The translations under genes were made by a program, and so were the position numbers. DNA of 64,000 bases, from positions 18,264-82,263 of the forward strand of contig JBDSQB010000010.1 of the NCBI GenBank assembly GCA_039930045.1, given 5' to 3'. How positions within the stretch are numbered: the stretch's first letter is position 1; every line of letters starts with the position of its first letter. Source of the DNA: Chthoniobacterales bacterium (lineage in GTDB: Bacteria > Verrucomicrobiota > Verrucomicrobiia > Chthoniobacterales > DASVRZ01). The notes under the pieces were generated by a model. That model searched no databases. It saw nothing but the letters and a program-made list of their open reading frames with translations, and was not told the DNA's origin. Shown one piece after another: positions 1 through 64,000 of this stretch.

Positions 1-879
1 GGTGTTCTCGGCGGTGACGGTTTTTTGCAATTCATCGAGGCTTTTCTGGTTCCGCGGATAAATCGGGGTCCATTTTGTGCCGGCCTTGATTGCGGCTTCG
101 AGGGCAGCGTTGGCCTTGGCTTCCTCAGAGGCGGCGGCAGCGATCAGCGGTGCCTTTTTGAAGTCGGGCAGCAGTTCCATGCCTTTCTTGCGCTCGATCA
201 TTTCGTTGGCAAAAATCGCCTTTTTCGTGGTGACCTCCGTCTGCACATTCGGGATCAACTGCTGCGCATATTCCACCGCTGACGGATAGGCGCGGGTACC
301 GGGATAGGTTTTTTCCAGCTTGGTGAAAAGGTTCAAAGCTCCGAGAGAATCGCCGGCTTGACCCAGCGCGATCATCTGCTGCAAAAGCAGCGTGGCGTTG
401 ATCTGATCCTTTTGTTTCTCCACTTCCTGGGGCGTGTACCAGATGTTTTCGATCTTCACTTCACCAAAGGCGACGCGCTCTTTTTCCTTTTCCAAGGTGG
501 CGATCATTTCGCGGGCCTCCGCCACGTGTGGGCTCGTGGGATATTTGCCGATGAAGGCATTGATCTTGGTGTGAATCGCCGTGTCGTAATCGGCGGGTGT
601 GAATGAATTCGGCCCCGGTCCGGCGGCTTTCACAGCGGCAAATTCCGCCTCGGCAGGATCGGGTTTTTCGATGCTGGCGATGTCCGCTTTTTGAATCACC
701 CGCACGTCGGTGATCGACGCGCTCATTTTCACCTCCGCTTCGACCGTGGTGTCGGTGGTCTTGGTGATCTTAGCTTCGAGACGTTCGCCGGTTTTTAGGA
801 CAATCGTGTCAGCCATCAGCCAAGAAGACTGAAGAAACAAAAGCAGGCAAAAGAACGGATGAGGCTGGGGAAATTTCAT
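1..879 (-). CDS. hypothetical exported protein, partial (start at 879, runs off window start)
   Basis: Continuous minus-strand frame from ATG (complement of 877-879) to position 1. N-terminus MKFPQPHPFFCLLLFLQSSWLMA looks like a signal peptide. Absent from the ORF track only because no stop lies inside the window. Confidence 0.55.
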   Translation of the reverse strand, partial: MKFPQPHPFFCLLLFLQSSWLMADTIVLKTGERLEAKITKTTDTTVEAEVKMSASITDVRVIQKADIASIEKPDPAEAEFAAVKAAGPGPNSFTPADYDTAIHTKINAFIGKYPTSPHVAEAREMIATLEKEKERVAFGEVKIENIWYTPQEVEKQKDQINATLLLQQMIALGQAGDSLGALNLFTKLEKTYPGTRAYPSAVEYAQQLIPNVQTEVTTKKAIFANEMIERKKGMELLPDFKKAPLIAAAASEEAKANAALEAAIKAGTKWTPIYPRNQKSLDELQKTVTAENT

Positions 880-989
880 TTGAACGGGACTTTAAGCGGT
901 ATGTAAGACAATAAAAACGGAAATCAGCTTCGCTGTTGGCGAAACTTATTTACCCTGTAAATGCGTAATACGCGGCGTTTTGGCCGTAT

Positions 990-1475
990 TTATCCGAGCT
1001 GGGCGAGGATTTTTTCCACAATCATCGGCACTGGATCGGCGATTTCGGCCACAATCGCGTCTGTCGGTTCTTCCAAAGTGGCAAACTGGCTGTCGAGCAG
1101 GGCGGGGGACATGAAGTGATTCTGACGCGCCACAAGCCGGGAGCGGATGAGCTCCTTCGTGCCGTGCAAATAGATGAATCGCAGCCCCGCCAAACCTGCG
1201 GCGAGCCGGTCGCGATAGACTTGGCGCAGCGCGGAGCAGGCGAGGAAAACCGGTGTCGCCAGGCTTTGCCGCGCTTTCAATTCGCGATTCAACGTGTCTA
1301 GCCAGCCCCAGCGATCCTCGTCGGTCAGCGGCGTGCCGGCGGCCATTTTTGCCTTGTTTGCAAGCGGATGAAAGTCGTCCCCGTCGAGGAAAAGGCCGCC
1401 GGTTTTCTCCGCGAGCTGGGACGCGACGCTGCTTTTGCCGCACCCGGCGACTCCCATGACGATGTAGAGGCTCAT
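990..1475 (-). CDS. gntK: gluconokinase (shikimate/gluconate kinase fold)
   Basis: C-terminal 161 aa of the 990..1769 ORF: MSLYIVMGVAGCGKSSVASQLA (P-loop GxxGxGKS), then the DGDDFHP motif typical of thermoresistant gluconokinase. The ATG overlaps the upstream stop (ATGA). Confidence 0.8.
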   Translation of the reverse strand: MSLYIVMGVAGCGKSSVASQLAEKTGGLFLDGDDFHPLANKAKMAAGTPLTDEDRWGWLDTLNRELKARQSLATPVFLACSALRQVYRDRLAAGLAGLRFIYLHGTKELIRSRLVARQNHFMSPALLDSQFATLEEPTDAIVAEIADPVPMIVEKILAQLG

Positions 1476-2734
1476 TTCGGGAGATTTCCTCCGGCCCATG
1501 CGGGTTGCTGGCGCAGGTGATAGAGCATTTCCCCGGCCTTGCGCACGAGGAGAACGCCCTCGTCCTCGCGGTCGGCGAAGCTCTCGATATCGATGGAACT
1601 CGGATCGCGGTAGCCCATGTTGATCTTCTCGCAAATCTCCCGCGGAATACCTGTCGCGAGCGTGACTTTCGCCCGGCAGTGCTCGACGCCATCGACCATT
1701 TTTCCAATGCCGCGAACGTGCGTGCTGTGCGCCAGGATGCCCCAAGGCTTGTCCTTGAAACGGTCCCAATCGGCCAGAAAATAGTCGCGGCAGTGGTAGC
1801 CGATTTCCTCGATCAATTTCCCGTGAACGACCGAGACCTCGTGAATGTGCGGCGCGTAAATGATCAATTCGCCTCCGTCGGCCAGCACCGGCTCAAGCTT
1901 ATACATGCATTTGCCGCCGACCCAGAGCTCGTCATACATCTTCGGCGCGCAGGAGAGAATCGTGTGAAACGGCTTCTCTTTGTAAACGATATGTAACTGC
2001 CGCGACAGCTCCGACGCCTGATCCCACGCGCCCTCCGGCGTGCCGGAATAGAGCCCGGCGAGCTCGCCTTTTTCGACCACCATGCAGAAGCACAGCTTGT
2101 CCACATTCACCAGCGCCCCGGCGCGATCCACGACCTTGCGAACGGGCGTCCATTTGTTGCCGATGATCATCGGGTTCGTGACAACAGCGCCGAGCCAGTG
2201 GAAAAAATTCAGGATTTCCGGTCCGCCGATGCCGGGGAAAAGATATTTGTTTCCGCCCGAAAAGCCGACGACTTCGTGCGGGAAAACCGGGCCGATGATG
2301 ACGATTTGATCGTAGTCGAAGACGAGTTTGTTGATCTTCACCTCGACTTCCATCGCAAACAACCCGTCGGTCAACGCGGAGATTTCGTCCGCAGTGATCA
2401 TGCCCAGGCTGCGCAGCGCGGCGGGATTGTCCCACTCGTGGTTGAGGAGTTGCATTCGACTGTAAGTCGTCCGTCGCTCGTCCAGCGTGATCTCCAGGCG
2501 TTCGCAAATCGCCTCCTCGCTCATTGGCGGATGCGTCCCGAGGGCAATCATCACGTCGATGGCGGAAGTGACCTCAGCGAGCTGTTCATGAACGGCCTTG
2601 AAAACCATCCCGAGCGGGCAACCGCGGGTCGCATCGGGCACGACGAGGAGGATTTTCTTGCCGAGATAATTCGCCTTCGGACAAGCCTGCGTGACGATGT
2701 CGCGAACGGCGGCGGGGGAAACGGTGGTGCTCAT
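1472..2734 (-). CDS. LarA-like nickel-pincer-dependent hydroxyacid racemase/epimerase family protein (DUF2088)
   Basis: 420-aa ORF whose length and overall similarity (recalled from memory) match the lactate racemase LarA superfamily. It sits between gntK and an SDR gene. Confidence 0.6.
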   Translation of the reverse strand: MSTTVSPAAVRDIVTQACPKANYLGKKILLVVPDATRGCPLGMVFKAVHEQLAEVTSAIDVMIALGTHPPMSEEAICERLEITLDERRTTYSRMQLLNHEWDNPAALRSLGMITADEISALTDGLFAMEVEVKINKLVFDYDQIVIIGPVFPHEVVGFSGGNKYLFPGIGGPEILNFFHWLGAVVTNPMIIGNKWTPVRKVVDRAGALVNVDKLCFCMVVEKGELAGLYSGTPEGAWDQASELSRQLHIVYKEKPFHTILSCAPKMYDELWVGGKCMYKLEPVLADGGELIIYAPHIHEVSVVHGKLIEEIGYHCRDYFLADWDRFKDKPWGILAHSTHVRGIGKMVDGVEHCRAKVTLATGIPREICEKINMGYRDPSSIDIESFADREDEGVLLVRKAGEMLYHLRQQPAWAGGNLPK

Positions 2735-2740
2735 TTGGGG

Positions 2741-3565
2741 CTAAATGGTTTGACTCAAGAAACCACCATCGACGGCGAGGTCGATTCCTGTGACGAAGCT
2801 GCTGGCCTGCGCGCTGGCGAGGAAAATGACCGCGCCGATGAGTTCATTCGATGTCCCGAAACGGCCCATCGGCGTGTGACCGAGGATCGACTGCGCACGC
2901 GGCGTGGGAGTTCCATCGGATTGGAAAAGCAGGGCGCGATTTTGTTCCGCCGGGAAGAAACCGGGCGTGAGCGTGTTCACACGGACGCCGCTCGCAGCCC
3001 ATTCGCGGGCGAGAAATTGGCTCAAGTTCAACACCGCCGCCTTCGCCGCTGAATAGGCCACGACTCGACTCAACGGCAGATGCGCCGAGACGCTGGCGAT
3101 GTTGATGATGCTGCCCTTTTTTGCTGCGACCATCGCCGGGCCAAACTCCTGGCACGGCAAAAATGCGCCGCCCGCCAGATTGAGATCGAAGCTTTCCTTC
3201 CAATCTTCCAGCGCGATGGATTCAAACGCTTTCTCGGCGGTCACAGTCACCTTCGGGTTGTTTCCACCGGCGGCATTCACCAGGATCGTCGGTGATCCGA
3301 ATGCAACTTGAATGGCCTCGTGCGCCTGCTTCAGGCTCGCCGGGTCCATCGCATCGGCGGAAAAAAACTGCGCTTTTCCACCCGCGTTTTTGATTCGAGT
3401 CACACACGATTCACCGCGTTCGGCGCTGCGACCAAGTACCGCCACCGTCGCCCCCGCCGCCGCCAGCCCCTCGGCCAGCGCACCGCCGAGCACACCCGTC
3501 GCGCCAATCACCACCGCCACATCACCCGTCAGATCAAAAAGAGAATTCATAGGAAGGACCGGCAT
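2741..3565 (-). CDS. short-chain dehydrogenase/reductase (SDR) family oxidoreductase
   Basis: N-terminal VAVVIGATGVLGGAL Rossmann motif (TGxxxGxG-like), NAAG motif, and the S...YxxxK catalytic pattern (YSAAK). The start may be M6 (3550). Confidence 0.8.
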   Translation of the reverse strand: MPVLPMNSLFDLTGDVAVVIGATGVLGGALAEGLAAAGATVAVLGRSAERGESCVTRIKNAGGKAQFFSADAMDPASLKQAHEAIQVAFGSPTILVNAAGGNNPKVTVTAEKAFESIALEDWKESFDLNLAGGAFLPCQEFGPAMVAAKKGSIINIASVSAHLPLSRVVAYSAAKAAVLNLSQFLAREWAASGVRVNTLTPGFFPAEQNRALLFQSDGTPTPRAQSILGHTPMGRFGTSNELIGAVIFLASAQASSFVTGIDLAVDGGFLSQTI

Positions 3566-3600
3566 CTAAACAGAGGGCCGCCCTTTTGCGTAGAAAAAAC

Positions 3601-4539
3601 CTACCACTTCCGGGCCAGCACGCCGTCGTTTTCCGTGTCCTTGCGAAACGCCTCATCGAGCTTCGCGACCGAGGAAAAATCTCCGAAATACGTCGCAGCC
3701 AGCGCGCTGTCGTTCGTCGCGCCGGTCGCCAGCAGACCGAAAAATTTCAGAAACTTGTCGTCATCCTTGCCCACCAGAAACCGCACCAGCGCGTCGGACT
3801 CGCCATAAAACGTCTCCACCTCGTGCGCGTCTGTCGGGTAACTTTGCAGATTCATCAGGCGCTCCAATGGGATGTAACTCGCCCGTGGCACGAGCGCGCC
3901 GCCCGGTTTGCTGGCGTAACCGCGAGCCCGGTAATACGCGGCGTAGGCCTTGCGCGAGACGTTTTCCGCGTAGCCCTCGTTTAGCCAGAGCGGGATCTGA
4001 CCCGGAAAAAACCGGCTCACCACCAGATGCGCGATCTCATGCCCCAGTGTGCGACCCTTCCAGCGCGCCTTGCCATCGCGGAAAACAAACAATTCGCTGC
4101 CCGTCTGCAATCCGCCGGTCCAGGGATCGAGCCCGCCGGATTTCTGAAACTCCGCCCATTCCGCCTCGTTCTCGAAGATGAAAATGTGGGCCTTGCGCTG
4201 CCAGGTCGCGCTCTCTTTTTTCAAGTCGGCGGCGATCACCCGGTAATAAAACTCCGCCTCGACCGACGCCTCGGTCGCGGCCACCGCGCTGCGAAAGTGG
4301 TAGATGAAATTCGCCGTCTCCGCGTGCTGCCAGGCGGGCGGATTGATCGTCAGGGCGCGGACTCCGAGGTTGGAAAAATATTTGTTGCTCAAGTCGCCCC
4401 AAGCCTTCGTGGCGATGCCATCGAGCCCGCGTTTCTCCGGCGTTCCCGGCTTCGGAAGTTGCGCCGGGGCGAGGCCGGACCAGAGGAGCAAGGCCAGACT
4501 GGCGAGGTGAATCGACTTGAAGTGAAATGGAAAACGCAT
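3601..4539 (-). CDS. secreted putative zinc metallopeptidase (HExxH, peptidase MA-like/DUF1570-like)
   Basis: Internal Met followed by signal peptide MRFPFHFKSIHLASLALLLWSGLAPAQ. HEIAHL motif. The upstream part of the 376-aa track ORF is Arg/Pro-rich junk. Confidence 0.55.
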   Translation of the reverse strand: MRFPFHFKSIHLASLALLLWSGLAPAQLPKPGTPEKRGLDGIATKAWGDLSNKYFSNLGVRALTINPPAWQHAETANFIYHFRSAVAATEASVEAEFYYRVIAADLKKESATWQRKAHIFIFENEAEWAEFQKSGGLDPWTGGLQTGSELFVFRDGKARWKGRTLGHEIAHLVVSRFFPGQIPLWLNEGYAENVSRKAYAAYYRARGYASKPGGALVPRASYIPLERLMNLQSYPTDAHEVETFYGESDALVRFLVGKDDDKFLKFFGLLATGATNDSALAATYFGDFSSVAKLDEAFRKDTENDGVLARKW

Positions 4540-4585
4540 CGTGTCCCTTCTACAAGCAGCCCCCACGCCACAGACTGTGGCTTTT

Positions 4586-5344
4586 TTACTCCGCTGGCAG
4601 GGTGAAGCCGGCTTTTTTCCAGACGATCTGGGCTTCTGGGGTTTGCAGCCAGAGTTTGAATTCGCGGGCGTCGGGGGCGTTCGGGGCGTTGCGCAGGAGA
4701 ATGCCGGCTTGCTCCAGCCGGGGGTAGGCATCGGAGGGGATTTCCCAGTATCGGCCCTCGGCCTGCAGTTTCGGGGCGAGGGCGAGTGAGAGTCCGATGA
4801 GGCCGGCTTCGGCGGCGCCAGTTTGGACGAATTGGGCGGCTTGCACGACGTTTTCGCCGAGGACGAGGCGGTCTTTCACGGCGTCGTAAACGCCGAGCGA
4901 GCGCAGGGCGGCGACGGCGGCGCGTCCGTAGGGGGCGTGGTCGGGGTTGGCGATGGCGATTTTTTTCACCGACGGATCGAGCAGGGCGCGGATACCTTGT
5001 TTCGGAAGATCGAGAGGGGAGTTTTTCGGCACCCAAAGGACGAGGTGGCCGGTGCCGTAGAGGAAGAAATCGGACTCGGATGCCAGTCCGTCGGCGATCA
5101 ATTTTCTCGGAAATGCGGCGTCGGCGGAGAGGAAGAGATCGAAGGGCGCGCCGTTTTTGAGTTGCTCGTAGAATTTGCCGGAGGCGCCGTAGGTGGGGCC
5201 GATTTTCACGTCAGGATGAGTGGTCTGGTATTGGGCAATGAGCTCGGGGAGAACGAATTGGAGGTCGGATGCGGCGGCGACAAGGACGGGTTCGGCCGAT
5301 AACGATGCGACTCCGATGAGGAGAAAAAAGAGGACGAGTCTCAT
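4586..5344 (-). CDS. modA: molybdate ABC transporter substrate-binding protein
   Basis: Signal peptide MRLVLFFLLIGVASLSA followed by a ModA-like periplasmic binding fold (GASG, SADAAFP, ANPDHAPYG motifs). No modBC is adjacent. Confidence 0.75.
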   Translation of the reverse strand: MRLVLFFLLIGVASLSAEPVLVAAASDLQFVLPELIAQYQTTHPDVKIGPTYGASGKFYEQLKNGAPFDLFLSADAAFPRKLIADGLASESDFFLYGTGHLVLWVPKNSPLDLPKQGIRALLDPSVKKIAIANPDHAPYGRAAVAALRSLGVYDAVKDRLVLGENVVQAAQFVQTGAAEAGLIGLSLALAPKLQAEGRYWEIPSDAYPRLEQAGILLRNAPNAPDAREFKLWLQTPEAQIVWKKAGFTLPAE

Positions 5345-5450
5345 GCGAATGAGGCTGGGGAATTTTGTGGGCTGGGTCAAACATTCCGCCGTTCCTTTGG
5401 TCGGGTGATTGTGTTATGAGAGGGCTGTGTTTTTCTTCCAGTCGAGTTCC

Positions 5451-6899
5451 ATGGTTATCAGGCGTGCGGCGTTTATTCTGGCCGCGGTTTTGGGTCTGAT
5501 CACCCACGCTGCCGCGCAAAATCCAGTGCCGCCGGAGCCGATGCGGGAGTTTCGCGGAACATGGGTGGCGACGGTGTTTAATCTCGACTGGCCGTCGAGC
5601 AGTCATACATCGGCCTCGGTGCAGCAGGCGCAGCTCGTGGCCATCCTCGACAACGCGAAACGACTGAAACTCAACGCTGTCATTCTCCAGGTGCGGCCCA
5701 ACAGCGACGCGCTTTATCGGTCGTCGATGGAGCCTTGGTCGGCCTGGCTGACGGGCAGCATGGGGGCTGATCCGGGTTACGATCCACTGGCGTTTGCGGT
5801 GGCGGAGGCGCACCGGCGCGGGCTGCAATTGCACGCGTGGGTGAATCCCTTTCGCGCGCTCGCAACGACGGAGGGAGGAATGTCGGAGCGTCACATTTCG
5901 CAGCGGCATCCCGAGTGGATTCGGCGATTTGGGACGCAGCTTTTCATCGATCCGGGTGTGCCGGAGGCGCGGGAGTATGTGCAGCGGGTGATCCTCGACA
6001 TCGTGCGTCGCTACGACGTGGACGGGGTGCATTTGGACGATTATTTTTATCCGTATCCGGCGGGCAGCGCGGAGTTTCCCGACGGGGCGAGTTACAAGAA
6101 ATACAGCGGCGGCCTGGCGCGAGCGGAGTGGCGGCGGCAGAATATCGACCGCTTCATTTCCGGGCTCTACTCGGCGATCAAGAGCGAGAAACGCACGGTG
6201 CTTTTCGGGGTAAGCCCGTTTGGAATCTGGCGTCCGGGCGTGCCTGAGGGAACGACGGCGGGAGTGGATGCCTACGGGTCGCTGGCTTGCGACGCGAAGC
6301 TCTGGCTGCAAAAGGGCTGGGTGGATTATTTGTCGCCGCAGTTGTATTGGACGAGTGATTCGCCGGGGCAGAGTTTTACGAAACTTTACGACTGGTGGAG
6401 CGAGCAAAACGCGACGGGCCGCCATCTCTGGCCGGGCATCGCCACCGAGCGGATCGGCGCGGGCCGCAACGCCGCCGAGCAGGCACGGCAGATCAACACG
6501 ATTCGCCGGGGGCGCGGCGACGCGGGGCACATTCATTGGAGCAACAAATCGCTCATGCAGAATCGCGGCGGCATCGCGACAGCGCTGGCAAAGACGACTT
6601 ACGCCACCCTCGCGCTCGTGCCGGCCTCGCCCTGGCTGGACCGCGACAAACCGTCGAAACCCGCGCTGGTTTCCAAGATCCAGGAGGGCTCGCATTATGT
6701 GGACTGGGGTGAGTCGCAGTCGAATGTGGCCAGCTACCTCGTGCAATGGCAGACAACGACCGGGTGGACGAGCCAAATCATCGGCTCAACGAACACGGGC
6801 GTCGCCTGGCCGAGCGGAAGCGATGTGGTGCGGTCGGTCGCCGTGCGCACGGTCAGCAGAACTGGCATCCTGAGCGACGTGGCCTGGCTGCAACGCTAG
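5451..6899 (+). CDS. glycoside hydrolase-like 10 (GHL10/DUF187, YngK-like) family protein, secreted
   Basis: Signal peptide MVIRRAAFILAAVLGLITHAAA. Motifs REFRGTWVATVFNLDWP, LNAVILQVRP and HAWVNPF are typical of GHL10. Confidence 0.7.
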   Translation: MVIRRAAFILAAVLGLITHAAAQNPVPPEPMREFRGTWVATVFNLDWPSSSHTSASVQQAQLVAILDNAKRLKLNAVILQVRPNSDALYRSSMEPWSAWLTGSMGADPGYDPLAFAVAEAHRRGLQLHAWVNPFRALATTEGGMSERHISQRHPEWIRRFGTQLFIDPGVPEAREYVQRVILDIVRRYDVDGVHLDDYFYPYPAGSAEFPDGASYKKYSGGLARAEWRRQNIDRFISGLYSAIKSEKRTVLFGVSPFGIWRPGVPEGTTAGVDAYGSLACDAKLWLQKGWVDYLSPQLYWTSDSPGQSFTKLYDWWSEQNATGRHLWPGIATERIGAGRNAAEQARQINTIRRGRGDAGHIHWSNKSLMQNRGGIATALAKTTYATLALVPASPWLDRDKPSKPALVSKIQEGSHYVDWGESQSNVASYLVQWQTTTGWTSQIIGSTNTGVAWPSGSDVVRSVAVRTVSRTGILSDVAWLQR

Positions 6900-7630
6900 G
6901 CGCGCAGATAGTGCCAGCCGCGAAAGAGCCAGCGGCTGATTTCGTTGTAAACTTGATACGGGTAAGTCGCCAGGTAGCGGCGAAACGAGGAGAGCTTGAG
7001 CGATTTCCCGATTTGGATGGAGGACTTAAAGCCGGTCTCAGTCTGCGACGCGGGAAACGGGTAAATGTAGGCCGCGCTCAGGCCGAAGCACCATTCGCGA
7101 TCCATGGCGTGGTCGATCGGGAGTCGCATCGGAATGAGCCCTTCGACCAGCGCTTCCGCGGCGCGGCGGTCCACGACGTAGGCACCGGTGCCCTTCAGCC
7201 GCCCAAAGCCGATGCAAATCTGGTAGTGGCCAAAAAGTTTCCCGATCACGGCGGGTTTGCCTCGGGAGAGACCGGTCAGGCGCAGAATGTTCCAGCTCCG
7301 GTGGTAATGCATCGCCTCCTGAATGGCGGCCTCGAAGTCGGGTTCGAGCGTGAGATCGTCCTCGGCGATGAGCGCGTAATCGTCCTCGCTCGTGAGAAAT
7401 TCCCGCATCGCCTTCACGTGACTGAGATAGCAACCGACGTGACCCAGGCTCGTGGGGCGCCCGTGAAACCAGCGATAAAGTCCCTCCGAATACTCGGGAA
7501 TCGGCAGTTGCAAGGCGTGGCCATTGACGCCGGAGACGCGGTGAATGTCGAACTGTGTGCCAGCAAACGACTGGGAAACAGATGCCCAGCGATCCGTCGC
7601 GGAGTCGAGATTGATGATGTAAGCGCGCAC
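6896..7630 (-). CDS. glycosyltransferase family 25 (LPS/LOS biosynthesis, Lic2B-like)
   Basis: VRAYIINLDSATDRW N-terminus plus the GHVGCYLSH and AEDD motifs characteristic of GT25. Likely GTG start at 7630-7628, overlapping the upstream TAG. The track ORF extension to 7828 is Arg-rich and implausible. Confidence 0.65.
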   Translation of the reverse strand: MRAYIINLDSATDRWASVSQSFAGTQFDIHRVSGVNGHALQLPIPEYSEGLYRWFHGRPTSLGHVGCYLSHVKAMREFLTSEDDYALIAEDDLTLEPDFEAAIQEAMHYHRSWNILRLTGLSRGKPAVIGKLFGHYQICIGFGRLKGTGAYVVDRRAAEALVEGLIPMRLPIDHAMDREWCFGLSAAYIYPFPASQTETGFKSSIQIGKSLKLSSFRRYLATYPYQVYNEISRWLFRGWHYLRA

Positions 7631-8115
7631 TACATTCTCTCCAAAATCTGGCGTTTCTTCGAGGTGTATTCGTCCTCGGTGATGATGCCGTCGTCGCGCA
7701 GTTGGTAAAGGCGGCGAAGCTGCTCGTCGAGCGGCAGGTGATTGATGCGCCGATCGCTGGAAGCGCCTAGGGAAATGCCTGCCTCGTCCAGCGCGTCCTT
7801 CGCCATGCCGCCCTGCATTCGCGACCACGGCTCCACATCGCGTCGTGCTTTTTCGGGGTCAAGAACGATGCCAGACCCCGCCGCGCCAGCCCTTCCCAAA
7901 CCTGCTAAAATCATTCCCAAAACAATTAGCGCCATCCCGCCAAAACCGCGAATCGCCATGGAACGGCCAAAGTTCACACCCATGCTGAAGTCGCCAAAAT
8001 GGAGTGCAAATGACACGAAGCAGGACGCAAAAATCAGCCCGCCCAATGTCGCCAAGCCGAGGCCCGTATAATAAACGCCCTTGCGTCGGGGTGAGAGCTG
8101 TCTGCGGGGTGTCAT
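7630..8115 (-). CDS. SHOCT-domain membrane protein
   Basis: Two hydrophobic segments, then a C-terminal LRRLYQLRDDGIITEDEYTSKKRQIL segment, which is a SHOCT (short C-terminal) domain. Start taken at MTPRRQ. Confidence 0.6.
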   Translation of the reverse strand: MTPRRQLSPRRKGVYYTGLGLATLGGLIFASCFVSFALHFGDFSMGVNFGRSMAIRGFGGMALIVLGMILAGLGRAGAAGSGIVLDPEKARRDVEPWSRMQGGMAKDALDEAGISLGASSDRRINHLPLDEQLRRLYQLRDDGIITEDEYTSKKRQILERM

Positions 8116-8159
8116 CGAAATGGAAGATGGGTCACGCACTTGGATTTGACGAGTCTTTC

Positions 8160-10142
8160 TCAGACGATCTCCACCGGGCATGGGGGCAGGGAATTGAGAA
8201 ACGCCTTGCCGTATTGCTTGGTCAGAATCCGGTTGTCCAGCACGACGATGATCCCGCGATCCTGCTGCGTGCGAATGAGCCGTCCCACGCCCTGGCGGAA
8301 TTTCAGGATCGCCTCGGGTAAAGAAAACTCCGAAAACGGATCGCCGCCTTGCGACTCGATGTGCTCTAGCCGGGCCTCGATCAGCGGGTGATCCGGCACC
8401 GCAAACGGCAGCCGCGTGATGACGACATTGCTCAGCGCCTCGCCGGGCACATCGACGCCCTGCCAGAAGCTGTCGGTGCCGAAAAGGACGGCGTTTCCAG
8501 TGGACTTAAACTCCTCCACGAGCCGGTGGCGCGGCATGCCCTTGCCTTGCACGAGGAAATTCCACTTCGATCTCGCGAAGTAGCCTTCCATTTTTTCCGC
8601 AAGCGACTGGAGCGTTTTGTAGCTGGTGAAAAGCACAAACGCGCGCCCGTTGCTGTGCTCGAGAAAATGCGCGATCCACTTTTGCAGCGCGTCCTCGTAG
8701 TCGGCATCGCGCGGGTCGGACATCTTTTTGACCACAAACACCTTCATCTGCTTCTCGTAGTCGAAGGGACTTCCAATCATCTCACCGGTCACGTCGTCAG
8801 CGCCCATGCGAGTCCGAAAGTAATCGAGGTCGCCGCGGCCCGTCGCCAGCGTGGCGCTGGTAAGAATGCACGAATTATTCTCCCGAAAAAACATCTGCCG
8901 GAGATGCGCCGAGAGGTCGATAGGCGCGGCGTTGAGTGCGATGGAAGTGCCGGCTTTCCCGGTTTTCTCCACCCAATACACGCTCTGCTCCGCCTGCTGG
9001 TTCAGGAAATCCGCGATGCCCAGCCGCGCGTCGCGCACCCGGCGGCCCATGTCCTGCAGCTCGGCCTTGGTCATGTCGTCATCGACCCGTTTCAGGCAAT
9101 TCACGACGGCATTTTGCAAATCCGCCAGCGTGCTCGTGATCGTGTCCGCAACCAGTTCCGGATGGCGCACACGGTATTCGCGGCCCTTTTTGAAATCGCA
9201 CGCTTCCTCGATGGAATCGAAAAACGTGTCCACTTGCTCGAAGGCCCGCGTCGATTGGCGCACGCCGTCGCCGTCGCCCAGAATCGTGAAAAGTCCCTTC
9301 TTCGTCTTGGCGTTGTAAAGCCGCTGGATCGCGTGCTTTAGGCCGTATTGCGAGACGCCGAGTCCGATATGTTTCGCGGCCACCGCCTCGACCGTGTGCG
9401 CTTCGTCGAGAATCAGAAAATCATTCGCAAATAGGAATCCGCTCTCCTTGTCGCCCAACTCTGCCGGCGAGCCGAGGAGCATGAAAAGAAGCGTGTGATT
9501 CATCACCACGACGTCGGCGGAGAGGAAGCGTTTGCGCGCCTGCTGGTAGAAACATTTCCCGTCGGCTCCGCACGATTTCGGCGTGCAAATATGCTGCTCG
9601 CTGCAGACGTGACTCCACACCTGGCTGTCCGGTTCGATGGAAAAATCCGAGAGCGTGCCGTCCTTCGTCGTCTGGCTCCAGGTCCAGATGCGTTTCAATT
9701 CCTCCTGCTCCGGCGAGGTGAAAAGTTCCCCGGCCTGCGACAGCGCACGCTCCAGCCGGCGCGGGCAAAAATAGTTGTGCCGGCCCTTCAGCAGAACCGC
9801 CTCAAACTCGTTTGGCAAAATCTTCTGCACCAGCGGGATGTCCTTATAAATCAACTGCTCCTGCAAATTGATCGTGTGCGTGGAAATGACCGCTTTTTTC
9901 TTCGCCTCCTGCGCGTAAAGCACGGCGGGAATGAGATACGCCAGCGACTTTCCCACGCCCGTGCCGGCCTCCACGATGAGGTGTTCCTGATTTTCTAACG
10001 CACCTGCGACGAGCGCCGCCATCTGTTGCTGCTCCTGGCGATGCTCGAAGTTTTTCGCCTTCGCCAGCAGACCCGTCGGAGAAAACATCCCGCCGACGCG
10101 TTCACCGAGGTCGCCGGGGATGTCTTCGCGAAGGGCAATCAT
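8160..10142 (-). CDS. dinG: ATP-dependent DNA helicase, DinG/Rad3 family
   Basis: Walker A EAGTGVGKSLAYLIP, DEAH box (LILDEAHTVEA) and a helicase C-terminal region. Start chosen at MIALRE (10142) because further upstream the frame translates a structured palindrome. Confidence 0.85.
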   Translation of the reverse strand: MIALREDIPGDLGERVGGMFSPTGLLAKAKNFEHRQEQQQMAALVAGALENQEHLIVEAGTGVGKSLAYLIPAVLYAQEAKKKAVISTHTINLQEQLIYKDIPLVQKILPNEFEAVLLKGRHNYFCPRRLERALSQAGELFTSPEQEELKRIWTWSQTTKDGTLSDFSIEPDSQVWSHVCSEQHICTPKSCGADGKCFYQQARKRFLSADVVVMNHTLLFMLLGSPAELGDKESGFLFANDFLILDEAHTVEAVAAKHIGLGVSQYGLKHAIQRLYNAKTKKGLFTILGDGDGVRQSTRAFEQVDTFFDSIEEACDFKKGREYRVRHPELVADTITSTLADLQNAVVNCLKRVDDDMTKAELQDMGRRVRDARLGIADFLNQQAEQSVYWVEKTGKAGTSIALNAAPIDLSAHLRQMFFRENNSCILTSATLATGRGDLDYFRTRMGADDVTGEMIGSPFDYEKQMKVFVVKKMSDPRDADYEDALQKWIAHFLEHSNGRAFVLFTSYKTLQSLAEKMEGYFARSKWNFLVQGKGMPRHRLVEEFKSTGNAVLFGTDSFWQGVDVPGEALSNVVITRLPFAVPDHPLIEARLEHIESQGGDPFSEFSLPEAILKFRQGVGRLIRTQQDRGIIVVLDNRILTKQYGKAFLNSLPPCPVEIV

Positions 10143-10200
10143 TTGAGGACCGTCTCCATCGGCGAGAACCAGGGCGGCGTCAATCTGGGAAGACGTTCTT

Positions 10201-10333
10201 CCGGGAGCGCACGCGTCTCGCGTGTCCTTTGAGGTGTCTCGCCTCAAAGCTTTCTCCGCGAGAGGACTACTTACGAACAAAGCCCTTTCGTGAGACGCAA
10301 AAAAGGGAACACGCGAGACGCGTGTGCTCCCGG
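10201..10333. repeat. 25-bp near-perfect inverted repeat pair (1 mismatch) enclosing nested hairpins; includes probable rho-independent terminator for the minus-strand gene 10353..11177
   Basis: ccgggagcgcacgcgtctcgcgtgt at 10201-10225 versus acacgcgagacgcgtgtgctcccgg at 10309-10333. Inner hairpins ctttgagg/cctcaaag and cccttt/aaaggg. On the minus strand cacgcgTCTcgcgtg is followed by ttccctttttt. Confidence 0.6.
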
Positions 10334-10352
10334 GGAATTGCCTCCGCCGTCT

Positions 10353-11177
10353 TTATGGAACCGAGTTGGCAATCTTCACATACCAGCGCTTGATCATGCC
10401 GACCGCTGGATAGATCGCCTCGTCGCGCTGCGCCACCGTCAGCGCGGGAGAACTCAAAGTCAGATCGTAGAGCATCTCGCTGATGTCGGAATTGGTGAAA
10501 ATCACCCGCGGCGCCGGAACCGCCGCCGGTTTGCCGAGGGCAATGGTGAGAACGTCCGGCAGCTTCGCCAGATCGCGCGTTGGAAATACGAAAACCGGCG
10601 TCACACTGCGGCTGAAAGTCTGGAAAAAATGCGCGAATGCACCCTTCGGATTCGCCTCACTGGCCACACACGGGACTCCCAGCAGAGTGTCGTCGAGAAT
10701 GAAAAACGCCACGGCGCGGCCATTGACCAGGGCGTCCTTCCGCGCGTCGTCGATCTGCGAAATGGGGAACGCACTCGCCGCCGAATACGTCGCCGCCGCG
10801 CTCGTGCGGGTCGATTGCAAGTCGGCGGCCATTTGAGTTAGATATTTATTGCCGGTGTTCACCACCAGATCGTGCGGAGTAAGCCCGGTCGGGTTCGCGG
10901 CCACGACGGGAGCGGGCGTCGCTGAGTCGAGTTGCGGTCGAACCACCTCCGCCGGAGCGGGCGTCGATTTCGGCAGGTAACGCGCCTTCAACGCGGGCGG
11001 TACATCGGCCAGCGGCACGCGCACAATGTCGCTGTCCGTGGTGAAAGTGAGTTGATTTCCTCGCACCTGCACATCGTGAACGTCGAAATATTTCTTGCCG
11101 GAAAGCGTGACGATGTCGATGGCCTGCGACGGCCAAACGGCCAGCAGGCAGACGCAAAGAATCAGGGGCAGTTTCAT
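10353..11177 (-). CDS. hypothetical secreted protein
   Basis: Signal peptide MKLPLILCVCLLAVWPSQA. No recognisable motifs. Confidence 0.6.
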   Translation of the reverse strand: MKLPLILCVCLLAVWPSQAIDIVTLSGKKYFDVHDVQVRGNQLTFTTDSDIVRVPLADVPPALKARYLPKSTPAPAEVVRPQLDSATPAPVVAANPTGLTPHDLVVNTGNKYLTQMAADLQSTRTSAAATYSAASAFPISQIDDARKDALVNGRAVAFFILDDTLLGVPCVASEANPKGAFAHFFQTFSRSVTPVFVFPTRDLAKLPDVLTIALGKPAAVPAPRVIFTNSDISEMLYDLTLSSPALTVAQRDEAIYPAVGMIKRWYVKIANSVP

Positions 11178-11240
11178 GGGAGTTGCATTGAAATGGGTGG
11201 GTCTTGACGCCGGTCGCGCCGCACGGTCTTCTATAATTGA

Positions 11241-12032
11241 ATGCGCCGCTACTTCGAGATTTACCAGATGCTTTTTCGCAATTCACTGATTCGCGAGATG
11301 AATTTCAAGGCGAACTTCCTGCTCTGGATGGCGGTCGAGCTGCTCTGGTTCGTCGGCCAGATTTTTTTCATCGAAGTCCTCTTCAACTACGTGGACAAAA
11401 TCGGCGATTGGTCGAAATGGCAGGTCGTGCTCCTCGTCGGAACGCATCAAATCATCGGCCAGCTTTTCCAAGCGTTTTTCTACACCAACCTCGCGAATCT
11501 GCCCGAACTCGTCCGCACCGGGAAACTGGATTTCCTCCTCCTGCAACCGGTGGATTCACAATTCATCGTCTCCACGAGCCGCTTCGGAGCCGACAGCGTT
11601 ATCAACAGCCTGGTCGGCGTCGCGATCGTGATTTTTTCTCTCGTGAAACTCGGGATTCAACCCTCGCTCTGGCAGATTCTGGCCTACGCCGGGGCCGTCG
11701 TGTTCGGGATTGGCATTCATTATTCGATCATGTTTTCGCTGGCGACGGTCAGCTTTTGGATCGTGCGCGCGCAGGGCGTGATCCATGGGTATTACAACCT
11801 CTTCAACATCGCGCGCTATCCCGACGTGGTTTTTCGCGGGGTGTTTCGGGCGATTTTCAGCTTCGCGATTCCGGTGATCATCGTCGCGAACACTCCGGCT
11901 CGCGTCCTGATGAATCTCGGAAACACGCCCGCGCTTTTTCTCCAGCTCGCCCTCGCCTCGGGCACAGTGGTTGTCCTGAGCCGGCTCTTCTGGAAAGTCG
12001 CGTTGCGCCGTTACTCGAGCGCGAGCTCCTAG
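11241..12032 (+). CDS. ABC-2 family transporter permease (DUF990-like)
   Basis: Six hydrophobic segments. N-terminus MRRYFEIYQMLFRNSLIREMNFKANFLLWM is typical of ABC-2 permeases. No partner ATPase is adjacent. Confidence 0.6.
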   Translation: MRRYFEIYQMLFRNSLIREMNFKANFLLWMAVELLWFVGQIFFIEVLFNYVDKIGDWSKWQVVLLVGTHQIIGQLFQAFFYTNLANLPELVRTGKLDFLLLQPVDSQFIVSTSRFGADSVINSLVGVAIVIFSLVKLGIQPSLWQILAYAGAVVFGIGIHYSIMFSLATVSFWIVRAQGVIHGYYNLFNIARYPDVVFRGVFRAIFSFAIPVIIVANTPARVLMNLGNTPALFLQLALASGTVVVLSRLFWKVALRRYSSASS

Positions 12033-12502
12033 ATTTTGTCGATGTCCGCGATCCGGTTTCCGCCGGTCAGTGCGGTGAATTTCTGAAAAATCCGCTTTGG
12101 CAGCGTCTGCCCGGATTCTTCCAAGGCCAGTTCGTCATGCGATTCCAGCTTGGCGCTTTCCCAAGCGGCGGGAAAGCCGGGCGACTTTTCCACGAGCCGT
12201 TTTTCCGCCCGCGCATAGATCTCCAACTCGCGCTGGAGCCGTTTCTCGGGAGTCTGATTCAACTCAGAAATCTTGATGCGCAGGTTTTCGTTCTGCTTCC
12301 GAAGCGACTCCAACTCGGCTTTGAGTTTCGCCGATGAGGCGGCCTCGATCTCCATTTTCTCGCCGAGCATCATCTTGAATTTATTCCGCTCATTGCGGGC
12401 GACGCGGGCGTTGTTCCAGGCCATCAGCGCGAAAATCAAGCCGAGCAAAAGCCCGCTGCCGAAGACGCAGAGATAAAAGGGAAACGTATTGACCGCAGGC
12501 AT
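12029..12502 (-). CDS. hypothetical membrane-anchored coiled-coil protein (LapA-like topology)
   Basis: N-terminal TM segment followed by a heptad-rich helical region (KLKAELESLRKQNENLRIKISELNQ). Confidence 0.5.
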   Translation of the reverse strand: MPAVNTFPFYLCVFGSGLLLGLIFALMAWNNARVARNERNKFKMMLGEKMEIEAASSAKLKAELESLRKQNENLRIKISELNQTPEKRLQRELEIYARAEKRLVEKSPGFPAAWESAKLESHDELALEESGQTLPKRIFQKFTALTGGNRIADIDKI

Positions 12503-12520
12503 GGTGCGTGGATGGGCCGC

Positions 12521-13171
12521 TTAGTCAGCCTGCGCGGAAGTGTTCGGAGCAGCCGGTGCAGGCGTCGGCACCGCCGTGCCGGGGTTGCGAATGACGATGC
12601 CGTCCACGTCCTGACCTTCAGGATGTTGGGGCGTGTGTTTTTCCGATTCGGGCAGGGGAATGCTGTCGATGTTATTCAGCATCGCCTGATCCACGGGAGC
12701 GTCGCCGGTGTCGATTTGGGGTACGTACAAATCCTGCGGATTCGCCGCGGGCTGGACGGGAATGGCGGGTTGCGCGCTGGCGAGAATCTCCGATTCGCTG
12801 GCGATGCAGGCGGCGGGAATGAAGCCGCGCTGGCCACTGGCGATCTGCACGAGGGCGTTGCGGCCGTTGTTGCTGAGGACTTTCACCGGAGTAAACCGGG
12901 GCAGGGTAATGGAGTGATCGTTCGCACTGCCGCGCTGACGGCTGCCGCCCACGAGCGGAGTCTGCAACCCGGCAAACTGCGGCACATCGACCCGGACGAC
13001 GGGCTGAAAAATGGCCGCATCGGTGGAGATGCGCATCTGCTCGGGATTGCGGCCAAGCTCGTCGGCTTTCTTTTTGTCCGAGAGATTTGCCGCCATTTTG
13101 GAGACCGTGGAGCAGCCGGTAAAAGAGAGGGCTGCGGAAAGCAGGACCAGAGAAAGGAAGCGATGTTTCAT
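12521..13171 (-). CDS. lipoprotein, possible SH3b-like domain
   Basis: Lipobox MKHRFLSLVLLSAALSFTGC|S. Pro/Ala-rich C-terminus. The upstream part of the track ORF is unlikely to be translated. Confidence 0.55.
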   Translation of the reverse strand: MKHRFLSLVLLSAALSFTGCSTVSKMAANLSDKKKADELGRNPEQMRISTDAAIFQPVVRVDVPQFAGLQTPLVGGSRQRGSANDHSITLPRFTPVKVLSNNGRNALVQIASGQRGFIPAACIASESEILASAQPAIPVQPAANPQDLYVPQIDTGDAPVDQAMLNNIDSIPLPESEKHTPQHPEGQDVDGIVIRNPGTAVPTPAPAAPNTSAQAD

Positions 13172-13375
13172 AAGCCAGAATCGAGCCGCGCAGAGTTTAT
13201 CATAGTTCAAGCTATCGTCGAGCAATTTTAAGGCCACGTGTGGAGCTTCTTCACTCAGCTGCGAATGGAACGGGGAGCGCGCATGGGAAAACTTAATGTT
13301 GCCGAAAAGCGCATTTTGAGCCACTTTAGCCGCTTCCTTGCCATCAGGGAAAAACCCTCATTTCATTAAAACACC

Positions 13376-14284
13376 ATGTTTAAGAACGATAAACTTCAAG
13401 CTGTCATCCTCATAGCTTTAATCGCCATTCAAGTCGCGGGTGTCTTCGCCCTGCTGCATCATTTCCAGCTCTTCTACCTCGCGATCATGATCCCGATTTA
13501 TGCTTGGGGCTGCTTCAGCACGACACTCTATTTGCATCGTTATCTGACTCATCGCGGAATGGAAATGCCGGAATGGCTGAAGTTTTTCTGGGCCATGGGC
13601 TCGGCGGTTTGCCTTTCCGGCGATCCGGTAACCTGGGTGGGCGACCATCGTTATCACCATCTCAAATCCGACACCGATGAGGACATTCACAGCCCGCTCC
13701 ATGGCTTCCCTTATGCGCATATGATGTGGCTCGTTCGGAAACCGGAGAGCTTCCGCCTGCGCTCTCTGCGTTATGCTTCGGACGTTCGCAAGATCTGGTA
13801 TTGCAAGATTCTGGAAACCCCGATGTTTTACGTCGTGCCCCATATTCTTGTGGCGCTGACCCTTTATTTCACCCTTGGTGGCGCTGGTTTGCTCTGGTGT
13901 CTCTATTTTCCCATGCTGGTGCTTTATAACTTCACGTGGGCAGTGAATTCCATCTGCCACATGCCGAGCCTCGGCTATCGTACGCACGAAACCACCGACG
14001 CCAGCCGCAATAACTTCTGGGTTGGCCTCGGTTCCTTTGGCGAGGGCTTCCATAACAATCACCACGCCAAGCCGAAATGCGCCGCGCACGGTCTGCAATG
14101 GTGGGAAATCGACGCCACCAAATACCTCATCTGGACCCTCGAAAAACTCGGCCTCGCCTGGCAAGTGGCCTGGCCAAAAACTGAGACCGCTGAGTCCGAG
14201 ACAGAGGTCGTTTCCATTCCCACCCAAGCCACCGCGCTGCTGGCCAAGGTCATGGAACCGGGCCAAAAACTGGCTTCCGAATAA
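13376..14284 (+). CDS. acyl-CoA/acyl-lipid delta-9-type fatty acid desaturase (membrane di-iron, His-box)
   Basis: Histidine boxes HRYLTHR, HRYHHLKSD and HNNHHAKP, plus TM segments. Confidence 0.85.
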   Translation: MFKNDKLQAVILIALIAIQVAGVFALLHHFQLFYLAIMIPIYAWGCFSTTLYLHRYLTHRGMEMPEWLKFFWAMGSAVCLSGDPVTWVGDHRYHHLKSDTDEDIHSPLHGFPYAHMMWLVRKPESFRLRSLRYASDVRKIWYCKILETPMFYVVPHILVALTLYFTLGGAGLLWCLYFPMLVLYNFTWAVNSICHMPSLGYRTHETTDASRNNFWVGLGSFGEGFHNNHHAKPKCAAHGLQWWEIDATKYLIWTLEKLGLAWQVAWPKTETAESETEVVSIPTQATALLAKVMEPGQKLASE

Positions 14285-14310
14285 GCTGCAACTCGAATCT
14301 AAAATTTTAC

Positions 14311-14349
14311 AAACAGGCGATTCCGATGGGAGTCGCCTGTTTTGTTTTT
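14311..14349 (+). terminator. rho-independent terminator after desaturase gene
   Basis: aaacaggcga...tcgcctgttt stem followed by a gtttttc T-run. Confidence 0.65.
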
Positions 14350-14498
14350 CGGATGAGACAATTTCAAGTTGCCAGCAAGGGGAAAGAGCGTAGTTTCTCG
14401 GCCCCTTGCAAAGGCAGGGGAACACTTTCCCGCGTGTGCGAGACGGTGTGTTGAAATGTTAAAAACAAGGCAACCGTGGCAGGAAGAAAGCAAATGTT

Positions 14499-16181
14499 AT
14501 GATTGAAATGAAGGACCTGATCGCGAAATCCATGCGTGATTTCCGCGAAGGCAGTATTGTCAAAGGCCGCATCCTCGAGATTCGCAACCGCGAAGTGCTC
14601 GTCGATATTGGCTACAAATCCGAGGGCGTGATTCCCTCATCCGAGTTCGATGACGTTGAAAGTCTCGAAGTCGGCGAAGAAGTCGAAGTGCTCCTCGAGC
14701 GCCTCGAAAACGACGAAGGCATGGTTATCCTCTCGAAGGCCAAAGCCGCTTATCGTCAGAACTGGGAAAAAATCGTCAAAGTGTTTCACGGCGACGGTCT
14801 CATCAAAGGCAAAGTCCGCTCCGTCGTTAAAGGCGGCCTCATTGTTAATATCGGCGTCGAGGCGTTTCTACCCGGCTCCCAGATCGACATCATTCCTCCC
14901 AAGGATCTCCAGCAATTCGTGGGCAACACCTACGACTTCAAAATTGTCAAAATCAACGACGACCGCAAAAACGTCGTTCTTTCCCGTCGCGAACTCATCG
15001 AGGCCGAACGCAGCGAACAGCGCGCGAAATTCCTCGGCGAAGTCGCCATCGGCTCCACCGTCGTGGGCAAGGTCAAGAACCTCACCGACTTCGGCGCGTT
15101 CATCGACCTCAACGGCATGGACGGCCTCCTGCACATCACCGATATGACTTGGAGCCGCCTTAACCATCCTTCCGAACTTCTCAAAGTCGGCCAGGAAATC
15201 GAAGTCGTCGTTCTCGACATCAACAAGGAAAAAGAGCGCGTCTCGCTCGGTCTCAAGCAGACCCAAAACAATCCTTGGGACAAAATCGAAGAGCGTTTCC
15301 CCACCGGGGCTCGCATCAAGGGAAAAATCACCAACCTCGTTCCTTACGGCGCATTCGTGCAGATCGAAGAGGGCGTCGAAGGCCTCATCCACGTCTCCGA
15401 ACTCTCCTGGACCAAACGCATTGCCCGTCCATCCGACGTGCTTACGATCGGACAGGAAGTCGAAGCCGCCGTTCTCGGCGTCAACAAAGACGAGCAGAAA
15501 ATCTCGCTCGGCCTGCGTCAGCTCGAGCCAAATCCATGGGACGAGATCGAACAGCGCTACATCATTGGCAAGCAAGTCAAAGGCAAGGTCCGCAACACCA
15601 CCGCTTATGGCGCGTTTGTGGAGCTTGAAGAAGGCATCGACGGCATGGTTCACGTGTCCGATCTCAGTTGGACTCGCAAGATCAATCACCCAAGCGAAAT
15701 GCTGAAAAAGGGCGACGAAATCGAAGCCGTCGTCATCGACATCGACAAAACCAACCAGCGCATCAGTCTCGGCATGAAGCAACTGGAGAACGATCCTTGG
15801 AAGGAAATCGACACCCGTTACAAGATCGGCGATCTCGTCAAAGGCAAAGTCACCAAACTCGCCAGCTTCGGAGCCTTCGTGGCTCTCGATGGCGACATCG
15901 ACGGCCTCGTCCACATCTCGCAACTTAGCGAAGACCACGTGGCCAAGGTCAAGGACGTCATCAAAGTGGGCGACGAAGTCGAAGCCCGCGTCATCAAGGT
16001 GGACAAAGCCGAGCGCCGCATCGGTCTCTCGATCAAGGCTGCCAACTACAGCGACGAAGAGCTCAAGCGCGAGAGCGAAGCCTTCGACAACATGCGTCCC
16101 GGCGAAGACATGGTCGGCCTCGAACAAGCCTTCGCGGCTGCCGAGGAAGAGTATCGTCCCGGCGACAACAAGAAAAAATAG
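14499..16181 (+). CDS. rpsA: 30S ribosomal protein S1
   Basis: 560 aa with six S1 domains (repeated GxVxGxV...GLLHISD/HVSELSW patterns). Confidence 0.97.
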   Translation: MIEMKDLIAKSMRDFREGSIVKGRILEIRNREVLVDIGYKSEGVIPSSEFDDVESLEVGEEVEVLLERLENDEGMVILSKAKAAYRQNWEKIVKVFHGDGLIKGKVRSVVKGGLIVNIGVEAFLPGSQIDIIPPKDLQQFVGNTYDFKIVKINDDRKNVVLSRRELIEAERSEQRAKFLGEVAIGSTVVGKVKNLTDFGAFIDLNGMDGLLHITDMTWSRLNHPSELLKVGQEIEVVVLDINKEKERVSLGLKQTQNNPWDKIEERFPTGARIKGKITNLVPYGAFVQIEEGVEGLIHVSELSWTKRIARPSDVLTIGQEVEAAVLGVNKDEQKISLGLRQLEPNPWDEIEQRYIIGKQVKGKVRNTTAYGAFVELEEGIDGMVHVSDLSWTRKINHPSEMLKKGDEIEAVVIDIDKTNQRISLGMKQLENDPWKEIDTRYKIGDLVKGKVTKLASFGAFVALDGDIDGLVHISQLSEDHVAKVKDVIKVGDEVEARVIKVDKAERRIGLSIKAANYSDEELKRESEAFDNMRPGEDMVGLEQAFAAAEEEYRPGDNKKK

Positions 16182-16206
16182 AGTCCGCTCTAACTCGAAT
16201 CAAAAA

Positions 16207-16240
16207 AACCGGACCTGCGCAAGTGGGTCCGGTTTTTTGT
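16207..16240 (+). terminator. rho-independent terminator after rpsA
   Basis: aaccggacc/ggtccggtt stem followed by tttttt. Confidence 0.7.
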
Positions 16241-16296
16241 TGTCCATAACGATGGAACTCGCCTGCAAAACGGCCACGTTTCGATAAACTGATCGC

Positions 16297-17394
16297 GTGC
16301 CTGCGCTTCACCTTTCTCCAGCCGACGCCCGGCGATTTCAGCGGCACGCCGTGCTTCTCGACGCCCCGGCTGCGGACTTGGAGAGTGTTCTCACTCACCA
16401 CGGCTTCATCCAGATCGACCCGATCAATGTCTGCGGGCGAATGCACGATCTCATTTTGCGAAACCGCGTCGCCGATTACCGCGAGGGCGACCTCATGCGC
16501 CACTTGCACGGCACCCAGCCGCTGCCTGCCGAGGAGCGCACCGCCTTTGAGCATCATCTGCCGCACAGCAACAACCTCGCCGCACTGCCCGTTTCCGCGT
16601 GGCCGTTTCTGCAATCCGCCATGCGCCAGCGCACCGAATACGAGAGTGCCTGGTCGGGAAAATTGGACGAGCGCCAGACGGAGCTCGCGCCGCAGATTCT
16701 GGCCGAACTCGCCGCGCGCGGGCCATTTGCCTCAGACTCGATTGCAAACAAGGAACGCGACGCGCACGGCTGGGGAACTCACGCCACACTCGCCAAAACC
16801 ACGCTGCACAAACTCTTCTTTCACGGTCGTATCCTCATCTCTCGACGGGAAAATCAGCGGCGACTCTACGACCTCCCCGAGCGCGTGCTGCCCGCTGCCA
16901 TCCTCGCCCGACCCGAGCCGTCGCCGACGGAAACGGCCCGTTGGATCACTTTGCTCAAGCTCCGTCAATGGCGTCTGACTCCGCTCTTGCGGGCCGAGAT
17001 TCCACTGGTTGCAGACGATATTCAGGAAATCGCCGTGGACGGATGCCCACCGCTCTTTTGCCTGAAAAGCGACCTCCCGCTGCTCGACCTCGCCGCTGAT
17101 CCGAGTTCCATTCCACTCTTGCTCGCGCCGCTCGATCCGCTCATCTACCACCGGCGCGTCACCCGCAGCCTGTGGGACTTCGACTACACTTGGGAAGTCT
17201 ATGTGCCTCCGGAGAAACGCGTCCGCGGCTACTACGCGCTGCCCGTGCTCGCAGGGCTGGAGCTGGTCGGCCACATCGATCCGAAAGCCGACCGGAAAGC
17301 AAAAAAACTGGCCATTATCCACCGTTCCTTGCGCCGGGGTTACTCCGCCGCTCCCGCCGTCCGCGAGCTCGCCCGTTTTCTCGGATTGAAATAA
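16297..17394 (+). CDS. winged-helix DNA-binding protein, YcaQ/AlkZ-like (putative DNA crosslink-repair glycosylase family)
   Basis: N-terminal HAVLLDAPAADLESVLTHHGFIQIDPINVCGRMHDLILRNRV pattern typical of the YcaQ/DUF1006 family. Confidence 0.65.
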   Translation: MPALHLSPADARRFQRHAVLLDAPAADLESVLTHHGFIQIDPINVCGRMHDLILRNRVADYREGDLMRHLHGTQPLPAEERTAFEHHLPHSNNLAALPVSAWPFLQSAMRQRTEYESAWSGKLDERQTELAPQILAELAARGPFASDSIANKERDAHGWGTHATLAKTTLHKLFFHGRILISRRENQRRLYDLPERVLPAAILARPEPSPTETARWITLLKLRQWRLTPLLRAEIPLVADDIQEIAVDGCPPLFCLKSDLPLLDLAADPSSIPLLLAPLDPLIYHRRVTRSLWDFDYTWEVYVPPEKRVRGYYALPVLAGLELVGHIDPKADRKAKKLAIIHRSLRRGYSAAPAVRELARFLGLK

Positions 17395-17453
17395 AGATTC
17401 GCATCCCGCCGCCCGTTCTGGAACGAATAGATTCCACTTACAACCCAATCATT

Positions 17454-17885
17454 ATGAAACAAAAAGCATCCGCCATCTGGCAGGGCAGCCTCAAGGAAGG
17501 CACCGGCACCATCTCCACCGCATCCGGCGCACTCGTCGGCAAACCATATTCCTTCAAAGCCCGCTTCGAGGCCGAAAACGGCGAGGCAGGCACCAATCCC
17601 GAGGAACTCATCGGCGCCGCTCATGCGAGTTGCTTCTCGATGGCATTCTCCATGATTTTGGGCGGAGCGGGATTCACTCCTGAAAAAATCGAAACCACCG
17701 CCACCATCACACTGGAGCAAAAGGACGGCGGCTTTGCCGTGACCGCGAGCCATCTTGATCTGACTGCCACCGTTCCCGGAATCGACGACGCGAAATTTCA
17801 GGAATGCGCGGGCCAAGCCAAAGCCGGCTGCCCGATTTCAAAATTGCTCAACGCGACCATCACGCTCAACGCGAAACTGGCTTAA
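17454..17885 (+). CDS. osmC: OsmC family peroxiredoxin
   Basis: 143 aa. Conserved Cys pair in AAHASCFSMA and AGCPISK motifs. Confidence 0.85.
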   Translation: MKQKASAIWQGSLKEGTGTISTASGALVGKPYSFKARFEAENGEAGTNPEELIGAAHASCFSMAFSMILGGAGFTPEKIETTATITLEQKDGGFAVTASHLDLTATVPGIDDAKFQECAGQAKAGCPISKLLNATITLNAKLA

Positions 17886-17891
17886 GACGCC

Positions 17892-18836
17892 TTAAGCCGT
17901 CAGCGCTGCGACCGCTTTCTCCAGCGAGGCCACGTCGGAAATTGAAATCACCGGCGTGTCCTTGCGGATACGGTTGACCAAACCGGCGATCACCGCGCCG
18001 GGACCGAGTTCGAGAAACAGATCGACCTTCAACTCGTCCAGCAGGTAGGTGATCGACTCCGTCCAGCGCACGCTGCCGGTGACTTGCTCAGCCAGCGTTT
18101 CGCGAATGCGCCCTGGCTCCGTCACCGCCGCCGCGTCCACATTGCAGACCACCGGCACCGAGGGCACATTCATCGTCGTCGCCGCCAGCGCGGTGGACAA
18201 TTTCTGATACGCCGGCTCCATCAGCCGCGAGTGAAACGCGCCCGCCACATTCAGCGTCGTCGCCCGGCGCACGCCCGCTTCCTTGGCCATCGACACCGCC
18301 AGCGCGATCTTCGACGCCTCGCCCGAGAGCACGATCTGACCCGGACAATTCAAATTTGCCACATCCACATCGGTCTGCGCGGCGAGCGAGCGCACATCGT
18401 TTTCCTCACCGCCGATCATCGCCGCCATGCCGCCGTTCGTGCTGTTGCAGGCTTCCTCCATGAAACGGCTGCGCTGGGCCACGAGTTCCAGTCCAGTCGG
18501 AAAATCAAACGTCCCCGCCGCGCAATGCGCTGTAAATTCCCCAAGCGACAACCCCGCTGTCGCGACAAAAGTCAGGTCCGGCACCCGCTGCAGCAGTGCG
18601 CTCAGACAAGCGATCCCATGAACGTAAAGCGCGGGCTGACAGACCGAGGTGCGGGTCAATTCCTCCGCCGGACCGGTGAAAGCGATCTGACTCAACGGAA
18701 AAGCGAGCCGTTCATCCGCCTCATTGAAGAGTGCCTGGACAATGGGAAAGGCGGCGGCGAGGTCCTGGCCCATGCCGACGGCCTGGGCGCCTTGACCGGA
18801 AAAAAGGAGGGCAATGCGTTTGGTGGAGGTATTCAT
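17892..18836 (-). CDS. fabD: malonyl-CoA:ACP transacylase
   Basis: LFSGQGAQ start, active-site GLSLGE (GHSLGE-like) motif, 314 aa. Confidence 0.93.
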   Translation of the reverse strand: MNTSTKRIALLFSGQGAQAVGMGQDLAAAFPIVQALFNEADERLAFPLSQIAFTGPAEELTRTSVCQPALYVHGIACLSALLQRVPDLTFVATAGLSLGEFTAHCAAGTFDFPTGLELVAQRSRFMEEACNSTNGGMAAMIGGEENDVRSLAAQTDVDVANLNCPGQIVLSGEASKIALAVSMAKEAGVRRATTLNVAGAFHSRLMEPAYQKLSTALAATTMNVPSVPVVCNVDAAAVTEPGRIRETLAEQVTGSVRWTESITYLLDELKVDLFLELGPGAVIAGLVNRIRKDTPVISISDVASLEKAVAALTA

Positions 18837-19600
18837 AATTGGAAGAAAGATTCTGCCGTGACCGTGGTGTGTTTGGCAAATGTTTCGAGCGTCTCACCGC
18901 GCGCGGCAGCGAGAGTTTCTGCGACGAGCCGGGTGTGAGCCGGTTCGCAGCGCTTTCCGCGAAACGGGACCGGGGCCAGATACGGACAGTCGGTCTCGAC
19001 CATGAATTGACCCGGCTGCAACGCCCGTGCAGCGGTGCGCATGTTTTCGCCATTCTTAAACGTCGCGATGCCGGTAAAGGAAACGAGATGCCCCATGTCG
19101 ATCACCTGCCGGAGCCGATCCAGGTCCTCGCCAAAACAGTGAAAAACCGCCCGAATCTGGCTGCCATATTCCGCGAGAATGGCCACGGTATCGTCCCAAG
19201 CCGCGCGCTGGTGAATGACCACATTCAAATGAAACTCCGCCGCCAGCTCCAGTTGCTGACGGAAGAAAACTGCCTGCCGCACCTTCTGTTTGTCCGTCTC
19301 GTTGCGATAATAATCCAATCCGGTTTCCCCAATAGCCGCGATGCGATGGCTGGCCGCCATTTCCCTCAAACTCGACTGAAAATCATCCGGCTCCTCATCG
19401 ACCGCATTCGGATGCATCCCGATGACCGGAAAAATTTGCGGGTGCATTTCCGCCAGCCCGATCACCGCCCGGCTGCTCTCGAGTCCGGTCGCAATGCTCA
19501 CCATCCGAGTCACACCCGACTCCGCCGCGCGTGCCAGAATCTCCAAAAAATCCGGCGCAAAATCCGGGTAATCCAGATGCGCATGAGTGTCGATCAGCAT
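18833..19600 (-). CDS. tatD: TatD family metal-dependent hydrolase/DNase
   Basis: MLIDTHAHLD N-terminus, 255 aa. 4-bp overlap with the fabD start. Confidence 0.9.
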   Translation of the reverse strand: MLIDTHAHLDYPDFAPDFLEILARAAESGVTRMVSIATGLESSRAVIGLAEMHPQIFPVIGMHPNAVDEEPDDFQSSLREMAASHRIAAIGETGLDYYRNETDKQKVRQAVFFRQQLELAAEFHLNVVIHQRAAWDDTVAILAEYGSQIRAVFHCFGEDLDRLRQVIDMGHLVSFTGIATFKNGENMRTAARALQPGQFMVETDCPYLAPVPFRGKRCEPAHTRLVAETLAAARGETLETFAKHTTVTAESFFQL

Positions 19601-19603
19601 GAC

Positions 19604-20653
19604 TCACCATTGAATGACCGAGCTGGCCCAGGTGAGGCCGCCGCCGAAGACGACTAACAGGACGTAGTCGCCTTCTTTCATGCGGCCGGAGCGGTTGGCC
19701 TCGTCTAGCGCGATGGCGACGGCGGCTGCGGAGGTGTTGCCGTATTTGTCGAGGTTTACGAAGAAGCGGTCCATGGGGAGTTTCATTCGGTCGGCGATGG
19801 CCTCGATGATGCGAATGTTGGCCTGATGCGGGATGACGCAGGCGATCTGGTCGGTGGTGATGCCGGCCTCGTCGAGCGCGGTGGTGGCGGCGCGGAGCAT
19901 GGCGGTGACGGCTTGTTTGTAGGTCTCCTTGCCGTTCATCTTGATGGTGTTCAGATGCGCGTCGAAGTTCTCGGGCGTGACGGGACAGGCCGAGCCACCG
20001 CCGGGCATGATGAGGATGTCGGAGTAGTTGCCGTCGCTGCCCATGTCGGTGCTGAGGATGCCGTGGGTGCCCTCGCGGGATTGCAAAATGGCTGCGCCCG
20101 CGCCGTCGCCGAAGAGCACGCAGGTGTTGCGGTCGGTCCAATCGACGCAACTGCTCAGTTTGTCCGCACCGATGACGAGGATGGTCTCGTAGGTGTGGTT
20201 GCAGATGAATTGCTGGGCGACTTCAATACCGTAGAGGAAGCCGGAGCAGGCGGCGGAAAGGTCGAAGCAGGCGGCATTTTTTGCGCCGAGTTTCTTTTGC
20301 ACCCAGCAGGCGGTGGCGGGGAAAAACGTGTCGGGCGTGACCGTGGCCACGATGATCATGTCGATCTCTTCAGCGGTGACCCCGGCCTGTTCCATCGCGC
20401 GCTGGGCTGCGGAAACGCACATGTCGCTGGTCTGTTCGCCGTCGGCGGCGATGCGGCGTTCCTTGATGCCGGTGCGGCTGACGATCCATTCGTCGGAGGT
20501 CTCGACGAGTTTTTCGAGCTCGGCGTTGGTCAGGATTTTCTCGGGAACATAACTGCCGGTTCCGACGATGGAGACGGGCCTACGGGGCTGAATGGGACGC
20601 AGCTTCATGAGGTGTGGCGAAACGCGCATCGTAAGCGGCGATCTGCTCGACAA
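19604..20653 (-). CDS. fabH: 3-oxoacyl-ACP synthase III
   Basis: IVGTGSYVP, active-site C in SAACSGF, HQANIRI and GGGLTWAS motifs. The true start is possibly M16 (20608), which would reduce the overlap with plsX. Confidence 0.93.
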   Translation of the reverse strand: MSSRSPLTMRVSPHLMKLRPIQPRRPVSIVGTGSYVPEKILTNAELEKLVETSDEWIVSRTGIKERRIAADGEQTSDMCVSAAQRAMEQAGVTAEEIDMIIVATVTPDTFFPATACWVQKKLGAKNAACFDLSAACSGFLYGIEVAQQFICNHTYETILVIGADKLSSCVDWTDRNTCVLFGDGAGAAILQSREGTHGILSTDMGSDGNYSDILIMPGGGSACPVTPENFDAHLNTIKMNGKETYKQAVTAMLRAATTALDEAGITTDQIACVIPHQANIRIIEAIADRMKLPMDRFFVNLDKYGNTSAAAVAIALDEANRSGRMKEGDYVLLVVFGGGLTWASSVIQW

Positions 20654-21623
20654 TGTGCGGATTTACTTTGTGGGAAACAGATTCCACTGCAACTCGAATC
20701 GCATTTTTCATCGCACGCGGGCTGCTCGATCCATGGGCGATGATGACGATGCCATTGACGCCGAGGAGCGGACTGCCGCCGTATTCGTCGGGGTCGATGC
20801 GTTTTTTCAGGGCGCGGAAGGCTCCTTTCGCCAGATAAGCGCCGGCCATGCGAATGGGGCTTTTCACGAGTTCGTGCTTGAGCCACGACATGATGGCGAC
20901 AGCGATGGATTCGCAAGTTTTCAGGACGACATTGCCGACAAAGCCGTCGCAGACGACGACTTCGACGGGGTCTTCAAAGAGATCGTGGCCCTCGACATTG
21001 CCCCGGAAATTGAGGCCCGACTGCTTCAACAACGGGAAAACTTCCTTGGTGAATCCAGTGCCTTTCGTATCTTCGCCGCCGATCGACATCAGGCCGACGG
21101 ACGGGTTTTCGTAGCCGAGAACGTGCTTGGAATAAACCGAGCCCATGATGCCGTATTGGAGCAAATGCATCGCCTTGGGATCGGGATTCGCCCCGGCGTC
21201 TATGATGAGAAAAAGGTTGGTCTCCGTCGGCATGACGGTGGCGATACCGGGACGATCCACGCCGGGCAATGTGCGGAGTTTGATCTGTGCGGCGGTGACG
21301 ACCGCCCCGGTGTGACCCGCCGAGACGAAGGCGTCGGCGTGGCCGGATTTCACGAGTTCCATTGCTCTCGCTAAGGAGGAATCTTTCTTTTTCCGCACCG
21401 CGTCGAGCGCGGCATCGGTCATCAGGACGACTTCCGTGGTGTGCAAAAACTCGATGCGCGGATCGGAGAATTTTTGTGATTCGAGTTCCAGTCGAATGGC
21501 GGATTCATCGCCGACCAGATAGAGTTTTTCAATTTCAGGAAACTCCTGAAGCGCCTGAATGGCTCCAGCGATTTCATTTTTTGGGGCAAAGTCGCCGCCC
21601 ATTGCGTCGAGGGCAACCTTCAT
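20580..21623 (-). CDS. plsX: phosphate acyltransferase PlsX
   Basis: MKVALDAMGGDFAP N-terminus, 347 aa. Confidence 0.93.
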   Translation of the reverse strand: MKVALDAMGGDFAPKNEIAGAIQALQEFPEIEKLYLVGDESAIRLELESQKFSDPRIEFLHTTEVVLMTDAALDAVRKKKDSSLARAMELVKSGHADAFVSAGHTGAVVTAAQIKLRTLPGVDRPGIATVMPTETNLFLIIDAGANPDPKAMHLLQYGIMGSVYSKHVLGYENPSVGLMSIGGEDTKGTGFTKEVFPLLKQSGLNFRGNVEGHDLFEDPVEVVVCDGFVGNVVLKTCESIAVAIMSWLKHELVKSPIRMAGAYLAKGAFRALKKRIDPDEYGGSPLLGVNGIVIIAHGSSSPRAMKNAIRVAVESVSHKVNPHIVEQIAAYDARFATPHEAASHSAP

Positions 21624-21717
21624 TCGAGTAACATCCTATTCTTCAACATAAACAAAACGAGATGCCAGTGAATCAAATCACAGTGGCATCTCGCAAGATT
21701 GGAATGTGGCTCGTGGC

Positions 21718-21897
21718 TCAGCCCTCGATGGTGAGGACTTGGCGGCCGTTGTAGTAGCCGCAGGAGGCGCAGGCAATGTGGGATGGCTTCCGGCTGCCGC
21801 ACTGGCCGCATTTGCCGAATTGAGGGGCATGCCAGCGGTTGGCCGCACGGCGGGTGCGCAAGCGCATTTTCGAGGTTTTACGTTTTGGAACTCCCAT
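21718..21897 (-). CDS. rpmF: 50S ribosomal protein L32
   Basis: 59-aa translation MGVPKRKTSKMRLRTRRAANRWHAPQFGKCGQCGSRKPSHIACASCGYYNGRQV. Missed by the ORF track (too short). Canonical position upstream of plsX. Confidence 0.9.
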   Translation of the reverse strand: MGVPKRKTSKMRLRTRRAANRWHAPQFGKCGQCGSRKPSHIACASCGYYNGRQVLTIEG

Positions 21898-21898
21898 G

Positions 21899-22375
21899 TT
21901 AACTCCTTGGTCTAATCTGTAATTGGTCTAAAGCGTCCCACGCCTTGGGAGCGTTGGACGTAATTGGTTCGTCGGTTAAATTGATTTCTACCGAAGTCAG
22001 ACGAACGCCGGGGCAAATCGTCTGGCCATCCCAATCGCAATGCGGGTGGGTCGGAAGGGCCAGCAATATGTCCTCCCTCATGGCGGGCGTCAAGTCGATC
22101 ATTTCGGGTCCGGTGAGTTCCATTTGCGTGGCAAATTCATCAAAGTGAAATGTCCGCTCAAACTTCTGCAAGCAGCGCACACATTCCATTTCCAATCCCA
22201 CGGAAAGCTGGCCCGTGGCAAAGAGCCCGCCTTCCGACAATCCGACGTCAATCGAGTAATGCACCGGCGAGACCGGTTTGATCAAATCCTCGGCGTTCAG
22301 CTCTAAAATATCACGATCCTCATCCCCTTCGAGATGGAGACCCTCCGGCGGTATTTGGTTGAGATGGACTTTCAT
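21899..22375 (-). CDS. yceD: YceD/DUF177 family protein (large ribosomal subunit accumulation)
   Basis: C-terminal CxxC...CxxC (CVRCLQKF / HCDWDGQTICP). Canonical position upstream of rpmF. Start at MKVHLNQ. Confidence 0.8.
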   Translation of the reverse strand: MKVHLNQIPPEGLHLEGDEDRDILELNAEDLIKPVSPVHYSIDVGLSEGGLFATGQLSVGLEMECVRCLQKFERTFHFDEFATQMELTGPEMIDLTPAMREDILLALPTHPHCDWDGQTICPGVRLTSVEINLTDEPITSNAPKAWDALDQLQIRPRS

Positions 22376-22421
22376 AATGCAGCTAATTTCTGGCAGAAAA
22401 CGGGAAACGCCAGTCAGGAAT

Positions 22422-22913
22422 TTATCCGATGGAGCTGACGGCAAATTTCCGGGTCAGCGCCTGTAGGACGACTTTGGGCACGAAATGCGAGACATCGCCG
22501 CCGAGCCGGGCCACTTCCTTCACGATTCGCGAGCTTATGTAGGTGTAATCCTCTTTCGGAGTCAGGAAAATCGTCTCGAACGAGGCCTCCAGCTTGCGAT
22601 TCATCAGAGCCATTTGGAACTCGAATTCAAAATCCGACACCGCGCGGAGTCCGCGAACGACGGCCACCGCTTTTTCCTCGCGCACCAGATCGACCAGCAA
22701 CCCGTCGAAACGCACCACACGCACGTTTCCGAGATGGCTCGTGCATTCGCGGATGAGTTCCACCCGTTCCTCCATCGAAAAAAGCGGGCCTTTCGAGCGA
22801 TTGAAAGCCGCCGCTACGATAATTTCATCGAAAAGATGCGCCGCGCGCTCCAGCACATCCAGGTGACCAAACGTCATTGGATCGAAACTCCCGGGGTAAA
22901 TCGCTTTGCGCAC
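22422..22913 (-). CDS. coaD: phosphopantetheine adenylyltransferase
   Basis: MRKAIYPGSFDPMTFGHLD (HxGH nucleotidyltransferase motif), 163 aa. Confidence 0.92.
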   Translation of the reverse strand: MRKAIYPGSFDPMTFGHLDVLERAAHLFDEIIVAAAFNRSKGPLFSMEERVELIRECTSHLGNVRVVRFDGLLVDLVREEKAVAVVRGLRAVSDFEFEFQMALMNRKLEASFETIFLTPKEDYTYISSRIVKEVARLGGDVSHFVPKVVLQALTRKFAVSSIG

Positions 22914-22960
22914 GCCAGCGACTCTGCGCTTCTCCGCAGACTTCGGAAATAAAAAAATGG

Positions 22961-23575
22961 CTACTCCAGATATTTTGCCAGCGATTCGCGTAGCGCGGTG
23001 CGCGCGCGGAAGAGCAGACTTTTCACGCCGGGCACGGTCTGTTTTAGCACGATGGCCATTTCTTCGTAGGGCATTTCCTCATAGCGTCGCAGGATGATCG
23101 CCATGCGCTGCTGCTCGGGTAAAGCGTCGATGGCCGACTGAATCGCCGACATTTTCTCCGCGTCGAGCAACTCGGCGGAGGGAGTTTTTTGCTGGTCGTC
23201 GCGCATTTCGTCGTCCACCGAATCCTGCAAATCCGCCCGGGTCCGACGGCGTGATTCATTGAAAACCAGATTCCGCACAATGGTGTAGAGCCACGTGGTA
23301 AATTTCGCACTCGGCTGGTAGCGACCTGATGATTTCCAGACGCGGACAAAGACTTGTTGTGCCAAATCCTCCGCCTCGCGCTCCGAGCCAAGCATCCGCA
23401 CAATCGTCCCATAAACGCGATTTTGATGACGCTCAATTAGTTCCCGCATTGCCGACTCATCACCCGACGCGATCAGGCGCATGAGAGCCAGATCGCGCTC
23501 ATTTTCGATGTCGGGCAGGGCAGGGGAACTCACCAGCGACAACGATGTTCCGATCCTCGGCAGGGCACAAGTCAT
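22961..23575 (-). CDS. ECF-type RNA polymerase sigma-70 family sigma factor
   Basis: Region 2 (DLAQQVFVRVWKS, FTTWLYTIVRN) and region 4 (LPEQQRMAIILRRYEEMPYEEMAIVLKQTVPGVKSLLFRARTAL). The N-terminal 177 aa of the track ORF are antisense to the mqnE-like gene and not real. The start at 23575 (or 23581) is uncertain. Confidence 0.85.
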   Translation of the reverse strand: MTCALPRIGTSLSLVSSPALPDIENERDLALMRLIASGDESAMRELIERHQNRVYGTIVRMLGSEREAEDLAQQVFVRVWKSSGRYQPSAKFTTWLYTIVRNLVFNESRRRTRADLQDSVDDEMRDDQQKTPSAELLDAEKMSAIQSAIDALPEQQRMAIILRRYEEMPYEEMAIVLKQTVPGVKSLLFRARTALRESLAKYLE

Positions 23576-23680
23576 TCCCATTTGGAACTGCGCGTCGGCG
23601 GGAAAGTTGCGTCCAGATTCGAGTCGCACTCGGATGTCTTCTTGAATAAACCCCGGATTGTGAAAACTTTCACAAAGTCC

Positions 23681-24796
23681 ATGCACGCCTTTTTCGACCG
23701 ACTCCTTCCTGCCAATCTTCGGCCCATTTTTGCCAAAGTCGTCGAAGGCGTCCGCATCAGCGACCAGGACGCGCTCACCCTCTACGCCTCCAACGACCTC
23801 CAGGCCATCGGCCTCATCGCCGATCATGTGCGCCGTCAGAAGAATGGAAGTCGCGCCTCCTACATTCTCAATCGCTACATCAATTATTCGAATCTCTGCA
23901 TCCTCTCCTGCCAGTTCTGCGCCTTTGCCGCGAGGAAACGCGACGCGCACGCCTTCGAGATGGCCATCCCCGAAGTCATCGCCAAAACGAAGGAAGCGCT
24001 CGCCCAGGGCATCACCGAGATTCACATGGTCGGCGGTTTGCATCCCACTTTGAAGGGCGACTGGTATCTCGAACTCCTCAGTTCGCTGCGCGCACTCGAC
24101 CCCGACTTGCATCTAAAAACCTTCACCGCCATCGAGATCCGCCACCTTGCGCAGCGCGTTTTTAAGAAATCCATCCGCGAAACGCTGGAACTCCTCCGCG
24201 AAGCCGGTCTCGGCTCGCTCACTGGCGGCGGCGCAGAAATTTTCGACCCCGAGATTCGCGACCAGATCTGCCGCGGCAAAGAATCCGGCGCCGAATGGCT
24301 CGAAGTCCATCGCACCTGGCACGAAATGGGCGGGCGTTCGACTTCCACCATGCTCTTCGGTCACCTCGAAACGTCGGCGCACCGGGTCGACCACCTCCGC
24401 CAGCTCCGCGAACTCCAGGACGACATCGGCGGCTTCACCGGCTTCGTCCCGTTCGCCTTTGTCCCAGAAACCACCGAGATGGCCCACATTCCACCCGCCA
24501 CCGCCTTTGACGAACTCCGCAACCTCGCCGTCAGCCGCATCTACCTCGATAATTTCGACCACATCACCGGCTACTGGATTGCAATGGGACTCCCGCTTGC
24601 GCAGCTCTCGCTGAACTACGGCGTGGACGACCTCCACGGCACGATTATGGAGGAAAAAATCTTCCACATGGCCGGCGCGACCACCCCGCAATCGCAGACC
24701 GTGAAAACCATGGAAAAAACCATCCGCGAAGCCGGCTTCGAGCCGTTTCAACGCGACAGTTTTTACAACGCCATCGAGGACTTGGCACCCGCTTAA
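23681..24796 (+). CDS. radical SAM menaquinone (futalosine pathway) enzyme, MqnE/MqnC family (CofH-like)
   Basis: CILSCQFCAF CxxxCxxC radical-SAM motif preceded by YINYSNLC. The N-terminus aligns with aminofutalosine synthase. Start at ATG 23681 (the track TTG at 23582 is less likely). Confidence 0.8.
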   Translation: MHAFFDRLLPANLRPIFAKVVEGVRISDQDALTLYASNDLQAIGLIADHVRRQKNGSRASYILNRYINYSNLCILSCQFCAFAARKRDAHAFEMAIPEVIAKTKEALAQGITEIHMVGGLHPTLKGDWYLELLSSLRALDPDLHLKTFTAIEIRHLAQRVFKKSIRETLELLREAGLGSLTGGGAEIFDPEIRDQICRGKESGAEWLEVHRTWHEMGGRSTSTMLFGHLETSAHRVDHLRQLRELQDDIGGFTGFVPFAFVPETTEMAHIPPATAFDELRNLAVSRIYLDNFDHITGYWIAMGLPLAQLSLNYGVDDLHGTIMEEKIFHMAGATTPQSQTVKTMEKTIREAGFEPFQRDSFYNAIEDLAPA

Positions 24797-24825
24797 ACGA
24801 CGAAAATCAGTGAGGCACAGCCTCT

Positions 24826-25689
24826 CTAACGAAATTCAGCGGAAATGATTTTCCCGATCTCTGCGATCACGGCGTCTTTTTCATCGCCGCTGGCTTGGGA
24901 GCCGGAGGAATAGGCGGCGATCACAAGGGGTTTCCGACCCGGAATCCAGACGATGGCAATGTCATTGGAAGCCCCATTTTCGCCGGAACCCGTCTTGTCA
25001 CCCACTTTCCAAGTCGGATTGAGCCCGGCACGCAACTTCTTGGCTCCAGTCTGGCAACCCACCATCCAATCGGTGAGATGCTGGCGGGATTGGGCGGAAA
25101 GAATGTCACTGGTAAGCAGTTTCGCCAGCGTCTGCGCCATGGCGACCGGAGTAGTGGTGTCGCGCTCGTCGTCGGGCAGATTCGTGTTGAGCGTCGGCTC
25201 GTTGCGATCCAGCCGCGTCGCTTGGTCACCAATCGAGCGCAGATATTTCGTCAGTCCCGCCGGGCCGTCGATCGTGGCGAGGAGCAGATTGGCCGCCGTG
25301 TTATCGCTCCACTCGACTGCTGCCTGGCAAAGATCGGCCACCGACATTTCGCCTTTCGCGATGTGTTTGCCCGTCACAGGCGCGTAGGAAAGAAGGTCGG
25401 AAGAACCGTAAGTGATCTTCCGCGACAGATTCTCCTGACCCGCATCGACCCTGGCCAGCACCGCAGCCACAAGCACCACTTTGAACGTGCTGGCCATGGC
25501 AAAACGCTCATCACCTCGATGGCTAAAAACTTGGCCCGTTTCCGTATCCAGCACCGCCACTCCGAGCCGGCTCGCGCTCTTTTCTTCGAGTTCGATCAGA
25601 CTCTGTTCAAAGCGCTTCTCATCCGCCGCTGGCAACGACAGACAGCTCGATAAGAGAAGAAATAGGAAGGTCAAAAGCCGCATGATCAT
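24826..25689 (-). CDS. bla: class A beta-lactamase
   Basis: STFK (ASTFKV), SDN (EWSDNTAAN), E...N and KTG (DKTGSG) motifs. Signal peptide MIMRLLTFLFLLLSSCLSLPAA. Confidence 0.88.
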   Translation of the reverse strand: MIMRLLTFLFLLLSSCLSLPAADEKRFEQSLIELEEKSASRLGVAVLDTETGQVFSHRGDERFAMASTFKVVLVAAVLARVDAGQENLSRKITYGSSDLLSYAPVTGKHIAKGEMSVADLCQAAVEWSDNTAANLLLATIDGPAGLTKYLRSIGDQATRLDRNEPTLNTNLPDDERDTTTPVAMAQTLAKLLTSDILSAQSRQHLTDWMVGCQTGAKKLRAGLNPTWKVGDKTGSGENGASNDIAIVWIPGRKPLVIAAYSSGSQASGDEKDAVIAEIGKIISAEFR

Positions 25690-25718
25690 AGGATGACTGT
25701 AGCTCATCCTATGAATGC

Positions 25719-26726
25719 TCAACCGCGAATCGCCCAGCGGAGTTTGGCGGAGGTGGAGCGGGGATTCGCGTGCTGCTCCTGTGGGCTGGCGCGGATGACG
25801 GTGCGGCAGATTTCACTGTAACTCCCGTCGGCCAGACCGGCTTTCAAGGCGTGTTTCACCCGACGATCTTCGCCGGAATGAAAGGTGAGAATCGCCACCC
25901 GCGCGCCGGGGTTGAGGACAAACGGGAGGTTCCGCAAAAACGTGTCGAGCGCGGAAAATTCCTCATTCACCGCGATCCGGATCGCTTGAAAAACCCGGCG
26001 CACAGTCGCATCCAACTCGGCGGCCTTGGCGGCAGCGGCGATCTCGGAGCGGAGTTGCAGTGTGGTCTCGAATTTCCGACCGGCGAGTCGGCTCGCAATC
26101 GACTCTGCGTGAGGTTCGTCGGCGTTCTCGCGGAGCGCATCGGCCAGTTTGGCGGTGTCGATTTTCTCCAGCCATTGCGACGCGGAAAGTCCGCGGCCCG
26201 GATTCATCCGCATGTCGAGCGGACCGTCGAATTTCACGGAAAACCCCCGCTGCGGATCGTCGATTTGCATCGAAGACAAACCCAAATCGGCCAGCACACC
26301 ATCGACGCCATTCCACCCTAACTCGCCTGTAATTTTCGCCAGCCCAGCGTAGTTGCTCTGGCGGATAATCAAGCTGGATTCGTCGAAACCCAATGCCCGC
26401 AAGCGCGCCTCCGTCTTCGGTTGCTCGATTGGATCGAGGTCGAGCCCGAGCAACACGCCACCCGGCTGCAGACGCGGCAAAATCGCACTCGCATGACCAC
26501 CAAAACCCAGGGTCGCATCGACAAATTTCTTCCCCGGCTGCGGCTGCAACACCTCCAGAATTTCATCCACCAGGATCGGGCGGTGCGCTCCGGCGGGCGT
26601 CTTGCCCGACTCCAAAACCTTGGCCAGCGTCTCGGCGTCGCCACGGTGCTCCTTGTATTTTTCCTCGAAACGGCGCGGATTTTTTCCGCTGTATCGCACG
26701 CGGCGTTTATGGGGTAAATCTGGCAT
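25719..26726 (-). CDS. rsmH: 16S rRNA (cytosine1402-N4)-methyltransferase
   Basis: HRPILVDEILEVL...DATLGFGGHA motif. Has a ~45-aa basic N-terminal extension. Confidence 0.88.
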   Translation of the reverse strand: MPDLPHKRRVRYSGKNPRRFEEKYKEHRGDAETLAKVLESGKTPAGAHRPILVDEILEVLQPQPGKKFVDATLGFGGHASAILPRLQPGGVLLGLDLDPIEQPKTEARLRALGFDESSLIIRQSNYAGLAKITGELGWNGVDGVLADLGLSSMQIDDPQRGFSVKFDGPLDMRMNPGRGLSASQWLEKIDTAKLADALRENADEPHAESIASRLAGRKFETTLQLRSEIAAAAKAAELDATVRRVFQAIRIAVNEEFSALDTFLRNLPFVLNPGARVAILTFHSGEDRRVKHALKAGLADGSYSEICRTVIRASPQEQHANPRSTSAKLRWAIRG

Positions 26727-26750
26727 CCCGCAAAGTATCGCCCGAGTTCC

Positions 26751-27974
26751 ATGTCCACCTCACGCAAAATCATCGTCATCGGCGGGGGAGCCGCGGGTTT
26801 TTTCGGAGCCATTGCGGCGGCAGAAAATGGCGCATCGGTCACGTTGCTGGAGCGCGGTTCGCACTTTCTCTCGAAGGTGCGCATCTCGGGCGGCGGACGT
26901 TGCAATGTGACTCATGCCTGCTTCGATCCGCGCGAACTTTCGACGCGTTATCCGCGCGGTGGACGGGCGCTGATCGGGCCATTTAATCGTTTCCAATCGC
27001 GCGACACGATGGAGTGGTTTGAAAGCCGGGGCGCGGCGTTGAAGATCGAGAACGATGGACGCGTTTTCCCCGTCAGCGACTCCTCGCAAACGATCATCGA
27101 CACGCTGATGAATGCCGCGCAAAACGCCGGAGTCGTCTGCCGCCTGCATGGCGATGTGACTCGACTGAAAAAAAACGCGGGCGAGTTCCATGCGACTCTG
27201 GCGAATGGCGAAATTTTAGTTGCCGACAGAGTTTTGCTGGCAGCCGGAGGAACGCGAGCCGCCAGTGTGGGAAAACTGGCAGCGGAGTTAGGTCACACTC
27301 TGGCCTCGGCGATCCCGTCGCTGTTCACCTTTGAAATTCACGTCCCGTGGTTGCGCGATATTCCGGGCGTGGTTGCGGAAGTCGAGGCCAGCATTCCGGC
27401 TGTCGGATTGCGCGAACGCGGGCCGATGTTAGTCACGCACTGGGGCGGCAGCGGACCGTCGATTTTGCGGTTGTCGGCCTGGGGTGCCCGCGGTTTGGCG
27501 GAGCTGGATTATCAGTTTCCGTTGTTCATCAACTGGCTCGGCGGCGCGAGTCGCGAGGATATTTCCAATCGACTAACATCGTTACGCGAGAAACATCCGG
27601 CCAAGCAAGTAACCGGACTTCCGCCCGCGCCTTTGCCTGCCCGGCTTTGGGAAAAACTAACCTCGCTGGCAGAGGTCGCGCCGGGGACGACTTGGAATCG
27701 ACTCCCGCGTGCGCAGACGCAGAAACTGATCGAACTGCTCCATCGCACCGAACTGCCGGTGACGGGCAAAAGCCTAAACAAGGACGAATTCGTCACGTGC
27801 GGCGGCGTGGTTTTGCCCGAGGTGGATTTCCGCACGATGGAGAGCCGCGTGTGTCCCGGACTCCACTTGGCCGGGGAAATCCTCGACATCGACGGCATCA
27901 CCGGCGGTTACAATTTTCAGGCGGCCTGGACGACCGGCCATATCGCTGGAACCGCGCTGGCGGCGACGAGTTAG
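26751..27974 (+). CDS. HI0933/BaiN-family FAD-dependent oxidoreductase (aminoacetone oxidase family flavoprotein)
   Basis: N-terminal IIVIGGGAAGFFGAIAAAENG GxGxxG and GGGRCNVTH motif typical of the family. Confidence 0.8.
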   Translation: MSTSRKIIVIGGGAAGFFGAIAAAENGASVTLLERGSHFLSKVRISGGGRCNVTHACFDPRELSTRYPRGGRALIGPFNRFQSRDTMEWFESRGAALKIENDGRVFPVSDSSQTIIDTLMNAAQNAGVVCRLHGDVTRLKKNAGEFHATLANGEILVADRVLLAAGGTRAASVGKLAAELGHTLASAIPSLFTFEIHVPWLRDIPGVVAEVEASIPAVGLRERGPMLVTHWGGSGPSILRLSAWGARGLAELDYQFPLFINWLGGASREDISNRLTSLREKHPAKQVTGLPPAPLPARLWEKLTSLAEVAPGTTWNRLPRAQTQKLIELLHRTELPVTGKSLNKDEFVTCGGVVLPEVDFRTMESRVCPGLHLAGEILDIDGITGGYNFQAAWTTGHIAGTALAATS

Positions 27975-28960
27975 GGAGCTTTCGGCGCGGTGTTGGGGTA
28001 GGCGGCTTTTACACGCTGCATCTCCGCGGCGCTGATCGGCAGGACCGAGCCGTGGCGAAATTTGTAGGGGAAATGGGCCTCCGTCAGCGCGGTGAACTGA
28101 CCGGCCTTCAAGTCCTTCGTGACGTAGGGCTGATAGCCCTGGCCGCGGCTGTAATAATCGAGGAGCAGGCACCATGTCGCGGGCTGGCCAGGTTGAGCGG
28201 CGGGCTTCATCACGAAGCAAGTGGGGCCTTCGTAACCGCGCAAAGTGCCAAGTGAGAATGACGATTGCTCAGTCCACGGTCCCATGACTTTGGTGCTGGT
28301 CTCGGCGATGATGGCCTTGGATTTTTCGTCCTTGGAGAAACGATAATACTGGCCGTTTTCGCGGACGATGGTGGTGTCGATGATGTCGCTCTCTTTTTCG
28401 ATGTAGATGAAGGGCTTGCCGAAGGTGATGAAATCCGTGGTGCGCGCCGCCCAGATGCGGTGCTTGGCGAAGTGGTCGCTGCCAGTTTTCGACGCCCAGA
28501 AGACGAGGTAATCCTTCGTTTCTGGATCATAAACCGCCTCGGGTGCCCAGGTGCAGCCGGCGTCCCCGGGAGCGACCGGCACGAGGCGCGGCTCGGACCA
28601 ATGCACGAGGTCGTTGGATTCCCAAATGACGAGCGACCGGCTGCCTTTCTGGGTGGCGCGAGTCCAATCGCGATGGAGGTTAATCGAGAGGTCGGTAGCG
28701 AGAATGAAGAATTTTTTCCCGTCGGCGGACCGCATAATGAAGGGATCACGCACGCCTTTTTCGCCAAGCTGGCTGACCAGCACGGGCTCGCCGCCGTTGG
28801 TCTGCTCCCATTGGAGTCCGTCCGAACTGGTGCCGAAATAGATTTGTTCGGTCATGGGGCTGGCCTCGCCTTTGAAAGTGACGAAGAGAAACCCGCCTTC
28901 GGCGGCACGTGCGGCAGTGCTGGAGACAGCGAGAACGAGGAGGAGCAGGAGTCTTTTCAT
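27971..28960 (-). CDS. secreted glycoside hydrolase, GH43-like five-bladed beta-propeller
   Basis: Signal peptide MKRLLLLLVLAVSSTAARA. VRDPFIMRSADGKKFFILATD and WAPEAVYDPETKDYLVFWA motifs. Confidence 0.55.
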   Translation of the reverse strand: MKRLLLLLVLAVSSTAARAAEGGFLFVTFKGEASPMTEQIYFGTSSDGLQWEQTNGGEPVLVSQLGEKGVRDPFIMRSADGKKFFILATDLSINLHRDWTRATQKGSRSLVIWESNDLVHWSEPRLVPVAPGDAGCTWAPEAVYDPETKDYLVFWASKTGSDHFAKHRIWAARTTDFITFGKPFIYIEKESDIIDTTIVRENGQYYRFSKDEKSKAIIAETSTKVMGPWTEQSSFSLGTLRGYEGPTCFVMKPAAQPGQPATWCLLLDYYSRGQGYQPYVTKDLKAGQFTALTEAHFPYKFRHGSVLPISAAEMQRVKAAYPNTAPKAP

Positions 28961-28973
28961 GGGTGGGGAATGG

Positions 28974-29954
28974 TTAGGAAAGGCGGGCTGATTGGTCAAT
29001 GAGCTTCTGGATTTTTTTGCCGGGCCGCGCGTAGGAAGGATAATTTTCCACGCCTTCGGGGCGATAGCGCCAGTGCTTGTAATTCCAGAGCCAGCACTCG
29101 GGGCGCTCGCGGATGCCGGCTTCCAAAACGTCCCAGCAGCGCTGGGTGGTTTGTTGCTCGGAAGCCGACGGATCAGGGCGCGTTTCCTCCAGAAAACGGA
29201 ATTCGTAGCGGCCATTTTCGATGGGCAAAAAGAGCAGCGGAACGAGACGCGCCTCCGCCATTTGACTCAAAGTCACATGGACGCCGGTGACGTATTTCTT
29301 CATCCCAAAGGCTTCGACGAGGTGTCCGGGCTGGTCGAGTTTGAGCGTGAGATCGACGAGGAAGCCGCAGGTCTTGCCGCGCTTGAGAGCCTTCAACATC
29401 CGCAGAACCGCGCGTTCCTGGGGAATCAATTGCGACCCAAATGAAGAGCGAGCCGCCACGAAAAACGGGGTGATCTCCGGGTTCTTGATGTCTTGCGCGA
29501 TGGCCAGCGGCGGCAACCCGAGCAGGCAAAGCGTCGGCGGCAGCCACTCGAAATTTCCCAGGTGGCCGCCGTAGAAAAGACAGCCCTGGCCGGGTTTTCC
29601 CTGCGCCAAAAAGGAATCGAACCCGCGCACATCGATCAGTTCCCGAAAGTTTTCCGCGCTGAGATTTCGCACCCAGAAAAGATCGAGAAAGGTCCGCGCC
29701 AGATTGCGAAAGGAGAGCCGCGCGATGCGCTCGCGTTCACCCGGCAGATAGCGATCCCCGAAGGCGGCGGTAAGATTTTCCAAGGCGACTTTGCGTCCGC
29801 GATGATCGAGACCGAAGACGAGATCGCCCGCGAAATCGGCCAGTGATAACAATGCGACCCGGCTCAGTTTTGGGACCAACGCCACGAAGATTCGCATCCC
29901 GGCCACCTCCAGCCTTTGGCGAATTGTCTTCCATAAACGGCGCATGTCAGCCAT
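28974..29954 (-). CDS. lysophospholipid/lipid A biosynthesis acyltransferase (LpxL/HtrB family)
   Basis: N-terminal TM, HLGNFEW (HxxxxD/E acyltransferase motif variant). ~320 aa, typical of the family. Confidence 0.7.
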   Translation of the reverse strand: MADMRRLWKTIRQRLEVAGMRIFVALVPKLSRVALLSLADFAGDLVFGLDHRGRKVALENLTAAFGDRYLPGERERIARLSFRNLARTFLDLFWVRNLSAENFRELIDVRGFDSFLAQGKPGQGCLFYGGHLGNFEWLPPTLCLLGLPPLAIAQDIKNPEITPFFVAARSSFGSQLIPQERAVLRMLKALKRGKTCGFLVDLTLKLDQPGHLVEAFGMKKYVTGVHVTLSQMAEARLVPLLFLPIENGRYEFRFLEETRPDPSASEQQTTQRCWDVLEAGIRERPECWLWNYKHWRYRPEGVENYPSYARPGKKIQKLIDQSARLS

Positions 29955-31005
29955 TCATTCGCCTGAAATTCGCACGATGCACAAGGAAAAGCTCATTCGC
30001 CTCACTCGATCCATCCTTTCGCAACCCACCGCGCCGTTTCACGAGGACAAGGTGAAGGCCGAGATTCGGGTGCAACTCGAAAAGCTGCGTTCCGTAACTG
30101 TGCAGGAGGACGCCTTTGGCAACCTAATCGTGCGCTACAACCACGGGAAATCGCGCACGCGCTACGCCTTCAGCGTTCACATGGATCATCCGGGCTGGGT
30201 GCAAAAACCCGGCGCGCCTGCGGGCGAAATGACCTTTCTCGGCGGTGTGAAAAAGGAGTATCTCGACAAGGGAACCGTGCAGTCTTTTGGGAAATTTGGC
30301 ATGTGGAATATCCCGGCCTTCGATGTGAAGGACGACAAAATTTACGGTCGCGCCTGCGATGATTTGATCGGCTGCGCGGCGATGATCGCGATGCTTTCCG
30401 ACCTGGAGGAAAACGCCGTCGTGGCCAATGTGCTGGTGTTTTTTACCCGGGCTGAGGAGGTCGGATTTCTCGGGGCGATTCATCTCGCGAAGTCGCGTCA
30501 TGTGCTGAAAAACATCACGCTGCTATCCATCGAGACGAGCGCGGAAGTGCCGCCTGCGAAGATGGGCGCGGGGCCCATCGTGCGCGTGGGCGACCGGTCG
30601 TCGATTTTCGATCCCGAGGTTACCCTGCAACTCACCCAGCTCGCCCGGAAACACAAAATCCCGCACCAGCGCTGCCTCATGTCGGGCGGCACCTGCGAGG
30701 GCACGGCGTATCAGAATTTCGGCATTCGCACCGGCGCACTTTGCATCGCATTGGGCAACTACCACAACTGCGGCCAGAGCATGAATATCGCCCGCGAATA
30801 CGTTTCCCTGAGCGACATGATCGGGCTGATCGAATTGTGCGTCTCTCTGGTCTCGGAAGTCCCCGCGCCAAACACCTTTCACAAAGACATGCGCCGCGAC
30901 CTCGAGCAGAACAGCCGCAATTATGAGCCCTACTACGTGCCCGAGCCGGTGCCGTTGAAAAGAGCGGCAGCGAAAAAACCCGTGGTCAAGAAACGGGCTC
31001 GATAA
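29944..31005 (+). CDS. M42/M20-like metallopeptidase (aminopeptidase/FrvX-like)
   Basis: HMDHPGW, GRACDDLIGCAAM and TRAEEVGFLGA metal-ligand-like motifs. Lys-rich C-terminal tail. Confidence 0.5.
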   Translation: MSAIHSPEIRTMHKEKLIRLTRSILSQPTAPFHEDKVKAEIRVQLEKLRSVTVQEDAFGNLIVRYNHGKSRTRYAFSVHMDHPGWVQKPGAPAGEMTFLGGVKKEYLDKGTVQSFGKFGMWNIPAFDVKDDKIYGRACDDLIGCAAMIAMLSDLEENAVVANVLVFFTRAEEVGFLGAIHLAKSRHVLKNITLLSIETSAEVPPAKMGAGPIVRVGDRSSIFDPEVTLQLTQLARKHKIPHQRCLMSGGTCEGTAYQNFGIRTGALCIALGNYHNCGQSMNIAREYVSLSDMIGLIELCVSLVSEVPAPNTFHKDMRRDLEQNSRNYEPYYVPEPVPLKRAAAKKPVVKKRAR

Positions 31006-31009
31006 CGAT

Positions 31010-32992
31010 CTAACTCGGCTCAGTTTTCGTCGGCTCGGAATGTTTCGGACGGGCCGGTTTCGGCTCGGCGATGTGCATCCCGCTCTTTTCGGAAACGAGC
31101 AGACTGAGCAAGGTTTGCAGCAAACCAGACTGGCCTCCTTCGCCGTCTTTTCCGCCGGAAATGAAGACGCGCTCAGGCACGAGCGGCTGCGTGGAATTCG
31201 CAAACCGCTCCGAGAGATCGCGCAGCGCAAACAAACGAGGATCGCCGTAAGCCTTGATCTTTTCCTGAAACACACTGGCCTCGGCCAGACCGACTTGCGT
31301 GATCTTCGCGGCCTCGCCCTCACCTTCCAGTCGCTGGGCTTTGGCGCGGCCCTCGGCCAGTGTGATGTCGCGTTTGGCCATGCGCTGCGCCTCGGCGAGC
31401 TGGGCTTCGGCGCGGTTGGCGGCGACTTCGATTTCGACCTTCGACTGCGTAAGTTCGGCTTGTTTTCCAGCGACCGCCTCGGCTTCCTTCAGCGCCTTGA
31501 GATGGACGGCGGCCTCCTGCTGTTTGGAATAGGTCTCGCGCTGTTCCTCGGCGAGACGGCGGATGCGAAGTTGATCAAAAAGCTTCTCAATCGGATCGTT
31601 GCCAATGTCCTGCGCCCGCGTCTCGGGACGACCGATGAGCACAGCGACGCAGTTGATGTCGAATTCCTGGAAACGACGGCTCAACTCAGTTGTGGCGCTC
31701 TTCTGAATTTCTTCCCGGTGCGTGAGCAGTTCCAGCATGGTCGAGCTCTGCGCCACATCGCGGAAATACGCGGTGAGAATCGGGTCGAGTGTCTGTGTGA
31801 TGAGCCGTTTCACATCGCCGAAACGCTGCACGACCGAGGGCGCTTTTTGGTAATCAATGTGGAGCACAAGACTCAGCGGCAGGAGTGGCTCGTAGCCATC
31901 GGCAGTGATGATCTCAATGGTGGCCAACTGGTCGTCGTAACGATGGTTTTCGCTTTGCCCAGTAATCCAGCGGAGCACGAAATTCACCGTGGGGACGAGT
32001 TCGATTTTTACCGCGTAAGGATTGAGCGGATATTTTCCCGGCGTCAGCGCCTGTTTCCAGACACCTTTCTCCCCCGGATTCACCTGTTCGCCGTAGCGAA
32101 AAGTATCGCCCGTGGTGTCGCTGCCGACGCCGCCGTAGTAGGAAACCACCACGCCCACGTAGCCGATCGGGATGAGTGTTTTCTGACCCAGCTCAATCGT
32201 GGCAAACCAGCGGTTGATGAAAAATGTGCCGTCTGTCAGCACCTGCAACTGGCGTCCACGGCAGCCGCCGTTCGCGAGAAACGTCTCCGCGTTTTGGAAA
32301 TAATTGTGATCCGCCGCAATCGCTGGCGCAATGATGTCGCCCGCCGGAATCGTCGGTCCATCCTGCACTGACACGACTCCGATCATGTCCACGGGCTCGT
32401 TGTCGCGCATTACGCCGCCACCGATCACCACCGGACGGTAACCGCCCACCTTGGCGAGCTCCTGCTGCCACTGCGGATAGGTGCCGTTTTCCTCCATGGA
32501 ATAAATCGCCGTCTCCGTCAGCACGACAAAGAGCCCGGTGTTGATCGCATACACGCCCTCACGCAGGATCGCCCGCTGGCGTCCGCGCTGACCGCCCTTT
32601 TCGAGAAACGCATCGGCCTCTTGAAAGTGATTGCACTGGACCGTGGCACCTAGGGTTTGCGTGGCTTCGAGCGGCGCGCCATCCTTCGCATACACGTAGC
32701 CGATGCGCCCCTCGGCCACCGTCACCAGCGGCGCGCGATGAATGCGATATTGCCACGGCACGAGACCGAAATGCAGCCCGCCACGCAGCAATCGGCTCTG
32801 CACACCGGCCTCGCCTTCCGTCGCAATAATTCGCCCCTCGGCCAGCGAACCGCGCGCACTCCAGAGTTTTTCAATAATGCCGACCGACGTGTGCGGAATG
32901 TAAACCACCCCGAGCAGCCGGGGCAGAAAGACGAGCACCGCGATGCCAAAGAGAGCGATGCTCGCCCAGATAATAATGTGAGTCGTGTCCAT
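31010..32992 (-). CDS. SPFH/band-7 domain protein, flotillin-like (YqiK-like)
   Basis: N-terminal TM, SPFH region, long Ala/Glu-rich coiled coil (QLAEAQRMAKRDITLAEGRAKAQRLEGEGEAAKITQ). Confidence 0.75.
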   Translation of the reverse strand: MDTTHIIIWASIALFGIAVLVFLPRLLGVVYIPHTSVGIIEKLWSARGSLAEGRIIATEGEAGVQSRLLRGGLHFGLVPWQYRIHRAPLVTVAEGRIGYVYAKDGAPLEATQTLGATVQCNHFQEADAFLEKGGQRGRQRAILREGVYAINTGLFVVLTETAIYSMEENGTYPQWQQELAKVGGYRPVVIGGGVMRDNEPVDMIGVVSVQDGPTIPAGDIIAPAIAADHNYFQNAETFLANGGCRGRQLQVLTDGTFFINRWFATIELGQKTLIPIGYVGVVVSYYGGVGSDTTGDTFRYGEQVNPGEKGVWKQALTPGKYPLNPYAVKIELVPTVNFVLRWITGQSENHRYDDQLATIEIITADGYEPLLPLSLVLHIDYQKAPSVVQRFGDVKRLITQTLDPILTAYFRDVAQSSTMLELLTHREEIQKSATTELSRRFQEFDINCVAVLIGRPETRAQDIGNDPIEKLFDQLRIRRLAEEQRETYSKQQEAAVHLKALKEAEAVAGKQAELTQSKVEIEVAANRAEAQLAEAQRMAKRDITLAEGRAKAQRLEGEGEAAKITQVGLAEASVFQEKIKAYGDPRLFALRDLSERFANSTQPLVPERVFISGGKDGEGGQSGLLQTLLSLLVSEKSGMHIAEPKPARPKHSEPTKTEPS

Positions 32993-33235
32993 GGGATTAT
33001 TTTTTTAGAAAGCCGCAGTTGGTTAGTTAGAGGAGTCGGAAGGTGAGGCTGCCGCGAGAATGAGCCTGCTGCGGCGAATGTCGAGCCAAGCCGCGATTCT
33101 TCGCCCGCCCTCAAGACAACCCGCCCAAGGAGAAACAAGGCGACGTGTCCACTTGGGATCAACCCGAATCCGGCGCTCGCCCGGGCAGCCGTTAAGCACT
33201 CAAGCGCCGCCGACGGTGATGGAGAACAAAAACCA

Positions 33236-33784
33236 TCACGGGGCAACGAAGGCAGGGAGGCCGTCGATGCTCTGACGATTCTTGAGTTCTCGATAAGTAT
33301 CGAGCCCGTCCGGGCCTTTGTTGAGAGCCCAGCGGTCCAGCGTGTCGCGTTGACCTTGGAACTCATAGAGCGGCCCGCTGTAGCCGCAGGAATCCGACAC
33401 CCGCGACACCGCTACATGCACAATCGCCCGCGTACCGGGATTCTCTGGAAAGAGCGCCGCCAACTCTTCAAACCGTGCATCGCCCCGCGCGATCACCGAG
33501 CCGCGCCCGTGCAAACGCACAATCTGCGGTGGTCCATCGAAGGCACAAAACATCACTACGATGCGCCCGTTCTCGCGCAGATGCGCCGCCGTCTCAGCGC
33601 CACTGCCCGTGTAGTCCAGATAAGCCACCTCCAGCGGCCCGAGCACCCGGAAAGTATCGCCGCCCTTGGGTGAGACATTGATGTGGCCGTCAGGAGAAAG
33701 TGGTGCCGTGGCGACAAAGAAAACGCGCTGCCTGGCCATCCAGTCAGCGAGTTCGGTATTAATCTGCGCGTGTTGCTTGCTCAT
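33236..33784 (-). CDS. pyridoxamine 5'-phosphate oxidase-like FMN-binding protein
   Basis: VFFVATAPLSPDGHINVSPKGG split-barrel motif. Confidence 0.7.
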   Translation of the reverse strand: MSKQHAQINTELADWMARQRVFFVATAPLSPDGHINVSPKGGDTFRVLGPLEVAYLDYTGSGAETAAHLRENGRIVVMFCAFDGPPQIVRLHGRGSVIARGDARFEELAALFPENPGTRAIVHVAVSRVSDSCGYSGPLYEFQGQRDTLDRWALNKGPDGLDTYRELKNRQSIDGLPAFVAP

Positions 33785-33814
33785 GGTAGGTGAAATGTAT
33801 GGCAAACTATCGCA

Positions 33815-34207
33815 TCATGGACGGTTTTTCGGAAGCACTCGCTTCCTCGTTTCCAAACTGTCAATAGAGCTGACTCCCTCGTTCCCAAACTGAAGTTTGG
33901 GAACGAGTTGATTCATTAACCACTCGCGCCCTTCCAGCTTCACCTGTTCGAGAAGTACTAACGACGTGTGCCGTTTGATAGCCGTAATCGTCCTCTCCAA
34001 CTCCGGTCCTCCTAATATCGCGTGAAAGTGCGTATCGAGGACGACCCATGCGTAAATCTTCAACCCCCGTTGCTCGCGACAATGCACCAGCGAGCTAACC
34101 AAAATATCCGCACAAGCACTTGTCGCGAAAACCGGGAGCCAATTTACAATCGTGCCCGTGATGAAATGGGCGCGCTCTGGGTCGTTAATGTGATAACGCG
34201 TGCGCAT
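33815..34207 (-). pseudogene. REP-associated tyrosine transposase (RayT / IS200-like HuH Y1 transposase), apparently C-terminally truncated
   Basis: IYAWVVLDTHFHAIL closely matches the RayT HuH block (E. coli YafM INAWVVLPEHMHCIW). There is no Tyr anywhere after residue 52, so the catalytic Y block is missing. The frame runs into a REP-like palindrome. Confidence 0.6.
33876..33907. repeat. REP-like palindromic element, copy L (13-bp stem, tgaa loop)
   Basis: ccctcgttcccaaacTGAAgtttgggaacgag. Confidence 0.8.
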
Positions 34208-34266
34208 AATGTTAGTAAGAGAAGGTTAGCAGGGCAACACAGTTGCCGTGACAAGCCCGTTCCCAA

Positions 34267-34299
34267 ACTTCAGTTTGGGAACGAGGGGCACGAGGGACC
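34267..34299. repeat. REP-like palindromic element, copy R, inverted relative to copy L (30/30 identity to its reverse complement)
   Basis: cccgttcccaaacTTCAgtttgggaacgagggg. The loop orientation is flipped relative to copy L. Confidence 0.8.
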
Positions 34300-34354
34300 C
34301 AGCCACCGCTGGTTCCTAACACACCGGCAGAATAAAGCAGTTGGCCTTTCTTCC

Positions 34355-35056
34355 CTACGGTGCCACCGGAGGAGTGGGATTCTCCTCAGCATCGTCTTCC
34401 GCGTGGCCGCCGCCTAGATCGACGATCAGGCGGGCACTCGTGTAGGCGTTAAAGAACTCCGGGTTCTTCCGCTTAAACTTTCGCATCGCCTTGTCGATCT
34501 GCTTCTTGAGTAACGTCATTGCGCTCGCTGTATCGAGCCCGATGTCGCCCGTCACCCCTTTGCCAGCCACGATCGCCTGTCGAGGAGCCGTCGCCAGGGG
34601 GAGGTAAACCGTGATCGCCGCATCCAGTTCGGCCAGGTCCTCCGCCGTCGTGCCCAGCAGATCGATGTCCGCCGCACGGGCCAGACAGAGATCATAGAGC
34701 GTGCGGCAATACGGGCCCACCAAGGCGTCATCCATGCGGAGCAACGTCGTTAGCTCCACATCCGTCTTTGCGGCCAGCTCATCATCCTGCGCCGTCACCG
34801 CCACCGTGTGGAGATCGCCCACCGCCGACACGGTCAACTCCGCCATCTCGATCTGCTTGCGGCTTTTGCCACCGGCGATGCCCGTCTGCGGTGTCCCTTG
34901 CACGCCACTCGCATCCTGAATCGACTTCACGAGAGCGCCGAGTTGCGTCACCAGCGCGGCAAACGCCGTCAGCGACACCCATTGGGCGTTGTATTTCTGC
35001 ATGATGCCGAGCACGGCGAGAAACATGCTGAGTTTGTTTTTCTGTGGATTTGTCAT
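34355..35056 (-). CDS. hypothetical protein (orphan, no recognisable motifs)
   Basis: 233-aa ORF with coding-like composition, lying between the REP/RayT element and the 21-bp repeat array. Confidence 0.5.
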   Translation of the reverse strand: MTNPQKNKLSMFLAVLGIMQKYNAQWVSLTAFAALVTQLGALVKSIQDASGVQGTPQTGIAGGKSRKQIEMAELTVSAVGDLHTVAVTAQDDELAAKTDVELTTLLRMDDALVGPYCRTLYDLCLARAADIDLLGTTAEDLAELDAAITVYLPLATAPRQAIVAGKGVTGDIGLDTASAMTLLKKQIDKAMRKFKRKNPEFFNAYTSARLIVDLGGGHAEDDAEENPTPPVAP

Positions 35057-35164
35057 ATACCGCCCGTGTCCAAGCAGAGCGTGAGCCAGTTCAACCGCAA
35101 TCGTTCAAAACACCGCCTTGGCGTGAAGATTTCTCACTTTATCACCCAAAAATTCGGTTTGCAG

Positions 35165-35416
35165 AGGCTTATGTCTGATCGCACGAAGCGTATGTTCCAC
35201 TTTGAGACCGCCATGCGCCGCAGTGAGGGCGGCAGGATCGACAGTGGATTGCGTATGTTTGCCTTCACTGCGCAAATGTCACCAATGCAAAGCCGTATGT
35301 TTGACCTCACCTGCTGTATGTTTGGGTGAGAGCAGCCTATGTTTCACTTGCAGGCCGGTATGTTTGGGTTGCAGAGCCCTATGTTTGGGTGAGAGACGGG
35401 TATGTGTGGCTAAATG
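35165..35416. repeat. array of 12 direct repeats with exact 21-bp phasing, core TATGTTT (iteron/centromere-like or cooperative regulator binding array)
   Basis: TATGT cores at 35170, 35191, 35254, 35296, 35317, 35338, 35359, 35380 and 35401, with degenerate cores (CATGC, CAGGA, AATGT) at the intervening 21-bp steps 35212, 35233 and 35275. Example units tgctgTATGTttgggtgagag and agcccTATGTttgggtgagag. Confidence 0.8.
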
Positions 35417-35585
35417 GCTGCTATTTCAAGGTAATGGCAGACGGACCTGCTAAACGCACGGCTCGGAAGGGCTTTATGGATCAAGTGACGAGGTTATTGT
35501 TTTTCCTTCCAGTTGTTCACTAGCCTATCATGGGTTTCTTTTGCACAGAACCCAGCGCCATCTCTAACGGTCACTCCTTAAATCT

Positions 35586-38500
35586 ATGAAAATACTTATC
35601 CTCCATATCAGTGACATCCACCTACGAGAAGAGCATCAGAATCCGAGCATTCCTAAATTTGGGTTTATTGCCCCGGCTTTGCAGAATGAGGAACATGACC
35701 TTACCCATGTAGTAGTTGCCATTTCTGGTGACGTAGCCTATGCGGGAAAGAAATCGGAATATGAGCTCGCTAAAAAGTGCTTAGATTCTTTGACAGCAGG
35801 CCTTCAGGAGCGTCTCAAAGTAGAAAAGGTTCGTTACGTGCTTATTCCCGGAAATCACGATTGTGATTTTTCCGGCAACAACAGAATGCGGATGTTGGCC
35901 ATTGAAGCTGTCAGAAATGGAGAAGCCCCTGACGATGAAATGATCGATTCTTGCTGTAAGCCGCAAGCCGAATTCGTAAAATTTCGGGACAGCCACCCAA
36001 ATGCCAAGCCAGATCACCAAAGCAGCCCTCTTCACTGGCAGTATCGAATAGAGGATGTCTCTTCAAGCATTGAGTTTCGTTGCTTCAACACAGCCTGGAT
36101 GTCCGTCCTGCACGAGACACAAGGAACACTACATGTTCCCGATTTGGTAGCCGACCATGAGGATTCGAGCAACGGGAGCGATTACGTGGTCTCGCTTTTT
36201 CACCACCCGTATAACTGGATGCCATCAGCAACTTTTCGTCGTTTCAAAACATTAGTGGAGGAGTCTTCGGATCTGGTTCTTACTGGCCACGAGCACGAAG
36301 CTGATCATTTTCAGAAATACTCATTCAAGAGTCAGGAAGTGAATGACTACCTCGAGGGTGCCGTATTCCAAGAGAATGATCGCGACGACCGAGCTGGATT
36401 CCACGCCGTATTTGTGGATTTAATTGCCCAGAGACAGAGGACCGTAAGTTTTACTTGGGAAGAACAAAGGTTTGCCCCTGAGTCTATCGAAGTGTCATGG
36501 GTCCCTTACAAGCGCGGAAGCCGAGGCGGCAAAAGAGAGTTTGATCTTAGTGAGGAGTTTGCAAAATCGCTTGAAGATCCTGGCGCAAGTTATCAACACC
36601 CCGCAAAACCAGACCTGCGACTTGCCGATATCTATGTATTTCCCAATTTGAAGCAGTTTGAGATCAGCAAGAAGACCGATTTTGTTTATGGATCTCTCAT
36701 TGAAGGCCGAGACGTTCTCAAGACACTCGGTTCGAAACGGAAGGTTTTGCTGTTCGGAAGACAGCAATCAGGCAAGACGACGCTTGCAAAGGTGCTTTTT
36801 ACCGACCTCTACAACAAGAATCTAACTCCGGTGCTCATCTCAGGAGACGATCTTACCAAAGCGCACCTAAACAGTGAGAAGTTAGATACATTAGTTGAGA
36901 CTCAATTCGCGAAACAGTACCGAAATCCAAATCTTCCGGCTTTCGATCAAGTTGATAAAGATAAGGCTATTTTGATCGTCGATGATTTTGACCATGGCGC
37001 ACTAAACTCAGCGGGGCGTCTCAAGCTTTTGGAAGTAGCAACGAAGCGTTACGATCGCTTGGTTGTCTTTGCTGACGATATAATCAAGCTAGAAGAACTC
37101 GCTGTTTATAAGGAAGGAAGTGATGTGCTAACAGATTTCGAACAATTCGAAATAGTTCAATTCGGCCATCTTCTCAGGAGCAAACTCATCACTCAGTGGT
37201 ACTCAATCGGAAGTGAATACGATGCGGATCCCATAGAGTTAGGGAAGCGTATCCATATTGCCGAACAGATGGTTTCAACAATGCTCGGGAAGAATTATCT
37301 TCCGCACTTTCCGGTTTTCATTCTCACCTTAATTCAAGCAAGCGATTCGGCAGCGCATCCTAACACTAGTGCGGGAACATACGGTAGTCTTTACGAGATT
37401 ATTATCACACAGGCGCTAGCTTCGAAATCATCAAATGTCGATCTCGACACTAAAATGACTTATCTGAGCGAAATTGCGCATTGGATGCATGCGGCCCAAA
37501 AGAAGAGAATTACAGATGATGAGTGGGAATACTTTCACCGGATATACTGCAAAAAATTCAAGATTCATCCATCAAAGGAATCAATAAAGAGGGATTTTGC
37601 AACTAACGGCTTATTTGATCTTAGAGACGAGCGTTACGGATTTCGGCATCCGGCTTCATACTACTATTTCGTAGCACGCTATTTCCGAGATAACTTATCG
37701 AAGGATTCAGCTCGAACGGCAGTAGCTGGTTTGTTGAGCAAGCTTTACAAAGAAGAGCACGCAAGCATCTGGCTGTTTCTCACACATTTATCGAAGGATC
37801 CGTTTCTGCTAGAAACAATTCTAGAGCATGCAAAGCGGATTTACTCTGAGTTTCCCTCAGCCCGTTTTGAAGAAGATGTTTCATTTCTTCAGGCCCTTGC
37901 AGACAGCGTTGAAAAGATTGTCTTAAAAGACAAATCTTTAGGGGAATCTAAAGAGGAGAGACTTAGGACACTTGATGCACTTCCTGCCTTACCTGACACG
38001 AGCGATGATTTCGACGGAGGTGAGGATGAGACAAATGAGACTCTTAAGCTAATTGCCAAGATGAACCTTGCCCTTCGAACTTTAGAAGTGCTCGGGCAAT
38101 TGGTGAAAAATTTCCCCGGTTCACTTCAAGGTGATGACAAGCTCGCATTGGTTCAGGAATGTTATGCGCTTGGTCTGCGTACAATTTCAATGTTGTTTGG
38201 TCTCTTCCAAAGTGATGTAGAGGCTTTTGTTGATTGCGTTTATGAGCGATTGATCGAGAAACATAGCGAAATTGATGACCGTGACGAACTAAAGAGCAAA
38301 GTTCGAAAGTTTATGTTTTGGATGATTGAAAGCGCGAGTTTTGGCATGATTAAGCGCATTGCTCAGGCGGTGGGCCATTCTCAACTCGGGGAAATCTACA
38401 GAGAAGTGAGGGAACAGGACGAAAGCAATGCAACTGCACTCATCGACATTGCTATCCACTTAGAGAACTTAGGTTTCCCTGAGGACAGATTGAAAGAACT

Positions 38501-38783
38501 GGCGCAAAAGTTTCTTCCGCAAATTAGCTCGCCGATGCAGCGCCCCGCGAGTAATTCTAAATACCCCGTTGCTGTTCCTCGGCGTAGCAAGAATCTATTT
38601 TGTGAACAGATATTGAAGCAACTGGTAGTGGAACACTTTTACCTTTTCCCAACTCGGGAATCGACCAAACAAAAGATTTGCGCGGCTCTCCAGATTGAGG
38701 TTCAAAAGATCCGGCATCTCGATGTAAAGGCCGAGAATGAGAGGCGTGCTCCTCAATCTTCTCTCCCGGATGAGAATCAATAA
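35586..38783 (+). CDS. calcineurin-like metallophosphoesterase fused to P-loop NTPase (AAA+/STAND-like) with large helical C-terminal region; candidate defence/stress protein
   Basis: MPP motifs D10xH12 (HISDIHL), GD48 (SGDVAY), GNHD89-92, HH207-208, GHEH235-238. Walker A FGRQQSGKTT (392-400), Walker B AILIVDDFD (462-470). ~590-aa alpha-helical C-terminus. GC ~45% versus ~62% in the flanks. Confidence 0.85.
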   Translation: MKILILHISDIHLREEHQNPSIPKFGFIAPALQNEEHDLTHVVVAISGDVAYAGKKSEYELAKKCLDSLTAGLQERLKVEKVRYVLIPGNHDCDFSGNNRMRMLAIEAVRNGEAPDDEMIDSCCKPQAEFVKFRDSHPNAKPDHQSSPLHWQYRIEDVSSSIEFRCFNTAWMSVLHETQGTLHVPDLVADHEDSSNGSDYVVSLFHHPYNWMPSATFRRFKTLVEESSDLVLTGHEHEADHFQKYSFKSQEVNDYLEGAVFQENDRDDRAGFHAVFVDLIAQRQRTVSFTWEEQRFAPESIEVSWVPYKRGSRGGKREFDLSEEFAKSLEDPGASYQHPAKPDLRLADIYVFPNLKQFEISKKTDFVYGSLIEGRDVLKTLGSKRKVLLFGRQQSGKTTLAKVLFTDLYNKNLTPVLISGDDLTKAHLNSEKLDTLVETQFAKQYRNPNLPAFDQVDKDKAILIVDDFDHGALNSAGRLKLLEVATKRYDRLVVFADDIIKLEELAVYKEGSDVLTDFEQFEIVQFGHLLRSKLITQWYSIGSEYDADPIELGKRIHIAEQMVSTMLGKNYLPHFPVFILTLIQASDSAAHPNTSAGTYGSLYEIIITQALASKSSNVDLDTKMTYLSEIAHWMHAAQKKRITDDEWEYFHRIYCKKFKIHPSKESIKRDFATNGLFDLRDERYGFRHPASYYYFVARYFRDNLSKDSARTAVAGLLSKLYKEEHASIWLFLTHLSKDPFLLETILEHAKRIYSEFPSARFEEDVSFLQALADSVEKIVLKDKSLGESKEERLRTLDALPALPDTSDDFDGGEDETNETLKLIAKMNLALRTLEVLGQLVKNFPGSLQGDDKLALVQECYALGLRTISMLFGLFQSDVEAFVDCVYERLIEKHSEIDDRDELKSKVRKFMFWMIESASFGMIKRIAQAVGHSQLGEIYREVREQDESNATALIDIAIHLENLGFPEDRLKELAQKFLPQISSPMQRPASNSKYPVAVPRRSKNLFCEQILKQLVVEHFYLFPTRESTKQKICAALQIEVQKIRHLDVKAENERRAPQSSLPDENQ

Positions 38784-38822
38784 GTCCCTTCAAATCATTG
38801 CAGGCCGTTCTGAAGCCACCAA

Positions 38823-38896
38823 ATGGCTGCCTCACAAGGATTTGAACCTTGACAAATTGATCCAGAATCAATTGTGCTACCGTTACACCATGAGGC
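38823..38896 (-). tRNA. tRNA-Gln (anticodon CTG)
   Basis: Minus-strand 74-nt cloverleaf: acceptor tgcctca/tgaggca (U1:A72 as in bacterial tRNA-Gln), D stem gtg/cac, anticodon stem attga/tcaat with loop ttCTGga, T arm caagg-ttcaaat-ccttg, discriminator G, CCA. Confidence 0.8.
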
Positions 38897-38989
38897 ACTC
38901 TTTTTGGGGGCGTTAGTTTACCTCAGGGAGGGTTTTGGGCAAACGGAATTTTCCATCCGCCTGAGGATCGCCCTCCATCCGCCTGAGCG

Positions 38990-40135
38990 CTATCGAACTC
39001 GAATGGAGACCAACGCGGAGAGGCCGGGGTGGATGCGGCTCTGCAGGTCGCGAGTTTCATTCGGATCGAGGAGGATTTTTACCGGGACGCGCTGGACGAC
39101 CTTGGTAAAATTGCCGGTGGCGTTGTCGGGCGGGAGCAGGGTGAAGAGGGCACCGGTGCCGGGGGAGAAGCTGTCGATGTGCCCGTGGAAATCGTGGCCG
39201 GGGAGTGCGTCGATCTCGATGTCGGCGGGCTGGCCGGGTTGCATGTGGGCAAGCTGGGTTTCCTTGAAGTTGGCCACGACCCAGACGTTGTCTTCGACGA
39301 CGGAGAAGAGGGCCTGGCCGACCTGGACGCGGTTGCCGGTCTCGACGTTTTTGTTGCCGATGCGTCCGTCGGATGGGGCGCGGATGATGGTGTAGGAAAG
39401 CTGGCGCTCGGCGTCGCGCAGGGCGGCGCGGGCGGAGTCGATGCTGGCCTGGGTGGCCTGCGCCTGCGAGGGGCCGGCGCCGAGCAGGACCTTGGACGAG
39501 GCGACGCTGGCTTGCATGGCTTCGAGGTTGGAGCGGGCGGCGTTGTCGGCGGCCTGGGCGGTGTCGAAGTTGGATTGCGCGGTGTCGAGGTCGGCTTTGG
39601 TGACGACTCCGCTGCCTTTGTCGAAGAGCTGTTTCGTGCGGCTAAGGTTGGAAGCGGCGAGGCTGAGTTGCGCGGCGGTCTGGCGGGCCTGGGCGTCAGC
39701 CTGGTCGGCATGGGCAATAGCGGCGGAGACCTGGGCCTCGGCATAGGGAACGACGGCGCTGGTTTGAATGAGCTGGGCCTCGGTCTGCGCGAGGCTGGCG
39801 CGGGCTTTGTCGCGGGCGATCTCGAACTCGAGCGGGTCGAGTTTGATAAGAATGTCGCCTTTATGGACGACCTGGTTTTCGTTCACGGGGACTTCCACGA
39901 CGGTGCCGCTGATTTGCGGGCTGATGAGGTGTAGATGCGCGGTGATGAAGGCGTCGTCGCTTTTTTCATATACGTAGGCGTGGTAGGCGAAACGAAGCGT
40001 GAGGACGAGTGCGGCGAGTCCGATCACGATGAAGACGGCCTTGCGGATGCGGCTTATCGGCGGTTTGGCGGTCGTGCTGACGGCGGAGGATTTGGCGGCA
40101 GCGGCTTTTTTAGACGAGGCGAGTGTGGCGTTCAT
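38990..40135 (-). CDS. emrA: HlyD-family efflux periplasmic adaptor (EmrA-like)
   Basis: N-terminal TM, long coiled-coil hairpin, C-terminal beta-barrel motifs (IRAPSDGRIGNKNVETGNRV). Confidence 0.85.
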   Translation of the reverse strand: MNATLASSKKAAAAKSSAVSTTAKPPISRIRKAVFIVIGLAALVLTLRFAYHAYVYEKSDDAFITAHLHLISPQISGTVVEVPVNENQVVHKGDILIKLDPLEFEIARDKARASLAQTEAQLIQTSAVVPYAEAQVSAAIAHADQADAQARQTAAQLSLAASNLSRTKQLFDKGSGVVTKADLDTAQSNFDTAQAADNAARSNLEAMQASVASSKVLLGAGPSQAQATQASIDSARAALRDAERQLSYTIIRAPSDGRIGNKNVETGNRVQVGQALFSVVEDNVWVVANFKETQLAHMQPGQPADIEIDALPGHDFHGHIDSFSPGTGALFTLLPPDNATGNFTKVVQRVPVKILLDPNETRDLQSRIHPGLSALVSIRVR

Positions 40136-40147
40136 GTGCGGATGTGG

Positions 40148-41764
40148 TTAGTGGGCGGCGGAGGCGAGTTCTTTGTTGCCGCCTTTGCCGAGGAAGAAAA
40201 GCAGGGGCAGCGAGATGATGAAGGCGATGCCGACGTATAGAAAAATATCGGAAAAAGAGAGCAGGGTGGACTGGCCGTTGATGAGGGAATCGAGGAGATG
40301 GAGGGCTTGTTTTTTGGCGGCCACGGCGTCGCCGCTATGCGCTTGCAAGGCACCGGTATAGGCCCGCAAACGCTGCATGGCTTCGGGATGGAAGACGGTG
40401 ATTTTTTCCACGAGAGCCGAGCGATGAATGGCTTCGCGCTGGACGAGTAAGGTGGTAATGACGGCGATGCCGACGCTGCTGCCGATCTGCCGGGTGAGAT
40501 TGTAGAAGCCGGAACCGGAGGCGATTTTGTCCTTGGGCAGGCCGCCGAGCGAGGCAATGCTCAGTGGAAGAAACATCATCACGCTGCCGACGCTGCGCAA
40601 AATGAGCGGTAGAAACAGGCTGTGCGTGCCCGTGTCGGGGTTGATGTCGGACAGGAGAAAGGCCGAGGAAACGGTGATGAGCGCACCCGTGCCGACGAGA
40701 AGACGCGCGTCGGCTTTCCCAGAGAATTTCCCCATGAAGACCATCGTGACCGCTGCGGCGATGGCTCCGGGGACTTGCAGCAGGCCGCTCTGCATGGCGG
40801 TGAAGTGCAGGTAGTTTTGCACAAAGATCGGCACGGCAAAAATGACGCCAAAGATGCCCATGCCGAGGACGAATGAATAGACGCTGCCCGCCGCGAGCGT
40901 CTTGTAACGCAACACGCGCAGATCGACCGCAGGATACGCGGTGGTGAGTTCGCGCCAGATAAAAAAGCCCAACCCGAGCACGCTGCCGATGGCGGTGAAC
41001 GTGATGAGTTGCGAGGCAAACCAGTCTTCCTGTTGCCCTTCCTCGAGCATGGTCTGGAAACAAGCCAGTCCACCGGCAAGCAGCCCGATACCCAACCAAT
41101 CGACTTTTTGATTCACCGCATCCTCGCTGCGGTCGCGCGGGAGAAACGTGGTCGCCATGAGCACGCCGACGATGCCGACCGGGATATTAATGAAGAAAAT
41201 CCAGCGCCAGCCCATCGTGTCAGTCAGATAGCCGCCGAGCACCGGGCCCAGCGCCGGGCCGACGATGATCGCGATGCCAAACATCGCCTGCGCCACACCT
41301 TGTTCTTCCTTGGGAAACGTCTCGAAAAGGAGCGATTGCGCCTTGGCCAGCAAGCCGCCGCCGCACAAGCCTTGGAGAATACGCGCAACGATCAGAAACA
41401 TCAGGCTCGGCGACAACCCGCACAAAACCGACGAGACGGTAAAACCGACGAGCGAGAAAATGAGATAGCGTTTCCGGCCAAATCGGTCGCTCAACCACGC
41501 GGTCAGCGGAATCAGGACGACGTTCGCGCAAGCGTAGCCAGTCGAGATCCAGCCGACTTCGGACAACGTCGCACCGAGATTGCCCTGGATGTCGGGCATG
41601 GCGACATTGACGATGCTCGTGTCCACGATTTCGAGGAGCGCTCCGAGCGAGGCGGTCAGCGCGATGAGCCATTTCAATAATCCACGCTCCGCCAGCGACG
41701 CCGCCCACGGCGAGAGCAGACTGAGATCGGACCCGTAGAGTCCGCGCTGGGCGGCGGCGCTCAT
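40148..41764 (-). CDS. emrB: MFS transporter, DHA2 (EmrB/QacA) 14-TMS drug efflux family
   Basis: LSDRFGRKR MFS motif A with ~14 hydrophobic segments. Start taken at MSAAAQ. 4-bp overlap with the tetR stop. Confidence 0.85.
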   Translation of the reverse strand: MSAAAQRGLYGSDLSLLSPWAASLAERGLLKWLIALTASLGALLEIVDTSIVNVAMPDIQGNLGATLSEVGWISTGYACANVVLIPLTAWLSDRFGRKRYLIFSLVGFTVSSVLCGLSPSLMFLIVARILQGLCGGGLLAKAQSLLFETFPKEEQGVAQAMFGIAIIVGPALGPVLGGYLTDTMGWRWIFFINIPVGIVGVLMATTFLPRDRSEDAVNQKVDWLGIGLLAGGLACFQTMLEEGQQEDWFASQLITFTAIGSVLGLGFFIWRELTTAYPAVDLRVLRYKTLAAGSVYSFVLGMGIFGVIFAVPIFVQNYLHFTAMQSGLLQVPGAIAAAVTMVFMGKFSGKADARLLVGTGALITVSSAFLLSDINPDTGTHSLFLPLILRSVGSVMMFLPLSIASLGGLPKDKIASGSGFYNLTRQIGSSVGIAVITTLLVQREAIHRSALVEKITVFHPEAMQRLRAYTGALQAHSGDAVAAKKQALHLLDSLINGQSTLLSFSDIFLYVGIAFIISLPLLFFLGKGGNKELASAAH

Positions 41765-42369
41765 TTTTTTACCTCCGCCAGCACCGTCGCCAGAACCATT
41801 TCCACGCATGACTTCCGATAGGCTGCGGAGGAATATTTCAGTTTGGCAAACGTCGAGGAACGCCGCAGCACGTCCATGAAAATCATGCCGTTGAGCTGAT
41901 CCACCACCATTTCACTGGAAGTCGAATGGGTAACGCCGCGGGAGGCTTTTTCCCGGTCCAGCCGCCCGGCCAGCATCTGACGCAAAGGACGAAACACCGC
42001 ATGGAAAACCTGGCGCTCATGGTCCTGAAACCGATGAATTTCTCCAACCATCGTGCGTATCAGCGGGAGATTCGTCGTGATGATTTCCGAGTAAATCCGC
42101 ACGTATTCCACCAGATAACTCCGCAAGTCGAGTGCATCCGAAATGGGCTTTTCCGGGGCGATTTTAGCTTTCAGGCCGAAGATGTTTTCGACCACGGCAG
42201 CGAGCAATCCGTCCTTGTTGCCAAATTTCCGGAACAGCGTGACTTCGTTCACGCCCGCCTCGCGGGCGATCTCGCGAGTGCTGGCACCCTCGATTCCCTT
42301 CAATGCAAAAATGCGTGCTGCGGCTTCGAGGAGACGAGTTTCAGTGGATTCAGCGGGCAGAGTGCTCAT
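41761..42369 (-). CDS. TetR/AcrR family transcriptional regulator
   Basis: HTH TREIAREAGVNEVTLFRKFGNKDGLL. Confidence 0.85.
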   Translation of the reverse strand: MSTLPAESTETRLLEAAARIFALKGIEGASTREIAREAGVNEVTLFRKFGNKDGLLAAVVENIFGLKAKIAPEKPISDALDLRSYLVEYVRIYSEIITTNLPLIRTMVGEIHRFQDHERQVFHAVFRPLRQMLAGRLDREKASRGVTHSTSSEMVVDQLNGMIFMDVLRRSSTFAKLKYSSAAYRKSCVEMVLATVLAEVKK

Positions 42370-42465
42370 GTAAGTAGTTGCTTGCATTTTCCAACACGAT
42401 CTCGAAAACGCAACGGGCAAAATTGCATTGCGCAAGGGCCGAGTGGGAAATCATGCTCTCCACCG

Positions 42466-43179
42466 ATGCCAGCTCCCGATACGAATCCCACCTGGCGCGT
42501 GCTCGTGGTCGAGGACGATCCGTCGATCCGCGATGTGCTGGAGTATGCGCTGAAAAACGAGGGCTTCGCCGTGCGCTGGACCGCCCGTGGACGCGAGGCT
42601 GTGGCCATCGTGGGCGAGGGGAAAACGGACATGGTGATCCTCGATGTCGGCCTGCCGGATTTCGATGGCTTTGAAGTCTGCCGACAGGTCCGCGCGGGAA
42701 ATGTGGGAGCTTCGATTCCGATTTTATTTCTCTCCTCCCGCAGCGATGAGGTGAATAGGATCGTCGGCCTCGAAATGGGCGGCGACGATTATCTGGTGAA
42801 GCCGTTCAGCCCGCGCGAATTGATGGCACGAATCAAGGCTGTGCGCCGCCGCCTCACCTCCGGCGGAGCTGAAGCCGAGACGCGCCGGAAGATAGTTTAC
42901 GGTCCGATCACACTCGACTTCGAGACGGTTCGTACGACTTGCGAGGATCGCGAGGTGAGCCTCACGCGGCAGGAAATGCGGCTGCTGGAATTGTTAGTAT
43001 CGCGACCCGGCCGGGTCTTCACCCGCGACGAAGTGCTCGATCGCGCCTGGGGCGAGGGCGGACTAGTCACAGACCGAACCATCGATGTGCACATCAAGGC
43101 GGTGAGGAAAAAGTTTGCGCCATTTGAGTTTATCGAGACCGTGCGCGGCACCGGCTACCGCGTGCGCGAGCTTGGTTAG
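42466..43179 (+). CDS. OmpR/PhoB-family response regulator (orphan)
   Basis: REC domain (VLVVEDDP...DMVILDVGLPDFDG...K) plus a winged-helix C-terminus (TVRGTGYRV). ATG at 42466. Confidence 0.85.
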   Translation: MPAPDTNPTWRVLVVEDDPSIRDVLEYALKNEGFAVRWTARGREAVAIVGEGKTDMVILDVGLPDFDGFEVCRQVRAGNVGASIPILFLSSRSDEVNRIVGLEMGGDDYLVKPFSPRELMARIKAVRRRLTSGGAEAETRRKIVYGPITLDFETVRTTCEDREVSLTRQEMRLLELLVSRPGRVFTRDEVLDRAWGEGGLVTDRTIDVHIKAVRKKFAPFEFIETVRGTGYRVRELG

Positions 43180-43394
43180 GAAATGGTTAGTAGAAAGTTT
43201 TTTGGGATTGCCGGTTGACGCGTCCCCGATCCTTGCTAAGTCTTACAACGTCATTCCAATGAAACTCGCCGTCCATTCCAAACCAACCTGCCTCGCCGCT
43301 GCCTATCGCGCTGCGAAGATGGTCGTCCGTATTTGGAATACTAACATGGGCCGTGGAGCTTTCTGATTTAAATCTAACCAAACATTTTTCCAGA

Positions 43395-43428
43395 AAACCC
43401 ACTGCCCGAAAAGCAGTGGGTTTTTTGT
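43395..43428 (+). terminator. rho-independent terminator
   Basis: aaacccactgc-ccgaaaa-gcagtgggttt followed by ttttttg. Confidence 0.75.
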
Positions 43429-43454
43429 TTCCCCCTCCAGAACAAAACAAAACC

Positions 43455-43679
43455 ATGAACACAGAAAACATCCTAACCTACCTGCAGGTGCCGCCCGAAG
43501 TGGAGGCCTTGCAATTTGAGAGCCTGGTCGAAATCTACATCGACCTGGGACTCAACCGCGCCCAGGCCGCCGCCGCCGCGCAGGCCGACTACCTGTGCAC
43601 TAACATGCTCGCCTTTCGCCGCCGCGGCACCATGGACGGGAGCTATCTTCTCGTCGGCAGCGCCCTCCGCGCGGCTTGA
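43455..43679 (+). CDS. small hypothetical protein (74 aa)
   Basis: ORF MNTENILTYLQVPPEVEALQFESLVEIYIDLGLNRAQAAAAAQADYLCTNMLAFRRRGTMDGSYLLVGSALRAA. No motif support. Confidence 0.3.
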   Translation: MNTENILTYLQVPPEVEALQFESLVEIYIDLGLNRAQAAAAAQADYLCTNMLAFRRRGTMDGSYLLVGSALRAA

Positions 43680-43739
43680 GTCGTAGTGCAATCTCTGCTT
43701 GCCAGCGCGCCGGCGAATCGTCTAAATAAAGCTCCTGCC

Positions 43740-44363
43740 ATGGATGTTAGAATCAGCGCCGCCCAGCAGCGGATCATTACTGCCATTGCCAAGTTTGCGC
43801 GCAACGACCAGCCTGCGTTTGTGCCTGAACTGGTTCAGGAACTCGGCCTCGCAAATGCCAGCAGCGTGAATTCCACCTTGAAAACCATGCAACGCAACGG
43901 CCTTGTCGAAGTCGCCGGCGGCGGAGCCAAGGGCCGCTCGCGCGTCGTGAGATTGACCACTCTCGGACGCAATGCGGCTGGCATCGGCGGCCTGCCGTTA
44001 TTGGGAAGAATCGCGGCTGGTTACCTCACCGAGGCGCTGGCCGAGCCCGAGGAAATGATCGATTACAAAGACCTGCTGCCATCGAGGGATGGAGATTTTT
44101 TGTTGCGCGTCACCGGCGATTCCATGACGGGAGACGGCATTCTCGATGGAGATAAAGTCCTGCTGCGTCCGGGTGTGGACTGGCGCGATGGCGAGATCGC
44201 CGCCGTCCAGGTCGGCTATGAGCGCGAGGCGACTTTGAAACGAATCTACCGCGAGGGCGCAAAGATTAGACTCAAGCCCAGCAACGACCGTTTTCCAGAA
44301 ATCATCGTGAACGCATCCGACGTCATCGTCGCCGGCGTCTTTCGCGGACTCGTGCGCGACTAG
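43740..44363 (+). CDS. lexA: LexA repressor (S24 peptidase)
   Basis: N-terminal wHTH, AG cleavage site (RIAAG|Y), GDSM and K catalytic motifs (VTGDSMTGDGILDGD...K). Confidence 0.9.
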   Translation: MDVRISAAQQRIITAIAKFARNDQPAFVPELVQELGLANASSVNSTLKTMQRNGLVEVAGGGAKGRSRVVRLTTLGRNAAGIGGLPLLGRIAAGYLTEALAEPEEMIDYKDLLPSRDGDFLLRVTGDSMTGDGILDGDKVLLRPGVDWRDGEIAAVQVGYEREATLKRIYREGAKIRLKPSNDRFPEIIVNASDVIVAGVFRGLVRD

Positions 44364-44439
44364 CGACGCTAAAAGTTTTCATGAGATTCCACAAATCCTC
44401 CCCGACTCGCCGGTTTTAAGCTGAGCGACTAAATCGGCT

Positions 44440-47400
44440 TTGGATGCTGTGTGCTGTCAATCCAAGCAAACAAAACCAGTGTCTCCACTTTTCACCACAT
44501 ATCGCCCGAGTGTGTTGGTCATCTTGATCTTCGTCATCGAATTGATCGCTTCTATCGGCTCGACGCAGGCAACGTCGATTTATGAAATCCCCCTCTCAGA
44601 AGAATACGTTTTGCGCAGTTGGGAGGTAAACGATGGCCTGCCCAGCAACACCGTCAATGGGGTAGTTGAGACCAGCGAGGGCTACCTCTGGGTGGCCACG
44701 CCAAATGGCCTGGCTCGCTTTGATGGGGCGACGTTCGCTTTGTTTAACAAAAAAAACACGCCCGTGCTAACCTCGAGCCGTTTCGATGCGGTTTTTGCCT
44801 CACGGGAAAATGATTTATGGGCTGGCTTTGGACGTGGAGGAGTGGCTCGGCTTCGTGGAGGAAATTTTGAAGTCATATTGCCGGAGCGGCAGGACGCAGA
44901 GCCCAGAACAAGCGTCACTTCGTTTGTGCAGGATCCAATGGGAGCAGTTTGGTTTAGCCAAACACCCGCCAATAGAGTGGATCGCTGGCGCGATGGAAGT
45001 TTAACGGCCTTTACCGATCAGTTAGAATTCAAGGCCGCCTTTGAACTCAGGCTCCAGGGCTCGATTGCGGGGCAGGTGTGGTTTTCTAATAACTTAAGAT
45101 GCGGCACTCTCGAAGGGGAGAAGGTGCGAACCGTCGATCCCGAAGGCGGGCAGGCAATCTGGCTAACGCCCTCGCGCAACGGAGGAATGTGGGCGGTGCG
45201 GGGGCAGCAACTTCTGCGCTACCATGATGATGGGAGCAAGGAGGTGGTGGCCGATCTTCCGTGGTCTGAAGGGGCTTCCATTGTGCTGGCCCTTTATGAG
45301 GATAAGGTCGGCAACCTCTGGATTGGAACCCGTATTGCCGGATTAATTCGTTTTCGTGATCGGCAATTTGTTCGCGTGCCGACTTCTCATTCCGCCGTGC
45401 GGACAATCGCAGAAGATCATGAAGGCAATCTCTGGGTGGGAACCGGAGGAGGTGGATTGGACAGGTTGCGCCAGACCTGTTTTCGCCTGCATCAGACCAC
45501 CCACGGCCTGCTGCGCAATGACATAGTTTCACTGGACGAAGATGGAGAAGGGCGACTCTGGATTGCAGAAATCGATGGTTCGGTGGTGCGCTCTGTGGAC
45601 TCTGGCAATCGGCGATTCGTAGCGGCTCCCAAGGGAGTGTTGAGCGGAGTGTTGGCCGTGCAGGCAACGAAAGGCGATCTTTGGTTTGCTACTTACGGCG
45701 ATCTCTTTCGCTGGACCGGCAATGATTTCAAACGTGAAAAATTTGAGACCCCGAGCACGGGCTTGCTGATGGATCGAGAAGGCATTCTCTGGGTCGCGAC
45801 GATCAACGCTGGTCTTTGTCGCTGGCGGGACGGAAAGATCGAGCACATTCCTGAAAAGAAGGGTCTTGTACGGCCTCGAGCACTGGCTGAGGACGGCGAG
45901 GGATGCCTGTGGGTGGGAACGGAAAGAGGAAGAATCTTTCGGCGTGAGAAAGATCAATTCGTCGAAATTCTTTTGCCCGAATCGCGCAATGGCCATCAGG
46001 TTCGTTTTATCGTGCCAGATGAGAAGGATGCGGTCTGGATCGGCACCTACGAAGGGGGACTTTATCGCTGGCGGGCTGGCAAGGTGACTCAACTCCCGCA
46101 TGGAACCGATTTGCCGGACGAGGATCTCCGCGCGTTGACGATCGACTCCAGCGGAGATTTTTGGCTGGCCACCGGGCGTGGTTTGTTCCGGGTAAAACGG
46201 GAGCAACTCGAAACCGCCATGGGAGGGCGTGCAGCACACTTGCGGGTCATTCGTTACGGGCACAACGATGGACTTCCAAGCATGGAGTTCAGCTTCGGAT
46301 TTCGCCATGGCAACACGCAGACGCGCGACGGACATCTTTGGTTTGCCACTTACAGCGGCGCACTGGAGGTCGATCCATTGCAATCGGCGAAGCCTGTGGA
46401 ATCGAAGCCGCTCTTGATCGAGGAGGTTAAAATCGGAGGCGTATCGGTAATGCGTTCCAATAATAAGAAGCTCGTCATCCCACCGCGCCCGTCATCGCTG
46501 CAAATTCGTTATGCCTCACCGCAATTTACCGCTCCGGAAGAGATTCGATTTCGCTATCGGTTAATTCAAAGTGGCGAGGAGGAATGGATCAATGCCGGGA
46601 GTGAGCGGACAGCTACTTTCACCCATCTTCCCGCCGCAGATTATCGTTTTGAAGTCGCGGCCACGGATTTAGCCGGAACTTGGCTGCCGACTGTATCGCT
46701 GGAGGTTACCATTCAACCGGCATGGTGGGAGACCATTTGGTTTCGATTCGCTGCAGGGCTCACCTGCGCTCTGGGCTTGGCTTTATTGGTTCGTTACGTG
46801 GTCAATCGACGCATGCAGACACGGATGCGCAGGCTTGAGCAGGAAAATGCAGTCGAGCGCGAGCGCACTCGCATCGCGCGTGACATGCACGATCAAGTCG
46901 GCGCAAACCTGACACAGATCGCATTGTTCGCCGGGCTGGCCGAATCAGAAAGTGAGAAGGAATCTCCGGGCGCAGCCCATGCGGCACGAGCGGCAGCGTC
47001 CGCACATCAGGCCATCAACGCACTCGACGAAATCGTCTGGGCGGTGAATCCGCGCCACGACAACCTGCCCAGCCTTCTCGATTATCTCGGCCAGCGCACA
47101 GTCGATTATCTGCACGGCATTGGTATTCGTTGCATCTTGGATTTGCCGCACAACCCGCCACCGCTCCCGCTCCCTGCGGATTATCGGCATCATTTCTTCT
47201 TGATCGTCAACGAGGCACTGAACAACGCTGTGAGGCACGCCGCCCCGCACGAGATCCGTATGAAAATCCAAATTTATGACTCCGCACTCACGGTCGAAAT
47301 CGCAGACGACGGGCAAGGTTTTTCTGAGGACAAAATCCAGTCAGGTTCCAATGGATTGATCAACATGCGGGAACGGGCGGCTGCGCTGAATGGCACCTGT

Positions 47401-47478
47401 CAGATCGAAAGCCAGCCGGGGCACGGCACCCGTTTGCGATTCGATCTGCCATTGCCGTCGAAAAAACCACGTCGCTAA
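44440..47478 (+). CDS. sensor histidine kinase with periplasmic two-component-regulator beta-propeller/Y_Y_Y sensor domains, HisKA_3 + HATPase_c
   Basis: Repeated GxLW(V/I)(G/A)T propeller blades, a TM segment, the H-box RIARDMHDQVG and a HATPase region (EALNNAVRHA...DDGQGF). Confidence 0.85.
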   Translation: MDAVCCQSKQTKPVSPLFTTYRPSVLVILIFVIELIASIGSTQATSIYEIPLSEEYVLRSWEVNDGLPSNTVNGVVETSEGYLWVATPNGLARFDGATFALFNKKNTPVLTSSRFDAVFASRENDLWAGFGRGGVARLRGGNFEVILPERQDAEPRTSVTSFVQDPMGAVWFSQTPANRVDRWRDGSLTAFTDQLEFKAAFELRLQGSIAGQVWFSNNLRCGTLEGEKVRTVDPEGGQAIWLTPSRNGGMWAVRGQQLLRYHDDGSKEVVADLPWSEGASIVLALYEDKVGNLWIGTRIAGLIRFRDRQFVRVPTSHSAVRTIAEDHEGNLWVGTGGGGLDRLRQTCFRLHQTTHGLLRNDIVSLDEDGEGRLWIAEIDGSVVRSVDSGNRRFVAAPKGVLSGVLAVQATKGDLWFATYGDLFRWTGNDFKREKFETPSTGLLMDREGILWVATINAGLCRWRDGKIEHIPEKKGLVRPRALAEDGEGCLWVGTERGRIFRREKDQFVEILLPESRNGHQVRFIVPDEKDAVWIGTYEGGLYRWRAGKVTQLPHGTDLPDEDLRALTIDSSGDFWLATGRGLFRVKREQLETAMGGRAAHLRVIRYGHNDGLPSMEFSFGFRHGNTQTRDGHLWFATYSGALEVDPLQSAKPVESKPLLIEEVKIGGVSVMRSNNKKLVIPPRPSSLQIRYASPQFTAPEEIRFRYRLIQSGEEEWINAGSERTATFTHLPAADYRFEVAATDLAGTWLPTVSLEVTIQPAWWETIWFRFAAGLTCALGLALLVRYVVNRRMQTRMRRLEQENAVERERTRIARDMHDQVGANLTQIALFAGLAESESEKESPGAAHAARAAASAHQAINALDEIVWAVNPRHDNLPSLLDYLGQRTVDYLHGIGIRCILDLPHNPPPLPLPADYRHHFFLIVNEALNNAVRHAAPHEIRMKIQIYDSALTVEIADDGQGFSEDKIQSGSNGLINMRERAAALNGTCQIESQPGHGTRLRFDLPLPSKKPRR

Positions 47479-48102
47479 ATGATCCGCGTTGCCATTGTCG
47501 AAGATGACGCACTCACCCGCGAAGGTCTGCTGATGCACCTGCGCCGCAGAGCTGATTTCGTCTGCGTCGGCGCGCACGAAAACGGGAAGGATGCATTGCG
47601 ATATCTGCCGGGAGAAAAGCCAGACGTCGTCCTCATGGACATCAACCTTCCCGGGCTCAACGGCATCGAATGTGTCGCCGCGCTCAAGGCGGCTCACCCG
47701 GATATCCAAGTCTTAATGCTGACGACCTACGACGACAGCGATCGCATCTTCGAATCCTTACGGGCTGGGGCGAGCGGCTACCTCCTCAAGCGGACGGCAC
47801 CCGCGCAGTTGGTCAAGGCGATCGAAGAAGTGCGCAACGGCGGCTCTCCGATGTCGATGCAGATCGCGCGCAAAGTCGTCTCCCATTTTCATCAGATCAA
47901 GAAACCGGAAAGAGAAACCGACAAACTCAGCGCACGGGAAATGGAAATCCTGGCACTGCTCGCAAAGGGAGCTCTTTACAAGGAAATCGCCGATCAGCTC
48001 GGCATCAGTCTGCACACCGTGCGCAACCATCTGCACGGCATCTACGGCAAGATTCACGTCCAGACACGCACCGAGGCGGTGCTGAAGTATCTCGACCGCT
48101 AA
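47479..48102 (+). CDS. NarL/LuxR-family response regulator
   Basis: REC domain (VAIVEDD...DVVLMDINLPG) plus a LuxR HTH (LSAREMEILALLAKGALYKEIADQLGISLHTVRNHL). Confidence 0.9.
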   Translation: MIRVAIVEDDALTREGLLMHLRRRADFVCVGAHENGKDALRYLPGEKPDVVLMDINLPGLNGIECVAALKAAHPDIQVLMLTTYDDSDRIFESLRAGASGYLLKRTAPAQLVKAIEEVRNGGSPMSMQIARKVVSHFHQIKKPERETDKLSAREMEILALLAKGALYKEIADQLGISLHTVRNHLHGIYGKIHVQTRTEAVLKYLDR

Positions 48103-48243
48103 TATCTGCGGCGGCAGTCAGATGGGATGGCGGAGGGGGGGAACGTATGTTCCATGGCGGGGCACCGTTGAATATCGGAATCTTTATGACGCCGAACTTT
48201 GCTCACTTCCTAAATCAACCCCTTCGTTCACCAGATCATCACT

Positions 48244-51200
48244 ATGAAATCCTCCTCCCCAAATTCATTCCCAGCCCTCGCCCTCGCTGTTACTGCGGCC
48301 CTCGCCCTCGGTCACTCTGCGCAGGCGGCGAATACTGCCGATACCTACACCGGCAGCGTGACGGGCAACGTGACCACTGGTTCGAACTGGAGTCTCGGCA
48401 CTGCGCCCCTCGTAACCAACGATGCTGTTTTTAACAACGGCACGGGCATCCGCAATTTCGGCACTGGCGCTTCACCGGCCAACCTCACCGTGGGTTCCTT
48501 CAACGTCACGCCGAACAGCGGCACCTATACGCTTCGCAATGATACGAGCGGCGCGACAAACGTGACTTTGACACTCGGCGGCGCTGGTAATCTCGGCAAC
48601 GGCATTTCCAGCACCTTTGGGACTGGATCTTCGTCGGATCTGATCTTTGCGGCATACGGGTCCACATTCAACCTGACCGGCACCAACGGCGGGGGCGGCA
48701 CAGGTGTGTTGGGTATTGCGTTGGCCGAATCGGGCAACTTCAATATCGCCGGGACCTCTGCGATTTCGTCCATCATCACCGGAGCATTTGGCCTCACGAA
48801 AACCGGTGCGGGCACGTTGACGCTTTCCGCGACGAACACCTTCTCGGGCGGGCTTAACATCTCATCCGGCACGGTTGATATCGGCACGAACAACGCGGTT
48901 CTCGGCGGAACTTCCGGCACTGCAGGTGCGGTGACGCTCAATGGCGGCGCTTTGCAGATTACGCAGTCCCAGACAGACACCCACGTGATTACGGTCGGCT
49001 CTAATGGAGGTGTGCTGAGAATCCTGGCAGCGGGTAACGTGCAGACATACAATCTGGGAGTTGCGGGCGACCTGACTGGCTCCGGCACGTTAACTGTCAC
49101 CGGCGATCGCGGTATCGGCATCAACGTTGGCGGCAACGCCTCGAAATACAACAGCGTTCTCGTGATGGGCAATGCGAACAGCGGCTACACCGGGAACATG
49201 GTTTTTCAAAGCGGCGGCACCGCGGAGATTACCAATGCCGGCGCAGTGGGAACCGGCGGCACCTTTACGTTAAACGATCAGGGCCAGATTTCTCTGGGCG
49301 TCAGTCTGGCGAAAGACATCACGGTGAATAACGGCGGTATTCTCGGCTTCAACGTAAACAACGTTACTTACTCTGGAGCGATCACATTAAATGGAGCTGC
49401 CAATGCTCGTTTGCAGTATTGGTATACCAACACGGCTGCAACCGGCGAGACGATCGGTGCGATGTCCGGCAGTGGAAGCTTGTCGGTGACTTCCGGCAAC
49501 ACTTCGGGCGGAACTCTGGCTCTCAACGGCACAAATACGTTCACCGGCGGCCTCACGGTCGCGGCATCGACGGTGTCCATCACGGGCAACTCGACCGGGA
49601 TGACAGGCCCCATTAACATCAATTCGGCTTCCCTTTACAATGGGGTCGGAGCCGGGACTTTGACCCTGAACGGCAACACTGGTTCCCTCTCCTCGACTGC
49701 GACGGTCAATATCAATGGCGGCACGTTCAATTATCAAGGCGCTACTGCGGGGAGCACTCTCGACGCGACCGCCTACACCTTTGGCGGTGGCGATCGCAAC
49801 TACCAGTCCACCTATGGCACCAGCGGCAACACCAGCCTGAGCCTCGCCAATTCGACGCGCACGGCTGGCACGACCAATAACTATTCGACGAGCGGCGGGA
49901 CGAACGGCACGACCAACAAGATTACCTTCACGTCCGCTCCTGGAACGGGAGCTTTGATCGACAAGGGCGACTACTTCGGCGGCACCAGCTATGCCGCTTA
50001 TGACGCTACTAATAGCGCCGTCCGCGCCTACGGCAGCGGTGATACGAATTATTCTGCCCAGGCGGCAAGTTCAACCGGATTTGTCGGGACTACTGCTGCG
50101 AGCAACGTGGATGTGACCGGAGCTATCACCAACCAGACCACGACTCAGATCAATACCCTCCGCCTCGGCACCACGAATGCCGTCACCATGACGGCCGCCA
50201 ATACGCTCACCGTGGATGGCATCCTCAAATCGGGCGGCAATGCAGCAACCATCACCGGCGGCAGTGGCATCCAAGCTTCGAGCGGCGGTGAAATGGTGAT
50301 TCGCACAAACGCTTCGGGTGACACTCTGACGATCAGCACGGTGATTCTGGACAACAGCACGAGCTCGCTCACCAAGTCCGGTCTCGGAACACTGAACCTG
50401 AACTCCGTGAACACTTACGCTGGCGGCACGACACTTAATGCGGGCGTGATCGTCTTGGGCAACAACAGTGGGCTCGGCACCGGCACGCTCACGATGAACG
50501 GTGGTGTGCTTCAGATGAATGCCAAGACGATCTCGAACAATATTGCCGTTGGGGCGAACGCCTCCGCGATGATTGATAACACGGGCAACAACTCAACGCT
50601 GAATGGAAATATCAGCGGCTCTGGAACCCTGACCATCGGGAACTCCAGCGGCAACAACCTGTCGGCTTTCCTCGGCGGTTCGAACTACAGCGGATTCACC
50701 GGCACGCTGAATTACTTCACGAGCGGTAATGTTGTGAACATCTTCGCCCCCGGCTCGACCTTAGATCTTTCCAACGCGGCAGTTAACTTCCTCAATCCGG
50801 GGAATGTCACGAATTCTGCCTTCAAGACCAATGGGAGTTTCGCCACGAAATTCGGTTCGCTGAGTGGCTATGGTTATATTGAAGACAACGGCACGGTTGA
50901 AATCGGCAATCTGAACACCAACACGAACTTCTGGGGAATTATCTCACTCGCGGGCGGCGTCACGAAAGTCGGCACCGGCACGCTGACCCTCAGCGGCGCG
51001 AATAGCTACTCGGGTGGCACGACGGTCAAGAACGGCACACTGGTGCTCGGCTATGGCGGCAGTCTTTCGGCAAGCACTACGTTGACCATCGGTGATTCCG
51101 CGACGAACACCAATGGCACCTTCCAGCTCGGCGACAGTCTGAACGCGGTCAACACCACGGTGACCAGTCTCGCGACCGCCGGCACGGGCACGTCCAACGC

Positions 51201-53589
51201 AATCGTAGGCGGCAACGTGAACGTCTCTACCTTGAACGTGAATAACGGCGGCGCTGTCACCTACGGCGGCAAACTCGGCGGCGCGGGCACCAACCAGAAC
51301 AACCTGGCGCTACTGAAGACGAACAGCGGCCAGCTCACGCTTTCCGGCAGCAATACCTATAGCGGCGGAACGACGGTCAACGCGGGAACTCTGTCAGCGG
51401 CCAACAACAATGCATTGGGCAGCGGTGCACTGAATCTGAATGGCGCCACATTGAACAACGCGGGGGCGGGCAGCGACATCACGCTGACGAACAACATCGC
51501 GCTCACTGGAGCGAACAGCATCCAGCCAGGCACTAACAAGAACCTGACGATCAGCGGCGGTATCTCCGGCAGCGGTTCGCTGACGATGGGCAACGATAGC
51601 AACAACGTTTCTATCTTTTTTGGCGGCACCAACAGCATGACCAGCGGCACCATTACCCTGGCCAACAATACCAACGCGGTTCGCATCTCCAGCACCAACG
51701 CGGGCAATGCCAATGTTGCGTGGGTCTTCAATAACACAGGCGTCAATAGAGACACGCTGGATTTCGGCACGGGGACCATCTCCTTCGGTTCGATGACTGG
51801 CGCTGGCATTCTTCAGAACAACACGGCGGGCGGCGTGACTCAAACGATCTCAGCCGGTGCCTTGGGAACCACTGATACATTCAGCGGTGCGATCAAAGAT
51901 TCGAGCACGGGGAACGGCAGCGGCACGATCGCATTCACCAAAGTCGGCACCGGCACGATGAGCCTTACTGGCGCGAACACCTACGCTGGTGGCACGACGG
52001 TTAAGAACGGCACGCTGGTGCTAGGAACAGGCGGCAGCCTTTCCACCAGCAACACGCTGACGCTGGGTGATTCCTCAACAAACGCCAACGGCATCTTCCA
52101 GTTGGGCAATGGCGGTGGAGCGGTCAATACCACCGTCACCAGCCTCGCGAAGGCAGGCACCGGAACGTTGAATGCCGTGGTCGGTGGCGACGCGGCAGTC
52201 TCGACGCTGACGGTCAACAACGGCGGCGCGGTCAGCTACAGCGGCAAACTCGGCGGCGCAGGCACCAACCAAAACAACCTTGCGCTCACCAAGACTGGCG
52301 CGGGAACGTTGACGCTCTCCAGCAGCAACACCTACACCGGCGGCACTACGGTCACTACGGGCATCGTTAACTTCGGCAACGCCTCGGCATTTGGCACAGG
52401 ATCGATCACGCTCAATGGCGGCACGATCCAGGCTGGAGGAGGCTTTACCCTCGCCAATAACATTGTGGTCTCCGCCAGCTCGGTGATCGACATGGTTGGC
52501 AACAATACTGCGTTCAACGGCAACCTCAGCGGTTCGTCGGCGGTGAGCTTTACCGACAGCGGCCTCGCTTCCACAGCTACCTTAAGCGGAAACAACAGCG
52601 GCTTCAGTGGAACATTCACCATGAGCGGCAACGGCAATGGTAACGCGGTCGATTTCACCTCAGCCAACGCGGGCAGCGCCAGTGCGGCATGGGTATTCAA
52701 TGATGCCGCTGTTGATCGCGTGCGAATCAAGATCGCCGGCGGCGGCACCATCAACTTCGGATCGCTGGCGGGAAGCGGGCAGATGCAAAACGATACGTCC
52801 GCAACGACATCGACAATCAGCGTGGGTGCCCTCGGCACTAGTACGACGTTTAGCGGCACGATGAAAGACAACGGCACGGGCATAATTGCTCTCACGAAGG
52901 TAGGTTCTGGCATGCTGACGCTCACCGGAGCAAATGCCTACACCGGCACCACTACGGTGAGCGGCGGCACATTGAACGCGGCAGCCGCGAATGCGTTGCA
53001 ATCGACCTCAGCAATTACAGTAAGCACCGGGGGCACATTGCTCATCAGCAACAATGCCAGCACCAATCACGTAAACAATTCGGCTACCATCAACCTCAAT
53101 GGCGGCACCCTTGCCATTGATCCTGCTCAGGAGGGTGTGGCTGCCACGAAGACTGGCGGCACTGTCACCGGAACCAGCACTGTGGGACTCGGGGCGCTGA
53201 CCCTGAGCGCAAATTCGACGCTCGACTTCGACAGCGCCAGCAATGGCAACCTGCTGGTCTTCGCCACCGGGTTCACGGACGCGGGCAACGCGTTCAAGTT
53301 GAACATCACCAACTGGACCAATGCGAACTTCAACGGCACGACGAACTCGGGCCAGAGCACCGACGACCGGCTGGTCTTCAACCAAGACATGTCTTCATTC
53401 ATTACGGCTGGCGACATCACGTTTGACGGATCGGCAGTCGGCGTGACCCAGATCCAATTGGACAGTGGCTTCTACGAAATCGGTGTCGCGCCTGTTCCCG
53501 AGCCTTCCACTTGGGTGGGTGCTGGTCTGATCACCGGACTGGCGGGCTGGAGCCAGCGCCGCCGACTGGCGAATGCCAAGCTCTCGTAA
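48244..53589 (+). CDS. PEP-CTERM-anchored giant exoprotein with autotransporter-associated beta-strand (PATR) repeats
   Basis: Signal peptide. Dozens of GTGTLTLSGANTYSGGTTV-type repeats. C-terminal VPEPSTWVGAGLITGLAGWSQRRRL PEP-CTERM sorting signal. Confidence 0.85.
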   Translation: MKSSSPNSFPALALAVTAALALGHSAQAANTADTYTGSVTGNVTTGSNWSLGTAPLVTNDAVFNNGTGIRNFGTGASPANLTVGSFNVTPNSGTYTLRNDTSGATNVTLTLGGAGNLGNGISSTFGTGSSSDLIFAAYGSTFNLTGTNGGGGTGVLGIALAESGNFNIAGTSAISSIITGAFGLTKTGAGTLTLSATNTFSGGLNISSGTVDIGTNNAVLGGTSGTAGAVTLNGGALQITQSQTDTHVITVGSNGGVLRILAAGNVQTYNLGVAGDLTGSGTLTVTGDRGIGINVGGNASKYNSVLVMGNANSGYTGNMVFQSGGTAEITNAGAVGTGGTFTLNDQGQISLGVSLAKDITVNNGGILGFNVNNVTYSGAITLNGAANARLQYWYTNTAATGETIGAMSGSGSLSVTSGNTSGGTLALNGTNTFTGGLTVAASTVSITGNSTGMTGPININSASLYNGVGAGTLTLNGNTGSLSSTATVNINGGTFNYQGATAGSTLDATAYTFGGGDRNYQSTYGTSGNTSLSLANSTRTAGTTNNYSTSGGTNGTTNKITFTSAPGTGALIDKGDYFGGTSYAAYDATNSAVRAYGSGDTNYSAQAASSTGFVGTTAASNVDVTGAITNQTTTQINTLRLGTTNAVTMTAANTLTVDGILKSGGNAATITGGSGIQASSGGEMVIRTNASGDTLTISTVILDNSTSSLTKSGLGTLNLNSVNTYAGGTTLNAGVIVLGNNSGLGTGTLTMNGGVLQMNAKTISNNIAVGANASAMIDNTGNNSTLNGNISGSGTLTIGNSSGNNLSAFLGGSNYSGFTGTLNYFTSGNVVNIFAPGSTLDLSNAAVNFLNPGNVTNSAFKTNGSFATKFGSLSGYGYIEDNGTVEIGNLNTNTNFWGIISLAGGVTKVGTGTLTLSGANSYSGGTTVKNGTLVLGYGGSLSASTTLTIGDSATNTNGTFQLGDSLNAVNTTVTSLATAGTGTSNAIVGGNVNVSTLNVNNGGAVTYGGKLGGAGTNQNNLALLKTNSGQLTLSGSNTYSGGTTVNAGTLSAANNNALGSGALNLNGATLNNAGAGSDITLTNNIALTGANSIQPGTNKNLTISGGISGSGSLTMGNDSNNVSIFFGGTNSMTSGTITLANNTNAVRISSTNAGNANVAWVFNNTGVNRDTLDFGTGTISFGSMTGAGILQNNTAGGVTQTISAGALGTTDTFSGAIKDSSTGNGSGTIAFTKVGTGTMSLTGANTYAGGTTVKNGTLVLGTGGSLSTSNTLTLGDSSTNANGIFQLGNGGGAVNTTVTSLAKAGTGTLNAVVGGDAAVSTLTVNNGGAVSYSGKLGGAGTNQNNLALTKTGAGTLTLSSSNTYTGGTTVTTGIVNFGNASAFGTGSITLNGGTIQAGGGFTLANNIVVSASSVIDMVGNNTAFNGNLSGSSAVSFTDSGLASTATLSGNNSGFSGTFTMSGNGNGNAVDFTSANAGSASAAWVFNDAAVDRVRIKIAGGGTINFGSLAGSGQMQNDTSATTSTISVGALGTSTTFSGTMKDNGTGIIALTKVGSGMLTLTGANAYTGTTTVSGGTLNAAAANALQSTSAITVSTGGTLLISNNASTNHVNNSATINLNGGTLAIDPAQEGVAATKTGGTVTGTSTVGLGALTLSANSTLDFDSASNGNLLVFATGFTDAGNAFKLNITNWTNANFNGTTNSGQSTDDRLVFNQDMSSFITAGDITFDGSAVGVTQIQLDSGFYEIGVAPVPEPSTWVGAGLITGLAGWSQRRRLANAKLS

Positions 53590-54044
53590 TTAGCCAAGTG
53601 TCCCGCAGCGACGGGATCTACTGGTTGCTGTCTACCGCCTCGCCTTTGCGACAAATGTAATGAGACACGCTGGCACTGGCAATGCGATGAACGCATTCAG
53701 GGCCAGCACGCGCGTCTCGGGCGAGTACGGCATTCTCGAAACGAAGACTTACGACGGTCACGTCTCGAACCAATGTGCGGAGAACGCCTCGTCTGAGGTG
53801 AGAGTGGGGCTGGCTGCCGTCGACCAGCGTCGGCTATTGCGGGCAGTTTGGTGCCAAAAACCCATTTGTCGAAGAACTCACGGCCTCGTTCGGCGTGTGA
53901 AATGGCACCGCTGCGCAAAAAATCTGAAGTCATAAGCAGTTTGTGGTTGTGTTCTCGTTGAGAAAATTCAGATCATTCCCGCGTTCAGCAACCCCCCAAA
54001 GAAATCACGGCTAGAGTTTGCCGTCATTTCGCCCCACCTGCCCT

Positions 54045-57000
54045 ATGAATACTGTACCCCGTTCTTTCACTGTTCCTGGGTTTCACACCCTGCCTGTTTT
54101 GTCCCCAGCGTTCGCGCTTTTCTGCATGGGACTTTCTGCATTCGCTGCCAACCCCGATCCGTCGTCCGCATCCACCGTCGGTCAGGCCGTTCATAATCCG
54201 GTGACCAATACGGACACGACGGTGCAGGAACTTATCGTCGATCCGGCGGGAACGCCGACGGCGGGCAGCACAGCTTTCGTCCGAACGGCAGACGGGTATG
54301 CGTTTTTAGTCAAGAACGTCGGCGAAAAAATCTACAACAGCGACACGCCGCCGCTTGGTTTCACGGTTACGGCAAAAAATGCAGGCACCAAAGTCGCCAC
54401 GTTGGATCCCGATCCGGTGGGCGGAGCCACGGCGGATTTCACCTATCAGGAGCCGTATGTGGACTTCCAAGCGCAGTTCAATTCCACTCCAGCTCCCTCG
54501 GCGCCAGGTTCGTCTGACGTAGTCTCCGGGGCCAGTGGCGTTCGCAATGTGCAGACGGGGGCCGGTGGTTCCAATGGGCGCGCGGGCGCATTGGTCGTCC
54601 CGCCCACTTCGGGAGGAAACGGGGCCACGGGTCCGGCTGCCACAGTGAATAATTCCACGACGATTTCCACTACGAATCAAATCGGCATCGAGGCGGGCAG
54701 CATCGGCGGAAATGGCGGCAAGGGAGGCAATTCTTATCTCTCCGTGTTTAGCGGGCGCGATGGCGGCAACGGCGGCGCCGGTGGGCCAGTCGATGTGACC
54801 AATCAAACCGGAGTCCAAGTGGCGACATCGGGTGACGACGCGATTGGCATCTATGCCTACAGCCGCAGCGGTCAGGCGGGAAATGGCGGCAGTGGCTTTG
54901 CGGCTCCCGGGGGCGGCACAGGCGGCCATTCGGCCGATGGCGGCAGTGTGAATGTAAACAATCTGGGTAACATCATTACCACCGGAACCAGCGCCTATGG
55001 CATTTATGGCTTGAGTGTGAGTAACAACGGTGGCAACGGCGGCTCTCAATGGGGTCTCGTGGGCGAGAGCGGCAGCGGCGGATTTGGCGGCAGCGGCGGG
55101 TCCGTCACCATCACCAATGGCACGACAGGGACGATCAACACCGCTGGTAATTTCGCCCACGGCATTTACGCCCAGAGCATTGGCGGCAGCGGCGGATCGT
55201 CGGGCACCTCGGGAAATTTGATTCTTTCCCTGCAAGGCGCGTCGGATAATGGCGGCAACGGCGGAGTCATCTCGGTCACGAATAACGGCATCATTGATAC
55301 CGGTGGCGACGATGCGCGAGGCATTTTTGCACAATCCATCGGCGGCGGCGGCGGCGCTGGCGGGAGTTCGGGAGGACTCATCGCCCTGGGCGGCTCTGGC
55401 TCGAATGGCGGCAGCGCCGGCACGGTCACGGTGACCAACGGTGCCACGGGCAGTATTCATACCAAAGGCACGCGTTCGGATGCCATTTTTGCGCAGTCGG
55501 TCGGCGGCAGCGGTGGCAGCGGCTCGGATGCGGGCGGTCTGGTAGCCGTCGGCGGCAGCGGCAGCAAGGCGGGTAATGGTAGCGATGTGACCGTGGAAAA
55601 CTACGGCACAATCACGACTGAAAAGGACAACGCACGCGGCATTGTGGCTCAGAGCATCGGCGGCGGTGGCGGCGACGGCGGCTCCTCGGGCGGAATGGTT
55701 TCCGTGGGTGGCAGCGGCGATGGCGGCGGCACCAGCGGGACGGTCACTGTGAAAAATGGCGGCGGCATTACGACGGCTGGAAATGACGCACGCGGCATCC
55801 TCGCGCAATCGGTCGGCGGTGGCGGCGGCAACGGCGGCAGTTCAGGTTCCATCGGCTTGTTCGCAGGCGTGGCCATCGGCGGCAGCGGCGGCAAGGGCGG
55901 AGCGGGCGGCAACGTCGCATTAACTTTACAAGGCATCGATGCCAACACGGCCTCAGTCATTCATACCGATGGCGACCGGGCTGGGGGACTACTCGGGCAA
56001 TCCGTCGGTGGTGGTGGCGGAAATGGCGGCGGCGCGGTCCAGGTTTCCGTGGGATTTGGCGGAGCGGCATCTTTCGCCATCGGCGGCCAAGGCGGCGAAG
56101 GCGGCCAAGGCGGCACCGTTTCTCTCAGCAACGGAGGCGGGCAGAGCATTATCGAAACTGGCGGAACCGATTCCACCGCGGCATTTTTGCAAAGCGTCGG
56201 CGGCGGTGGTGGCAATGGCGGTTATGCGGTCGCAGTCGCGGTTGCCGGAGGCCCGGTTTCCGGTTCCTTGAGTCTGGCCATCGGTGGCAAAGGCGCAAAG
56301 GGCGGCGTTGGCGGCAACATCAATGCCGGAACATTCAATGGCGACGGGACTTTGGCTTCAACCGGGTTCAACGGCAGCATCCTGACGACCGGCGAGCGTT
56401 CGGCGGGCTTCATCGCGCAATCGATCGGCGGCGGTGGCGGCAATGGTGGTCTGGCGGTTTCCGGCGCAGGCGGCGGCTCACTTTTCTTTAGCGGGTCCAT
56501 CGCGGTCGGCCTCGGTGGCGCGGGCGCGGGCGGCGGTCAGGGCGGTGACGTTCTGCTCGGAATCAACGGCAACATCGAAACTCAGAAAGCCTCCAGCACC
56601 GCACTTCTCGCGCAATCGGTCGGCGGCGGCGGTGGCAACGGCGGCGGATCTGTGGCGGGTTCCATCGCGGCCTCGGCCGGAGGCGCGGCCAGCGTTTCCG
56701 TCGGCATCGGCGGCAATGCCGGAACTGGCAGCAAGGGCGGCACCGTCCGTCTCGGCACCCAGTCGGGTTCCATTAAAACCAGCGGCCAAAGTTCCGCCGG
56801 TATCGTTGCGCAATCGGTCGGCGGCGGCGGCGGCAACGGCGGCTTCAATGTCTCGGCCGGAGGTTCCGGCGCAGGCGGACTGGCTGCTGCCATCAATGTC
56901 GGATTAGGCGGCAAAGGCGGCGGCGGCGGCGACGGCGGTTTGGTGACAGCCGACTTGCATTCCAATGTGACGACCACGGGTGAAAACTCCGGAGCCATCG

Positions 57001-60000
57001 TTGTGCAATCGGTTGGCGGCGGCGGCGGCAATGGCGGCTTCAACGTCTCGGCCGGAGCGGCCGGAGCTGCGGGCGGCGCAGGCGCAGTCTCCGTGGGCTT
57101 GGGTGGAAGCGGTGGGACCGGCGGAATCGGCGGCACCGTCATTGCGAAATCCACCGGCATTATTTCAACAACCAACGACCGGTCTTCCGGCATCGTTGTG
57201 CAATCCATCGGCGGTGGTGGCGGCAATGGCGGCTTCAATGTTTCTGCCGGAGCGGCCGGCGCGGGAGTTGCCAGCGGCGGAGTTTCAGTCGGATTGGGCG
57301 GAAAAGCCGGAGCCGGCAATAACGCGGGTGATGTCACCGCCACGACTTCGGGAAAAGTCACGACCCTGGGCACTGACTCCGCAGGCATCGTCGCGCAATC
57401 CATTGGCGGCGGCGGTGGCAACGGCGGCTTCAATGTTTCCGGTGTCGGCAGCGGCGCGGGCGTGGGCAGCGCAGCCATTTCCGTCGGGCTCGGCGGCAAC
57501 GGTGGCGCGGGTGGCGACGGAAAAAATGTCACGCTCACCGTCACCAACGACGTCACTACATCCGGGGTCCGTTCCGGTGCGGTCGCAGCGCAGAGCATCG
57601 GCGGTGGCGGCGGCAATGGTGGATTTAACATTTCCGGTGCCGGCTCAGGTGCGGGCGTGGGCAGCGGCTCGATCAGCGTTGGCTTGGGCGGAAGTGGCGC
57701 GGGCGCTGGTGACGGCGGCCTCGTCAACGCAACGGCAACCGGCGATTACATCACCGGGGCGGACTTTTCGTATGGCATCCTCGCCCAATCTGTGGGCGGT
57801 GGTGGTGGCAACGGTGGATTCAATATCTCGGGCGGTTTATCCGGCGGTGGAGTCGGCAGCGGCGGCATTGCCATAGGCTTGGGCGGTTCCGGCGGCATGG
57901 CTGGAAATGGCGGAAGATCGGACACAGATCGGGCCGTGACGCTCTTTTCCAACGGATCTGTATTTACCAACGGAATTTCCTCCGCTGGCATCATCGCGCA
58001 ATCCATCGGTGGCGGTGGCGGCAACGGCGGTTACAACATCTCCGCCACTCTTTCCGGGGCCGGCGGCGGCAGCGGTGCCGTTTCCGTCGGACTCGGCGGC
58101 AGCGGTGGCAGCGGCGGCAGTGGCAAAGGCGTTTTTGCCCAGATGACATCCGATGTCACCACGATGAAAAATGATTCGGGCGGCATTCTGGTCCAGTCAG
58201 TTGGCGGCGGCGGCGGCAATGGCGGCTTCAATATCTCCGGCAGTCTTTCCGGCGCTGGCACCGGCAGCGGCGGCATTTCTGTCGGACTCGGCGGCAATGG
58301 CGGCTCGGGCGGACGCGCGGGTGACATCGACTCCTCATCCACTGGAGAAATCATCACTATGGGTGATCGCTCCGCCGGATTCGTCAGCCAGTCGATTGGT
58401 GGCGGTGGCGGCAGTGGCGGCTTCAATATTTCCGGCAGCCTTTCCGGCGCTGGCACAGGCAGCGGTTCCATCAGTGTGGGGCTGGGAGGCGACGGCGGTG
58501 TTGGCAACGTCGCGGGCAACGTGACGGCTCTTTCCACCGGCAAAGTCTGGACATTCGGCCTCGACTCGACCGGCATTCTCGCCCAATCCGTGGGCGGCGG
58601 TGGCGGTAACGGCGGTTACAATATTTCCGCAGGAGCTTCCGCGGCAGGCACGGGCAGTGGCTCGGTCAACGTCGGGTTGGGTGGCAAGGGTGGTGCCGCA
58701 GCCAATGCGGGAACGGTCAACCTCACTGTGCAGAACACCGTTTACACCGATAAAAATCGGTCTTACGCGGTCATCGGCCAGTCCATCGGCGGTGGCGGCG
58801 GCAATGGCGGTTTCAATATTTCAGCCTCGGCCACGGGTGCCGGCGCAGGCAGTGGCGCGGTTAGCGTCGGGTTAGGCGGCAATGGTGCGGGCGGCGGCAA
58901 TGGCGGCGCGGTCACCGTAACGACTTCCGACTTTATTCAGACCAAAGGAAACCAATCGGGAGGCATCCTCGCCCAATCGGTCGGTGGTGGTGGCGGCAAC
59001 GGCGGATACAACGTGTCCGCAGCCGGATCGGGTGCCGGCACCGGCAGCGCGGCAGTTTCAGTCGGCTTGGGCGGCTCCGGCGCAGGTGGCGGAGATGGAT
59101 CGACCGTGGATCTGACGGTAACCAACTCAGTCCTCACGGGTGGCAATACTTCCCCAGGCATCGTCGCCCAGTCGGTCGGCGGTGGCGGTGGAAATGGTGG
59201 ATTTGACGTTAGTGCTTCCGGTTCTGGAGCTGGCACCGGCAGCGGTGCGGTTAGCGTGAGCCTCGGCGGCAGCGCCGGATCGGGCGGGAACGCCGAACGG
59301 GTGACTTCCAACGTAACCGGAGACATCACGACTTCCGGCGACAACTCGGGCGGTTTGCTCGCGCAATCGGTCGGTGGTGGTGGCGGCAATGGTGGTTTTA
59401 GTGTGAGCGCGGCCATTTCCGGAGCTGGCACAGCCAGTGGCGCGGTCGCCGTTGGCCTAGGTGGCAGCGGCGGTTCGGGCGGACACTCGGGGAACGTGAC
59501 ATCCACATTGACAGGCGATGTTTCCACCGGTGGCAAAGACGCTTCGGGCATCATTGCACAATCTCTGGGCGGCGGCGGCGGTAATGGCGGCATCGCCGTG
59601 TCCGGCTCGATCTCCGCAGCGCAAACCGCGAGCGGAGCTGTTTCTGTCAGCATCGGTGGAACGGGCGGCGGCGGCGGCTACGCAGGGACGGTTAACAACA
59701 CCGTCACCGGAAACGTCACAGCCAAAAAAGAAAACTCTGGCGGTATCCTGGCTCAATCATTGGGCGGCGGCGGTGGCAACGGCGGCATTTCTGTTAGTGG
59801 TTCTCTGTCTCTGGCCAACACCGCCAGTGGCGCAGTTTCCGTGGGAGTCGGTGGTGCGGGTGGCGGCGGTGGAGCGGCTGGCGAAGTCACCAACAACGTG
59901 ACCGGGACAACCATGACCGAGGGCGACAATGGCTTCGGCATCGCCGCCCAGTCGATCGGTGGTGGAGGTGGAAATGGCGGACTCAATGTCAGCGGAGCTC

Positions 60001-63000
60001 TTTCCCTCGCGAAAACCGCTTCCGGCGCAATTGCTGTGGGCATCGGCGGAGCGGGCGGTGACGGGGGCGACGCAGCGAATGTGAGCAACACCGTGTCTGG
60101 TTACGTGCAGACGCTAGGTGATAATGCAACTGGCATCCTCGCGCAGTCCGCCGGCGGCGGTGGCGGCAACGGCGGCCTCAATATTAGCGGCACAATCACC
60201 GCAGCCCAGACTGGCAGCGGCGGCGTCGCGGTCGGCGTGGGCGGCTTCGGAGGATCTGGCGGTATTGGCAAAAACGTCATTAACAATGTCACTGGAGGCA
60301 CGGTAACAACCGGATCGCATTCCGATGGCATCGTCGCCCAAAGCTTGGGCGGCGGCGGCGGCAACGGTGCCATCAACGTCACCTCGGCAGTCAATCTTTC
60401 CAAGGAAAACGGCGGCGCGCTCGGCATTGGAATCGGCGGTTTCGGCGGCGACGGCGGCAACTCCGGCGATGTTACCAGCACGATTGCTACGACAGTCGCT
60501 CACAACATAATCGCAACCCTAGGCGACAACTCCTCCGCCATCATTGCCCAGTCTTTGGCTGGAGGTGGCGGCAACGGCGGCGTCAACGTCACTGGCGTAG
60601 TTAACCTAACAGGCAAGAACGGAGCGGCCATCGGAGTCGGAGTCGGCGGTTTCGGCGGCGGCGCTGGAAATGCTGGCAACGTCGTTCTCGGTGTCACCGG
60701 TCCGGTTTCGACCCAGGGAAATGATTCTCACGGCCTTCTCGCGCAATCCATTGGCGGCGGTGGCGGCAATGGCGGAACCAATGTCACGGGCGCTTTGGCC
60801 ATGACCAGTTCCAGCGGCGGCTCGTCCAAGGCGGTGGCGGCTTCCATTGGTATCGGCGGCTTTGGCGGCGATGGCGGCACGGCCGGCAATGTCGATGTGA
60901 CTTACACCGGAACGATCGTGGCCCAGCCGCGTGTGCTGGTTCCTGACTTTACCGATCCCATTACGAGCGTCTTCACTCCAGCTCATCTCGAGTTGAAGGA
61001 AGGAACCGGCTCACATGGCATCGCGGCGCAGTCGATTGGCGGCGGTGGCGGCAACGGCGCCATCAATGTCAGCGCAGGAATTTCCTATGCCCGGGGCGAT
61101 GGCGACGGTTATGGAATCGTCGTCGGAGTCGGTGGCTTTGGCGGAAAAGGCGGCAACGCGGGCAACGTTGGCGTGATCGTGAACGGAAATGAAAGCATCT
61201 CCTCCTACGGCGCGGCGCATTCCGGCATTCTCGCCCAGAGCGTGGGCGGCGGTGGCGGCAATGGCGGCACCAACGTCAGCGGTGGAATCGTATCTGACTC
61301 GCCTCTAATCGTTGGAGTCGGCGGGTTTGGAGCCGACGCAGGAACGGCTGGAAACGTCAACGTCGCTGCGGCGACCAACGTTTTCGCCTCAGCGGGAGAT
61401 TCGAAGAATTTCAGTTCCGCTGGAATTCTGGCGCAAAGCCTTGGCGGTGGCGGCGGCAACGGCGGACTGAATGTCAGCGGAGGCGTCTCGCTTAACAAAG
61501 CGGCCGATGTTCCGTCCATCACCGTCGGCGTCGGCGGCTTTGGCGGTGCGGGATCGACCAGCGGTAACGTCGTCGTTAATCAAACGGGGAACGCCATCAC
61601 TTCCGGAAACTGGATCCACGGCGTCATGGCCCAATCGATTGCGGGCGGTGGCGGCAACGGTGGACTGAACGTGAGCGGAGAAATCAATTTCGCGGATTCG
61701 GAAAACTCAGGGGGCAAAAAAGACCTCACCATTGTCGCCGGTATCGGCGGAAATGGCGGCCAAGGTGCCAATGCCGGAAATGTCTCGGTCACACAAAACG
61801 GCATCGTCTCCACCAAGGGCGACAACGCACGGGGAGTTGCGGCGCAATCCATCGGTGGTGGTGGCGGCACGGGCGGGATGAACGTCACAGGCATCCTCGC
61901 CAAGAAAAGTTCGCCCGTCAGCGTGGGCGTGGGCGGATCGGGTTCGGGCGGCGGCAATGCGGGCTCGGCCTCGGTTTTCCGCGGCTTGGCAGGAAGTCCA
62001 ACTGGAATCGTGAGTACGGATGGAAAAGGCGCTTACGGCATTGAGGCCACGAGCATCGGCGGCGGCGGCGGAGATGCCGGAATGAATGTGATCGCAGCGG
62101 TCAGCAAAGCGGGTGACGACGATACGGCGGCTGGTTTTGAGGCGCAGATTGCCATCGGCGGCGCTGGCGGCGAGGCCGGCAACGGCGGTGCTGCGCGCGT
62201 GGAAAACTACAGCGTGATCACGACCGCTCAGGACAACAGTCACGGCATTATTTCGCAGTCGATCGGCGGTGGCGGTGGCAATGCCAACGTCAATTTCGCC
62301 ACGACTTACGAGGATAAAAACGACAAGAACATGGGCTTCAACCTCGCCATCGGAGGTGCGCCTGGCGACGGCGGCAGTGGTTCGACTTCCGATGTTATCC
62401 AAGTCGGCGATATTGAAACCCAGGGTTCCAATTCTTATGGCATCCTCTCGCAATCCATCGGTGGTGGTGGCGGCAACGCCACTCTGAACTCGATTTCCTC
62501 GAAAAACGACGGTGGCAAACTTACCATTTCCCTCGGGCGCATGGGCGGCATGGGCGGCACGGGCGCGGACGTTTCGCTCTCCTCCGATGGAAATGTCATC
62601 ACCCACGGCGACACCTCTTTTGGAATGCTCGCCCAATCCGTCGGCAACGGTGGCGGCAACAGTTCGACGACTTCCATTACAGCGGACGCTCCGAAGAAAG
62701 ACGATGACAAACCCGCCGAATCCTTCGCTCTCTCCGTGGGGCTCGAAGGCGGCACCGGCGGCAGCGCGGGAGCAGTGATTCTCACAGCCAAAGGCACCGT
62801 GACCACCGACGGCCAGGGCGCTCACGCCATCTTCGCCCAAAGCGTCGGCGGCGGCGGCGGCAACGGCGGTTCGGCGGATACTTTCGGGAAGACCAAGGCT
62901 CCGACAGCCGCTCTCTCACTGGGAGGCAAAGGCGGCAGCGGCGGCGTGAGTGGAAATGTTTCGGTGACCAATTCCGCGATCGTTCACACCAAAGGCGAAA

Positions 63001-64000
63001 GCGCCCTCGGCATCATCGCACAGTCCATCGGCGGCGGCGGCGGCACTGGCGGCATGGCCCGCACCGGTGGCGAAGAAGCCCTCTCCGATGGCGCAACCGT
63101 GAGCGTTGGAGGCAACGGTGGAACTGGCATGAAAAGCGGAAACGTCGATGTCGCGAACAGCGGCATCATTGTTACGGACGGGCTGAGTTCCCACGGTGTC
63201 CTCGCACAATCGATCGCCGGTGGTGGCGGTAATGCCGGCATGACGGTGAACTCTATTTTGAAGGACAACAAAGATACCGCCAAGCGACTCGCGGTGTCCG
63301 TGGGAGGCAGTGGCGGCGACGGTGCCGTCTCTGGAACCGTCAATGTGGTGAACACCGGCGGCATCGGGACGAATTCGGCAAACGCAGTCGGCATCTTTGC
63401 GCAATCCATCGGCGGCGGCGGAGGAAATTCCGACAGCGTCATGACAGGCATCGCCAACGGCATGGGCGGTGGCAACACCTACTCTATGGGCATTGGCGGC
63501 AGCGGTGGCACCGGCGGTGCGGCTAGGGCAGTGACCGTTTCCAATATCGGAGGAATCGACCCTAACTCCGGTCGCATCGAAACCATGGGAGATCGTTCCT
63601 ACGGCGTCCTCGCCATGAGCGTTGGTGGCGGCGGCGGCACAGGCAGCGTCACAGAAACGACTCAGAACGTCACCAATCCCACAGAGACCTCCAACTCAAA
63701 AAGCTACAGCTTGAGTCTGGGTGGATTCGGCGGCGACGGCGGCACTGGCGGCGCGGTGGTGGTCAACAATTCCGGCACCATTACCACGCACGGCATTCAA
63801 GCCCACGGCATTTTGGCCGAATCCATCGGCGGCGGTGGCGGCAACGGCGGTATGAGCGTGGCCGGCGAGAAAGCCATTGGCACGAAATCGTCCGACACCT
63901 CGCCCACCGCAGAGAAAGCCGTCGCCTTGTCGATTGGCGGCAGCGGCGGCACGGGCAACAAAGGAGGCGACGTGACGGTGAACAACACCGGCGGCATCGA
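54045..64000 (+). CDS. giant Gly-rich tandem-repeat exoprotein (autotransporter-passenger-like / beta-helical adhesin-like), 5' partial >3318 codons
   Basis: ATG at 54045. Signal-like N-terminus. Uninterrupted frame to the window end. >45 repeats of ...(I/L)xAQS(I/V)GGGGGNGG(F/L)N(V/I)S... at 120-200 bp spacing. Minus-strand Pro-rich ORFs across this span are mirror artefacts. Confidence 0.8.
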   Translation, partial: MNTVPRSFTVPGFHTLPVLSPAFALFCMGLSAFAANPDPSSASTVGQAVHNPVTNTDTTVQELIVDPAGTPTAGSTAFVRTADGYAFLVKNVGEKIYNSDTPPLGFTVTAKNAGTKVATLDPDPVGGATADFTYQEPYVDFQAQFNSTPAPSAPGSSDVVSGASGVRNVQTGAGGSNGRAGALVVPPTSGGNGATGPAATVNNSTTISTTNQIGIEAGSIGGNGGKGGNSYLSVFSGRDGGNGGAGGPVDVTNQTGVQVATSGDDAIGIYAYSRSGQAGNGGSGFAAPGGGTGGHSADGGSVNVNNLGNIITTGTSAYGIYGLSVSNNGGNGGSQWGLVGESGSGGFGGSGGSVTITNGTTGTINTAGNFAHGIYAQSIGGSGGSSGTSGNLILSLQGASDNGGNGGVISVTNNGIIDTGGDDARGIFAQSIGGGGGAGGSSGGLIALGGSGSNGGSAGTVTVTNGATGSIHTKGTRSDAIFAQSVGGSGGSGSDAGGLVAVGGSGSKAGNGSDVTVENYGTITTEKDNARGIVAQSIGGGGGDGGSSGGMVSVGGSGDGGGTSGTVTVKNGGGITTAGNDARGILAQSVGGGGGNGGSSGSIGLFAGVAIGGSGGKGGAGGNVALTLQGIDANTASVIHTDGDRAGGLLGQSVGGGGGNGGGAVQVSVGFGGAASFAIGGQGGEGGQGGTVSLSNGGGQSIIETGGTDSTAAFLQSVGGGGGNGGYAVAVAVAGGPVSGSLSLAIGGKGAKGGVGGNINAGTFNGDGTLASTGFNGSILTTGERSAGFIAQSIGGGGGNGGLAVSGAGGGSLFFSGSIAVGLGGAGAGGGQGGDVLLGINGNIETQKASSTALLAQSVGGGGGNGGGSVAGSIAASAGGAASVSVGIGGNAGTGSKGGTVRLGTQSGSIKTSGQSSAGIVAQSVGGGGGNGGFNVSAGGSGAGGLAAAINVGLGGKGGGGGDGGLVTADLHSNVTTTGENSGAIVVQSVGGGGGNGGFNVSAGAAGAAGGAGAVSVGLGGSGGTGGIGGTVIAKSTGIISTTNDRSSGIVVQSIGGGGGNGGFNVSAGAAGAGVASGGVSVGLGGKAGAGNNAGDVTATTSGKVTTLGTDSAGIVAQSIGGGGGNGGFNVSGVGSGAGVGSAAISVGLGGNGGAGGDGKNVTLTVTNDVTTSGVRSGAVAAQSIGGGGGNGGFNISGAGSGAGVGSGSISVGLGGSGAGAGDGGLVNATATGDYITGADFSYGILAQSVGGGGGNGGFNISGGLSGGGVGSGGIAIGLGGSGGMAGNGGRSDTDRAVTLFSNGSVFTNGISSAGIIAQSIGGGGGNGGYNISATLSGAGGGSGAVSVGLGGSGGSGGSGKGVFAQMTSDVTTMKNDSGGILVQSVGGGGGNGGFNISGSLSGAGTGSGGISVGLGGNGGSGGRAGDIDSSSTGEIITMGDRSAGFVSQSIGGGGGSGGFNISGSLSGAGTGSGSISVGLGGDGGVGNVAGNVTALSTGKVWTFGLDSTGILAQSVGGGGGNGGYNISAGASAAGTGSGSVNVGLGGKGGAAANAGTVNLTVQNTVYTDKNRSYAVIGQSIGGGGGNGGFNISASATGAGAGSGAVSVGLGGNGAGGGNGGAVTVTTSDFIQTKGNQSGGILAQSVGGGGGNGGYNVSAAGSGAGTGSAAVSVGLGGSGAGGGDGSTVDLTVTNSVLTGGNTSPGIVAQSVGGGGGNGGFDVSASGSGAGTGSGAVSVSLGGSAGSGGNAERVTSNVTGDITTSGDNSGGLLAQSVGGGGGNGGFSVSAAISGAGTASGAVAVGLGGSGGSGGHSGNVTSTLTGDVSTGGKDASGIIAQSLGGGGGNGGIAVSGSISAAQTASGAVSVSIGGTGGGGGYAGTVNNTVTGNVTAKKENSGGILAQSLGGGGGNGGISVSGSLSLANTASGAVSVGVGGAGGGGGAAGEVTNNVTGTTMTEGDNGFGIAAQSIGGGGGNGGLNVSGALSLAKTASGAIAVGIGGAGGDGGDAANVSNTVSGYVQTLGDNATGILAQSAGGGGGNGGLNISGTITAAQTGSGGVAVGVGGFGGSGGIGKNVINNVTGGTVTTGSHSDGIVAQSLGGGGGNGAINVTSAVNLSKENGGALGIGIGGFGGDGGNSGDVTSTIATTVAHNIIATLGDNSSAIIAQSLAGGGGNGGVNVTGVVNLTGKNGAAIGVGVGGFGGGAGNAGNVVLGVTGPVSTQGNDSHGLLAQSIGGGGGNGGTNVTGALAMTSSSGGSSKAVAASIGIGGFGGDGGTAGNVDVTYTGTIVAQPRVLVPDFTDPITSVFTPAHLELKEGTGSHGIAAQSIGGGGGNGAINVSAGISYARGDGDGYGIVVGVGGFGGKGGNAGNVGVIVNGNESISSYGAAHSGILAQSVGGGGGNGGTNVSGGIVSDSPLIVGVGGFGADAGTAGNVNVAAATNVFASAGDSKNFSSAGILAQSLGGGGGNGGLNVSGGVSLNKAADVPSITVGVGGFGGAGSTSGNVVVNQTGNAITSGNWIHGVMAQSIAGGGGNGGLNVSGEINFADSENSGGKKDLTIVAGIGGNGGQGANAGNVSVTQNGIVSTKGDNARGVAAQSIGGGGGTGGMNVTGILAKKSSPVSVGVGGSGSGGGNAGSASVFRGLAGSPTGIVSTDGKGAYGIEATSIGGGGGDAGMNVIAAVSKAGDDDTAAGFEAQIAIGGAGGEAGNGGAARVENYSVITTAQDNSHGIISQSIGGGGGNANVNFATTYEDKNDKNMGFNLAIGGAPGDGGSGSTSDVIQVGDIETQGSNSYGILSQSIGGGGGNATLNSISSKNDGGKLTISLGRMGGMGGTGADVSLSSDGNVITHGDTSFGMLAQSVGNGGGNSSTTSITADAPKKDDDKPAESFALSVGLEGGTGGSAGAVILTAKGTVTTDGQGAHAIFAQSVGGGGGNGGSADTFGKTKAPTAALSLGGKGGSGGVSGNVSVTNSAIVHTKGESALGIIAQSIGGGGGTGGMARTGGEEALSDGATVSVGGNGGTGMKSGNVDVANSGIIVTDGLSSHGVLAQSIAGGGGNAGMTVNSILKDNKDTAKRLAVSVGGSGGDGAVSGTVNVVNTGGIGTNSANAVGIFAQSIGGGGGNSDSVMTGIANGMGGGNTYSMGIGGSGGTGGAARAVTVSNIGGIDPNSGRIETMGDRSYGVLAMSVGGGGGTGSVTETTQNVTNPTETSNSKSYSLSLGGFGGDGGTGGAVVVNNSGTITTHGIQAHGILAESIGGGGGNGGMSVAGEKAIGTKSSDTSPTAEKAVALSIGGSGGTGNKGGDVTVNNTGGI

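Follow-up and report, generated by a model that had tools for sequence, protein, structure and literature searches.

A probable degraded RayT/REP unit with a 3'-deleted transposase gene in a Chthoniobacterales genome

The segment from 33842 to 34297 of the 64-kb stretch of DNA analyzed here (the window) is very probably, at roughly 85%, a degraded RayT/REP unit, REPtron-like or 'TIRtron'-like in kind, whose RayT gene is a 3'-deleted pseudogene. Judged by the intact units of relatives, its ancestor would have begun with an outer CT-tagged hairpin A (CGTTCCC...GGGAACG) and a small hairpin B, continued with a 177-codon tnpAREP gene carrying HUH and Y-x-H-N-N-P motifs, and closed with an inverted pair of hairpins, B' and A'. 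Loss of about 270 bp, from codon 102 to codon 177 and on through the stop codon and B', would then have joined Leu codon 101 directly to the foot of A'. The reading frame now crosses the hairpin and stops 29 codons further on, yielding the 130-aa product annotated as a 'hypothetical protein'. The features of the unit are listed in Table 1.

Table 1. Features of the degraded unit, in window coordinates, with the strand and the source of each
Feature	Position	Strand	Basis or remark
ORF, 130 aa, annotated 'hypothetical protein'	33815..34207	-	Identical to NCBI MEO7933103.1 (Chthoniobacterales MAG, Verrucomicrobiota)
RayT (tnpAREP) codons 1-101, homologous part including HUH H60-F61-H62	33905..34207	-	Protein alignment, tblastn, NF047646
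29-codon non-homologous tail and stop, putative hairpin/flank read-through	33815..33904	-	Related loci, blastp
Putative deletion junction, Leu codon 101 (CTC) joined to inner foot of 3' hairpin	33903..33908	.	DNA and protein alignments
3' REP hairpin A', perfect 13-bp stem, inverted relative to 5' copy, inside reading frame	33878..33907	-	
Half copy of hairpin outer arm and foot, outside the unit	33842..33860	-	17/19 identical to 33874-33892
5' REP hairpin A, 11-bp stem, loop TGAA on gene strand	34258..34283	-	Sequence, fold, related loci
Inner small hairpin B of 5' module, ggcaac-aca-gttgcc (+ strand)	34233..34247	-	Predicted DNA fold
Partial duplicate of outer foot (CCCTCGT), just outside 5' hairpin	34288..34297	-	Minus strand reads tCCCTCGTgcCCCTCGTtccc

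The window protein and its relatives

The window protein matches the NCBIfam model NF047646, 'REP-associated tyrosine transposase', with an E value of 8.8e-13, the match covering positions 4-88 of the profile's 146. At 48.4 bits it stays under the curated cut-off of 80 bits, which the full-length relatives P0003, P0006 and P0014 pass with 96-110 bits; a Pfam search with the window protein gave no match. Within residues 52-65 (YAWVVLDTHFHAIL), H60-F61-H62 aligns with H59-M60-H61 of E. coli TnpAREP (PDB 4ER8), and the HUH metal-binding motif is thus present. Relatives in the databases are 176-180 aa long, and the window protein aligns with them only as far as residue 101 (...REWLMNQL), beyond which they continue with QVWQEG and then QKLxY[IL]HNNPVKRG. 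Their tyrosine motif, Y[IL]H[NEH]NP at about residue 138, aligns with Y115...N119 of 4ER8, in which Y115 is the catalytic tyrosine and N119 a metal ligand (Messing et al. 2012, PMC3479197). A family profile matches 4ER8 over two stretches, one around HUH and one around Y-x-H-N-N-P, of which the window has the first only. The catalytic tyrosine motif has been deleted from the window protein rather than mutated.

An initial sequence-only reading of this locus had recognized the RayT HuH block, had noted that the frame runs into the left palindrome with no tyrosine after residue 52, and had supposed from this that the Y1 catalytic block was lost. The profile match and the HUH alignment bear out the first of these points, the second is directly visible in the ORF and its translation, and the third is upheld by the alignment of the Y motif, since the relatives' counterpart of Tyr115 lies past the residue at which homology ends.

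We compared an AF2 model of the relative P0003 (pLDDT 75) with known structures. Its best match is 4er8_A (E = 6e-7, TM 0.60/0.64), ahead of the transposases of ISDra2 and IS608, and Y138 is placed within a helix spanning residues 129-145. From this model of a relative, the family is predicted to have a TnpAREP-like fold. By the same comparison, the window product would still contain helix C, the metal ligands of the HUH motif and the strands at the N-terminus. Missing from it would be the C-terminal tail, the WQ strand and helix D, which carries both the nucleophilic tyrosine and the Asn that binds the metal. The WQ strand recognizes the guide sequence in E. coli TnpAREP, where W94/Q95 lie in the guide-recognition region (PMC6006769). 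Because these three parts are missing, the 130-aa product is probably unable to cleave and rejoin single-stranded DNA, and the unit would be inert.

Hairpins in the window

The 26-nt core CGTTCCCAAACTGAAGTTTGGGAACG, which can be written as CGTTCCCAAAC-TGAA-GTTTGGGAACG, occurs in two exact copies in the window, at 33880-33905 on the plus strand and as its reverse complement at 34258-34283; no copy is expected by chance, and 100 shuffles gave 0. The left copy forms a stem with the loop TGAA and folds as single-stranded DNA at -16.9 kcal/mol (z = -8.0 against shuffled controls). The right copy (loop TTCA on the plus strand) folds together with the adjoining small hairpin at -18.4 kcal/mol (z = -5.7). 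On the gene strand, the 5' hairpin A is preceded by the conserved CT-C foot (plus strand 34283-34285) and lies 50 nt from the ATG, compared with a median of 39 nt in related loci. The 3' hairpin A' agrees in orientation and outer flank (gaggga) with the 3' hairpins of two related loci, L001 and L005. Judged by loop and outer flank, the REPtron feature of inverted hairpins around a gene is therefore present. Rfam covariance models run against 33000-35000 gave chance-level matches only (E of at least 0.36, far under the gathering scores).

Of what the sequence-only reading had said about these palindromes, their inverted arrangement and the left coordinates stand. The right coordinates it gave (34267-34299) are about 10 nt too far right, and its 30-mer maps to 33876-33905 and 34258-34287. 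Its statement that the 64 kb hold no further copy was confirmed in scans allowing up to 3 mismatches and in a half-site scan, the sole additional piece being the 19-nt half copy in Table 1, which forms a stutter with a 32-bp period. 'Stuttered' foot copies like the one just outside the 5' hairpin also adjoin 33 of 312 hairpin sides in related loci. The lack of dispersal that it described is thus real within 64 kb; its description of this as atypical of REP families is somewhat too strong, since flanking repeats of RAYT groups 1 and 4 number 12-14 copies per replicon (those of group 4 being low-copy, at 14; PMC5581495) and REPtrons have also been reported in species without REP families (PMC3733652). 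Against this background, 64 kb with no other copy is unremarkable. Beyond these 64 kb, the genome may carry dispersed REP copies or an intact paralogue that acts in trans.

Intact units in related loci

Related loci were collected by a metagenome scan that yielded a set of 80. ORFs of 170-185 aa are present in 68 of these, and 67 of the 68 carry the Tyr motif. Flanking hairpins were counted in the 62 loci with enough flank: a perfect A-type hairpin is found on both sides of the gene in 44, upstream only in 11, downstream only in 7 and on neither side in none. Between the upstream hairpin and the ATG the median spacing is 39 nt, and the downstream hairpin follows the stop codon at a median of 33 nt. 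In intact units, the gene lies between inverted repeats of about 60 bp, in each of which hairpin A is outermost and the smaller hairpin B is on the inner side. Hairpin B is present at both ends of the intact units L001, L003 and L005, and its stem varies by lineage with pairing kept (gaagc/gcttc, gaaac/gtttc, ggcaa/ttgcc, caagc/gcttg). Support for hairpin B comes from per-sequence hairpin detection, in which a stem of at least 5 bp was found on the inner side of 90 of 136 hairpin instances and on the other side of 12 of the 136. RNAalifold applied to the two-hairpin module recovered hairpin A alone, because the variable loop length shifts B out of register.

The stem of hairpin A likewise differs among lineages, with both arms changed together; its variants are CGTTCCCAAAC, CGTTCCCAAGC, CGTTCCCAAGT, CGTTCCCAGGC, CGTTCCCAGAC, CGTTACAAGGC and CGTGCCCAAAC, and the stem-closing base pair covaries (CG 39, GC 12, UA 9). 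On one of its sides, each hairpin carries a CT at a distance of two bases from the stem (in alignment A3, both C3 and T4 reach at least 90%), and CT at positions -3,-2 was counted on 318 of 631 hairpin sides. The hairpin foot reads yyCT-N followed by GTTCCC, and the canonical GT[AG]G guide tetranucleotide is absent. Cleavage by E. coli TnpAREP depends on C|T (PMC3333891), which makes the conserved CT a candidate cleavage site.

These loci also bear on whether the palindromes might instead be generic terminators or regulatory hairpins of neighboring genes that happen to lie beside a gene fragment, a possibility raised in the sequence-only reading. The hairpins are stable, and the unit sits between two minus-strand genes of the same orientation (34355-35056 and 33236-33784). 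Against this, no T-run follows either hairpin, no terminator-like site was found on either strand of 33600-34500, nor any promoter-like site, and none of the 62 related RayT genes with enough flank lacks a hairpin altogether. In addition, the stems differ by RayT lineage with compensated arms, and the two window copies are oriented as unit ends by both loop and outer flank. We therefore regard the terminator explanation as extremely improbable; because intact genes in related loci sit between the same hairpins, the palindromes are part of the element.

The deletion

From the upstream hairpin through AATCAACTC (codon 101) the window unit is collinear with L001, L003 and L005, and hairpin A' comes next. 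Comparison with L003 and L005 puts the loss at about 270 bp, comprising codons 102-177 together with the stop codon and the inner hairpin B'. A tblastn search with the full-length relative P0003 matched the window with its residues 1-102 only (81% identity), and neither full-length nor permissive C-terminal queries detected a C-terminal remnant in any frame of the window. The search for a frameshifted continuation that the sequence-only reading had proposed thus found none, and this absence from every frame indicates a deletion rather than a frameshift. Two weak C-terminal matches, at 49104-49217 and 53526-53618, are noise within an unrelated 1781-aa repeat protein.

The tail of the window protein is equally without counterpart. 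Query residues past 102 were matched by 0 of the 80 related loci, and blastp of the tail against the relatives' C-termini gave no match. MAFFT did pair the tail with the relatives' C-terminus (Q106/E110/G111/K122/N129/P130), a pairing that we consider an artefact because blastp similarity is absent and the DNA at that place is the hairpin itself.

The placement of the junction is ambiguous by 1-3 nt, since CTC might be either codon 101 (which is CTC in L003) or part of the stem; this Leu codon lengthens the left stem to 13 bp. Microhomology at the junction amounts to at most 2-4 nt and is ambiguous as well (CTC/CTCG).

A sequencing or assembly artefact (a frameshift or a collapsed repeat) might in principle conceal an intact gene, as the source is a metagenome-assembled genome and palindromes may disturb assembly. 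However, the roughly 270 bp are gone rather than shifted, with a C-terminal coding remnant in no frame, and codon 101 and the hairpin share no repeated k-mer on which a collapse could have acted. The identical product is also found in two collections (NCBI and Logan), possibly from the same reads. Mis-assembly is unlikely, and an intact gene hidden by such an error has hardly any probability in our assessment.

Selection and history of the locus

The 101 homologous codons contain no internal stop and no frameshift, and the 130-aa ORF is intact. Compared with the nearest relatives, dN/dS over these codons is 0.04-0.09 with dS saturated, and the window shows just 2 amino-acid changes of its own. 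Such low values imply purifying selection through most of the history of the gene, and they fit a very recent deletion and continued selection on the fragment alike. A recent deletion is therefore the likelier history, and a fragment that continues to serve some use the less likely one.

This second possibility corresponds to a functional 'short RayT'; the sequence-only reading had put forward an unusual short RayT beside decay. Such an HUH-only protein would still bind the hairpins, for instance to regulate or protect REP DNA or RNA, and would be maintained by selection. The open ORF, the low dN/dS and the two intact hairpins with identical 26-nt cores favor this possibility. However, the window protein forms a cluster of one, a gene ending at the hairpin was found in none of the 80 related loci and none of 26 database relatives, and the remaining short forms result from a frameshift, a nonsense mutation or truncation at the end of a contig. 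The fragment also lacks helix D and QVWQEG, whose WQ corresponds to W94/Q95 of E. coli TnpAREP, and its last 29 residues are read-through of non-coding DNA. Because dS is saturated, the low dN/dS mainly reflects history before the deletion. Given that the truncation recurs in none of the 80 related loci, which show an intact gene between the same hairpins, a conserved short RayT is very unlikely. Of the two readings offered, decay stands.

Decay in other forms occurs among the relatives. One locus retains 22 codons of the gene (L088) and another the A-B module only (L022); L101 has an in-frame stop, L001 a Trp codon changed to a stop, and 5 of the 80 related loci are frameshifted with both gene halves retained.

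As to the event that would have produced the pseudogene, one end of the deletion falls within 1-3 nt of the stem base. With low confidence, we favor an illegitimate deletion, possibly stimulated by the hairpin, that ended at the base of its stem. We considered two other routes. In the E. coli excision model, RayT joins two C|T cleavage sites (PMC3333891); the C|T sites reconstructed for the ancestor from L001, L003, L005 and the 5' module of the window would give a different junction on either strand, and a deletion made by RayT in this way was rejected. Insertion of a REP within the gene followed by recombination with the 3' REP might be suggested by the foot of the left hairpin, which is symmetric (ctc...gag) like that of solo copies elsewhere. 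This route is unsupported, as 0 of the 80 related loci have an intragenic hairpin.

Distribution of the hairpin stem

Exact copies of the stem GTTCCCAAAC-N4-GTTTGGGAAC lie in at least 120 8-kb blocks from at least 80 species-representative genomes in more than 10 phyla. Hosts among the matches listed include Planctomycetota (with anammox genera), Verrucomicrobiota, Ignavibacteria, Cloacimonadota, Chloroflexota, Calditrichaceae, KSB1, Armatimonadota, Gemmatimonadota, Bacteroidetes, Deltaproteobacteria and both methanotrophic and sulfur-oxidizing Gammaproteobacteria. Most genomes have 1-3 stem blocks among the matches listed, with at least 13 in one Deltaproteobacteria MAG and at least 6 in one Chloroflexota MAG. 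Of the 120 blocks among the matches listed, 4 contain a RayT gene, about 40% identical and with the same architecture. A literature search with the stem sequence returned unrelated primer matches only, and a paper describing the hairpin was not found.

Comparison with known systems

Like the E. coli REPtron (4ER8; Nunvar 2010; PMC3333891; PMC3479197), which encodes an HUH/Y1 enzyme, the window family has its gene between inverted palindromes with CT beside the hairpin foot, and the relatives share HUH and Y-x-x-x-N-P with TnpAREP. The family differs in lacking the 5' GT[AG]G guide, in having perfect stems of 11-13 bp free of mismatches and bulges, and in having ends that are two-hairpin modules at fixed distances. 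Sequence identity to E. coli TnpAREP is about 18%, and the window copy additionally lacks the Tyr half.

By its Y---NP motif, the family carries the signature of class 2 TnpA-Y1 and is putatively placed there. Subclasses 2.4 and 2.6 of TnpA-Y1 (Quentin et al. 2018, PMC6006769) correspond to RAYT groups 4 and 5 (Bertels et al. 2017, PMC5581495), with the signatures NH[IFV]H / WQ / YIxNNP for 2.4 and NH[LIV]H / WQ / YIH[QN]NP with a median length of 179 aa for 2.6 (PMC6006769). The relatives' [DN][TN]HFH, WQ and Y[IL]HNNP and their 177 aa fit either published signature alike. Hairpins of subclass 2.6 are described as 'atypical' and without GTAG, and in subclass 2.4 an in-frame REP insertion between HUH and Y is possible (PMC6006769); the window hairpin, in contrast, replaces the Y half. 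The supplementary REP table of that paper does not include the window hairpin, and the paper makes no mention of Verrucomicrobia.

The TIRYT/TIRtron elements (Di Nocera et al. 2013, PMC3733652) likewise have a tyrosine-transposase gene between long terminal inverted repeats, some of them 'double palindromic', and few or no other copies in the genome (PMC3733652). Unlike these, the window family lacks the GGGGWSAS motif, and most TIRYTs belong to subclass 2.1 with a C-terminal HTH extension, which is absent here. Gene-less inverted doublets of end modules about 85-105 bp apart, found at L027, L031, L036, L070 and L108, resemble REPINs (Bertels and Rainey 2011); the window itself has no such doublet, and copy numbers are low among the matches listed.

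We also weighed whether the family might be an autonomous IS200/IS605-type insertion sequence with hairpin ends rather than a domesticated REPtron, making the window unit a dead IS copy. The two kinds of element have the Y1 HUH transposase fold and subterminal hairpins in common, and partial or decayed IS200/IS605 copies are common. Several features of the family would suit such an origin: hairpin-gene distances are near-fixed even in very diverged loci, units occupy differing genomic neighborhoods, pseudogenes are frequent, and a single architecture recurs across Verrucomicrobiota, Planctomycetota and Cloacimonadota, suggesting horizontal transfer of the whole unit. However, the ends are mutually inverted, over about 60 bp in intact units, whereas IS200/IS605 ends are asymmetric (PMC3333891), and the Tyr motif is Y---NP (class 2, as in TnpAREP) and not Y---Q (PMC6006769). 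The best relative reaches 16 bits on the IS200 model NF033573 against a cut-off of 55 bits while passing the REP-transposase model, the best structural match is TnpAREP, and no tnpB-like gene is adjacent. Moreover, the RayT gene is absent from 116 of the 120 hairpin-bearing 8-kb blocks among the matches listed in other genomes, and gene-less A-B...B'-A' doublets exist in other genomes; these two observations indicate a REP/REPIN-like dispersal. An IS origin is thus improbable.

Implications

The annotation of the ORF would change from 'hypothetical protein' to a 3'-deleted tnpAREP pseudogene. As a degraded RayT/REP unit, the locus offers a clean case of the death of such a unit, through a deletion ending at the foot of a REP hairpin. 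It is an ordinary decay product of a known element type, with little significance for the window itself.

The family has a wider use, as it presents a defined layout over hundreds of loci (39 nt between the first hairpin and the gene, 33 nt between the gene and the second hairpin), stems that vary between RayT lineages with pairing kept, and a CT adjoining the stem, the expected position of a cut by E. coli TnpAREP. Studies of RayT-hairpin co-evolution, and of whether units move between phyla, could make use of this family.

More tentatively, the relic might belong to an undescribed RayT/REP lineage defined by a CT-N foot, two-hairpin ends and a stem that is invariant across phyla. The CGTTCCC stem is almost invariant and has the CT-N foot in place of a GTAG guide, and the 20-nt stem is identical across at least 80 genomes while the RayT proteins have diverged to about 40% identity. 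If such a lineage exists, it would contradict the usual view of REPs as species-specific and would imply either repeated transfer of the unit across phyla or an unusually rigid protein-DNA recognition code.

Distribution of the hairpin stem

REPs are usually described as species-specific. The 20-nt stem of hairpin A, the outer REP hairpin of the RayT/REP unit (GTTCCCAAAC-N4-GTTTGGGAAC), occurs exactly in at least 120 8-kb blocks (loci L006-L125), and the same exact stem is present twice in the window. The blocks belong to at least 80 species-representative genomes, which span more than 10 phyla. Isolates in culture (Methylomonas, Methylocaldum) are among its carriers, as is one Cloacimonetes single-cell genome. 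Among the matches listed, only 4 of the 120 stem-bearing blocks contain a RayT gene.

Architecture and decay of the units

A smaller hairpin, B, usually lies 6-12 nt inward of hairpin A, as in the window, at L005, at L066 and at many other loci. The stem of B differs among loci with its pairing preserved (gaagc/gcttc, gaaac/gtttc, ggcaa/ttgcc, caagc/gcttg), and its centre (AAAC-TCCR-GTTT) is similar to the inner part of hairpin A. Inverted A-B...B'-A' doublets about 85-105 bp apart and without a gene are found at five loci (L027, L031, L036, L070 and L108). Decay is also seen in four further units of the window RayT family (L088, L022, L101 and L001).

Directly outside 33 of 312 hairpin sides are short tandem "stutters", each consisting of the outer foot and the start of the stem (e.g. 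CCCCTCGT four times or cccctcgttcccaagtt three times). They may have arisen by slippage at the hairpin foot or by repeated cleavage and rejoining.

Features of the window and of related loci (L-numbers, other genomes)
Feature	Position	Strand	Description
Hairpin A stem	33880-33905; 34258-34283		exact 20-nt stem
Hairpins A and B	34222-34296; L005 109-170; L066 7199-7260
Stutters	34288-34297; 33842-33860; L003 2900-2935, 3600-3714; L129 ~2870-2937; L166; L153
Decayed unit L088	2400-2540		Chthoniobacterales MAG; just 22 RayT codons left after A-B module
Decayed unit L022	4215-4270		another Chthoniobacterales MAG; A-B module alone left
Decayed unit L101	5224-5748		Thermoguttaceae copy; in-frame stop
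Decayed unit L001	2395-2400		TGG-to-TGA close to C-terminus
PNPOx-family gene	33236-33784	-
233-aa ORF	34355-35056	-	immediately upstream of RayT unit
1065-aa protein	35586-38783	+	N-terminal calcineurin-like metallophosphoesterase domain, then weak novel STAND NTPase matches (Pfam)
1781-aa protein	48244-53589	+	Gly/Thr/Asn-rich repeats
Hairpin	43394-43424		AAAACCCACTGC-CCGAAAA-GCAGTGGGTTTT; A and T runs flank both sides
11-bp palindrome	25686-25714		TCATAGGATGA...TCATCCTATGA

Genomic context of the relic

Besides the REP hairpins, the window holds only two perfect hairpins with a stem of at least 9 bp, neither related to them; the one flanked by A and T runs resembles a bidirectional terminator. 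The C-terminus of the 1781-aa protein (VPEPSTW, a hydrophobic stretch, then RRR) has what we take to be the look of a PEP-CTERM sorting signal. The gene for the 1065-aa protein and the RayT relic (the 3'-deleted tnpAREP gene) are 1.3 kb apart. In Pfam, nSTAND_NTPase4 barely exceeded its cut-off and nSTAND3 and AAA_14 fell below theirs; the domain layout is reminiscent of anti-phage defence proteins. The 233-aa ORF had no match in a Pfam search. Because this ORF, the relic and the PNPOx-family gene all lie on the minus strand, the relic's hairpins may sit within one transcript common to these neighbouring genes.

Follow-up and report, generated by a model that had tools for sequence, protein, structure and literature searches.

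An array of twelve 21-bp direct repeats occupies positions 35165..35416 (plus strand) of the window, as we term the whole 64-kb stretch of DNA that was analyzed. Comparison with related loci indicates that the array very probably belongs with the family of a divergently oriented gene encoding a 233-aa protein (34355..35056, minus strand) and that it is non-coding. We propose that the gene and the array form a two-part module in which the array would be a non-coding cis-element. The reading that we favor, with a probability of roughly 0.45, is that the array is a same-face series of predicted protein-binding sites that would serve the 233-aa gene as a regulatory or architectural element upstream of it. 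The same pairing in two phyla points to a putative protein/cis-element module that was previously undescribed. Phased binding-site arrays are already known as a kind of element; for the 233-aa family and its coupling to a 21-bp array, no description was found in the literature, Pfam, PHROGs, NCBIfam, PADLOC, or Rfam.

Register and composition of the array

The array was delimited by listing the sequence in a 21-nt register from 35165, by motif counts, by self-identity at a lag of 21 nt, and by comparison with an orthologous array at a second locus (L187). The 12 units run head-to-tail, and their cores begin at 35170 + 21n for n = 0 to 11 with zero phase slips, as the original prediction had it; a recount of the spacing, which that prediction had named as a point on which it could fail, gave a constant 21 bp over all 12 units. 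The further claim that every unit carries a TATGT core or a degenerate version of it stood for 10/12 units, which have [T/A]ATGT, but not for unit n = 2, with the core CATGC, or for unit n = 3, which is of a second type. Exact TATGT is present in nine units (n = 0, 1, 4, 6, 7, 8, 9, 10, and 11), the core of unit n = 5 is AATGT, and the longer TATGTTT is exact in six (n = 4, 6, 7, 8, 9, and 10). On the strand leading away from the 233-aa gene, the consensus is approximately AGCC-TATGTTTG-nnnT-nAG. Unit n = 3 (35228-35248) reads GGCGGCAGGATCGACAGTGGA (also written GGATCGACAGTG) and is a second-type unit, GATCGACAGTG, that is retained in the orthologous L187 array and is similar to the predominant unit in arrays that are more distant. 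Judged by this likeness, it is a different unit type, AAAATCGACAGTGAG, found in related arrays, rather than a decayed TATGT unit.

Nine of the 21 plus-strand occurrences of TATGT in the 64-kb window fall inside the array, all in a single phase. Self-identity of the array is 0.56 at lag 21 and ≤0.41 at other lags and in shuffles, and no second multi-copy array was identified elsewhere in the window. Tandem Repeats Finder called just 3.6 copies (35316-35390) because the units are less than 70% alike. The variable parts, of 5-13 nt, are repetitive themselves (GGGTGAGAG and TTGCAG each occur twice). Comparison of arrays bears out the proposal of a short conserved core with variable flanks, in that conservation inside the arrays is confined to short cores. 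The other lag-21 signal in the window comes from an Ala/Gln-rich coiled-coil coding stretch of an HlyD-family gene (39473-39787, minus strand); thus, heptad repeats too can give a 21-nt period.

Pairing of the array with the 233-aa protein family

DNA was examined for 11 independent loci that encode relatives of the 233-aa protein in Chthoniobacterales (Verrucomicrobiota) and Bacteroidota. An array was identified upstream of the start codon of the family gene, at a distance of ~70-450 bp, in 9/11 loci (the window, L187, L188, L189, L190, L191, L194/195, L196-199, and L200/201). Directly upstream of the start codon in these nine loci, lag-21 self-identity is 0.55-0.80, while other lags and shuffles give ≤0.46, save for an unrelated REP-like repeat (lag 25/38) at L189. 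Across 150 kb of family loci, lag-21 regions were detected only upstream of the family gene, the exception being the HlyD coding stretch. In the module, a spacer of ~70-230 bp separates the gene from the array, which has 8-19 units, each exactly 21 bp long; the period is 21 bp in every array, often with a 42-bp super-period. Orientation is likewise constant, with a TTG[A/C]A-like motif on the strand that leads away from the family gene. An array was absent at the family loci L192/193 and L202 and on the P0033 contig, where there is only a 139-bp intergenic gap.

The sequence of the units changes among lineages. The core TATGTTTG is common to the window, L187, and L040 (a locus discussed below), whereas other arrays are built on GCC[AG]TTG[CT]TTG (L190), AAAATCGAC (L191 and L189), TTGCAAnnAAnAC (L188), TTGCAG-N5-GCAGA (L194), or TTGAA-N6-ACAG (L196-199). 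Conserved positions at L194 and L196 form two blocks that are ~10 bp, or one helical turn, apart. Since the 21-bp period is kept in relatives with unrelated unit sequences, the phasing appears to be the constrained feature, in keeping with the emphasis that the original prediction had placed on a spacing of two helical turns.

The closest comparison is with L187, where the family protein is 85% identical to that of the window and the orthologous array has 15 units rather than 12. Homology between the two loci in blastn and tblastx covers the gene and the array only (34385 to ~35424), and both flanks differ. It spans the 108-bp spacer (35057..35164, minus strand) that separates the start codon of the 233-aa gene from the array and holds GTTTTGAAC and TGGCTC-N5-CTCTGCT, both kept in L187; the spacer is presumed to be the promoter and leader region of the gene. 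The positions of the non-consensus units are also conserved between the window and L187. The homology ends at the distal edge of the module (35405..35424), which was placed by blastn and tblastx end points, composition, and a k-mer search. A sigma-54 enhancer model was considered for TGGCTC-N5-CTCTGCT and rejected, as this element lies at -32, too near the ATG, and was present in the window and L187 only and absent elsewhere. At three Bacteroidota loci (L194, L196, and L200), a different motif, AAT(A/T)ACCAC-N4-6-GT(T)ATTG(T/C)C, is conserved ~60-90 nt ahead of the ATG, in the stretch that separates the start codon from the array, and may be a promoter or operator element.

The 233-aa gene is the only neighbor of the array that is conserved across loci, and no other protein is common to the family loci. 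The gene beyond the array differs at every locus. At L187, a DUF3606-like ORF (assigned by eye from its translation) and an OLD-family nuclease gene lie beyond the array, and a carA-like ORF (also by eye from its translation) lies downstream of the family gene; the far-side genes at other loci include RM/AIPR genes, a LytTR two-component pair, MerT, and IS110. Defense or mobile genes adjoin the module at several loci, namely PDC-S60 in the window, the OLD nuclease at L187, RM/AIPR/AbiEii at L188, RM at L194, and IS110 at L199. The module thus sits at the edge of variable, often defense-rich DNA, and conservation does not extend to its cargo side. The loci are chromosomal and have housekeeping genes as neighbors, among them the carA-like ORF of L187 and a urocanase gene. 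L187 also has a 6S RNA gene (4884-5063, plus strand; Rfam RF00013, 49.6 bits) between an astacin-like gene and the OLD-family nuclease gene.

Three contigs that encode an identical Bacteroidota protein (L196, L197, and L199) agree over the gene, the array, and 360 bp more. Beyond this, they diverge sharply at one base after ...GGCGTATATTTATGAGTT, 813 bp upstream of the gene (locus coordinate ~2187), and continue into a LytTR pair, MerT/HTH, and IS110. The junction, at which a weak hairpin and a T-rich tail were observed, may mark a hotspot for insertion or the point at which a transcription unit ends. The LytTR pair adjoins the array only at L196/L198, and L197/L199 have the identical array without it. 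A LytTR/AgrA-type consensus, which we take TATGTTTGG to resemble, was rejected as an account of that motif because that consensus is too degenerate and a LytTR neighbor is present in one strain variant only.

A window-type array was also identified at 6795-7067 of L040, a Verrucomicrobiaceae MAG contig with no family gene in the 8 kb of sequence covered. Unit-specific strings, TATGTTTGACCTCA and GTTCCACwTTGAGAC, are common to this array and that of the window and fall in the same register. On one side of this array is an ORF of 528 aa whose Cys-rich motifs look like those of 4Fe-4S proteins, and on the other is a convergent ORF resembling a helicase/DUF559 fragment; both were assigned by eye.

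The 233-aa protein is acidic (pI 4.98), and AF2 models it with confidence (pLDDT 83.5) as an all-helical bundle. No family match was found in Pfam or PADLOC; matches to Rep, ParB, ParR, or HTH proteins were absent by sequence or fold, and no recognizable DNA-binding fold was detected. The family has few universally conserved residues, none of them both universal and catalytic-looking. No feature of the protein marks it as binding DNA or RNA, and none excludes binding. There are 34 close homologs, the best named one being from a Chthoniobacterales MAG, and a profile search (E ≤ 1e-3) recovered 6448 cluster representatives (~6400 counted at 50% identity). Members of a Bacteroidota branch bear a C-terminal CarboxypepD_reg/Ig-like domain. 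Searches for the family gave no tblastn match among 72,556 plasmids (PLSDB), nor was it found in IMG/VR viral contigs in scans with two family alignments.

Proposed phased binding sites and competing readings

Same-face binding sites are the most likely reading of the array because 21 bp corresponds to two turns of B-DNA. The units would offer sites on a single face of the helix to a cooperatively binding protein. The binder would be either the product of the 233-aa gene or a dedicated, fast-evolving regulator encoded elsewhere, since divergence of the protein is accompanied by change in the units and the array has no other linked gene. In period, position, and constant orientation, the array agrees with tandem operators, in which direct repeats of ~21-22 bp lie upstream of a promoter, here a putative one. 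A precedent is the Bordetella ptx promoter, where BvgA~P reportedly occupies many weak sites two helical turns apart (PMC7250471). The likeness lies in weak, degenerate direct sites at two-turn spacing upstream of a promoter; those of ptx are reportedly bound cooperatively on one face of the DNA. The arrays described here differ from that system in having 8-19 units, in traveling with one gene family across phyla, and in having lineage-specific cores. The ptx promoter reportedly has about six dimer sites.

Several observations weigh against binding sites. The partner protein, at pI 4.98, is acidic and has no recognizable DNA-binding fold, and the C-terminal CarboxypepD_reg/Ig-like domain of some relatives would be unusual for a regulator. 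Some family loci (L192/193, L202, and the P0033 contig) have no array, and L040 has a window-type array with no family gene within reach. Arrays of 12-19 sites far exceed ordinary operators, and terminator-like hairpins after some arrays leave room for a role at the level of RNA.

More tentatively, and with lower odds than binding sites as such, the 233-aa helical family and the 21-bp array may be cognate partners in a previously undescribed nucleic-acid/protein system. In one form, the protein would build a filament along one face of the DNA, contacting it every two turns, and the array would be autoregulatory or a centromere-like anchor. In another, the partners would be a repeat RNA and a protein with a role in defense or addiction. 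Specificity would in either form co-evolve by lineage, and the module would tend toward the edges of variable, defense-rich regions. If the pairing is functional, it would provide a first handle on a large unannotated family of ~6400 representatives from soil Verrucomicrobiota and Bacteroidota, in which each copy brings its own candidate ligand next door, and the array would be an unusually long, strictly phased natural series of binding sites.

The strongest competitor to phased binding sites, although we consider it rather unlikely, is that transcription of the array yields a repeat RNA that works jointly with the 233-aa protein, in the manner of type III toxin-antitoxin or Abi systems. Such an RNA could be an antitoxin- or decoy-like partner, with tandem repeats preceding the protein gene, or a sponge with one binding motif per 21-nt unit. 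As in ToxIN, CptIN, TenpIN, and AbiF-like systems, an array accompanies a single protein gene, often in a neighborhood of defense or mobile genes; tandem repeats lie immediately upstream of the gene (~70-450 bp) in 9/11 loci, and nothing else is conserved alongside. The protein is no obvious DNA binder, and terminator-like hairpins lie distal to the arrays of L194, L196, and L200 on the strand leading away from the gene. However, type III antitoxin repeats are 34-45 nt in length and nearly identical, whereas the units here are 21 nt, degenerate within an array, and less than 70% alike. Neither a conserved terminator between the array and the family gene nor a ToxN/AbiQ/CptN/TenpN toxin was found, with no PADLOC or Pfam model matching the unrelated, all-helical protein, and its family is without universally conserved, catalytic-looking residues. 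One terminator-like hairpin at L196 precedes the array. The predicted folding of the array RNA is no better than that of shuffles on either strand (z = -0.15 and -0.24), and the array has no match in Rfam. The exact 21-nt period has no obvious rationale in RNA and equals two turns of DNA.

It is less probable still that the array is functionless, in which case it would be a long-standing tandem repeat, turned over through unequal exchange and carried along with the 233-aa gene. Copy number does differ between close relatives (12 in the window and 15 in L187), the 42-bp super-period is typical of repeat turnover, arrays are missing from some family members, and unrelated genomes commonly have 21-bp tandem repeats built on a TATGTTT core. 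Yet arrays in two phyla agree in period and position despite replacement of their sequence, conservation lies in short cores instead of being uniform, and the window and L187 have their non-consensus units at the same positions. Moreover, functionless DNA is usually deleted from prokaryotic genomes.

A scan for TATGTTT occurring three times at 21-bp spacing, which covered 185,579 genomes as well as metagenomes from JGI, returned >180 loci from many phyla that look similar in register. Looking for the motif elsewhere succeeded only in part: the matches are mostly unrelated repeats, and among them only L040 looks truly homologous to the window array, as judged from its shared strings. In-register inspection, clustering of neighbors, and HMM searches led us to reject a universal motif class, since the search pattern itself imposes the TATGTTT core on all of these loci; they have no neighboring gene in common and no member of the 233-aa family. 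Some are Bacteroidota intergenic repeats beside T9SS/TonB-type genes (assigned by eye from translations), and others are eukaryote-like satellites (AAAGAGCCCTATGTTTTCGC). The latter include L130, L131, L139, L185, and related metagenome loci, in which AAAGAGCCCTATGTTTTCGC occurs as a dispersed or tandem 21-bp repeat with many variants and a eukaryotic look. The match of AAAGAGCCCTATGTTTTCGC to the window unit AGCCCTATGTTT is a coincidence. Two further 21-bp arrays, both unrelated to the 233-aa family, are in a Phycisphaeraceae locus (L004 4391-4600, ten units with the palindromic core AAACATATGTTT) and in Thermodesulfobacteriota (L078 7066-7743, 33 near-identical units).

The neighboring island and open reading frames

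On its other side, the array is followed by a gene for a 1065-aa protein with Metallophos and STAND-NTPase domains (35586-38783, plus strand) that matches PDC-S60, a PADLOC candidate single-gene defense system (3e-115). The last base of the array lies 169 nt ahead of the ATG at 35586, in agreement with the distance of ~170 bp given originally. A tRNA-Gln(CTG) gene lies beyond the PDC-S60 gene (38824-38897, minus strand). Content of G+C falls from ~0.59 to 0.43-0.48 between ~35.0 and 39.0 kb; therefore, the defense gene is a separate small low-GC island of 3.4 kb, with the array on one side and the 3' end of tRNA-Gln on the other. Both edges of the island carry the 10-nt direct repeat AAATGGCTGC (35412-35421 and 38821-38830), the right copy overlapping the 3' end of tRNA-Gln. 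The k-mer search found two 10-mers where roughly 0.5 would be expected by our own estimate, a count that is weak alone. An att site was considered and set aside, as only the 10-nt AAATGGCTGC joins the edge and tRNA-Gln, with no longer match, and it is absent from L187; the pair may be an att remnant of the island. No integrase gene was identified in the neighborhood of the array or island.

The original prediction was that the array may control the phosphoesterase-NTPase gene or mark the remnant of an integrated replicon, as iterons or a partition centromere of a plasmid or phage would. We regard these readings as very improbable and largely refuted. In their favor, the array points in the same direction as the PDC-S60 gene, ends 169 nt ahead of its start, and is at the edge of a low-GC island beside a tRNA gene, and direct repeats ~21-22 bp apart are typical of iterons and of some centromeres. 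Control of the PDC-S60 gene does not survive comparison among loci: homologous arrays adjoin unrelated genes (at L187, the DUF3606-like ORF and OLD nuclease), and the homology to L187 ends at the distal edge of the array, before the island. Nor do the replicon readings, as no rep, parA, parB, parR, or integrase gene was found in the neighborhood, and the partner family is without plasmid or viral relatives in the 72,556 plasmids and viral-contig scans.

Iterons, such as those of R6K and pPS10 (22 bp), are direct repeats of 17-22 bp in helical phase, and the window array, at 12 x 21 bp with a lag-21 identity of 0.56, is alike in this respect, in adjoining a gene of ~230 codons, and in having a sequence that diverges together with the adjacent protein. 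It differs from them in that the adjacent 233-aa protein has no Rep-like sequence or fold (a Rep initiator of the winged-helix family is lacking) and that the loci are chromosomal. Partition centromeres such as R1 parC, pSK41 parC, and F sopC (12 units) nucleate a protein filament and adjoin the gene for their binding protein. The arrays here are similarly long and tandem, in the range of sopC, but no ParA, ParM, or TubZ partner is linked to them, the neighboring protein has no RHH or HTH fold, and they are not on a mobile replicon; the NTPase nearby is the STAND-type PDC-S60, and it is not conserved alongside the array. The alternation of repeats and unique spacers seen in CRISPR or TIGR systems was likewise not found, nor were cas or tas genes. 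For annotation, the array should not be taken as a regulator of the neighboring defense gene or as a plasmid relic.

Least credible of all is that the array encodes a heptad-repeat peptide, be it the Cys-rich ORF at 35202..35453 (83 aa, TTG start) or a small divergent protein of Bacteroidota that ends in a hydrophobic tail. The Cys-rich (xCL) frame runs through the arrays of the window and L187 without a stop, but it is stopped in L040, L189, and L191, and every frame is interrupted by stops in L191 and L196. Gene callers sometimes predict ORFs over the arrays, although the strands of these calls differ from locus to locus and the "peptides" of different lineages are unrelated. Open frames on the minus strand that lead away from the family gene have 150 codons in L194 (3426-3878) and 205 codons in L200/201 (L201 2246-2863); these ORFs of AT-rich Bacteroidota have hydrophobic, TM-like ends, but they have no ATG ahead of the array, and their frame has two stops in L196 and no codon-periodic conservation. 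Codon-position-specific conservation of the Cys-rich ORF, which would have spoken against the predicted array, was looked for and not found; of 10 arrays, none had a 3-base period in its conservation (permutation fractions 0.21-0.89). Substitutions between the window and L187 arrays fall 8/14/8 by codon phase. With no frame kept across relatives, the array, as originally predicted, is by all sequence indications non-coding; the open frames in the window, L187, L194, and L200 are taken as by-products of stop-free repeat units, more tentatively so in the Bacteroidota loci L194 and L200, and gene calls over such arrays are probably spurious.

Two further features lie on the far side of the 233-aa gene in the window. 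REP-like repeats (GGGAACGAG) occur directly downstream of the gene at 34270-34300, with the translated motif PKLQFGNEG on both strands. Beyond them is a 130-aa ORF (33815-34207, minus strand) that has no Pfam match and appears IS200/RAYT-like by eye (MRTRYHINDPERAHF...). A related ORF with REP-like copies is present beyond the array in L189.
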